A DNA stretch of 32,000 nt. It comes from Candidatus Thorarchaeota archaeon. GTDB lineage: Archaea; Asgardarchaeota; Heimdallarchaeia; Hodarchaeales; Hodarchaeaceae. The notes below the pieces were generated by a model that was given only the letters and a program-made list of their open reading frames with translations, made no database searches and had not been told where the DNA came from. The first letter of the stretch is position 1. Each line of letters opens with the position of its first letter. Both the position numbers and the translations under genes were made by a program. Positions 1 to 32,000 of the stretch are shown here, in pieces. The stretch spans positions 420,563 through 452,562 of the forward strand of contig JBHLRO010000002.1 of assembly GCA_048882505.1 (NCBI GenBank). The letters are read 5' to 3'.

Positions 1-2
1 AG

Positions 3-1094
3 GATTCGAAACGGATCAATGTTTCCCATCACTGAAGTTGGGTGTGTTATGCTTACATATTCCTGTTGCTTCCTCAATAGACCAAGATTATCTTTGACTA
101 GCACAAAAATACGTTGCACAAGCTCGAAAACTTGGGGGATCTCATCTTTTATGTCTCGCAGAATTACCCGAAGCGTGTTTTCGCTAATCCCGCTCTCCCA
201 TCCTGCTTGCAAACTTCCCAGATAGTTCGGAGCGATAATTTCGCTTAGCTCTCGTTGAAAAACATTGTCGGTCATTAGTTCGGGTTTAAATTCTCTTAAA
301 TATGTCAGTAGAAAAATTTTCTCGCGAGCTCGTTCCAATCTAGTTTGTTCGTCCAGTTTAGGGAGATATTTCGGATGAAGGTGTTCAACGATTGATTGAG
401 ACCATTCATCAAAATGAATTCGGGTAATCGGATCGAGTCTGACTAGGATTGAATCAGTTAGAATATTATCTAACCTGATGGGCAAACTTTTTGGGGAATA
501 AAAGCGCATCAGGCCGCCTGGATGTAGAGCAGTTTTGTTCGGTAAGCGTAAAAGTAGTGACGCTCCGCTGGAAATTGCCAAAAGACCAATGCTAGCTGTA
601 AAGATGAATAGGCGCCCAATTTCCGATATTTCTTGCAGGGAGATTGCAGAGACGAAAACAGCGAACGAGATAATAACTGTAATCGTTACCGAGTACGAAC
701 CTCGATATAAGAGCCGTATTCTACCATCCACCTCATCAAATCCTTCTACACCTTCTATCAGTAGTCCAGAACCAGTTATCTTCTTAATTTCCTCGTTAAA
801 AGCCCTTTCCTGCATGAACCCATTAACAGCGAAAGGGAAAGCTGCAATGATAAGCAGCAGGTATGTTACTACAGTCATATCCCGGATGAATTGAATAAAT
901 GCTCCTGGCTCTGATGGAACACCAGCAATATCAGGAATAAGCAGATTCCATCGTGAATCCGTTAAATCACTGGGAATAATGGCTTGATAGTAAAGCAATA
1001 TGGCCAAAACTATCGGAAGTAATCCTAAAAAGATTATTCCAAACCGCTTGCAATACGAATTTAACATTGAATCAAAATCCATTGGCGATACCAT
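3..1094 (-). CDS. Hypothetical multi-pass membrane protein with a C-terminal soluble domain (partial; runs off the window start, absent from the ORF track)
   Basis: Manual translation from ATG at 1094 is open to the window edge (364 codons): MVSPMDFDSMLNSYCKRFGIIFLGLLPIVLAILLYY...VTYLLLIIAAFPFAV...SVTITVIISFAVFVSAI...LFIFTASIGLLAISSGASLLL (about 4 hydrophobic segments), then a soluble helical region. The + strand ORFs 19..225 and 535..894 are its shadows. Confidence 0.85.
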   Translation of the reverse strand, partial: MVSPMDFDSMLNSYCKRFGIIFLGLLPIVLAILLYYQAIIPSDLTDSRWNLLIPDIAGVPSEPGAFIQFIRDMTVVTYLLLIIAAFPFAVNGFMQERAFNEEIKKITGSGLLIEGVEGFDEVDGRIRLLYRGSYSVTITVIISFAVFVSAISLQEISEIGRLFIFTASIGLLAISSGASLLLRLPNKTALHPGGLMRFYSPKSLPIRLDNILTDSILVRLDPITRIHFDEWSQSIVEHLHPKYLPKLDEQTRLERAREKIFLLTYLREFKPELMTDNVFQRELSEIIAPNYLGSLQAGWESGISENTLRVILRDIKDEIPQVFELVQRIFVLVKDNLGLLRKQQEYVSITHPTSVMGNIDPFRI

Positions 1095-1180
1095 CCAAGA
1101 AGATCAGACGTAATCACCCGTTCAACTTTCCTTCAGAAATAAAATATCTGCTGAAATAGCGAAATTCCCTACCTACCCCC

Positions 1181-1187
1181 TTATAAA
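1181..1187 (+). promoter_or_regulatory. Archaeal TATA-box-like element in the divergent intergenic region upstream of arsC
   Basis: TTATAAA about 55 bp upstream of the TTG at 1244, in the only non-coding gap (1095-1243). Which gene it serves is not certain. Confidence 0.4.
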
Positions 1188-1243
1188 CGGTAGCCACCAC
1201 TACTTAAACCAGGAAACGAACACCAATTTAGGAATGAAAGCTA

Positions 1244-1690
1244 TTGGAAGACCCTCCCGATCCGCCAGAACCATCGGATGACCAAGATGATAGAAAATCG
1301 GTCCTGTTTCTTTGCACACATAATAGTGCCCGATCTCAAATGGCAGAAGGTATCCTTAAGGCAAGATTTTCCTCTAAATACAAAGTATATAGTGCTGGAA
1401 CCCATCCAACCTCTGTGAAACGCGAAGCCATCCAAGCTATGAAAGAAGTTGGCATCGATATCTCTAGGAATACCTCAAAGGGCCTAGAAAACTTCCTTGA
1501 TATGGCAATTGATTACGTTGTAACAGTGTGCGATACAGCAAAAGAGAATTGCCCATATTTTCCAGGAGCGAAAAAATATATTCACAAGAGCTTCGAAGAT
1601 CCGTCAACACTTGTTGACTACCGAAGAGTACGCAATCAGATGCAAACTTGGATCATCAATCAGTTCGCGGAGTTTCCCAATCCAGTTTAA
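1244..1690 (+). CDS. arsC: Arsenate reductase, thioredoxin-coupled (LMW-PTP fold)
   Basis: P-loop LFLCTHNSARSQMAEG (CX5R), SAGT motif, and the redox Cys pair in VTVCDTAKENCP. TTG start. Confidence 0.85.
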   Translation: MEDPPDPPEPSDDQDDRKSVLFLCTHNSARSQMAEGILKARFSSKYKVYSAGTHPTSVKREAIQAMKEVGIDISRNTSKGLENFLDMAIDYVVTVCDTAKENCPYFPGAKKYIHKSFEDPSTLVDYRRVRNQMQTWIINQFAEFPNPV

Positions 1691-1787
1691 AGGAAAAGAA
1701 GCTAAAGAAACGGCAAGAATAGAGTGAAGAGATCCTTATTCTCGAATTTTAGTTCAAACAGGATCAATATTCAGAAAAAGAGACGTT

Positions 1788-2810
1788 CTAGTTTTCCTTT
1801 GGTACGTTTTGGTCAACAGGTGGAGGAGCATATGTTGCTTTGGCTTTTCCTTGATCATCCGTTAAAGTAACCGAAGTAACTCCATATCCAATCTCAATCG
1901 AATCCACAATTAGCTGGTAGAACTTTCCATGGAAAAACACGTTATAGAATAGCGTGATCAAGATCACAATGAGAGAAACATTAACAATGCAGAAAACTAC
2001 TAACCCTACAATCAGCTCAATTCGATTTGCGAAATCCGGTATAGTGTCGGCTCCTAGGGCTAACACTGAGCCCACCGTAATTATTCCAGCTGTAATGTTA
2101 AGGACTCTTGTGCCTACAAACCAATTAAGTTTCGCTGCGGAGTTATAGGCCTTTAGCCTAGCATCCTGCAACATCCATCCAATAGGATAGATGAATGTGA
2201 ATATCAAAGGAACTAAGATCAAGAGGATAACTGTACGCAATATGAAAAACAATGGATCAGTAGCGTTCAAAATATTCGCAGGAGCTCCGCCTAAGAAGCC
2301 TGCTAGAAGATTCATAAGAAAAGCTGAAAGAGAAACCCAAGCAATTAGGAGCGAGATGAATTTTGTTGAAATATGGGGACTACCTATCTTTCTTTCCTCG
2401 AATGTGATATATTCTAAGTAGTGAACATCACCACGAGTGAACAAAGCTCTGAGAATCTTGTTGTCAATCAAATAATGCGCTACACGGGGTGTTGCCAGAG
2501 TACCTATTATGAACCATAAGTAAATTACGATGAATGCCACTATTATACTAATTGGAATTCCGAACAAAAAGTTCGGAGCAATGCCAAAAGGGGGAAATTC
2601 TAGAAAAAACAAAACAGAGGAAAGGACTCCCAATAAAACCACGAGAATAATACCTCCCCGTGAAAATTGGAACTTAGGATGTCTCAAACTATTATACATG
2701 TCTCTTAAGGTCGCGATCATAAATTCATTTAGACGTCCTTTCCTTGTCGGTTCAATAGGGGGGCTCGGTTCATTCATCTGTAGTTCTTCTTGTAGTTGGT
2801 CATCTTTCAT
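1788..2810 (-). CDS. Hypothetical multi-pass membrane protein (about 6 TM)
   Basis: 340-aa ORF with several long hydrophobic segments (GGIILVVLLGVLSSVLFFL, IPISIIVAFIVIYLWFIIG, FISLLIAWVSLSAFLMNLL, LFFILRTVILLILVPLIFTFIY, and others). No family recognised. Confidence 0.8.
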   Translation of the reverse strand: MKDDQLQEELQMNEPSPPIEPTRKGRLNEFMIATLRDMYNSLRHPKFQFSRGGIILVVLLGVLSSVLFFLEFPPFGIAPNFLFGIPISIIVAFIVIYLWFIIGTLATPRVAHYLIDNKILRALFTRGDVHYLEYITFEERKIGSPHISTKFISLLIAWVSLSAFLMNLLAGFLGGAPANILNATDPLFFILRTVILLILVPLIFTFIYPIGWMLQDARLKAYNSAAKLNWFVGTRVLNITAGIITVGSVLALGADTIPDFANRIELIVGLVVFCIVNVSLIVILITLFYNVFFHGKFYQLIVDSIEIGYGVTSVTLTDDQGKAKATYAPPPVDQNVPKEN

Positions 2811-2904
2811 CCTTCAATCAGCTCCTTGTTCTTCCATTTCTCCTTTTTTTACGTAACGATGACTTATTGATATAGCCATGGAATTCTTTTTGGTCAACTT
2901 CATT

Positions 2905-5031
2905 CTACCTCCTACGCCCGCCCCAGTCTAGCCTCCTCCAATCTTCTGGCTCGCTTTTTGTTTCTTCTTCCTTTTCTTCCTCTGAGGTTTTAGAGGGAGT
3001 TGATCCTGGGGTTATCCTCTGATTAACTTCTTCCCGAACTGCATTAATCCGACTACTTAATGATTCGACCTCAATTCCTAGGATTTCCAACTTGGGCGCC
3101 ACCAACTGTGATATCTGATTTGATATAGTATCTAGGTATTCGATGATCTTGATCAACTCTTCGTCGGGGATTGAAGTTCCTACCTGGGTTGACGTTCCTG
3201 TCTCATCCTCACTTGGAGCGAACGTAATCCTCGATGGAGTTGATTCCTCTAAAAATCGAGACTCTGGGGCTATAGAAGCTCTATCGGGACTCACAAACTG
3301 GGTTTTAATTATTTCCCCCGAATAATCAATCGTTAAAACGGTATTGGCTTTTTCAAGCCACAAAATTCCCCGAACAGGTTCGGTGTGTCGACAAATTTCT
3401 TGCACGCTTATCACATGATAATTATCTAAATTCATCAGATAGAGAGTTTCTTGCGCTGCAAAAAATACCCACTTGTTGTTTATAATTTTTATACATTGGA
3501 CAGAAGCAGAAGCATCATAAGTTTGGAGTAATCTGTTGGAAATTTTCTCAAAGATTTTGATCGCTCCGCTTCTGTGTCCAGTGATATTATACTCGTAGTC
3601 AGCAGTTGTTTCAAAACACTTGATCGGAGAATCGGTTTGGATGGAGCTAATCAGCCTCCCATCCCGGTTCCAAAACTTCAAAAGACCTGTATCGGAACCT
3701 GAAACTATTAGATCATCGTTCAGATATGAAACAGTTCCAATGTAGTCTTCATGGGCCTCCCAGGTCGCCATCCGTTTACCCTCCACTGTAAATACCCGTA
3801 AATAATTATCACCGCTGCATCCTACCACGAACTTATCCCCCATGGGAGAAACAGCTAATGCAGATCCAAGCGGAACTTTCTTTATACGGCCGATCTCCTC
3901 CTGGCGGCCTAGGTGCCAGATAGATACAGTATCATCATAGGAAGCGGCTATCACAATATCCTTGTCCTGAATGTGCACAAGGGATGAAACGGTTTCATGG
4001 TGTTTTGCAAGGAGCTGATCTTCCCCTGTTGCATAGTTAATTAGATGAACGCCCTTGTCTCCAGATGCAATCACCAGCTTTGATCCCTCAATGAACACAA
4101 CATCTTCCACGGATCCGGTACGTCCTCTCAATAGTGAAACGATTTCACCCGATAATGAAAAGACACTGATCTCACGCTCACCTGTCCCTTTGAGTATGGT
4201 AGAGTCGGATAATACAATGGGGTTACACCCTGATAGCTCCTGGGGAATAACTGTGATATCCCCACTACGGGTACTTACCACAAGCAGGTTACGATCTCCA
4301 GTAACGGCAATAATCCCGTTTTGAGCATTGAAATCGACACTAACGGGAGTAAAAGGGATTTTAAATCCCGAAACGAACTTTAAGTCCAAGGAGAGTACTT
4401 TTCCAGTTCCATCCTCTGAGACTGTAATAATTTTATCAGTATCACGACAGATTGACGTAATCAAGCCCTCATGGATCGATATTTCCTCCTCGATTGCCAT
4501 TTTCGAACTGTCAACCACTGCAAGATTTCCATTCCGTTTTGGAACCACTAATCGTTCATCATCTAGCCAAACCAGAGCATCACCAGATGAATTTTCAACA
4601 AACACAGATTTTATGCTCACAGTATTTGAGATATGATCATATAGGTAGAGATCATCATCGAAGGTGAGAAAAGCAGTTAATTCTGAGCTTGAATTAGTAC
4701 CAAAGATGTTTCTGATAACTAAACTTCTGTTTTTTCCAATTTCGTGAATAACATTATCTCTTAAATGAAGTACAAACGCTTTAGATGAGTTGGAAAGAAC
4801 AACAATTACCTTTTGATCATCCTCGGTAACCTGAAGGCCTTCTATTGGCTCAGGAAAAAAGAATAACACTTTTTCCTGGCGATTTCCAGACCAAATGCGG
4901 ACGGTTCCATCAAAACTACATGATGCGATGCGTGAGGAATGATGAAATGACGCTAACCGCATAACAGCAAATCGGTGTCCCGTTTCACCAGGAACTAACA
5001 CTTGGGAATTTGGGGTGAGATCATCAAACAT
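2905..5031 (-). CDS. WD40-repeat protein (probably two beta-propellers) with an acidic linker and a C-terminal coiled coil
   Basis: Repeats such as IASCSFDGTVRIW, KHHETVSSL...AASYDDTVSIW and AHEDYIGTV...VSGSDTGLLKFWN span about 580 aa. A heptad-patterned helix follows near residues 625-678. Confidence 0.85.
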   Translation of the reverse strand: MFDDLTPNSQVLVPGETGHRFAVMRLASFHHSSRIASCSFDGTVRIWSGNRQEKVLFFFPEPIEGLQVTEDDQKVIVVLSNSSKAFVLHLRDNVIHEIGKNRSLVIRNIFGTNSSSELTAFLTFDDDLYLYDHISNTVSIKSVFVENSSGDALVWLDDERLVVPKRNGNLAVVDSSKMAIEEEISIHEGLITSICRDTDKIITVSEDGTGKVLSLDLKFVSGFKIPFTPVSVDFNAQNGIIAVTGDRNLLVVSTRSGDITVIPQELSGCNPIVLSDSTILKGTGEREISVFSLSGEIVSLLRGRTGSVEDVVFIEGSKLVIASGDKGVHLINYATGEDQLLAKHHETVSSLVHIQDKDIVIAASYDDTVSIWHLGRQEEIGRIKKVPLGSALAVSPMGDKFVVGCSGDNYLRVFTVEGKRMATWEAHEDYIGTVSYLNDDLIVSGSDTGLLKFWNRDGRLISSIQTDSPIKCFETTADYEYNITGHRSGAIKIFEKISNRLLQTYDASASVQCIKIINNKWVFFAAQETLYLMNLDNYHVISVQEICRHTEPVRGILWLEKANTVLTIDYSGEIIKTQFVSPDRASIAPESRFLEESTPSRITFAPSEDETGTSTQVGTSIPDEELIKIIEYLDTISNQISQLVAPKLEILGIEVESLSSRINAVREEVNQRITPGSTPSKTSEEEKEEETKSEPEDWRRLDWGGRRR

Positions 5032-5115
5032 GCAAAGATCGCCGCTGGTTGCTATCCCGGAAGAGTATTGCTCTTGTTTATGCGATACTTGGAGTGAGGG
5101 CGATAATTCAAAAGT

Positions 5116-5859
5116 TTATTTCCTTTTCTTGGACAATCTGCGGGTCTCAGTTCTTTGAATAAGCGAGGGCAGTTCTTCCAAACTTTCAACTCTCGGACAA
5201 TCGGCATTACGCTGGAATGGTCTCCCATGCATGCCAGTAGGCCCCTTATCGTAAAGAACTGCGTTAATTTGGAGCTGTTTGGCAGGTAAGATATCCATTT
5301 GATAGTCATCCCCCAAGTATATTGTTTCCTTTGCCTTTACATTCGGAAAATCATCTAAAGCTGATTTAAAGATAGCAGAGCCAGGTTTTCCACTTCCAAT
5401 TTCACCTGAAATTGTCACCGAATCAAAATAATCTAGAATTCCAAAGTCAGTAAGAAGATCCCGTAAAGATGGATCCCAGTTTGAGACAATACCTAATTTG
5501 TACTCTGTAAGACTTTCCAACATAGTAATTACCCCCTTTTCTAAAATAAACTCTATTTCAAGACGTTCAGCAAGCTCAGCCTCGATTCTATTGATTTGCT
5601 TTCGTCCTTGGATCCCCAAAACCGAATAAAACGCATTCTGATATTTTCTCTGATCTAAATCACTGAATAATGAACCAGGTCTTTTCCTAGTCAAAACCCA
5701 TCTTTCTGCGTTTTTAAAAGCTTCATAGACTTGAGGTTTAGAAATCCGTTTGTTTAGGATCGCAGAAAGATGATTAGCATATTGAGAAGGTACCGTACCC
5801 CTCTTTGGTTGAATTAATGTTCCCCCTACATTGAAATAAATGGCTTTGAAATACCGCAC
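5116..5859 (-). CDS. HAD-superfamily hydrolase-like protein with the motif I nucleophile Asp replaced by Asn
   Basis: Motif I is YFNVGGTL (expected FDxGGTL). Motif II VSNWD, motif III GKP and motif IV YLGDDYQMDI are present. GTG start. Confidence 0.85.
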   Translation of the reverse strand: MRYFKAIYFNVGGTLIQPKRGTVPSQYANHLSAILNKRISKPQVYEAFKNAERWVLTRKRPGSLFSDLDQRKYQNAFYSVLGIQGRKQINRIEAELAERLEIEFILEKGVITMLESLTEYKLGIVSNWDPSLRDLLTDFGILDYFDSVTISGEIGSGKPGSAIFKSALDDFPNVKAKETIYLGDDYQMDILPAKQLQINAVLYDKGPTGMHGRPFQRNADCPRVESLEELPSLIQRTETRRLSKKRK

Positions 5860-5943
5860 ATCACTACCTTCTAAAAGCTGCTCCGTAAGAAGTCGACAGC
5901 ATTAACAGTCTGAATAGCTAATCATCTCGCATCCTCAAACGAT

Positions 5944-5960
5944 TAGATTTTTAAAATCTA
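5944..5960. promoter_or_regulatory. Perfect 8-1-8 palindrome (TAGATTTT-T-AAAATCTA) containing TATA-like sequence on both strands; candidate bidirectional promoter or operator
   Basis: Inverted repeat read directly. It lies between the divergent HAD gene and the basic-protein gene, and shares AGATTTTTAAAA with the element upstream of ligA. Confidence 0.5.
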
Positions 5961-6236
5961 GGGGGTTACGTTTCATCAGAAGTTCTAGCGATCTTCAAAC
6001 CAAGTTTGGAAAGAAGGACACGAGATACTTCAGTTTTAATGACAAGATTCGTAGGGTGCCAAGAGATTAATATCACGAGGCAAGAGATATCTTTTTGTCT
6101 TTAGGATTTGAACCGTTTGGTGTCTTACTTACTGGAACTCTCAGAAAATGTTCCCTAGCAACCTAGGGACACTCGACGAAGTCTCTTCGGGTTCTAAACT
6201 ATTGCAGGGCCACGAAGTTGTTTACAGGTGATTCCA

Positions 6237-6605
6237 ATGACTGTTCATTCGCGAAGAAACAAACGGACTAATGTAGTCCGTGACATAGCCACCGATTATT
6301 GGAAAGAAGAAAAAGAAGAAACTCAGAAGATCTTAGAACGAAAAAAAAGGCTGAATACAACAGATACCACTAAGACTTCTGATTCATTACCCAAAAAAAC
6401 CTCCGAGAAGAAGAGGAAAATCCAGAAGGATTTCAAAAGCAAAAAACCAAGTCTCAAACGCTCATCAAAAAATAAGCGATCTTCCAAGCCCAAGGCGAAG
6501 ATCCGACCCCAAAGGCGCAGGATAGTTATGAAAAAAAGTCGCGAGGGAAAAACTCGGCTTAAAAAGCGTTCCCGCGCACAATATTTCCAAAGGTATGGAG
6601 TCTAG
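6237..6605 (+). CDS. Small, highly basic Lys/Arg/Ser-rich protein of unknown function
   Basis: ATG at 6237 is preceded by an archaeal SD-like AGGTGA (6226-6231), and an oligo-T tract follows the stop. About 45 of 122 residues are K or R. The ORF track starts it at GTG 6228. Confidence 0.6.
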   Translation: MTVHSRRNKRTNVVRDIATDYWKEEKEETQKILERKKRLNTTDTTKTSDSLPKKTSEKKRKIQKDFKSKKPSLKRSSKNKRSSKPKAKIRPQRRRIVMKKSREGKTRLKKRSRAQYFQRYGV

Positions 6606-6614
6606 AAGGGAACC

Positions 6615-6640
6615 ATCTCTTCTTCTCTTTTTTCATTTTT
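6615..6640 (+). terminator. Pyrimidine/oligo-T tract, likely an archaeal terminator for the basic-protein gene
   Basis: TCTCTTCTTCTCTTTTTTCATTTTT about 10 bp after the stop codon, between convergent genes. Confidence 0.45.
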
Positions 6641-6693
6641 CAAACAATTTGTGGGGGACATTAATTCTTTGTAATCGGGTTTACACTAGCCCA

Positions 6694-7140
6694 TCATTTG
6701 TGATCCAATTTTATATGCTTCAGTTCAATGCCTGCGGATCGGGCAGCATCAAAAATCCGATCATCATGATAAAATTCACCATAGACGACTTTTGTTATTC
6801 CTGCATTCGCCAATAACTTGAAACACGTCCAACAAGGCGATGCCGTTATATAGATCTCTGCCTTTTCCACGGTAACACCATTTTTTGCAGCCTGGGCAAT
6901 AGCATTAGATTCTGCATGAACTGTTCTCACGCAATGCTTTCCCGTCTCGTCCATCATGTGACCCACATCATCACAATGAGCCAGGCCACGAATAGAACCA
7001 TTATACCCCGTGGAAAGAATGGTTTTATCGCGAACAATAACAGCACCAATATTCTTTCTATCGCAGGTAGCACGTGTAGCCACTTGATGAGCTATTCGCA
7101 TGAAATAATGTTCCCATGTGTTTCTAGGTTTTTTCTCCAT
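6694..7140 (-). CDS. dCMP deaminase (ComEB-like, Zn-dependent cytidine deaminase fold)
   Basis: RATCDRKNIGAVIV, STGYNG, TVHAESNAI (HAE) and SPCWTC (PCxxC) motifs. Confidence 0.9.
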   Translation of the reverse strand: MEKKPRNTWEHYFMRIAHQVATRATCDRKNIGAVIVRDKTILSTGYNGSIRGLAHCDDVGHMMDETGKHCVRTVHAESNAIAQAAKNGVTVEKAEIYITASPCWTCFKLLANAGITKVVYGEFYHDDRIFDAARSAGIELKHIKLDHK

Positions 7141-7326
7141 TTAATTCACCATAACCATGAACAATAGACGGATCAACACACTAAGTAGTTGTGCTGACCC
7201 ATAAAGATACAGTAAATCAAGTTTCCGTGCAATTAAAACAGATCGTTATGTTCAAGTAACAATCCATAAAGCTTGATGTTGATAACATTTCTATCCAGAA
7301 CTCATCAAAATTGAGGTTGCAGGTCA

Positions 7327-7695
7327 ATGACTCGCCGACATTACAAAACCAGATGGCATCGCGATGGAACGATAATTGCAGTAATTCTAGCTGCCCTTGG
7401 AGGGCTATTACAGATCCTCTTTGGTGTAGAAGGTCTAATAGGACAAAGAAGTCCCACCTATTTTTATATTGGATCCCTGATCCATTTACCTGCTGACCTG
7501 ATTATCATCTACGCCGTAGTACCAATTGTATGTGGTATAATAGTATTGGCGATAACATTCAAACAGCAACCACACAAAAACGACGAGTTGGTTTGGATGA
7601 TTATAACAGCAATAGTGGGTGTTCTTGGTGGAACGCTTGGAGGTTTAATCGTCCTCGGAGCAGTATTCATCTATATAATTCTTTACTTTATCTAG
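7327..7695 (+). CDS. Small hypothetical membrane protein (about 4 TM)
   Basis: 122 aa, mostly hydrophobic and Gly-rich segments, ATG start. Confidence 0.75.
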   Translation: MTRRHYKTRWHRDGTIIAVILAALGGLLQILFGVEGLIGQRSPTYFYIGSLIHLPADLIIIYAVVPIVCGIIVLAITFKQQPHKNDELVWMIITAIVGVLGGTLGGLIVLGAVFIYIILYFI

Positions 7696-7838
7696 AAACC
7701 CAATATCTGTCAATATTCCCTTATTGGAATCCAAATTGGGGACTTTTTCAATACATCTAACATGTAAGGGAAGTATTCAATGCAAATCAATTTCCTTTTC
7801 ACTAATGCTGGAGTTTTATGTACTCTAATCGGAAGGAA

Positions 7839-7863
7839 AAATCTCTCTTAAGCGGAGAGATTT
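7839..7863. other. 9-bp stem hairpin (AAATCTCTC-ttaagcg-GAGAGATTT); terminator or operator candidate
   Basis: Perfect inverted repeat in the gap between the small membrane gene and ligA. Confidence 0.4.
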
Positions 7864-7940
7864 GGTTCTCGAAGTTTTGGGGAATTAATAATTCTAATCA
7901 GAGCAGTTGCACCTATAAAATTCCTGATCTCTCCCTCGCC

Positions 7941-7954
7941 GAAGATTTTTAAAA
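7941..7954 (+). promoter_or_regulatory. BRE/TATA-like promoter of ligA
   Basis: GAAGA followed by TTTTTAAAA, about 30 bp before GTG 7986 and about 60 bp before ATG 8016. Confidence 0.45.
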
Positions 7955-7985
7955 GTCATTTAAGGAAATGGAATCATAATCTAAG

Positions 7986-10007
7986 GTGCAGACGAGTTCG
8001 AAGGGATGCCAATCAATGGGTTCGGCAACTAAATCTCGAAATAAAGTGGAAGAAATCAAGAAGCTAGCCGATCAAATCCTTTTTCACAAAAAAAAGTACT
8101 ATGACGGCGAACCTGTTATTTCTGATGAAGCTTATGATTCACTTGAAGATAAACTTCGGAAACTTGATCCGACCAACCCCGTTCTGTTTATGGTGGGTAA
8201 TAATGAAGCAGGAAAGGTGTTTCATGACCCCCCCATGCTTTCGAGCCAAAAAACAACGAGTATTGATGATGTCGTGAAATGGAGCGGGGGACGAGACCTC
8301 ATGGTTGGAAATAAGATTGATGGAGTATCCTTATCATTAATCTATGAAAACGGTAGGCTTATCCAAGCGGCCACCCGTGGAAATGGTACCATGGGAGATG
8401 ATACGACTATTGCAGCAATGAAAGTGACTGCCATCCCTAAATCGGTCCCTGAAATCACCCTTAGGCTCAATATCAGAGGGGAGCTATTTATGCGGCTCTC
8501 TGAATTCGCTCGTATTAAAAAAACGGAATCGGATCAGTATAGCAGCCCGAGGAATCTAACAGCAGGGACCATAAAGCAAAAAGATCTTGGCTTACTGGAT
8601 AAGCGAGTTCTTTCGTTTGGTGCGTTTGAACTCCTCGGATTAAGGGATGAGGAAGCAACTCTGGAAGAGAAAGTTGATCTCTTGCTCGAATGGGGATTCG
8701 AAACCACCGAATTCAAACTGTTAAAGTCTCCCTCAAAAGAGTCTATCGAAGCCCTTTATCGGAACACGGTATCAGCACGAGGGAACCTTGATTTCGAAAT
8801 AGACGGGTTAGTTCTAAAGTATAACGATGCCAAAGAACGAGCCAACGCGGGCGCAACGGCTCATCATCCTCGATGGATGATGGCACTAAAATTCCGAAGT
8901 CAAGGAAAACTATCACAAGTTAACAGTATCACCTGGCAGGTTGGGAGATTAGGAACGATAACACCTGTGGCTGAATTGGAGCCAGTTGAAGTAATGGGAG
9001 CCGTTATCCAGAGAGCTACGCTACATAATGCTGATTTCCTAGAAAGCCTTGATGTTGCACCAGGAGATAGCGTCTGGGTTATCAGATCCGGCGATGTTAT
9101 ACCGAAAATCACTGAGGTGGTTGAAAAGGGCCCTAATAGCGTGTTACTGCCATCTCGATGCCCAAGCTGTGACTCAAAACTACGACGTGACGGTGTCAAT
9201 TTGCTCTGCGCTAGCCCAATATGTCGCGACAGAGAAATCCAACGAATCCGTCACTGGATTAAAATTACAGATATTAAAGGACTAGGCACCAAGAATGTTG
9301 CCAAATTGTATGACAACGAGCTGATAAGACATTTCGCAGACCTTTATGACAAAAACCTGACCGAGAGAAAACTGGTTTCATTATTAGGAAAAAACGGGTC
9401 CAAAATCTTCCAAAGTATTCAGGAGACTAAGAACATACCCTTCCACCTGTTTCTTGCAGGTTTGGGCATTAAAACTTTAGGAAATCAGATGGCTAAAGTT
9501 CTCACAAAGCACTTTCCTACATACGAGGCCTTGAAAAATGTAACTGCTGATCAGTTGATGGAAATAGAGGGGATTTCAGAGATCACCGCCAGGAAGATTC
9601 TTGAAGGGCTCCATGATCCCATGTTGGCTGATCACTTGCTTGAGAAGGGAGTAATGATTTCTGAAGGTCCGAAGATATCAAAGAGGGAGTCTCAATCCCC
9701 AACGCGACTAACGAATTTCTTTGAATCACAAGACAAGTCCCCAGAATACGAAATTCGATCTCAAGAACCAGAAAATTTAGAGGATTTACCCAAGGTTTAT
9801 GTTACAGGTGCGATTCCTGGGATGACAAAGAAAGAAGTTCAAACTTTTCTAGAGCAACATAATTACGAATGGGCTGGAATATCAAAAAAACTAACGCTTC
9901 TCATCGTTGGGGAAAAACCAGGCAAGAATAAGCTAGAAAAAGCACAAAAATATGGTATACCTCAAAAATCCTGGGAAGATTTCATGAAAGAACTTCGCCA
10001 GCGATAA
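7986..10007 (+). CDS. ligA: NAD+-dependent DNA ligase (bacterial LigA type); probable start ATG 8016
   Basis: Domain Ia YYDGEPVISDEAYDSL, adenylation motif KIDG, ATRGNG, RGE, DGLVLK, OB-fold WQVGRLGTITPVA, RATLHN, RSGDVIP, Zn finger CPSC...C...C, HhH repeats (GLG, IEGI) and a C-terminal BRCT domain (VYVTGAIPGMTK...KLEKAQKYGI). Confidence 0.97.
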   Translation: MQTSSKGCQSMGSATKSRNKVEEIKKLADQILFHKKKYYDGEPVISDEAYDSLEDKLRKLDPTNPVLFMVGNNEAGKVFHDPPMLSSQKTTSIDDVVKWSGGRDLMVGNKIDGVSLSLIYENGRLIQAATRGNGTMGDDTTIAAMKVTAIPKSVPEITLRLNIRGELFMRLSEFARIKKTESDQYSSPRNLTAGTIKQKDLGLLDKRVLSFGAFELLGLRDEEATLEEKVDLLLEWGFETTEFKLLKSPSKESIEALYRNTVSARGNLDFEIDGLVLKYNDAKERANAGATAHHPRWMMALKFRSQGKLSQVNSITWQVGRLGTITPVAELEPVEVMGAVIQRATLHNADFLESLDVAPGDSVWVIRSGDVIPKITEVVEKGPNSVLLPSRCPSCDSKLRRDGVNLLCASPICRDREIQRIRHWIKITDIKGLGTKNVAKLYDNELIRHFADLYDKNLTERKLVSLLGKNGSKIFQSIQETKNIPFHLFLAGLGIKTLGNQMAKVLTKHFPTYEALKNVTADQLMEIEGISEITARKILEGLHDPMLADHLLEKGVMISEGPKISKRESQSPTRLTNFFESQDKSPEYEIRSQEPENLEDLPKVYVTGAIPGMTKKEVQTFLEQHNYEWAGISKKLTLLIVGEKPGKNKLEKAQKYGIPQKSWEDFMKELRQR

Positions 10008-10276
10008 GAATCTTTGTTCTCAATCCTGGAAGCTCTTTTATGTACTTGAAATTGAGTTTATGATTATAGTTGTATACATATCTTATATTTTCAACTTTAT
10101 TCAGAGAATGATAGACCAATGGGTCATTATAAGATCCAACCTTATGACTTATAGCATCTTTTCTCTCCAAAGCTTCCTTTTGAACAGTTTCATTACTTAA
10201 ATCGTTACCTTTATTATGAACAGAAATCATCTGATGACAAGATTATTCGGTTTCACTGTAAGGAATTGATTCTCCG

Positions 10277-12538
10277 ATGTCTTATGAGTATTATGGCGAA
10301 GAAGAAGATAGGCGTACTTGGAAGGCCATGCCACTCCTGCAGGCGCTTCTCGTATCTATTCTCATCCCTGTTGTTTTGGCAGTTGTTTTTACATTTGCTG
10401 GAGCGGCAACCAATCCACTCTTACTACAAATTGAACTAATTCTGGTCGCTATCGCGTTTTGTTCGATGGGAATTCTCACACGTTCCAAACTACGTGGCTT
10501 CCTTAACATTATAACGGCCCCTATCTCTTGGGGAATCCTTTATCTAGCAGACACGCTCACTGGCGGCTTTATTGCCAATCCATATGGGCTAATTTCAGGA
10601 CTTGCAGAACCCTTGGCAGCAATCGCGCAAAGTCCTTATTTCAGTGATTTAGCTGCTTACATGGGTATAATAACTCAGATCGCAATTATCGTTGACCTGA
10701 TCATTATAGAACTTTTTGCCTTCTTTTTGGGATATTTCCTTGCGATGTTGGCAACAGGCTTATGGAAGAAGGACGGGAGTTTCGCAGTTATTTCTATCCC
10801 CTTTAAACTAATTGCCGCGGCCTTTGTTATTGGGATTCTTGCAATAGTCCCCTTTGCGTACCATGGTATTGGAACCCTTGCTGATGGTGGAATATCATTA
10901 GGTGCGGGGGCGACCGAATTCATAGGTATGTTTGGGGCCGATCTCGCAGGCGGAGGATCACAAGCTGGGCTCCCTTTGGATTTAAACAATGCGACGGTTC
11001 TGGCTGAACTTAGCGCCGCAGCGGCACGAGCAGAAGCCTGGTTTCGAAGATCCAGTATCTCTTTCAGGCATGCCCAAGAGAATATCTTGATCCAAGCTGC
11101 GCTCAACGCCCTCTTTCCCGAAGGTTCTAACCTTCAGGGGCTCAATATGCGTGAAATCACCTCAATACTTTCGATCTCCGACATTCTCGTAGATATTTCT
11201 AGCGAACTACCTGCTCTCTTAGCAGGGTACCAGAACTTTGCTAACGGATTCGACATAACCTTTTCCATCCTTGGCCAAACCAGTATTGGAGGAGGCCAAG
11301 GGGGTTCAATTGAGACAGCTCTTGCGATTTATGACCCATATTTTGTGGTCGGACTCAATAACATGTCAGCCGCGCTCGAAAATTTTACCGATGCCCAAGA
11401 TGGGATTTTAGATGCAATCGCTGGAGCCAGTGAAATTATCAATAAAATTATCGTTGACCAAACTAGTGATTTCGCAGTAATTACGGATATTATAGACGAA
11501 ATGCAGGCATTTTTCCCAGTTCTTCTCGACGTAGCTCGTGGTGGAGTCTTCTTTTTGAATGGTACATATAAGACTGCATTATCGATAGAAGATATAGGTG
11601 GAAACGATTTTGATGGGGCAAGCACATGGTTAGGTAGTGCAGCTCAAGATCTAGGCAGTGCGAATTCAACTCTACAGAATGTGAATACTTCTGGTCTTAA
11701 TCCCGATTCTCCTCTACCGTTTTGGGGTACGGTGGAGATTATCAGAGATCTTGTGAATTTGCTAGGATGGTTTACTCGCGCTGCTGCCAATACCACTGAA
11801 TGCTATACGCGGATCGATGATGTACTTATAAGCTTGAATGACCTGGATTTCCAGGGCACCTCGGTTCTCGCTACCAACTGGGATAATCTTTCAGCAAATG
11901 TGTCAGCAGCTAATACCATTTTTGACGCAGCTCAGTTTAACATTGGCCAAGCTACCAGCCTCAGCAACCAATTAAGCAGTAAGAGCTATGGACCCATTAT
12001 AGATGGAAGCCTCGGTTCTGCAATTACCGACTTTTCGACCATGATGATGCAGTTTACCCAAAATATCACGGAAGTGGATTATCTCTTGGATGCATTGGAA
12101 GCTACCGTATTCGCCATCCAATCATTCACAGAAGGATTTGCCTTGTTTAACAGCACCTTTAGTTATGCGAGTAACAACTCTGCGGACGGACCTACCTTCA
12201 TATCACTTCTCACTGGGAACACAACGTGGAACCAAACAAAGGATAAGTTTGGGTACAGCATCGCCAACGCCTCCCTAGGATGGATTGCTATTGACACGAC
12301 CACCGTCATAGCCGGGAGTGTTCGGACATCGTGGAAAAACATGCTTTACACCCCGTCTTGGCCGATTACTCCTCCTACTGAACCCTCAATTGCTGGGCTC
12401 TCTCAAACAATTTTGGACCTAATGGCCGCAATAGAATTGCTTGCTAATTATGCCATTAAAGAAGATAAAGCCGGATTGGTCAAGACTGCTTTCGAGAATA
12501 TGGAAAACAATGATCTATCGACGATTTTCGGCGGTTGA
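10277..12538 (+). CDS. Large membrane protein: N-terminal multi-TM region plus a long, acidic, alpha-helical extracellular region
   Basis: About 5 hydrophobic segments in the first ~200 aa, then ~550 aa rich in A/S/T/N/D/L with about 15 N-X-S/T sequons. Confidence 0.85.
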   Translation: MSYEYYGEEEDRRTWKAMPLLQALLVSILIPVVLAVVFTFAGAATNPLLLQIELILVAIAFCSMGILTRSKLRGFLNIITAPISWGILYLADTLTGGFIANPYGLISGLAEPLAAIAQSPYFSDLAAYMGIITQIAIIVDLIIIELFAFFLGYFLAMLATGLWKKDGSFAVISIPFKLIAAAFVIGILAIVPFAYHGIGTLADGGISLGAGATEFIGMFGADLAGGGSQAGLPLDLNNATVLAELSAAAARAEAWFRRSSISFRHAQENILIQAALNALFPEGSNLQGLNMREITSILSISDILVDISSELPALLAGYQNFANGFDITFSILGQTSIGGGQGGSIETALAIYDPYFVVGLNNMSAALENFTDAQDGILDAIAGASEIINKIIVDQTSDFAVITDIIDEMQAFFPVLLDVARGGVFFLNGTYKTALSIEDIGGNDFDGASTWLGSAAQDLGSANSTLQNVNTSGLNPDSPLPFWGTVEIIRDLVNLLGWFTRAAANTTECYTRIDDVLISLNDLDFQGTSVLATNWDNLSANVSAANTIFDAAQFNIGQATSLSNQLSSKSYGPIIDGSLGSAITDFSTMMMQFTQNITEVDYLLDALEATVFAIQSFTEGFALFNSTFSYASNNSADGPTFISLLTGNTTWNQTKDKFGYSIANASLGWIAIDTTTVIAGSVRTSWKNMLYTPSWPITPPTEPSIAGLSQTILDLMAAIELLANYAIKEDKAGLVKTAFENMENNDLSTIFGG

Positions 12539-12550
12539 TAGGCCTAAGCC

Positions 12551-12572
12551 GTTCCCCTTCCTCCTTTTTTTT
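12551..12572 (+). terminator. Pyrimidine-rich tract ending in T8 after the 753-aa gene
   Basis: GTTCCCCTTCCTCCTTTTTTTT about 12 bp after the stop, between convergent genes. Confidence 0.5.
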
Positions 12573-12729
12573 AATAATTCTTGAATTTCGATGGCACTCA
12601 CTTTAAATACAGTGATTCTGTCTTCTTTCCCCGTTATGATTCATTTTCTTCAAGTTTCAGAATCAGATAGGCCAAAATCAAGGTGGAAATAAACATTGGA
12701 GAAACAACAGATACACATTGCACAATCTT

Positions 12730-13728
12730 TTAGAATTCATCAGGGTCCTGGAGCCAGCGTTCTGCGTCAAGTGCCGCCTGACATCCCTGTCCCGCAGCTG
12801 TAATCGCCTGACGATATCGAAAGTCAACTACATCGCCTGCAGCGAAAACGCCAGGAATGGAAGTCATTGTATGTTTCTTCTGAACAATGTACCCATTAAA
12901 GAGTTCAATATTTTCCTTAAATAGCTGAGTTTGGGGAATGTGACCGATGGCAATTAGCAAACCCCCTAGAGCGAGCTCTGACTCGGCCTGGGTCTCATTG
13001 TTATAGATTTTGATACCTGTAAGTTTCTGATCGCCCAAAATTTCTACTACTTTAGTATTATAGATAAAATCAATTTTCTTTTCACTATAAGCCCGTTTTT
13101 GAAGAGATCTGTTGGCGCGCATTTTCTCTTTTGGCCCCCGGTATATCATCCGGACACTAGTGGCGTATTTTGCTAGAAAAAGGGCTTCCTCGAAAGCGGT
13201 ATCGCCAGCGCCTACTACGGCGGCGTCTACATCTTTGAAAAAGGGGGCATCGCAGGTTCCACAATAAGAAACTCCTCGTCCACTCAATTCTTGTTCACTT
13301 TTGAGGCCCAACCTTTTGGGTGTCGCCCCTGTTGCTATAATAATTGCTTTGGCCGTGAGCTGCTGCTGTCCTGTTGAGATAGAAAAGGGGTATTGATCAA
13401 GGTTAACGTCTAATACATCTTCCTCAACAAATGTTGTACCTAATCGCTCTGCTTGCTGTCGCATACTCGTGATCAAATCGGGACCTTGAATCTGTTCTGG
13501 AAATCCTGGATAATTCTCAACTTCCGTTGTAGTCATCAGTTGTCCACCTGCTTCCACCCCCGCTACGACCAGGGGATTTAATTGCGCTCGAGCCGCGTAA
13601 ATGGCAGCAGTTAACCCTGCGGGGCCACTACCAATGATAATAATTTCTTGATTCGGATCGACTTCCTTGGATGGACTAGGCCTATGTAGATATAGTTGCA
13701 TACCTGTACCCTCTGTTAAAAGGCTCAA
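12730..13728 (-). CDS. trxB: Thioredoxin-disulfide reductase (likely start ATG 13701)
   Basis: FAD motif IIGSGPAGLTAAIY, GGQL...ENYPGF, active site GVSYCGTCD (CxxC), NADPH motif VVGAGDTA, GVFAAGDV and RQAITAAGQG. Confidence 0.95.
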   Translation of the reverse strand: MSLLTEGTGMQLYLHRPSPSKEVDPNQEIIIIGSGPAGLTAAIYAARAQLNPLVVAGVEAGGQLMTTTEVENYPGFPEQIQGPDLITSMRQQAERLGTTFVEEDVLDVNLDQYPFSISTGQQQLTAKAIIIATGATPKRLGLKSEQELSGRGVSYCGTCDAPFFKDVDAAVVGAGDTAFEEALFLAKYATSVRMIYRGPKEKMRANRSLQKRAYSEKKIDFIYNTKVVEILGDQKLTGIKIYNNETQAESELALGGLLIAIGHIPQTQLFKENIELFNGYIVQKKHTMTSIPGVFAAGDVVDFRYRQAITAAGQGCQAALDAERWLQDPDEF

Positions 13729-13786
13729 ATAGATAAAACCGTGTAATTTTCTACTGTTTTTCTGGTTTTATATCGTAATCGGTCTT

Positions 13787-15187
13787 TTGTATTTCCTTCT
13801 TAAAGAAACTGATTATTCTTATCTAAGCACTCAATTGCCTCAATTTAAGAGGTATCTGCCAATGATCTATGGTGTAAATCCAAACTGGCGGAAAAACTGC
13901 ACCCAAGATGTTACAAGCTCCAATGACGGAGCAAAAGTTCTCATCAGCGGATGGGTTCAACAAATAAGGGATAAGGGCAGTCTGGTCTTCCTAACGATTC
14001 GAGATGCCAAGGGAATCTGTCAGGTAACGCTTCACAAGAAAAAAGCCACAGCTCAGGTCTGGGAAAAATGCCAAACCCTGACACTGGAATCTGTTGTTTC
14101 TATTGAAGGTCAGGTTAAAAGAGATCCGCGGTCCCGACTTGGGGCTGAGCTAATTCCCTCCAATATTTTGATTCACTCTCTGGCATCGCATAAATTCCCG
14201 ATTGATCTGACTAAGAAAAAGACAAAGATGGATCTGGATACCATTTTTCGGTACAGGGAGCTGTCCATACGTGATCCCGATGTCATAGCTGTAATGGAAA
14301 TGAAACATCTGATTGCTCAGGTTACACGAAAATTTTTTACAGAAAAGGGATTTGTTGAGATCTTCACTCCCTTGATCCTAGCTACATCCACCGAGGGAGG
14401 AGCTGAGCAGTTTACTTTAGACTATTATGGGGTTCCAGCTGTCCTCGCTCAATCATGTCAATTTTACAAACAAGCGGCTCTCGCCTGTCATGAGAAGGTT
14501 TTTGGGATAATTCCATCCTGGCGAGCAGAAAAATTTCATACTCCGAGACACTTGGCTGAATTCTGGCAGGTAGAAAATGAAATTGCGTTTGCCACCGATG
14601 CTGAGATTATGAATGTTCAAGAAGATTATATTGTTTCAGTATTAGAATACGTTGTGTCCCACGGTGCCCCCCAATTAGAGAGATTGGGGCGAGAAATTTC
14701 TATTCCCTCAAAACCGTTCAAACGCGTTCCTTTCGCGAAAGCAAAGGGGATGCTCACCGAATTAGGAGTGGAAGAAGAACCAGATGAAGATTTTGGAGCC
14801 CCTGGTGAACTGGCCCTGTCAAAGGTTTTCAAAGACCCATTTTTCATTATCGACTTCCCTACTAGAATACGTGGCTTGTATTATGCCCGCAATCCAACCA
14901 ATCCAAATATCACGCGATCTATTGATCTCATTGCCCCTGAAGGGTTTGGCGAGCTTTCCAGCGGTGGGCAACGTGTTTCTAATCCTGAAACACTCAGAAA
15001 TCGAATATCCCAAAAAGGGTTTAATGAGGCCGACTTTGCTTGGTATCTACGGATGTTTGAATTTGGGATGCCCCCCCACGCGGGATTTGGTCTAGGTTTC
15101 GAACGTCTTGTTCGCTGGATAACGAATGTTTCGCATATCAGGGAAACTTCGATGTTTCCGCGAACCCCAGAATTGTATCAGCCATGA
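13787..15187 (+). CDS. Class IIb aminoacyl-tRNA synthetase, archaeal AspRS/AsnRS family, with mixed signature motifs (likely start ATG 13862)
   Basis: OB-fold GWV..IRD.G...F..IRD, motif 1 GFVEIFTP, TEGG, QSCQFYKQ, motif 2 WRAEK...RHLAEF, ELSSGGQR and motif 3 PPHAGFGLGFER. Asp versus Asn specificity cannot be settled from the sequence. Confidence 0.9.
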   Translation: MYFLLKETDYSYLSTQLPQFKRYLPMIYGVNPNWRKNCTQDVTSSNDGAKVLISGWVQQIRDKGSLVFLTIRDAKGICQVTLHKKKATAQVWEKCQTLTLESVVSIEGQVKRDPRSRLGAELIPSNILIHSLASHKFPIDLTKKKTKMDLDTIFRYRELSIRDPDVIAVMEMKHLIAQVTRKFFTEKGFVEIFTPLILATSTEGGAEQFTLDYYGVPAVLAQSCQFYKQAALACHEKVFGIIPSWRAEKFHTPRHLAEFWQVENEIAFATDAEIMNVQEDYIVSVLEYVVSHGAPQLERLGREISIPSKPFKRVPFAKAKGMLTELGVEEEPDEDFGAPGELALSKVFKDPFFIIDFPTRIRGLYYARNPTNPNITRSIDLIAPEGFGELSSGGQRVSNPETLRNRISQKGFNEADFAWYLRMFEFGMPPHAGFGLGFERLVRWITNVSHIRETSMFPRTPELYQP

Positions 15188-15204
15188 TAGCTGCGATTGC
15201 TTCT

Positions 15205-15993
15205 CTAAATTCCTCTAAAAAGTTGAAAATGCAGTCTTAATATAAACATCCACGCCCAGAAGGGGAAAAGGGGGTGAACCGGATAGTTATTACGGAACTT
15301 AAGAAATTCACCTATACACACATCCTCTGCTTTGTAAGCTTTAACAATTTGTAGAGGTGTAAAGTACATTGCATTATGGTAATTTCTCCATGTAAATAGG
15401 CTCCATTTAACGGCTTCCATTGAGAATTTGATGATTTGAGGATGAATGAGAGATAAGGCGAGGGCTCCTGTTGCTAGGAGCCATGTCATAAAAAAAGATT
15501 TTGTGATATCCCACTTTGTTAACGTTGGAAGCTTCGACCAATTAGCAAACACGTTTTTCCCCCAAACGATTCGATGTTGGCGTAACAACGACATCCAAAC
15601 TGAATTTTGGGGCGCTAATACGGCGCTCAAGATCCGGTTGACATTAAACACTTTAGAAAATCTTCTTTGCTCAAAATCAATTAGTCTACAGACAAAACAA
15701 TTCGCGAACATCCCAGTCGATGACTGTAAACTTCGTATAAGATTGATATCATACTCCTGATCAATAAGCAGCGCCCTTTCAATTTTAAAGACAGATTCTT
15801 TGATAATTTTTAGTTTTTCGTCAGAACAGTGATCATGCATGACAATAAGCAGGTCAACGTCAGTCGACCGAGAATCTTTACTTGGAAAAGAAACCGACCC
15901 GAATAGGATTACTGCTATGAGATCATGATGATGGTGGGTTTCTAAATAATCTATTACTGATTCGATATACCGACGGGTATGTGTGCGATTCAT
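15205..15993 (-). CDS. Pol-beta-superfamily nucleotidyltransferase with a C-terminal helical domain
   Basis: VILFGS...STDVDLLIV (GS plus DxD) at the N-terminus. The C-terminal half is helical. Confidence 0.8.
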   Translation of the reverse strand: MNRTHTRRYIESVIDYLETHHHHDLIAVILFGSVSFPSKDSRSTDVDLLIVMHDHCSDEKLKIIKESVFKIERALLIDQEYDINLIRSLQSSTGMFANCFVCRLIDFEQRRFSKVFNVNRILSAVLAPQNSVWMSLLRQHRIVWGKNVFANWSKLPTLTKWDITKSFFMTWLLATGALALSLIHPQIIKFSMEAVKWSLFTWRNYHNAMYFTPLQIVKAYKAEDVCIGEFLKFRNNYPVHPLFPFWAWMFILRLHFQLFRGI

Positions 15994-16057
15994 AAAAACA
16001 CAGGATTTTATGATGAAAGGATGTTAATTGTTGACAGTACCCAATAAAACTTAAGTA

Positions 16058-16756
16058 GTGCGGATCACCGAATCCCTGGTGGCGATCTTAATGATTGAAT
16101 ATGAGTCTCTCAAATTTCGCTGGCTTGGCCACGATGGCTTTATTATCTCGAATGAAGCAGGAACCCGCGTCGCTATTGATCCATTTCAGATAGAAGGGGA
16201 TTTCGACCCTGTGGATGTCCTTATCAGTACACACGAGCATTTTGACCATTGCCATCCCGATAGCATGAAAAAACTGGTTTCTCCAAACACCGAAGTGATA
16301 GGCATTCCAATGGCAAAGAAGACATTGGAGACCCTAAATTGCAAAAAGCTCCATTATGTTGCCCCTGGAGATACCTTAACCGTAGGAAACCTTAATTTCG
16401 AGTTTGTTGCTTCCTATAATGTAAACAAATACCGAGATCCTGATAAAGGTATCCATTTTCATCCCAAAGCAGACAAGAAGATTGGAGTAGTAATGGAAAT
16501 GGATGGACACAGGGTTTATCATGCAGGGGACAGCGATCATATCCCCGAAATGGCCGATATCAAGACAGATGTTGCCCTATTACCTGTGAGCGGTACTTAT
16601 GTTATGACGGCCGATGAGGCCATTGAAGCAGCGAAGACTCTCAACCCGAAGCTGGTTATTCCAATGCACTTTGGTACCATTGTTGGAGAGAGAAATATGG
16701 CGGAGAAATTCGCCAAGAGCGCTACCTGTGAGGTCAAAATCCCCGAACTAGAATAA
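16058..16756 (+). CDS. Metallo-beta-lactamase-fold hydrolase (UPF0173/UlaG-like); likely start ATG 16091
   Basis: WLGHDGF, IDPF, STHEHFDHC (HxHxDH), YHAGDS, LPVSG and IPMHFGT. Confidence 0.9.
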   Translation: MRITESLVAILMIEYESLKFRWLGHDGFIISNEAGTRVAIDPFQIEGDFDPVDVLISTHEHFDHCHPDSMKKLVSPNTEVIGIPMAKKTLETLNCKKLHYVAPGDTLTVGNLNFEFVASYNVNKYRDPDKGIHFHPKADKKIGVVMEMDGHRVYHAGDSDHIPEMADIKTDVALLPVSGTYVMTADEAIEAAKTLNPKLVIPMHFGTIVGERNMAEKFAKSATCEVKIPELE

Positions 16757-16765
16757 TCGGAATTA

Positions 16766-18208
16766 TTATCCTTTCACTACACCAACTGGCTTAACCTGGA
16801 CAACTTTTTTTACCACGCCAGAATCGTGCATGGCATCCACTACTTGTTCTACGTCCTTGTAGGCGCCAGGCGCTTCTTCCGCTACCCCCACGTATGAATG
16901 TGCTTTAACGACAATTCCGCGTTCAGCTAATTGTCGTACAATATCCTTACCATAGTACTGTTTTTTTGCTCGTTTGCGCGACATACTACGTCCAGCGCCG
17001 TGGCATGCACTACCAAAGGTTTCCTGCATACCCAATTCAGTTCCTGTTAAGATATAGGATGATGTACCCATGGTTCCACCGATAAGGACGGGATGACCCA
17101 CAGCCTTATATTTTGAAGGAACTTGAGGGTGCTCAGGGCCGAATGCTCGCGTGGAGCCCTTTCGGTGAACTAAAACTTTTTGACCGTTGTGAGTCTCAAA
17201 TTTGGATGTATTATGCCCGACATCATAAAGCTGGCGAACTTCAGTCCCTAGAACCTTGTGAACGGTCTCACGGACCAGATGAGCAATCACCTGTCGGTTT
17301 GCAAACGCGCAATTAATCCCTGAATTTACCGCCGCAATGTAATCTTGACCCTCCTTGCTTGTAATCGGGGCTGAGCCCAATTCTTTGTCAGGTAGTGGTA
17401 GATTGTATTTTTCGGAAGCCTGAACAAGAACTTTAGAGTAATCGGTTCCAATTTGGTGACCCAAACCTCGAGAGCCGCAGTGCATCGTTATCAAGAGCTG
17501 CTCTGGGAATAATCCGAATTCTTTGGCAATAGCCTCATCAAATACCTTACTTACCACTTGCAGCTCCAGATAGTGGTTACCTGACCCTAATGTACCGATC
17601 TGGTTATATTGCCGCTTCTTCGCTTTCAAACTGACTTTTTCGGGATCTGCTCCTTCAATACGTCCATTTTCTTCTGTGTACTCGAGATCCCCTTCAATTC
17701 CATACCCTTTTTCCACCATGTACCTTGCCCCTTCTCTCATTAGCTCATCTACTTGGGGAATCTCAAGCTCGATCTTTCCGGCTTTACCAAGTCCTGCCGG
17801 GATTGTCCGAAACAACTCGTTCATTAACTCTTTTTTCTGCGGGTTGAGATCAGACACAGTAAGGTCGGTTAACATGGTACGAACTCCGCAATTTATGTCG
17901 TAACCAACACCTGCCATACTTACTACCCCTTCCTCTGCATCAAATGCGGCTACACCACCGATTGGGAATCCATAGCCTGGGTGGACGTCTGACATCGCCA
18001 ACATACCGCGCTGAATGCCAGGTAATGATGCTACATTCATAATTTGGCGAGTCGCACTCCAATTACGGGTATAATCGCGCTCGAGTTCCTCAATGATAGC
18101 CTGGTCACCATAAATATATGCTGGCACCCGCATATCCCCTCTCTTTTCGATCGTCCAGAGATTCTTTCTGTTTTCCACTTTTTTAAAAATATCAGATCCT
18201 TCTGTCAT
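16766..18208 (-). CDS. rtcB: RNA-splicing/repair ligase RtcB
   Basis: MSDVHPGYGFPIGGV, GYDINCGVR, LGSGNHYLE, HCGSRGLGHQ, HN, HRKG, SACHGAGR, EEAPGAYK. Confidence 0.97.
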   Translation of the reverse strand: MTEGSDIFKKVENRKNLWTIEKRGDMRVPAYIYGDQAIIEELERDYTRNWSATRQIMNVASLPGIQRGMLAMSDVHPGYGFPIGGVAAFDAEEGVVSMAGVGYDINCGVRTMLTDLTVSDLNPQKKELMNELFRTIPAGLGKAGKIELEIPQVDELMREGARYMVEKGYGIEGDLEYTEENGRIEGADPEKVSLKAKKRQYNQIGTLGSGNHYLELQVVSKVFDEAIAKEFGLFPEQLLITMHCGSRGLGHQIGTDYSKVLVQASEKYNLPLPDKELGSAPITSKEGQDYIAAVNSGINCAFANRQVIAHLVRETVHKVLGTEVRQLYDVGHNTSKFETHNGQKVLVHRKGSTRAFGPEHPQVPSKYKAVGHPVLIGGTMGTSSYILTGTELGMQETFGSACHGAGRSMSRKRAKKQYYGKDIVRQLAERGIVVKAHSYVGVAEEAPGAYKDVEQVVDAMHDSGVVKKVVQVKPVGVVKG

Positions 18209-18625
18209 TTATACATCCACCAAACATTGAGCTATCCATTTGTTGTCCGTAGTTTGTTTTATCTGTAGCTGGGTCCAGGTAGCTGCTTTAACCTCCAGTT
18301 TGAGTTTATGGCGGTCAATATTTATCGGTTCACCATAAATTTTGGCGACCAGACTGGTATCACTCAATTCTTCAACCTTGAATTGACCGTACATTTTTCC
18401 TTCAACATCTTTCAAATACAGGAGTTCACTAAGCCATTCTAGAAGCAACTCCTCCTGGTTTGATGCCTTTATCTCGATTATCTCGGGTTCACCCAGCTGG
18501 AGGTCTTTTGTTTCCACCATAATCTCGAACATAGCAAGAGCTACCTGTTCAAATGCTTCTAACAAGGTTATACCGATACCTCTAACACCAATGTCCGCTT
18601 GATGCTCAAAATACTCATAAGACAT
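18209..18625 (-). CDS. Archease (RtcB activator)
   Basis: YEYFEHQADIG, LLEWLSELLY, EVKAATW and C-terminal LVDV. Its stop abuts the rtcB start (TAAATG). The conserved N-terminus favours ATG 18625 (or 18631) over the track start at 18658. Confidence 0.93.
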   Translation of the reverse strand: MSYEYFEHQADIGVRGIGITLLEAFEQVALAMFEIMVETKDLQLGEPEIIEIKASNQEELLLEWLSELLYLKDVEGKMYGQFKVEELSDTSLVAKIYGEPINIDRHKLKLEVKAATWTQLQIKQTTDNKWIAQCLVDV

Positions 18626-18762
18626 AGGCATCGACTCCAACCACGCGAAAAACTCCACGGATTTACTACTTTATGAACTTAGAACTTGGGTTGGCCCTGA
18701 AAGCCTCTGATGAAGAGTATTATGATTCGAAAAATAAGGCCCTGCCTAAAAGAAGAGAGTCC

Positions 18763-18792
18763 AAAAAAAAAAGGGAGGGCATAAATGCCCTC
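18763..18792 (-). terminator. Intrinsic-type terminator (7-bp GC stem plus U10) after the PGF-CTERM-like gene
   Basis: On the + strand: A10-GG-GAGGGCA-taaa-TGCCCTC. On the minus strand this is a hairpin followed by CC and ten U, starting 21 bp after the stop at 18814. Confidence 0.7.
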
Positions 18793-18813
18793 AATATGTT
18801 GTGTAGTTTCGTG

Positions 18814-20664
18814 TTAGCGTTCTTTGCGCCTTTGTACGACTATCACTGCAAGAATGGGTAGAGCAATTACTGCCACGACTAGATCAAAGCCTGGAATAGG
18901 AGCTGTACCCGTTCCGTCACCACTTACTGATCCTGCGACCGCAGCATACGTGGGGTCATGTGTAATACTCTTACCACCCCACTGTGGATAAGAAACTGAG
19001 TATAGGAACGTTTTTCTCTCAACATTACCCCGAATTCCGCGGATCATATCGGCTTCACTAGATATCTGTCCATATGCGAAGTCGATCAAGCTCATCGGGA
19101 TAAGTTGCCCTGTGGCATAAACATCAGTTGACCCATCCCATTTGTAGGGGATATCATCCAACCTGATCTCGCCAAAGGATGCTTGACTGTCACTAAATCG
19201 GATTCTTTGTACACGTGACGTGTTTTCAAACTGATCACTGATCTCGGTGTCATTATCGTCGGCCCGCCAGCGGATTACTTCTTGTTGTTTCGCATCTACC
19301 ACAGTAGAGGCCATCAACTGATTGAAAGATAAGCCTGTGAGCTGACTAGATGTATCCCACTCGCCTATAACATAATCAAACTTAAGATTCGCGGTTCCAT
19401 CGTCAACACTGAAATGAAACAGGGTCGACACTTCATCAATCGTGTGGAGTCCCGACACACTTTCATTAAACATGCTTATGTCTTGATTTCGTTCAATGGG
19501 GCGCAGAAAACCCTTCACATTGGCAAAATCGGAACCAAAATCCAAAATGTTGTTCGTAGTTGTCGGAGGGTGATAGGTTCGTGTATCTATGGAGTGTGTA
19601 TCAAAACGGAAGAGAGCTTCATCCCCGATGGTCGGATAAACAAACGAATTTTGGCCGATTGTAACGTTTTTAACGCCAATGTCCATATATCCGTTATTGT
19701 TGGTGTCATTATAGACCAAACTGCCCAAGAGATGATGTTCAATATACTTATAGTCGAAATCGTTGATTAGTAGTCTTTGTCCGATCTTACGTAACGTGAG
19801 CTCATTAATTTGAAGTTGAGACACTGAAAATCGACCGCGTCGGAAGGTCCGAGCATCATTACTGACCCAGTTTACATCGGGATGCGCAAAAGTACGCATC
19901 TGGTTAACCGAAGGAAGACGGAAGAGTAATCCAAGTTCCCTGGCGAGCCATTCATGAGATGTCAGACGAAAAATAAATCGCTTCAATAGCGTAGCATTGG
20001 AACCATCGTTGTATTGCCACTCATTTTGAACAATATACTTTCCTCTAACTTCGTCCTGCACCAATGACATAAATACACTCGTGAGGATTTCATCGCCCGT
20101 AAAGGGTTGGGTATCTAGAGTTTCATTGTTAGCGATTTTGGTGAATGCCTCAATAACGGATCTATCCTGGTCATAAAAAATTGAAACTGCTTTACGATCG
20201 TGTGTACTGTTTATCGCTAGCTGTGAATCGACGTTTTGGTTGATGGAGAGTGTTGTCTTGCCTTGCACTTCATTGTACAGGTTTGTTAGATACGTTTTTG
20301 AGTCATTCTCTACCGCGGGATCGTTTTCAATGGCGTTTATTGTTTCGCTTAAAACGTTAATAAAACGAGCGAGGAATATGTTGTGAGTTCTAGTACGTAC
20401 GCCAGTTACTTGGTATTCATAGGATCCAACGCTGTTATAAACATCAAAGTAAACGTTATCAGGCGTGAAATTCGCACTTTGCATACCATGTATTAACCAG
20501 AGTAGGTTGCTATGAAGTTGAGTTCGCATGATGCCTTGTGGACGCTCTGGAACGATGGGGCCAGTCTTAGTTTGACTTATTGTTCCTGTGCTTGGTAGTA
20601 TTGCCGACGCAATAAGCAACCAACACATCGTTGCCAATATTAGACTTTTTTGAGTTTTACTCAT
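18814..20664 (-). CDS. Cell-surface glycoprotein with a signal peptide, a DxDxDG-like loop and a PGF-CTERM-like anchor
   Basis: From ATG 20664: MSKTQKSLILATMCWLLIASAILPS (signal peptide). It contains YNDTNNNGYMD and ends in PIPGFDLVVAVIALPILAVIVVQRRKER (PGF, TM helix, basic tail). The ORF track extends it to 20766. Confidence 0.85.
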   Translation of the reverse strand: MSKTQKSLILATMCWLLIASAILPSTGTISQTKTGPIVPERPQGIMRTQLHSNLLWLIHGMQSANFTPDNVYFDVYNSVGSYEYQVTGVRTRTHNIFLARFINVLSETINAIENDPAVENDSKTYLTNLYNEVQGKTTLSINQNVDSQLAINSTHDRKAVSIFYDQDRSVIEAFTKIANNETLDTQPFTGDEILTSVFMSLVQDEVRGKYIVQNEWQYNDGSNATLLKRFIFRLTSHEWLARELGLLFRLPSVNQMRTFAHPDVNWVSNDARTFRRGRFSVSQLQINELTLRKIGQRLLINDFDYKYIEHHLLGSLVYNDTNNNGYMDIGVKNVTIGQNSFVYPTIGDEALFRFDTHSIDTRTYHPPTTTNNILDFGSDFANVKGFLRPIERNQDISMFNESVSGLHTIDEVSTLFHFSVDDGTANLKFDYVIGEWDTSSQLTGLSFNQLMASTVVDAKQQEVIRWRADDNDTEISDQFENTSRVQRIRFSDSQASFGEIRLDDIPYKWDGSTDVYATGQLIPMSLIDFAYGQISSEADMIRGIRGNVERKTFLYSVSYPQWGGKSITHDPTYAAVAGSVSGDGTGTAPIPGFDLVVAVIALPILAVIVVQRRKER

Positions 20665-20961
20665 TTTTCTGTCCCTATTATCCTGATTATCATTCTGTTG
20701 AATGCATGTGATAATGAAATGTTCCCTTCTTAAATCGCGTCTTATACGATTATTGAACACGGCCATAAGGAGTTTTTTTATTTATTTCAGCCATTTTGTA
20801 TGAGTTTTTCTTCAGAGAAGGTCATATAAATCTGAATACGATGATTTAATTATAAAAACACGCTGAACAGGAACATCTGGCAAAAAAGAAGTTTCATTGA
20901 ATGAGATAAAATTGGAAGTGGTGTTTCAACAGTAATAATTTCTGATGGTGTAAAAACCAGG

Positions 20962-21843
20962 TCAAAGCAGTGTCGAAACAACCAAACTCAGAATGGAAAA
21001 CCCGTACAGGATAATAAACACGGGAACAAGGGCCCGCTCAAATGCAACGGTTTTGATAACCTGAAGGAGTTGAATCACAAAGACCGCAGTTATTATTTGA
21101 AGGACAAAGATGAAGAGAATAGAGACCGTTGGATTAGCTAAAAACGCAGCCAATATGATGAAATCTCTACTTAATATTATCACGGCTGGATACAGAAAGA
21201 GCGGGAGTAAGGCAAGTGGGATGCCACTCAAGAGTTCTCGTGAGAACCCCTTAATGGAGAAATAGCGTGTAATGATCTCGAGACTCAACCAAATAGCAAG
21301 AATTGAAACTAAATATTCGCCAAAACAGCCTATCAGGCCAAAATATAGATTACCATCGAGGTAGAAAGGAATCATCCCTAACTGGGAGAGATCAAGCAAT
21401 AATATTTGAAGTAGGGTGACTCCAATGACTATCGCATTGAATTGGCGTGTAAATCCTCGTCTTCGGATAAATTCTCCAAAAAAAACACTAGAAAATCGTT
21501 TGGGAGGATGAAAAACGGGCGTGCTGTTATGATTATCAGCCCTTTGATCGCTCTCATGAAAAGTTTCACCCGATTGAATTAATCCATAGGCCGTTTTCCC
21601 TATTTCTGTAAGATAAAACCGTTTCTCCTCATCTTGAGCAACTAATTGACCCAACTTCTTGACATGAAAATAAAAAGAACCGGGTTTAATTTGAAGCCAC
21701 TCTACTAGTTCTGTATATTGTACAGCTCGATGAAAGGATCCTAAGTATCTCACAATATCGTAACGGATGGCATGCCCAAGGGCAGAATAGAATTCATGCA
21801 GAGCTATGGGTTTCTCTGCCACGGGTGCAATACCTACGTCCAT
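20962..21843 (-). CDS. ArsR-like winged-helix regulator fused to a multi-TM domain
   Basis: ALGHAIRYDIVRYL...ELVEWLQIKPGSFYFHVKKL...FYLTEIG (wHTH), followed by about 5-6 hydrophobic segments. Confidence 0.8.
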   Translation of the reverse strand: MDVGIAPVAEKPIALHEFYSALGHAIRYDIVRYLGSFHRAVQYTELVEWLQIKPGSFYFHVKKLGQLVAQDEEKRFYLTEIGKTAYGLIQSGETFHESDQRADNHNSTPVFHPPKRFSSVFFGEFIRRRGFTRQFNAIVIGVTLLQILLLDLSQLGMIPFYLDGNLYFGLIGCFGEYLVSILAIWLSLEIITRYFSIKGFSRELLSGIPLALLPLFLYPAVIILSRDFIILAAFLANPTVSILFIFVLQIITAVFVIQLLQVIKTVAFERALVPVFIILYGFSILSLVVSTLL

Positions 21844-21893
21844 TGGGATGCCTCGGCTTACCTTAACAACTCGTAGTACATTGAAAGCTGATT

Positions 21894-23282
21894 TTATGGC
21901 TGTTTGGTAAATCTGCGAATAACCACTACGATTCCTAGGAGAAACCCAGACACCAAGATCATAAGACTGGTTGGTAGCAAAAACGAACGATTAGGTATAG
22001 GGAGAATCGGGAGTTCCACGGGATTGATTACCTCAATCAGAACCTCTGGATCATAAAAAATCTGGTTACCTTGTGGAAAAACGAAAATTCCCGTTAGGAA
22101 CAACATGGAAACGAGATCGTATGGGGGACTTGGACTAACCAATCGGTTCTGTTCCCCAGAAGATAATGATTGGAAATAAACTGGGAAATCTGTACTATCC
22201 GCTAAAACAGTGGGAACCCATGTGAAGTTGAGAAAGTCACGATTGCCGTTTCCGAACGAGAACCGCGAATTAACGAATCTGTGGCGTGAAAATTCGGTTC
22301 CTTGGCTTTTGTTATGTTCTATCTCGTACGATTGGTTTATTGAATTGTCCCGTTCCTGAGTAACGAATTTTAAGCGCCCTAGAAGATTGGTTGCTTGCAA
22401 AACGTTTCTGGAGAGAGAAAGCTGAATCAGTGGCTTAGTGATCCGAAATTGCTCTCTTGCAAAAGTAGTGATCTTCAATGCTAGTTTAGAGGTTGGGCTG
22501 CTGAAATCCCAACCTGTAATATTCATTGAAAACTTCAATCGAGGAGTTAGGCGTAATGCTCTCAGGGGTAGTCTAGTAGGTTTCAACGTGACCTCCAAGT
22601 TTCGGCCTTGCGGGCTAATTTGAATCGTTGGAACCTGGATTTCCTCTATTATTTCTCGTATCATCGTCAGCTCAAAGGTAAATGCAATCTTTTCTAGTTT
22701 TGAAGAGGTGGTTGTAGAATTTCGAGACCTTCTATTATAGGAGACATTGAAAGCTGAGAAAATAACTTGATAGTGCAGAGCAGTTGAATTAATTGTTTCA
22801 TTGAGCTTTTGAACTGAGAATATAATATTCGAGATGTTCACGCTGCGGATAAGGCGATCTGTTTGACGAGGATCATACCAGCTGTTGTCATTATTATCCT
22901 CAAATTCCACCAGATTATCGAGCTGGAATAAGATATGGTTTGTTGTGTTAAGTTCTAGCTCTTCCACCACCGTTCCACGGGTATTTAGGCGCTCAATTTT
23001 AGCGATTCGTTGTGTAAATTCCGTGAAAAAACGAATTGGCTGTGGATTTTCGGCGTTTCGATGCAAAATTCCGATTCTAGAGGAACCAATGAGGGCCTGG
23101 ATCGATTTGACGCCGCCCATATAAGGAATTTCGTTTTGAACGATCTGAAGTGGCATGGCCTGGTTCAAATCATTAGGCCTGTTCGGGATAGCTCCGAGAC
23201 TTACAATAGGGTTTAAACATAAGATAAAAATAACAGAAAATCTTGTGGAAAACCCAAAGGATGGCGTAAGTCTAAATCTCAT
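21894..23282 (-). CDS. Secreted, C-terminally anchored beta-rich surface protein
   Basis: N-terminal basic plus hydrophobic signal, EFEDNNDNSWYD loop, many N-X-S/T sequons, and a C-terminal TM segment (LMILVSGFLLGIVVVI) followed by RR. Confidence 0.8.
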   Translation of the reverse strand: MRFRLTPSFGFSTRFSVIFILCLNPIVSLGAIPNRPNDLNQAMPLQIVQNEIPYMGGVKSIQALIGSSRIGILHRNAENPQPIRFFTEFTQRIAKIERLNTRGTVVEELELNTTNHILFQLDNLVEFEDNNDNSWYDPRQTDRLIRSVNISNIIFSVQKLNETINSTALHYQVIFSAFNVSYNRRSRNSTTTSSKLEKIAFTFELTMIREIIEEIQVPTIQISPQGRNLEVTLKPTRLPLRALRLTPRLKFSMNITGWDFSSPTSKLALKITTFAREQFRITKPLIQLSLSRNVLQATNLLGRLKFVTQERDNSINQSYEIEHNKSQGTEFSRHRFVNSRFSFGNGNRDFLNFTWVPTVLADSTDFPVYFQSLSSGEQNRLVSPSPPYDLVSMLFLTGIFVFPQGNQIFYDPEVLIEVINPVELPILPIPNRSFLLPTSLMILVSGFLLGIVVVIRRFTKQP

Positions 23283-23424
23283 TAACGAACTCTCAATTGA
23301 AGTTGGAAAAAACCTGATTAAAGCGTAGTGTTAAAGGTTCCCTGAACATATGCTCAAAATGGAGGAGAACAGATTTCCTAAGGATGGTACTCAAAACCAG
23401 GGTTAAGTTTCTCAAATGTACTGT

Positions 23425-24762
23425 TCAAGGCATAGATGAGCCCTGAGATAATGGGAGTTCAAAAAATATGGTAGTCCCAACTCCCTCCGTACTCTCCATC
23501 CATATTCTGCCGCCATGGGTCTCCACGATTTTCTTTACATGCGCCAACCCTATTCCTGTACCCTCAATATCTCGAGTTCTCATGCTAGGGGCCCGCGCAA
23601 ATAAATTAAAGATACGTGACTGAAATTTCTCAGGAACTCCAATACCATTGTCTCTAACATAAATAGCAATGAAATTTTCATCAATGGCGTGTTTACCAAT
23701 TTCGATTATAGGAGAAGGATTATCACCGCGATATTTAATGCTGTTCCCGATCAAATTACTGAATAATTGCATCATGCGATTCTCTTCAGCATGTATCTGT
23801 GGAAATTCGTCTGAAATAACGATCCTAATGTTATTTTTCTTGATTTGTGTTGTATATTGGCTAAGACATTCCTCTATGATTTCTCGAAGATCTAAATCAC
23901 GTTTTGGAGTCGTAACTATCCTCCCGATACGCGAATACTCTAAAATTTGTTTTATTTGCGTCTCAATTATCTGTACATTCTTAATAATTCTATCTAGATA
24001 AAATTGAGCCTCCTCAGGCAGATCCTCTCCATATTCCTCCTTAATCGCAGCTGTAAACCCCTGAATCGAAATTAAGGGAGCCTTTAGATCATGGCTAATT
24101 GTATAGACAAACTCCTCAATCTCCGTATTTTTATTCCTAAGAGTTTTTGCTTGAACGCTCAATTTCCGTAATAATTCTCGTCGCTGTTCATATTCACGTC
24201 GTGCCCGTTCATCTTTTTCTTTAGCAGTCAGATCTAAGTCTGGAAGTGAACTATCGAGCTGGAAATGCTCAATTATAAAGAAAGCCAGATTTGAAACAGT
24301 TTTAAAAAAAGTGAAATCTTTGTGCAAAGGCCTAAAGGCGGGATCGAAACTAATATAGCCTAAGTACAAATCCTCGGAAAGTTTTTTTCCGTCTGTCCGA
24401 ATAAGCAAAACCGAATGAATTGTCTTGCCATTTAAAAGCAATGAAAAACCTGGGGTCTCTTCTAGAGAGTAAAAGCCCACTTCTTCTTCAAATTGTTCGG
24501 TCTGAAGACTCTGTAAGAAGCTGCTTAACGAATTAAAGTCTTCCAATAATTCAGAATTTAGGCTGGCATGTGAAAGAAGCTTGGAACTATCTTGTAGAAC
24601 AATTAACTCAATGGGGTAGATCTCTGATATGAGTTTAAGAAGATTTATCATGAAATTATTGAGATTATCAAAATCTAGTAACTCATATGAGAGTGCTAGA
24701 ATGATCCTTTGCTGGCTTTCTCGTACTACAGTACTGTGGGCAGACTCTTTTTCTGGATTCAT
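23425..24762 (-). CDS. Sensor histidine kinase (N-terminal GAF-like region, HisKA, HATPase_c); no cognate response regulator in the window
   Basis: H-box YTISHDLKAPL, N-box QLFSNLIGNSIKY, G1 DNGIGV, F-box IFNLF, G2 GTGIGLA and EGVGTTIFF. Confidence 0.93.
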   Translation of the reverse strand: MNPEKESAHSTVVRESQQRIILALSYELLDFDNLNNFMINLLKLISEIYPIELIVLQDSSKLLSHASLNSELLEDFNSLSSFLQSLQTEQFEEEVGFYSLEETPGFSLLLNGKTIHSVLLIRTDGKKLSEDLYLGYISFDPAFRPLHKDFTFFKTVSNLAFFIIEHFQLDSSLPDLDLTAKEKDERARREYEQRRELLRKLSVQAKTLRNKNTEIEEFVYTISHDLKAPLISIQGFTAAIKEEYGEDLPEEAQFYLDRIIKNVQIIETQIKQILEYSRIGRIVTTPKRDLDLREIIEECLSQYTTQIKKNNIRIVISDEFPQIHAEENRMMQLFSNLIGNSIKYRGDNPSPIIEIGKHAIDENFIAIYVRDNGIGVPEKFQSRIFNLFARAPSMRTRDIEGTGIGLAHVKKIVETHGGRIWMESTEGVGTTIFFELPLSQGSSMP

Positions 24763-24988
24763 GATTCATCTTCTTAAAATGAATGTTTGTTTAATCTCTA
24801 TTACTGGACTTATAAAATGCTCGGATGACTCATTCTTTCAAAGCGAAAGCTTACTTCCAGCCTTATCCATGCATTTGGATCAGGCCTGTAAAACCATGTG
24901 AAGATCCAGTCTTAAAGCTTCACCACGACCTATAGAACAATAAGAATTCTCCCTTCTCCCCCTTTGGGTAAAATTTTTTTAGGGGAGT

Positions 24989-25213
24989 TCATACATTCCT
25001 TATTTCTTGAAGATCAGGGTGTTTTTGTTGTAAGGCTCGTTTGATACCCGCGGCCAATGTCATCTGACTATAAGGACAACCGCGGCAAGCTCCTGTTAGC
25101 CGAACTGTGAGGGTTCCAGCCTCATAATCGACAAATTCAACGTCTCCACCATCTTTTTGGAGATAGGGGCGTAGCTCTTGTAATGATGCGATGATCTCAT
25201 CTTTGGCTGCCAT
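24989..25213 (-). CDS. NifU/Nfu C-terminal domain Fe-S carrier protein
   Basis: LRPYLQKDGGDVEFV, RLTGACRGCPYS (CxxC), TLAAGIK. Likely start ATG 25213 (track start 25243). Confidence 0.92.
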   Translation of the reverse strand: MAAKDEIIASLQELRPYLQKDGGDVEFVDYEAGTLTVRLTGACRGCPYSQMTLAAGIKRALQQKHPDLQEIRNV

Positions 25214-25432
25214 GGCAATATTCCTTCTACCAAAATCAGACAAATGACTTGGATGTTAGGTACGGGAAACCCCTTGTGTCTTTTTAGGGTTTCATTAACC
25301 ATAGTTATGTGTTTGGAAATAGTCCCTTGCGATCGACCGCTCTAAAATCTGGTGCAGCGAAATAATGAGATCCAATCTAGTTAGATCAATTTTTGGACCT
25401 TCAGTCGAGAGAAGAGGAAGGAACTCTGTATA

Positions 25433-26470
25433 TTAGGGTGTAGAAATGTCCATTCTAGTGAAATTTTCAGGTTCGTTTGCATCACTTTCATGAACCAGGT
25501 CCCCTATATCAATAGCAGTTTCTCGTAGGTCCCGCAAGAAATTAAGGAGGTAAGTGAGTTTCCAAACATCTTCTTTGGCGAGGCGTGAGATTTCCCTTTC
25601 AATCTCTTCGTGGATTCCCGACAACTGTCTTCTAATCCTCCCTTTCAATTGTTCTGCACCTTGCCCATTTTGTTCGAAGAAACAAACCAAGCTTTGATTC
25701 AAAACATCGGTTGTTAGCTCGCTGAGACGGTTGATCTTTGATAATGTATCGGAACTTAGTGCATCTTTCATTTTGGGATAATTTTTGACAACTCGTGCGA
25801 ATTCCACTGAGGCATCCCCCAGATCCTCACTGTAGCTGGCAATCATACGCCAATCCAAGCACGCGGTCGATTTCAGGTAAGACATCTCCCGTTTATCATT
25901 GACCATGATTTTTAACATCCGAACAATCAAGAAATAAAGCCTATTGACCTCAACATCCCGTTCAATGACTTCTACTGCTAAAGACACATCTCCCTCCAGA
26001 AAGGCGTTGATAGCATCGCTTTGCATCTGGTTAGCAATCGAAAAACAGCGGTTCACGTATTCTGTAGGATTAGGGAGAGATGATGAGTCAATAAGAAAAT
26101 GCAACTCGATTGATTTCTGGGTCTCACCGAGGATCTCTAATCCCACTAATTGACGGCTAAGTTCCTTTATAGATGCTTTATGGGTCAGAGGTTGTTTTAT
26201 ATCTGGTGATCTGACGGCAATTATATCGCTTCCCAATAAATAGGCCCCGAGAACATCACGACTAACATGATCTGATTCTATAATATTGGAAATTCGCTTT
26301 GATGGTATGGGAGATTTCTGCGGATAAATAATCAGATCCCCCGTTGATAATTCCTTGATTACTATATTGGAACCTTTGGTAAGTTGATGTCGTTCTGCCC
26401 AGTCCTTCGGGAGCGATATAATACGCGTGTCTCCAGCTCCTGTGACTTGTACTTTTCTGCTAAATTCCAT
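25433..26470 (-). CDS. phoU: Archaeal phosphate-uptake regulator (AbrB/MazE-like N-terminal domain plus PhoU repeats)
   Basis: RKVQVTGAGDTRIISLPKDWA, AYLLGSD, GLEI and ERDVEVNRLYFL. Confidence 0.85.
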   Translation of the reverse strand: MEFSRKVQVTGAGDTRIISLPKDWAERHQLTKGSNIVIKELSTGDLIIYPQKSPIPSKRISNIIESDHVSRDVLGAYLLGSDIIAVRSPDIKQPLTHKASIKELSRQLVGLEILGETQKSIELHFLIDSSSLPNPTEYVNRCFSIANQMQSDAINAFLEGDVSLAVEVIERDVEVNRLYFLIVRMLKIMVNDKREMSYLKSTACLDWRMIASYSEDLGDASVEFARVVKNYPKMKDALSSDTLSKINRLSELTTDVLNQSLVCFFEQNGQGAEQLKGRIRRQLSGIHEEIEREISRLAKEDVWKLTYLLNFLRDLRETAIDIGDLVHESDANEPENFTRMDISTP

Positions 26471-26502
26471 CTAGCACCCTTCTAGCACCGTTTATTGATT
26501 AA

Positions 26503-27600
26503 TTATACTTCCAGCATTTCATAACGTGGGATATTACTGGTTAGTATTCCATCGTCCGTCCTTATTACGTTATCCTCTATTCGAACACCAAATTCATTTG
26601 GTAGATAAATCCCTGGTTCTATGGTGAATACATTACCTGTGGACAGTGGAGATCGATTGGTTCCTACGATATAAGGGTGTTCATGAACTTCTAGACCAAG
26701 TCCATGACCTGTTCGATGAGTAAAATACTGGCCATATCCTCTACTGCTAATATATTCGCGGGCATGATTATCAACTTCGGAGGGTAACTTTCCTTCAGTG
26801 ACCGCGTCTTTTCCGTAAGTATTGGCTTTGAAAACGATGTCGTAAATCTCTTTGAACCGAGAAGAGGCCTCCCCAAACACCGTAGTCATCGTAATGTCCC
26901 CCCAATAATTGTTTAAGGTTCCACCCGCATCGATTAAGACCACGTCGTCTTTTTTCAGTCGTCTTTCGCCTCCGTGATAGTGAGGAAGGGCTGAATTGTC
27001 GCCGAATTGCACGAGGCAGAATGTTTTTTCGCGAGGACCCCAGGTTAGACGTTCGATGAGTATTTCTTGGAGCTCCGTTTCTGTTATACCTGTTTCAAGT
27101 TCTTCTAGCGTTTTCACGATTGCATCTCCGCTTCTTTGAGAAGCCTTTAAGATAGTTTTCTGCTCTGTTTCATCCTTAATTGCCCTTCCTGCATCAAATA
27201 TAGGAGCTGCTGATACTATCTCGATATTTCTAGGGAGATTTTTCACTAGAAGGGAGTAAACTGAGAACCACATTTTAGGATCTATCGCGATCTTCTGACA
27301 CGTTCCGACTAAATTCGGTACCACTGTGTAGGGGTCTTGAAGTTCCTCCCAACCAATTACCTCGGAGACACCTGTTGTGCGTTTCATTCGATCTACTTCA
27401 AACGCGGGTGCCACAATTACAGGGGATCCTTCAGGTGTTAAAATGGCCAAGACAAGACGTTCGCTCGGTTCCTCAAGAATCCCGAATACCCACCTGAAAT
27501 TTATTCCTAGGGGGATAAGAACACAATTTATGTTATATTTCGGGAGGATGTCACGGATCGTGGTGATTTTACTGGACTTTGTGCTGGAATGACTAGCCAT
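26503..27600 (-). CDS. pepQ: Xaa-Pro dipeptidase/aminopeptidase (M24B)
   Basis: Creatinase-like N-domain, RAIKDETE, LPHY, IDAGG...GDIT, HRTGHGLGLEVHE, TIEPGIY and RIEDN. Confidence 0.92.
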   Translation of the reverse strand: MASHSSTKSSKITTIRDILPKYNINCVLIPLGINFRWVFGILEEPSERLVLAILTPEGSPVIVAPAFEVDRMKRTTGVSEVIGWEELQDPYTVVPNLVGTCQKIAIDPKMWFSVYSLLVKNLPRNIEIVSAAPIFDAGRAIKDETEQKTILKASQRSGDAIVKTLEELETGITETELQEILIERLTWGPREKTFCLVQFGDNSALPHYHGGERRLKKDDVVLIDAGGTLNNYWGDITMTTVFGEASSRFKEIYDIVFKANTYGKDAVTEGKLPSEVDNHAREYISSRGYGQYFTHRTGHGLGLEVHEHPYIVGTNRSPLSTGNVFTIEPGIYLPNEFGVRIEDNVIRTDDGILTSNIPRYEMLEV

Positions 27601-27622
27601 TTTCTTTCATATAATTAAGAAA

Positions 27623-27644
27623 ATTCTTTTATTCTTTTATTCTT
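27623..27644 (+). repeat. Short tandem repeat (ATTCTTTT) x ~2.75 in the 60-bp divergent promoter region
   Basis: ATTCTTTT-ATTCTTTT-ATTCTT read directly between the pepQ and TPR gene starts. Confidence 0.45.
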
Positions 27645-27660
27645 CCTTGTTGCTCGAGGA

Positions 27661-29556
27661 TTGTTCCATACAAGATGTGACGAAATGAAGCCAGTCAAAC
27701 CCTTATTCTACGATGAGTTTAGACTAGCCACCTTGGAACAACGAGAAAACACGATATTGGCATATTTGGACGAGTTTTTCGATACAGAAAGTAACTACCT
27801 CGTCTATGGAAAATTGTTCTCTCACATGGTCACCGGTAGAATGGTCGAATTCGATGAAAGTCTGCGAGAGGCGTTTCATTTCCAAAAAAACTGTGCTCAA
27901 GTATTTAAGACTTTTTATAATCGAGTTTTGGCCCAGACAAAGAACGAGCGGGAAGCAGAAGTTAGGACAGCAAAGATCATGTGGAACTTTATCGATGAAA
28001 ATCGATTTGATGAAGCCCTTCGACTTTGTCTTCCTGAAGACGATCCAAACCAACAACTCAGTCCAGAAAAACAACAAAAATTCATTCACCAGTTTGATGT
28101 CGTTCAGAACCTGATAAGAATCGTACAGGGGGATGCCTTAAAATCTGCGCCTCCACTTGCCGCCTATCTCGAGGCTGTCAATTTTGCTACCAAAGCTTTG
28201 GATAACTACCGAATGAACAAAATCAAGAGAGCGGTGGCTTTTTTTGAGCTTGCTGTGAATAAAATCATTGAATTTGACCGCGAAACAGCTGCCAAGTTTG
28301 CAGGCCTAGTAGGGGCTCTACTTGCTCAGAAATCAGGCTTGGCATCAAAGGGCTTGTATTTTCTCCATCGAACCGAACGTTTACTGCAATCGATGAATGA
28401 TACAGCCAAAAAACTCCAATTTCAGGAGATGGCCTCTTCATACTGGACTCTAGGATTGTTCACGAAAACTCTGGAGAAACTAATGCAGGAATTGGAGCTT
28501 CATAAAGAGGCAAGGTCATCTATCGGGATACAACAAACCCAGGAACATTTGAGCATCTTTTACAGGAAGTTGAACCGATATTTAGATTCACATGATTGGG
28601 CTCTTCGGGCTTTAAGGTCGACAATTCAGGCCGAGGGGAAGGAGGATCCCACCAAGGGCTTTCGTTTCTTCCAGAGTAATGTGAATTACGCTAAATCATT
28701 GATCGGTCTTAATTCCTGGGATAAGGCAGAAAAACATCTAGACTATGCAGAAAAAGCCATAAGTCAACTAGAATTCACAACAACACCACGTCACCAAGCC
28801 CAACTTGAAATTGCACATTTAAAGGGACTGATCGCAATATTTACAGGTGATCTGGATAGTGCACAGAGCTATTTCGCCAAAAGGCTGACTTTTCCTCGCC
28901 AATTGGACCCAATACTCCCTTTGTACTCTCAGTTTTTGCGATCTGAGGCGATGATGTATCGTAATAAACGTGACTTTCCGAAAGCTATTGAAACTCTCCA
29001 ACCTTTGTTTCAGGAAAAGCATGCTGTAAATCCTCAGAATGTAGCCCTTCTTTCGGAATTGCTGGTAATGCATTCTCACGCAAGGGAGGCACTGAGACTT
29101 CTCAAACATGCCCTAGATCTTTTGAATTCCAATTGGACCTCCATCCATACACAGTCACAGATCTATCAAAGCATAGCTTATGTTTATCTCTTAACAGGCG
29201 AATTCGAAAAAGCATCACAATGGTATCAGAGTTCCCTTGAAATAAATACTACTGATCTATCGGATCTCCGAATATCCCTTGATTCTCACATGAATTTGGC
29301 GTACATGGCAATAGAAGGACACAATAACATCGAACTGGCAACAAGACATTGCACGACCGTTGAGGAATATGCATCGGCTTCAGGATCAATCAGCGCGATT
29401 CTTGACGCTGGATTGCTTCGTGCCTATATTCTCAAACATCAGGGCAACGACGAAGCCACGGAACGGATGATTCAACGTGTGGCCAATGAGGCCAATGGGT
29501 TTCGGATCAGCTATATCCAAGAAAAAGCAAAATTCCTTCTAAGCCATTTAACTTAA
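27661..29556 (+). CDS. TPR/alpha-solenoid repeat protein (start TTG 27661 or ATG 27685)
   Basis: Repeated amphipathic helix pairs (WDKAEKHLDYAEK, GDLDSAQSYF, DFPKAIETL, GEFEKASQWYQSSLEI). Its stop overlaps the rfcL stop (TTAA). Confidence 0.8.
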   Translation: MFHTRCDEMKPVKPLFYDEFRLATLEQRENTILAYLDEFFDTESNYLVYGKLFSHMVTGRMVEFDESLREAFHFQKNCAQVFKTFYNRVLAQTKNEREAEVRTAKIMWNFIDENRFDEALRLCLPEDDPNQQLSPEKQQKFIHQFDVVQNLIRIVQGDALKSAPPLAAYLEAVNFATKALDNYRMNKIKRAVAFFELAVNKIIEFDRETAAKFAGLVGALLAQKSGLASKGLYFLHRTERLLQSMNDTAKKLQFQEMASSYWTLGLFTKTLEKLMQELELHKEARSSIGIQQTQEHLSIFYRKLNRYLDSHDWALRALRSTIQAEGKEDPTKGFRFFQSNVNYAKSLIGLNSWDKAEKHLDYAEKAISQLEFTTTPRHQAQLEIAHLKGLIAIFTGDLDSAQSYFAKRLTFPRQLDPILPLYSQFLRSEAMMYRNKRDFPKAIETLQPLFQEKHAVNPQNVALLSELLVMHSHAREALRLLKHALDLLNSNWTSIHTQSQIYQSIAYVYLLTGEFEKASQWYQSSLEINTTDLSDLRISLDSHMNLAYMAIEGHNNIELATRHCTTVEEYASASGSISAILDAGLLRAYILKHQGNDEATERMIQRVANEANGFRISYIQEKAKFLLSHLT

Positions 29557-31136
29557 ATTTCCGATGAGAAAAAATCAGTGAGTGATTTTTCCTTTTTCTT
29601 TGCCCTTTTCTTCTTCTTTTTACGATTTTCATGGCTTGTTGGAGGTTGTGAGTTTTCTAAGTTCTTGTCATCAGTTGATAGATGGTTATTATCGATTCTG
29701 TTTGTTTCTTGTATAGTCCCAGGTTTTTGATCCGAGATTTTTTGCTGGCTGGTAATTTCTTGCAAGATAGTTGGATCAATCTCCCGCCTGATGACCCTTT
29801 CTACTGAAGGATAAAGTGTGCGGATGATCTTCTTTATTTCACGGTTTGTCTGTTTTTGTTTGCAGAGGTGATCAATCTCTCCATTCCATACTATTCTCAT
29901 CTGGCGTTTTCCAGGCGCAATATCAAAGAATCGAAAATCGAGCGCAAGATGCGCCGCCATTTCAGCGTTATTTTCGAAAATAACCTTTATATATGGAAGA
30001 TAAATGTTCAAAGCATCTTTTTCTGAGATATTACATACTCTAGCGACTTTTAACGCAATTTTCCTTTTTCTTCTTAATCTGGAAAGGAGGATCCAATATT
30101 GTGGCACCTGAAGACGAAAATCAGGAAATGTAGGGGAGTTCTCATGGGATGGAACGAAGTTTGCCAAATTTCGCGTGATAAAATTATAAAAATAGCTCAG
30201 TTGGTTCCAAAACCGTTGTCTTTGGGCACGTGTTAAGGCTAAATCAGCCTGTGCGAGGATGTCATAGATCTTGGCAATGGTGGTGTAGCTGTTTCGGGGC
30301 AGATAATCAATGGCGAGATCGCGGAGAATAAGCAGTAATTTACTGTAGGTCATATCACTAAGTTGACGAGTCAATTCGTGCGCTTTATCACCGTCGCGTG
30401 CAATAAAAATGGTATCAAGAAATTCCTTGGTAGCAACCATTTGATCTCGAAAAGAAAGCACGCTAATATCGTCTGGTGTGATCTGACTTCTTTCCGATGC
30501 GATTGTTTGAAAAGAATTGATCGATCCTCTGATGTCATTTTGGCTTTTTTCGATAATATCTAGAAGAACTTCATCCGAGGCTTGAATCAGTTCTGTATCA
30601 GCTATTCTTCTCAATATACGTGCGATTTCTTGCGGTGACGGGTTTTCAAATTCCCGAAGTTCACAATGTCTTAGGAGGCTCTTGAATTTCTGTGGAGATA
30701 CATCATTGGCTGTTAGAATTATTGGAACACGGGTTTGTTCAATGATTTCAATAATTTCTCGGATTCCGCCTCTATCTGCAGTCCCGCTCAACCCGTCAAT
30801 TTCGTCAATAAGCAAAATTTGCCCAATTTTGGCTTCCAAATCTTCCTTGAGAGATCTAGAAGAAGAAGCCTGACGGATGGCTTTCAAAGATCTTTTATTA
30901 CGTTTATCACTTGCATTTACCATGACAACATCGAAATTCAATGCCGAGGCAATGGCTAGGATTGAGCTGGTCTTTCCGATGCCAGGTGGACCATGCAATA
31001 AGAGGGCCTTTTTTTCTAGCTTTTCCCGTAGGGATGGATTACGAAAGCGATTTAAATATACCACAATAGAATTAACGCTCTTCTCATTCCCCACAATTTC
31101 AGAACGCCGTGTTGGGGCATACTTCTGAACCCACAA
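29553..31136 (-). CDS. rfcL: Replication factor C large subunit
   Basis: WVQKYAP, Walker A GPPGIGKT, NASD, Walker B LLIDEIDG, PIILTAND, DIRGSIN, and a C-terminal basic tract plus PIP-like EKSLTDFF (29568-29591). TTG start with an upstream GAGGA. Confidence 0.95.
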   Translation of the reverse strand: MWVQKYAPTRRSEIVGNEKSVNSIVVYLNRFRNPSLREKLEKKALLLHGPPGIGKTSSILAIASALNFDVVMVNASDKRNKRSLKAIRQASSSRSLKEDLEAKIGQILLIDEIDGLSGTADRGGIREIIEIIEQTRVPIILTANDVSPQKFKSLLRHCELREFENPSPQEIARILRRIADTELIQASDEVLLDIIEKSQNDIRGSINSFQTIASERSQITPDDISVLSFRDQMVATKEFLDTIFIARDGDKAHELTRQLSDMTYSKLLLILRDLAIDYLPRNSYTTIAKIYDILAQADLALTRAQRQRFWNQLSYFYNFITRNLANFVPSHENSPTFPDFRLQVPQYWILLSRLRRKRKIALKVARVCNISEKDALNIYLPYIKVIFENNAEMAAHLALDFRFFDIAPGKRQMRIVWNGEIDHLCKQKQTNREIKKIIRTLYPSVERVIRREIDPTILQEITSQQKISDQKPGTIQETNRIDNNHLSTDDKNLENSQPPTSHENRKKKKKRAKKKEKSLTDFFSSEI

Positions 31137-31148
31137 GGGTTGATTCCT

Positions 31149-32000
31149 CTATCTGCTCTGAGCTGCTACAATGAATTTCGCTAGAAACGCATCAAACTGA
31201 ACCAGAGGATTGCAACCAGCTGAGAGACGATAATCAATTTCTGATAACATTGATAGTGCTGTAAACCGCACTGTATCCGAAAATTTCTCGTTTGGAAATC
31301 GTATTAGTTCCCTATTAAGATATCTGACAATATCCTGTCCTGAGAGTCCGTACACTTCCATTAAATCTTGAAGCAGTTTCCTTGCGGTTAGGAAGTTGGG
31401 CTGGGGTTTGATCACTTCTTGGATGATTTTTCTTACTTGATCGGGCTTCACGTAACCTTGAACGGTCTGGACCGTTTTTGATGTTATCTTGGTATCCAGT
31501 ACGGAGGCGGCTTGAAGCGCGTTGATAGCTTGCCGCATATCTCCTTCAGAACTATCGTATAGTGCCTCTAATGCCTCATCATCTATTGCTAAGTCCTTTT
31601 TACCAGCAATAAATCGTAAACGTTCCATAACTTCGCCTTTTTCTAGATTACGGAACCGAAAAATAGCACATCGCGATTGAATTGGAGGGATGATCCTCGA
31701 ACTGTAATTGCAGATTAAGATAAAACGGGTAATTGCATTGTATTGTTCCATAGTTCGACGTAATGCATGCTGGGCTTCGCTGGTCATTTGATCCGCTTCA
31801 TCGAGAATAATGATTTTGAAGGCCGCAGATCCTGAGGGGATGATTCGGGCAAAATTTTTGATATCTTCGCGAACTACTCCGATTCCTCGGTCATCTGAGG
31901 CATTCAATCTCTTAACATTGGCAGTTCGGTCCCCGGGTTGGAACATTTCATTAACTATGGCCTCTGCGGTGGTAGTTTTTCCTATGCCAGGAGGACCAGC
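31149..32000 (-). CDS. rfcS: Replication factor C small subunit (5'-partial; begins beyond the window end)
   Basis: The frame is open to position 32000, reading AGPPGIGKTTTAEAIVNEMFQP (Walker A, upstream of the track's internal Met), then LNASDDRGI, ILDEADQMT, ALRRTME, IQSRCA and GDMRQAIN. Confidence 0.96.
   Translation of the reverse strand, partial: AGPPGIGKTTTAEAIVNEMFQPGDRTANVKRLNASDDRGIGVVREDIKNFARIIPSGSAAFKIIILDEADQMTSEAQHALRRTMEQYNAITRFILICNYSSRIIPPIQSRCAIFRFRNLEKGEVMERLRFIAGKKDLAIDDEALEALYDSSEGDMRQAINALQAASVLDTKITSKTVQTVQGYVKPDQVRKIIQEVIKPQPNFLTARKLLQDLMEVYGLSGQDIVRYLNRELIRFPNEKFSDTVRFTALSMLSEIDYRLSAGCNPLVQFDAFLAKFIVAAQSR

Follow-up and report, generated by a model that had tools for sequence, protein, structure and literature searches.

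Horizontally acquired enzymes that have to work within multiprotein machines are considered difficult to accommodate, and a bacterial-type DNA ligase encoded in an archaeal genome raises the question of how such an enzyme could be joined to the local replication and repair apparatus. We have considered this question for an NAD-dependent ligase, LigA, from a member of the Hodarchaeales. Together with the Heimdallarchaeia at large, this order is central to models of the origin of eukaryotes. The window, by which we mean the whole stretch of DNA analysed (32,000 nucleotides), holds ligA on the forward strand; the 452-kb contig from which it is taken also holds RFC genes, which argues that ligA is chromosomal and not a contaminant. 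An earlier note on this DNA had inferred that the acquired ligase gained a PCNA-docking peptide in the linker between its last two domains. A PCNA-docking motif would explain how a borrowed LigA is wired into archaeal replication and repair. Our analysis supports the inference in silico, through the conservation of the motif, its occurrence on the tails of other LigAs, the tails of native PCNA clients, the failure to find a beta clamp in the genome and a model of the complex. There are no binding data.

The ligA gene and its extended linker

Read from its GTG start codon, the ligA gene (7986..10007, + strand) encodes an NAD-dependent DNA ligase of 673 aa. In the database the protein (P0001, 663 aa) begins at an ATG at 8016, ten codons downstream of the GTG, and the LigA residue numbers used for the linker and its motif (552-588; Leu565, Phe568 and Phe569) are those of P0001. 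Along the + strand, Pfam places the adenylation (nucleotidyltransferase) domain at 8223..8900 (ORF residues 80-305; PF01653, E 1.7e-47), the OB-fold domain at 8913..9128 (ORF residues 310-381; PF03120, E 1.5e-29) and the helix-hairpin-helix (HhH) DNA-binding domain at 9450..9623 (ORF residues 489-546; PF12826/PF14520, HhH E 1.3e-12). The BRCT domain (9786..10004, +) scores weakly in Pfam (PF00533, 21.1 bits, slightly below the cut-off of 21.3); it is also placed by alignment with the BRCT domain of Thermus filiformis LigA and by high pLDDT, with a beta-alpha unit at residues 593-662 folded confidently in the AlphaFold2 model. The N-terminal domain Ia, which binds NMN and confers NAD specificity, is covered by the T. 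filiformis LigA alignment from residue 9 on.

Judged by sequence, the enzyme looks to be a complete and intact NAD-dependent ligase, since its KxDG lysine, its four zinc-finger cysteines and its domain Ia residues are invariant, or nearly so, over 91 orthologues. Specifically, the KxDG motif reads KIDG, with K100, D102 and G103 invariant; C382, C385, C398 and C403 of the Cys4 zinc finger are likewise invariant; and Y28, Y29, D37, Y40 and D41 of domain Ia are nearly invariant. The closest solved structures are bacterial (T. filiformis, E 7e-82; E. coli, E 2e-75), and domain order and catalytic motifs are the same as in bacterial LigA (E. coli 2OWO, T. filiformis 1DGS/1V9P). The nearest relatives of the protein itself carry the source names Candidatus Hodarchaeales, Hodarchaeota, Heimdallarchaeota and Kariarchaeaceae.

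The enzyme departs from bacterial LigA in the segment that joins its HhH domain to its BRCT domain. In bacterial and other distant LigAs this linker measures 15-20 aa and lacks L-x-x-F-F, and the clamp, where they use one, is the beta clamp. In the LigA studied here the linker contains an insert of ~25-30 extra residues that is predicted to be disordered. Measured from 'LLEKGV' to 'KVYVTG', the linker of the present enzyme is 46 aa long; in 140 cluster representatives of more distant LigAs (34-46% identity) the same segment has a median length of 17 aa, and the gap from HhH to BRCT in T. filiformis LigA is ~10-20 residues. The AlphaFold2 monomer model, built with 91 orthologues, has a mean pLDDT of 90.3 and drops below 50 at residues 552-588 only (37 aa; 9669..9779, +), a segment that corresponds to the predicted disordered linker and its insert relative to bacterial-type LigA. 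Within these residues the model forms a single one-turn helix, at 565-569 (LTNFF). Helices of one turn are typical of PIP boxes.

These five residues are the core (9708-9722; L565, F568 and F569) of the PIP-like motif QSPTRLTNFF, which is encoded at 9693..9722 on the + strand, exactly where the earlier note had placed it. PIP positions 4 (aliphatic) and 7 (aromatic) are satisfied and position 8 is Phe; canonical position 1, a Gln, is Pro in this LigA. The motif falls within the one stretch that AlphaFold2 models with low confidence, and it is therefore predicted to be exposed, outside the HhH and BRCT folds. The earlier description of a long and probably disordered linker, of a kind that is short in bacterial LigA, agrees with all of these measurements, and burial of the motif, which that note had named as a possible refutation, finds no support in the model.

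Conservation and history of the motif in Asgard LigAs

The pattern [LIM]xx[FWY][FWYLIMV] is matched in the linkers of 83 of 116 full-length LigAs of the Asgard clade. When each of the 116 linkers is shuffled, the mean number of matches is 7.8 and the maximum 15. In the linker segment of the 140 more distant representatives, we found no match at all (0/140). The earlier note had asked whether LxxFF is kept in a linker that otherwise varies and is missing from the nearest bacterial relatives; it is indeed kept, and it is missing from these 140 representatives. The distant representatives, at 34-46% identity, are as far from Asgard LigA as the solved bacterial LigAs are; from this distance we infer that the sister group of the Asgard clade is bacterial.

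Aligned on the Leu, all 83 motif-bearing orthologues have Leu at that position and an aromatic residue at the next conserved one (Phe 73, Tyr 7, Trp 3). The residue after the aromatic is Ile (34), Leu (28), Phe (14) or Trp (6) in 82 of the 83, Asp or Gln stands at +2 from the Leu in 60, and Gly, Thr or Ser immediately precedes the Leu. A Lys/Arg-rich run lies 4-12 residues upstream, and the pattern as a whole can be written as a basic run followed by L-x-[DQ]-F-[ILF], which in the present enzyme lies midway along the insert. Other linker positions are variable, with no residue outside the basic run shared by more than 28 of the 83 sequences. At PIP position 1 the orthologues have Thr (18), Lys (18) or Ser (10), while Gln falls outside the six most frequent residues; we describe the motif as a Gln-less, PIP-like one since the Gln position is mostly Thr, Lys or Ser. 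Its affinity for PCNA may be low, given the absence of Gln and a last position that is more often Ile or Leu than aromatic.

The remaining 33 clade LigAs have no linker motif. Four of these, all with short linkers, carry a post-BRCT tail of 39-46 aa ending L-x-x-[FY]-F (...DLEDFF, ...RLTDYFEK, ...DLSKFF and ...GLNEFFS), and 29 of the 116 have neither a linker nor a tail motif; one of the motif-less enzymes comes from a genome (G036) in which no Lig1 was detected. P0128, a more distant LigA from a Promethearchaeota record, has a tail ending ...TLDNFFT, which brings the tail-type LigAs to five in all, with post-BRCT tails of roughly 30-45 aa. The LigAs of two species-representative genomes (G038 and G042) have the tail motif too. 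Both positions of the putative PIP, linker and tail, are found within Asgard LigAs.

We built a LigA tree with FastTree, leaving out the linker and tail columns; its root is not established. The Asgard LigA clade is recovered with a support of 99, and the linker motif is present on both of its basal branches. On this tree the tail motif must have arisen three times or more, and about ten changes are needed to account for the linker state. The Asgard LigA clade probably gained the linker motif early on, once the gene had entered from bacteria, but the direction of change is not established. The simplest reading adds repeated later losses of the motif and several fresh appearances of it at the C-terminus. 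The same fix has apparently been reached more than once, by linker and by tail.

This history bears on whether the motif has a partner at all. L-x-x-F-F could be intramolecular or structural, packing on the BRCT or HhH domain and regulating closure of the ligase, or it could be inherited sequence without any partner. Such a role would be compatible with the 29 of 116 clade members that function without the motif, and a link to a partner has no experimental support. Internal packing does not, however, predict that the motif should turn up again at the C-terminus, as it does in three or more lineages. Nor does it fit well with a motif that is kept while its flanks vary and that AlphaFold2 leaves undocked, in the only segment modelled with low confidence. 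We consider an intramolecular or partnerless motif very improbable.

Alternatively, the motif could be what is left of a beta-clamp-binding sequence that the gene brought with it from bacteria. Some bacterial LigAs, those of E. coli and H. pylori among them, do contact the beta clamp (PMC9690074, PMC4976356). The PIP consensus is Qxx[I/L]xxFF and the bacterial beta-clamp motif is QL(S/D)LF (PMC9690074); the latter, as QL[SD]LF, is absent from the linker. Moreover, insert and motif are both missing in 140/140 of the more distant LigA representatives, and a search of the genome, which is 94.6% complete, found no beta clamp gene (PF00712). We reject a beta-clamp relic on the last two grounds, and regard it as having almost no chance of being correct.

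PCNA, its clients and the modelled complex

If the motif serves PCNA, the native clients of that clamp provide a standard for comparison. The genome (4.3 Mb in 83 contigs) encodes a canonical PCNA (L001, the same as P0270), Fen1, several family-B polymerases and RNase HII. We scanned all of its ORFs for L-x-x-F-[FLIW] within the last 14 residues and ran Pfam on the matches. PIP-like tails were found on Fen1 (ARQSLDQFF), the RFC large subunit (RFC-L), two family-B polymerases (RQNLNQFF and QINLMEFFT) and NreA (RQKRLTDFF), and further on a SRAP protein, a Y-family polymerase, an HhH-GPD glycosylase, an N6/N4 DNA methylase, and DUF4130 and DUF72 proteins. The consensus of these tails is [KR]-x-[ST]-L-x-[DEQ]-F-[FL]. 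The NreA family has been reported to carry a C-terminal PIP (PMC7776575), and the RLTNFF of LigA is RLTDFF in a 92%-identical orthologue, identical to the NreA core.

RFC-L is encoded within the window (rfcL, 29553..31136, - strand). An RFC small subunit gene (31149..32000, -; Rep_fac_C, AAA and AAA_lid_RFC1 by Pfam) lies directly upstream of it and is cut by the window end. The RFC-L protein ends in ...EKSLTDFFSSEI, followed by the stop, and its PIP-like sequence EKSLTDFF (29568-29591) has a Lys/Arg run before it. The earlier note had located this sequence correctly and had assigned it to the C-terminus of the protein; it stands four residues before the end, and not at the very C-terminus.

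From the absence of the canonical Gln in both LigA and RFC-L, the same note had suspected a PIP consensus specific to this lineage. This suspicion did not survive comparison with Fen1. Over 20 genomes of the class, Fen1 C-termini are mostly canonical Q-x-x-L-D-x-F-F, and the Gln is moved, by one position, in Fen1 of this genome and its closest relative only. Within the genome itself, Gln occupies position 1 in 4 of 12 PIP-like tails. Since Fen1 mostly keeps its Gln and a third of the local tails do as well, the lineage has no special PIP consensus, and we reject a Gln-less one. We saw no sign that the LigA motif varies in step with the form of the Fen1 motif found alongside it. As read from its residues, the LigA motif would simply be a degenerate PIP without Gln, and not a lineage consensus.

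To the pattern of residues we can add a structural prediction. We modelled PCNA residues 1-260 (40-row alignment) with LigA residues 546-594 (91-row alignment) and obtained a median score of 0.76; the best of three controls scored 0.00. The mark for this score admits 58 of 80 solved complexes and 2 of 110 mismatched pairs, counts that are only rough when one's own alignments are used. Runs share at least 60% of contacts, and the pLDDT of the partner is at least 44. The predicted interface joins LigA 558-569 to PCNA residues 43, 46-50, 130, 135, 235-236 and 252-259. By alignment with other PCNAs and by reference to the pocket of human PCNA, we assign these residues to the hydrophobic pocket, interdomain connector loop and C-terminal strand. 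Leu565 and Phe568 of LigA lie deepest in the modelled pocket, with low expected error. Modelling of the peptide with the host PCNA, which the earlier note had suggested, has thus placed it in the canonical PIP pocket. Many PIP-PCNA complexes have already been solved, so the score may partly reflect structures already known to the predictor. What the model shows is that the peptide resembles a PIP; it shows likeness and not binding.

A different hub could still be the partner, with canonical PCNA playing no part. Candidates are the product of a second, divergent PCNA-like gene in this genome (L002; PCNA_N 23.7-25.1 bits, best solved-structure match E 3.8e-8), a checkpoint-clamp-like ring or some other binder of FF peptides. 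The existence of L002 and the lack of the canonical Gln leave this open, as does the overlap of PIP-like motifs with other motif classes (PMC9690074). Against it, the classical PCNA clients of the genome end in the same motif, and canonical PCNA, the only PCNA modelled, takes the peptide in its canonical pocket with low expected error. We therefore think it unlikely that another hub is the partner.

Our preferred explanation, which we hold with good though incomplete confidence, is that a bacterial-type LigA is tethered to PCNA by a short linear motif of the PIP type, without the Gln, in its linker; this binding has been modelled and not measured. In the mechanism that we infer, PCNA remaining at the nick after gap filling and flap removal would capture the LigA peptide, and the flexible arms of ~20 residues on both sides of the motif would let the ligase close round the nick beside the clamp. 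Docked in this way, LigA would serve Okazaki-fragment joining and the sealing of repair patches. The basic run may add contacts to DNA or to the C-terminal tail of PCNA, which is acidic and conserved in this lineage. The insert would be a clean and minimal fix, in which a few disordered residues connect a bacterial ligase to the archaeal/eukaryotic clamp.

Ligases of the Lig1 type are recruited to PCNA through PIP peptides of their own. The ATP-dependent ligases known to be recruited in this way (human LIG1; the Saccharolobus solfataricus ligase, whose structure was determined jointly with PCNA in PDB 7RPO/7RPW/7RPX) resemble Asgard LigA, as we interpret it, in that a short, hydrophobic and flexible peptide tethers the enzyme to the PCNA front face, and the pocket contacts predicted for LigA are the same. 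The architecture of Asgard LigA is unrelated to theirs (domain Ia, zinc finger, HhH, BRCT); its peptide is internal, between HhH and BRCT, whereas that of the LIG1-type enzymes is N-terminal, and it lacks the Gln.

A second comparison is with LigN of Haloferax volcanii, an NAD-dependent ligase acquired from bacteria that is redundant with the ATP-dependent ligase and that, as the genetics indicate, can carry the essential ligation function (PMC7776575, PMC1684257). Like Asgard LigA, LigN is a LigA of bacterial type that operates in an archaeal host with PCNA as its clamp; the Asgard LigA clade is a separate lineage, and one with a linker insert. These two papers make no mention of a PCNA or PIP link for LigN. 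In a full-text literature search we found no account of an archaeal NAD-dependent ligase that carries a PIP motif, and a 2025 survey of the Asgard replisome (PMC12680538) mentions neither NAD-dependent ligases nor PIP motifs. The present work yields a peptide-PCNA pair that can be tested and, from the tail motif, a genome-wide list of candidate PCNA clients.

The ligase repertoire of Heimdallarchaeia

A further argument for a PCNA-coupled LigA, that of genomic need, comes from the other ligases present. Among 83 species-level genomes of the class, LigA is found in 46 and canonical Lig1 in 64. In the genome studied here, neither the DNA-binding domain of Lig1 (PF04675) nor its C-terminal OB domain (PF04679) was found, even at E 0.1, and the only ATP-dependent ligase is a divergent protein of 640 aa (L003) that Pfam matches to the adenylation domain only. 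Across the Heimdallarchaeia, Lig1 is undetected in 16 of the 46 LigA-bearing genomes, versus 3 of the 37 without LigA, and these three are only 64-80% complete. An L003-type ligase, or a fragment of one, is present in 7 of the 16. In the other nine, which are 68-93% complete, PF01068 matches the ligA gene only; LigA is the sole detectable DNA ligase in these nine species-level genomes. This distribution suggests that Lig1 is dispensable in Hodarchaeales/Heimdallarchaeia where LigA is present.

The motif is common where Lig1 is missing. A linker or tail motif is present in 14/15 full-length LigAs from Lig1-lacking genomes and in 13/23 clade LigAs from genomes with Lig1. The raw Fisher p of 0.026 for this association is not trustworthy, as related genomes are not independent, and a test of Lig1 loss against the motif by independent contrasts offered only 3-4 pairs, none of them informative, and had no power. 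For both reasons we offer the association of the motif with Lig1 loss as description only.

It is possible, and in our estimate slightly short of an even chance, that in several Heimdallarchaeia lineages a PIP-armed LigA has taken the place of Lig1 in joining Okazaki fragments, as the replicative ligase coupled to PCNA. If this is true, some of the archaea closest to eukaryotes have a replisome that is otherwise eukaryote-like but carries a bacterial ligase docked on its PCNA. In six examples of canonical Heimdallarchaeia Lig1, a terminal PIP was seen at neither end of the protein. Ligases of the L003 type, on which we likewise saw no terminal PIP motif, have a conserved internal stretch that resembles F-x-F-R-K-F-F.

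PCNA clamps and the clamp loader

The host genome carries a canonical PCNA gene (L001, on contig C67) whose product, P0270, ends in a highly acidic tail of about 30 residues in which Tyr and Trp are kept. An acidic tail of this kind was found in all 40 aligned homologues from Hodarchaeales. Within the window, rfcS lies directly upstream of rfcL on the minus strand (29553-32000), with rfcS cut by the window end; the two genes likely form a two-gene clamp-loader operon. The PIP-like tail of RFC-L is preceded by a long Lys/Arg run, and it is possible that the acidic PCNA tail serves as an electrostatic partner of the basic runs that precede PIP-like motifs. The genome also contains a second, divergent PCNA-like gene (L002, contig C11, 116797-119485) encoding a 280-aa protein, which scores only 23.7 bits against PCNA_N and matches solved PCNAs with an E-value of 3.8e-8. 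Its product could be a distinct clamp or part of a heteromer.

PIP-like tails in the host genome

Fen1 of the host (L004, contig C80) and of its closest relative, G061, terminates in ARQSLDQFF, with the Gln displaced by one position; Fen1 proteins of other Heimdallarchaeia end in the canonical Q-x-x-L-D-x-F-F. Genome-wide, C-terminal L-x-x-F-[FL] tails (loci L012-L019) are also present on proteins outside the classical set: an SRAP protein, an N6/N4 DNA methylase, one protein each of the DUF4130 and DUF72 families, and a 118-aa protein without a Pfam match. Such proteins are candidate PCNA clients. No terminal PIP-like motif is present on the divergent ATP-dependent ligase L003 (640 aa; contig C2, 121811-123730, outside the window), in which Pfam recognizes only the adenylation domain. 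Close copies of L003, at 52-97% identity, occur in seven other genomes of the class, and canonical Lig1 is missing from nearly all of these seven.

Other LigA types and the ligA neighborhood

The metagenomic LigA P0133 falls in the group that is sister to the Asgard clade. Its HhH-BRCT linker is 66 aa long, basic and Pro/Ala-rich, and contains RQGTLDVLVG, possibly a PIP-like variant that has the Gln and is non-aromatic. Much more bacterial-like LigA genes were identified in two Heimdallarchaeia genomes, G057 (contig C1, 363780-364511) and G082 (contig C167, 1477-2232); these score approximately 311 bits against PF01653, versus approximately 165-200 for the Asgard clade. G057 holds an Asgard-type copy as well. 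The bacterial-like genes reflect either separate acquisition or contamination. In the window, the only other gene of nucleotide or DNA metabolism close to ligA encodes a dCMP/cytidine deaminase, located upstream on the opposite (minus) strand (6694-7140).

Follow-up and report, generated by a model that had tools for sequence, protein, structure and literature searches.

Which amino acid does a synthetase serve when it carries the signatures of both aspartyl-tRNA synthetase (AspRS) and asparaginyl-tRNA synthetase (AsnRS), and how could such a combination arise? This question is raised by a gene on the plus strand of the window, a 32,000-nucleotide stretch of archaeal DNA (GCA_048882505.1, JBHLRO010000002.1:420563-452562) whose original prediction described a mosaic of the two families and offered three explanations for it: an intermediate lineage, an AsnRS that had reverted to aspartate, or a paralogue with another role. 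The open reading frame is intact and encodes a class IIb synthetase of 441 amino acids. An in-frame TTG lies at 13787, 25 codons upstream of the ATG at 13862; because homologues are likewise 441 residues long and begin at the ATG, the latter was taken as the start. The gene and the elements discussed below are as follows.

13862-15187, plus strand: aspS-like gene for an archaeal AspRS of the type here called K+E, 441 codons plus stop (open reading frame translation, NCBIfam NF003483, Pfam PF01336 and PF00152)
13937-14134, plus strand: OB-fold anticodon-binding domain, residues 26-91 (PF01336, 45.5 bits; AlphaFold2 strands E25-106, pLDDT >90)
14123-14143, plus strand: loop DPRSRLG, residues 88-94, with Arg92 aligned to Lys85 of the Thermococcus kodakarensis enzyme (alignments)
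14450-14473, plus strand: QSCQFYKQ, residues 197-204, with Gln197, Ser198 and Gln200 of the amino-acid pocket and Lys203, the side-chain-carboxylate ligand of AspRS (alignments)
14513-14533, plus strand: motif 2, PSWRAEK, residues 218-224, with the class II residues Arg221 and Glu223 (alignments)
14570-14581, plus strand: VENE, within EFWQVENE, with Glu238 at the Asp site of the AspRS SIDSE motif and matching the AsnRS Glu (alignments)
14933-14974, plus strand: APEGFGE with an AsnRS-like two-residue insert, then ELSSGGQR, residues 364-371, archaeal AspRS-like (alignments, per-site log-odds)
15041-15109, plus strand: WYL, residues 394-396, AsnRS-like; GMPPH within FGMPPH, residues 401-406, AspRS-like; motif 3, GFGLGFERL (alignments, log-odds)
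15155-15169, plus strand: FPRTP, residues 432-436, AsnRS-like, the canonical archaeal AspRS form being FPRD (alignments)

The protein combines an OB anticodon-binding domain with a class II D/K/N catalytic core (PF00152, residues 126-435 by Pfam) that has no GAD insertion, which is the architecture of archaeal/eukaryal-type AspRS. An AlphaFold2 model built on 44 homologues reached a pLDDT of 92.3 and a pTM of 0.90, and Foldseek matched archaeal AspRS structures at TM-scores of 0.90-0.92.

The family to which each signature belongs was assigned by HMMER alignment to T. kodakarensis AspRS (3NEL/1B8A) and Pyrococcus horikoshii AsnRS (1X54), and every motif quoted in the original prediction is present and of the family claimed for it. 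The AspRS-like set comprises Lys203 of QSCQFYKQ, ELSSGGQR, GMPPH and the E-L-I-P segment after the L1 loop, while the AsnRS-like set consists of Glu238, the lack of Pro in QSxQ, RAEK, the APEGFGE insert, WYL, W....HIR and FPRTP. QSCQFYKQ was correctly located and credited with the aspartate-binding Lys, and the catalytic positions singled out as unusual are indeed so: Cys199 stands where AspRS has Pro, and PSWRAEK has Trp for the usual Phe, its RAEK being the AsnRS-like counterpart of RAEE in canonical AspRS. The Glu said to replace the Asp of the AspRS SIDxE motif is Glu238, as pairwise alignment to T. kodakarensis AspRS confirms; it aligns to the Glu of LELE in P. horikoshii AsnRS, and the equivalent of E. 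coli Asp233, the Asp of the xIDxE strand, is absent. The AsnRS-like insert is also real, aligning without a gap to AsnRS and with a two-residue gap to AspRS, but LIAPEGFGE (residues 356-364), which had been placed from 14933 onward, starts at 14927, and it is the A of APEGFGE that lies at 14933.

According to a survey of aminoacyl-tRNA synthetase-ligand structures (PMC7387524), AspRS reads the carboxylate of its substrate through a Lys and an Arg, whereas AsnRS reads the amide through a Glu and an Arg, a Leu/water arrangement standing where AspRS has the Lys. Both ligands of the aspartate carboxylate are present here as Lys203 and Arg371, the latter being the side-chain ligand of ELSSGGQR that is common to both families. 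Given these roles and the aligned residues, the pocket joins the Lys of AspRS to the Glu of AsnRS.

Whole-protein comparisons place the enzyme between the two families as well. Its best NCBIfam match is the archaeal AspRS model NF003483, whose cut-off it passes (418 bits against 353), and it stays below the cut-offs of the stricter AspRS model TIGR00458 (348.5 against 368.4) and of both AsnRS models (NF003037, 341 against 414; TIGR00457, 295 against 343). In a phmmer search of the PDB, T. kodakarensis AspRS scored best with 315 bits and P. horikoshii AsnRS followed with 292; Foldseek gave the AlphaFold2 model TM-scores of 0.90 to AspRS and 0.92 to AsnRS. The same phmmer comparison yielded 839 bits against 294 for a canonical archaeal AspRS (P0125) and 273 against 376 for an AsnRS-like enzyme of the 'EE' type described below (P0114). 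The protein is thus nearly equidistant from AspRS and AsnRS in sequence and fold, and the two control proteins, by phmmer, are not.

The combination recurs widely. The best database matches, from 92% down to about 50% identity, are proteins of Heimdallarchaeota, Hodarchaeales, Kariarchaeaceae and Promethearchaeota metagenome-assembled genomes (MAGs), which go under names as different as aspartate--tRNA(Asn) ligase (from the NCBI pipeline), nondiscriminating AspRS and AsnRS. An alignment of 19 sequences from across the clade shows no variation at K203, E238, R371 or the residues of the class II motifs, and about 110 homologues have the insert, WYL and FPRT; the mixed pattern is therefore not due to chance. 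It is also found in a 438-residue subgroup (43-47% identity) and in two Nanoarchaeota-labelled proteins, and overall the clade spans Hodarchaeales, some other Heimdallarchaeia and a few DPANN-labelled MAGs. A pattern scan of named genomes, a set without the Heimdall genomes and with one pattern that also matched ordinary AsnRS, returned named references for AsnRS and AspRS together with three near relatives, from Woesearchaeota, Bathyarchaeia and Geothermarchaeota. A Woesearchaeota sequence nested within the K+E clade carries Asp at position 238, so that the choice between Asp and Glu at this site is labile and a weak marker of history.

Is the enzyme a mosaic in the literal sense? Signatures of both kinds are present, as the word implies, and an AsnRS gene from which the AsnRS-like ones might have been drawn exists in the same genome; but recombination between an aspS and an asnS gene would leave blocks, and the signatures are instead interleaved along the protein. 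When the residues were scored site by site as log-odds under profiles of 73 canonical AspRS and 36 AsnRS, AspRS-like and AsnRS-like residues alternated in both domains, each of which leans slightly towards AspRS (+0.28 and +0.20 bits per site). The most AsnRS-like positions include 358, 359 and 363, position 366 is AspRS-like, the AsnRS-like patches are short (341-371 and 411-431), and in sliding windows of 21 residues the log-odds rise and fall, from about −0.7 to +1.2, without any one breakpoint. Moreover, the pattern is kept across a deep clade (39-92% identity), the enzyme is only about 36% identical to AsnRS of the type found in its own genome, and its position in the tree given below holds without the motif columns. 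The missing breakpoint and the depth of the clade argue for shared ancestry over recombination, and we regard a chimeric origin as extremely unlikely.

A first FastTree phylogeny, for which the sequences from an exhaustive phmmer search were clustered at 50% identity and each cluster was represented once (163 sequences), put the K+E clade on the AsnRS side. In the main tree (IQ-TREE, LG+C20+F+G4 PMSF, 72 rows, support given as UFBoot/SH-aLRT), the K+E sequences form a clade of their own (100/97), sister to a group (97/86) that unites AsnA-like and 'K+D-odd' sequences (100/99) with AsnRS (100/99), the joint clade being supported at 100/99; the root was set by E. coli AspRS and archaeal class II LysRS, and rests on these two long branches, which join each other. 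Canonical AspRS, including the T. kodakarensis-type sequence, makes up a separate clade (97/89), into which a sequence with AspRS motifs of eukaryote type, of putative origin, also falls. The grouping was the same with 94 rows, once named references had been included (AsnRS of Thermococcus, Promethearchaeum MK-D1 and E. coli, all of which fall in the AsnRS clade; AspRS of Paenibacillus and ARMAN-5), and after deletion of every motif region (327 columns, SH-aLRT 97). An anticodon-domain-only tree (110 columns) gave no resolved placement and speaks neither for nor against recombination.

The enzyme hence does not nest within a characterised AspRS or AsnRS clade. Forcing the K+E sequences into canonical AspRS was rejected by the AU test (delta lnL 42.8, p-AU 0.0034), the group for which was defined after the tree had been seen. 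The same topology bears on the suggestion that an AsnRS regained the lysine and took over the role of AspRS after the original aspS was lost. Most motifs of the scaffold are AsnRS-like (RAEK, the insert, WYL, FPRT and a QSxQ without Pro), and the 'EE' and Bathyarchaeia 'LE' enzymes, which lie at the base of the AsnRS clade, share ELSSGGQR or ELTSGGQR and GMPPH with the K+E type. Yet the K+E clade falls outside AsnRS (100/99) and also outside AsnRS and the AsnA-like proteins taken together (97/86), and the overall residue preference noted above leans towards AspRS in both domains. Furthermore, the enclosing 100/94 clade includes K+D lineages, namely Asp-bearing AspRS branching just below (P0112, P0126 and P0127 types), that already have RAEK, WYL, FPRT and an insert, and these traits therefore predate AsnRS. 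A return from asparagine to aspartate is accordingly disfavoured, and we consider it very unlikely. Among the three explanations first offered, the intermediate lineage is the one best supported by this separate clade next to AsnRS and the AsnA-like proteins.

What the enzyme does in the cell can be approached through the company it keeps. The target genome, that of a Heimdall-group (Hodarchaeales) Asgard archaeon, is 4.3 Mb long and 94.6% complete, and contains three PF00152 matches: the enzyme itself, a canonical AsnRS on contig 13 (QSSQLYLE, EIIGASQR; TIGR00457, 388 bits against a cut-off of 343) and a 313-residue AsnA-like protein that scores above the NF005054 cut-off. GatCAB was not found in it, the lone GatB_N match being a 657-residue frame of GatE size and GatA being absent from the matches. 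A survey of 50 further genomes of the class, with 80 loci fetched from Asgard genomes, extended this picture. In the same genus, a closed genome of 4.94 Mb (G217) has exactly two PF00152 matches, a K+E enzyme and an AsnRS; across the 18 genomes of the genus this pair was seen in the fetched representatives (G217, G136 and G207), and the match counts and sizes fit it in the others. Two genera of a second family likewise carry the K+E type, and a third family has it in each of its 12 genomes, in the form of the 438-residue subgroup; other Heimdallarchaeia families have a canonical K+D AspRS and an AsnRS. No canonical AspRS was found alongside the K+E type in the 32 Heimdallarchaeia genomes that carry it. 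Five K+E genomes were searched for GatCAB without finding it, all their GatB_N matches being of GatE size and no GatA match rising above the cut-off.

The inventory of aspS, asnS and gatCAB genes thus came out as a lone AspRS candidate next to an AsnRS, with GatCAB not found, and an enzyme of the same type is the sole AspRS candidate in the closed congeneric genome. Since the organism needs an AspRS and no other candidate was found, this one must be the housekeeping enzyme, and as the only AspRS it would be essential. These observations contradict a paralogue with another role, such as a synthetase of asparagine or another amide, or a regulator. A catalytic-domain-only paralogue of K+E type does exist in the wider clade (P0123, 296 residues), and AsnA-like proteins adjoin the K+E sequences in the tree; against this, the present protein is not truncated, its OB domain is intact and the three class II motifs are all there, and neither its genome nor the closed relative holds a second AspRS candidate, which makes a function outside translation exceedingly improbable. 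A tRNA-Asp(GUC) gene was not found in the assembly by ARAGORN (with and without introns), Rfam RF00005 or two custom pattern scans, probably because of an assembly or intron problem; in the closed relative, the Rfam scan scored 150 of 318 tRNA candidates. The tRNA-Asn gene of the target genome lies at C16:58102-58175.

Residues Lys85 and Trp26 in the anticodon domain of the T. kodakarensis enzyme, studied by Feng et al. in 2003, are said to provide the rule for recognising a discriminating AspRS, that is, one confined to tRNA-Asp. Here, Arg92 occupies the Lys85 site, a state that we take to be of the discriminating type, and Gln34 occupies the Trp26 site; most Hodarchaeales homologues have Lys at the former. 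The original prediction had likewise read the loop as closer to the discriminating type, and this fits the gene inventory: with an AsnRS present and GatCAB not found, discrimination is to be expected, and the enzyme is probably specific for tRNA-Asp.

A more relaxed specificity, be it a K+E pocket that activates Asn as well as Asp or a non-discriminating enzyme that charges tRNA-Asn too, would make the lineage intermediate in function as well as in history. Glu238 is the amide-reading residue of AsnRS, the NCBI pipeline name is that of an aspartate--tRNA(Asn) ligase and some records say AsnRS, and an AP.G loop, as is typical of AsnRS and of non-discriminating AspRS, is found in the sister 438-residue subgroup and in some Heimdall members. 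The invariant Lys203, on the other hand, would favour a carboxylate, and the interchange of Asp and Glu within the clade suggests a conservative change in a Lys-containing pocket. In a cell that has a dedicated AsnRS and in whose genome no GatCAB was found, Asp-tRNA-Asn would moreover be a mischarged dead end, and in Hodarchaeales the Lys85 position of the loop is occupied by Lys or Arg. Such relaxed specificity therefore appears unlikely for this enzyme.

The reading that we prefer, and hold with reasonable confidence, is that the protein is the only AspRS of its organism, predicted from its sequence to activate aspartate and probably to discriminate between tRNAs, and that it belongs to a K+E lineage standing nearest to AsnRS and the AsnA-like proteins, with which it shares an ancestry older than AsnRS. 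Aspartate would be activated with the help of Lys203 and Arg371 and transferred to tRNA-Asp. A subgroup of archaeal AspRS would have possessed an 'AsnRS scaffold' before giving rise to AsnRS and the AsnA-like synthetases, and the K+E lineage would be the surviving AspRS branch closest to that origin. The lysine would have been lost from AsnRS afterwards, giving way to Glu in the 'EE' forms at its base and, later, to Leu or another residue. The AsnRS-like traits of the enzyme would then be a legacy from before the loss of the lysine, reflecting neither recombination nor a switch to asparagine.

This account agrees with the published view (PMC4206432, PMC8001834), in which an archaeal-type AspRS gave rise to AsnRS at a late stage and AS-A-type enzymes are connected with its appearance. 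The K+E lineage appears to be an intermediate from the origin of AsnRS that has survived. In the literature searched, which lay mostly outside subscription journals, neither a description of it nor any extant AspRS lineage named as nearest to AsnRS was found; it is a real and conserved variant of archaeal AspRS, apparently undescribed, whose position in the tree is informative, and not a new kind of system. A bolder version, in which the K+E enzymes are the living AspRS stock behind both AsnRS and the archaeal AsnA-like synthetases and their Lys+Glu pocket has measurable dual activation of Asp and Asn, strikes us as possible though doubtful. If it were true, the K+E and basal 'EE' enzymes would mark out a series of steps, open to experimental replay, towards a new amino-acid specificity in the genetic code (K,D to K,E to E,E to L,E).

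The K+E clade is a natural starting point for testing which substitutions switch specificity from Asp to Asn, and also whether AsnA-like asparagine synthetases are linked to AsnRS as has been proposed. Its annotation could be improved, as its members are inconsistently named aspartate--tRNA(Asn) ligase or AsnRS. The lineage also touches on the origins of eukaryotes: Hodarchaeales, proposed to be their close relatives, pair a K+E AspRS with a eukaryote-like AsnRS.

Among known systems, the discriminating AspRS of T. kodakarensis (1B8A/3NEL; NF003483) resembles the enzyme in its two-domain layout and length (38% identity, TM-score as given above), and shares with it the Lys of QSxQxYKQ, the Arg of GGQR, ExSSGGQR, GMPPH and a basic residue at the Lys85 loop site. 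It differs in that the present enzyme has Glu for the Asp of SIDSE, Cys for the Pro of QSPQ, RAEK for RAEE, the two-residue APEG insert, WYL for FYL, FPRT for FPRD and Gln for Trp26. The P. horikoshii AsnRS (1X54; TIGR00457/NF003037; 35% identity) is matched in fold just as closely, as well as in the Glu at the amide-reading site, the APEGxGE insert, RAEK, WYL, FPRTP and the W....HIR segment, and AsnRS lies on the sister side in the tree; unlike AsnRS, which has Leu (or Gly, Ala or Glu) at this position, the enzyme retains the Lys, has SSGGQR where AsnRS has IGGSQR and GMPPH where AsnRS has GSVPH, and coexists with a genuine AsnRS in the same genome.

The archaeal AsnA-like proteins (AS-AR; 3P8T/1NNH; NF005052/NF005054) have a related catalytic domain, to whose NF005052 model the enzyme scores 232 bits, but they usually do without an anticodon-binding domain and have a degenerate QSxQ, whereas the enzyme is a full-length synthetase. 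The 'EE' AsnRS-like enzymes (QSAQxYEE, ELTSGGQR) of other Asgard archaea, Geothermarchaeota and related MAGs are 38-41% identical and share the insert, ELxSGGQR, GMPPH, the Glu at position 238 and FPRT. They have Glu in place of Lys203, stand at the base of the AsnRS clade and occur in genomes that also hold a canonical AspRS; they are probably the AsnRS of those genomes, whereas the K+E enzyme, with its lysine, is the one AspRS candidate of its own.

The window carries further features around the synthetase (13862-15187, + strand):

7986-10007, + strand: NAD-dependent DNA ligase of LigA type, 673 aa, with adenylation, OB and HhH domains
10277-12538, + strand: 753-aa ORF with a membrane-rich N-terminus, lacking a Pfam match
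15205-15993, - strand: 262-aa ORF, lacking a Pfam match
16766-18658, - strand: RtcB tRNA-splicing ligase and adjoining archease
18814-20766, - strand: 650-aa ORF, lacking a Pfam match

The LigA-type ligase is bacterial-style and lies in an archaeal genome. Archease is a known activator of RtcB, with which it forms a standard archaeal pair, located here two genes downstream of the synthetase. Genome-wide, ARAGORN, Rfam and pattern scans found no tRNA-Asp(GUC) gene; tRNA-Asn, tRNA-Glu, tRNA-Gln and one tRNA-SeC were detected, and many tRNAs of this genome contain introns. Separately, two genomes of Heimdallarchaeia family f6 (G202 and G204) each encode two GatE-sized proteins matching GatB_N, of about 650 and 665 aa.

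The synthetase combines Lys and Glu at the AspRS Lys and Asp sites (K+E). In the "EE" enzymes (loci L053, L055, L056 and L085 of Asgard family f16; proteins P0114-P0121; L089 of Geothermarchaeota), which carry QSAQxYEE, Glu replaces the AspRS Lys and also the AspRS Asp, with ELTSGGQR and GMPPH present. They branch at the base of AsnRS, occur alongside a canonical AspRS and are probably an unusual AsnRS type.

The window's genome also encodes a catalytic-domain-only protein:

contig 1, locus L003:1441-2382: AsnA-like protein, 313 aa, catalytic domain only, above the NF005054 cut-off

It belongs with the 444-aa, full-length "K+D-odd" paralogues of some Heimdallarchaeia, whose motifs include TTSMILYKQ and FPKVPG. 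There are separate catalytic-domain-only paralogues for each of the K+E, EE and LE types (P0123, 296 aa; P0167, 297 aa; P0177, 304 aa), which suggests that AsnA-like proteins were born repeatedly from full-length synthetases.

Elsewhere, an AspRS-like catalytic unit is fused behind an N-terminal extension of ~500 aa, for a total of 880-950 aa (G007:C23, locus L058; P0122, P0135, P0138 and P0141); genome G007 encodes a canonical AspRS as well as this form. A bacterial-type AspRS fragment with CFRDEDLR and GGGSIRI, lying at a contig end (G219:C381, locus L007) in a MAG from the same order as the window's genome, may reflect contamination or transfer.

The AsnRS of the window's genome lies at:

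contig 13, locus L001:1156-2454: AsnRS

It groups with long, N-terminally extended AsnRS sequences (100% support), whose motifs look eukaryote-like. It resembles the cytosolic AsnRS of eukaryotes more than that of P. horikoshii, scoring 402 bits with the human enzyme, 383 with the Brugia one and 366 with that of Entamoeba, compared with 330 for P. horikoshii.
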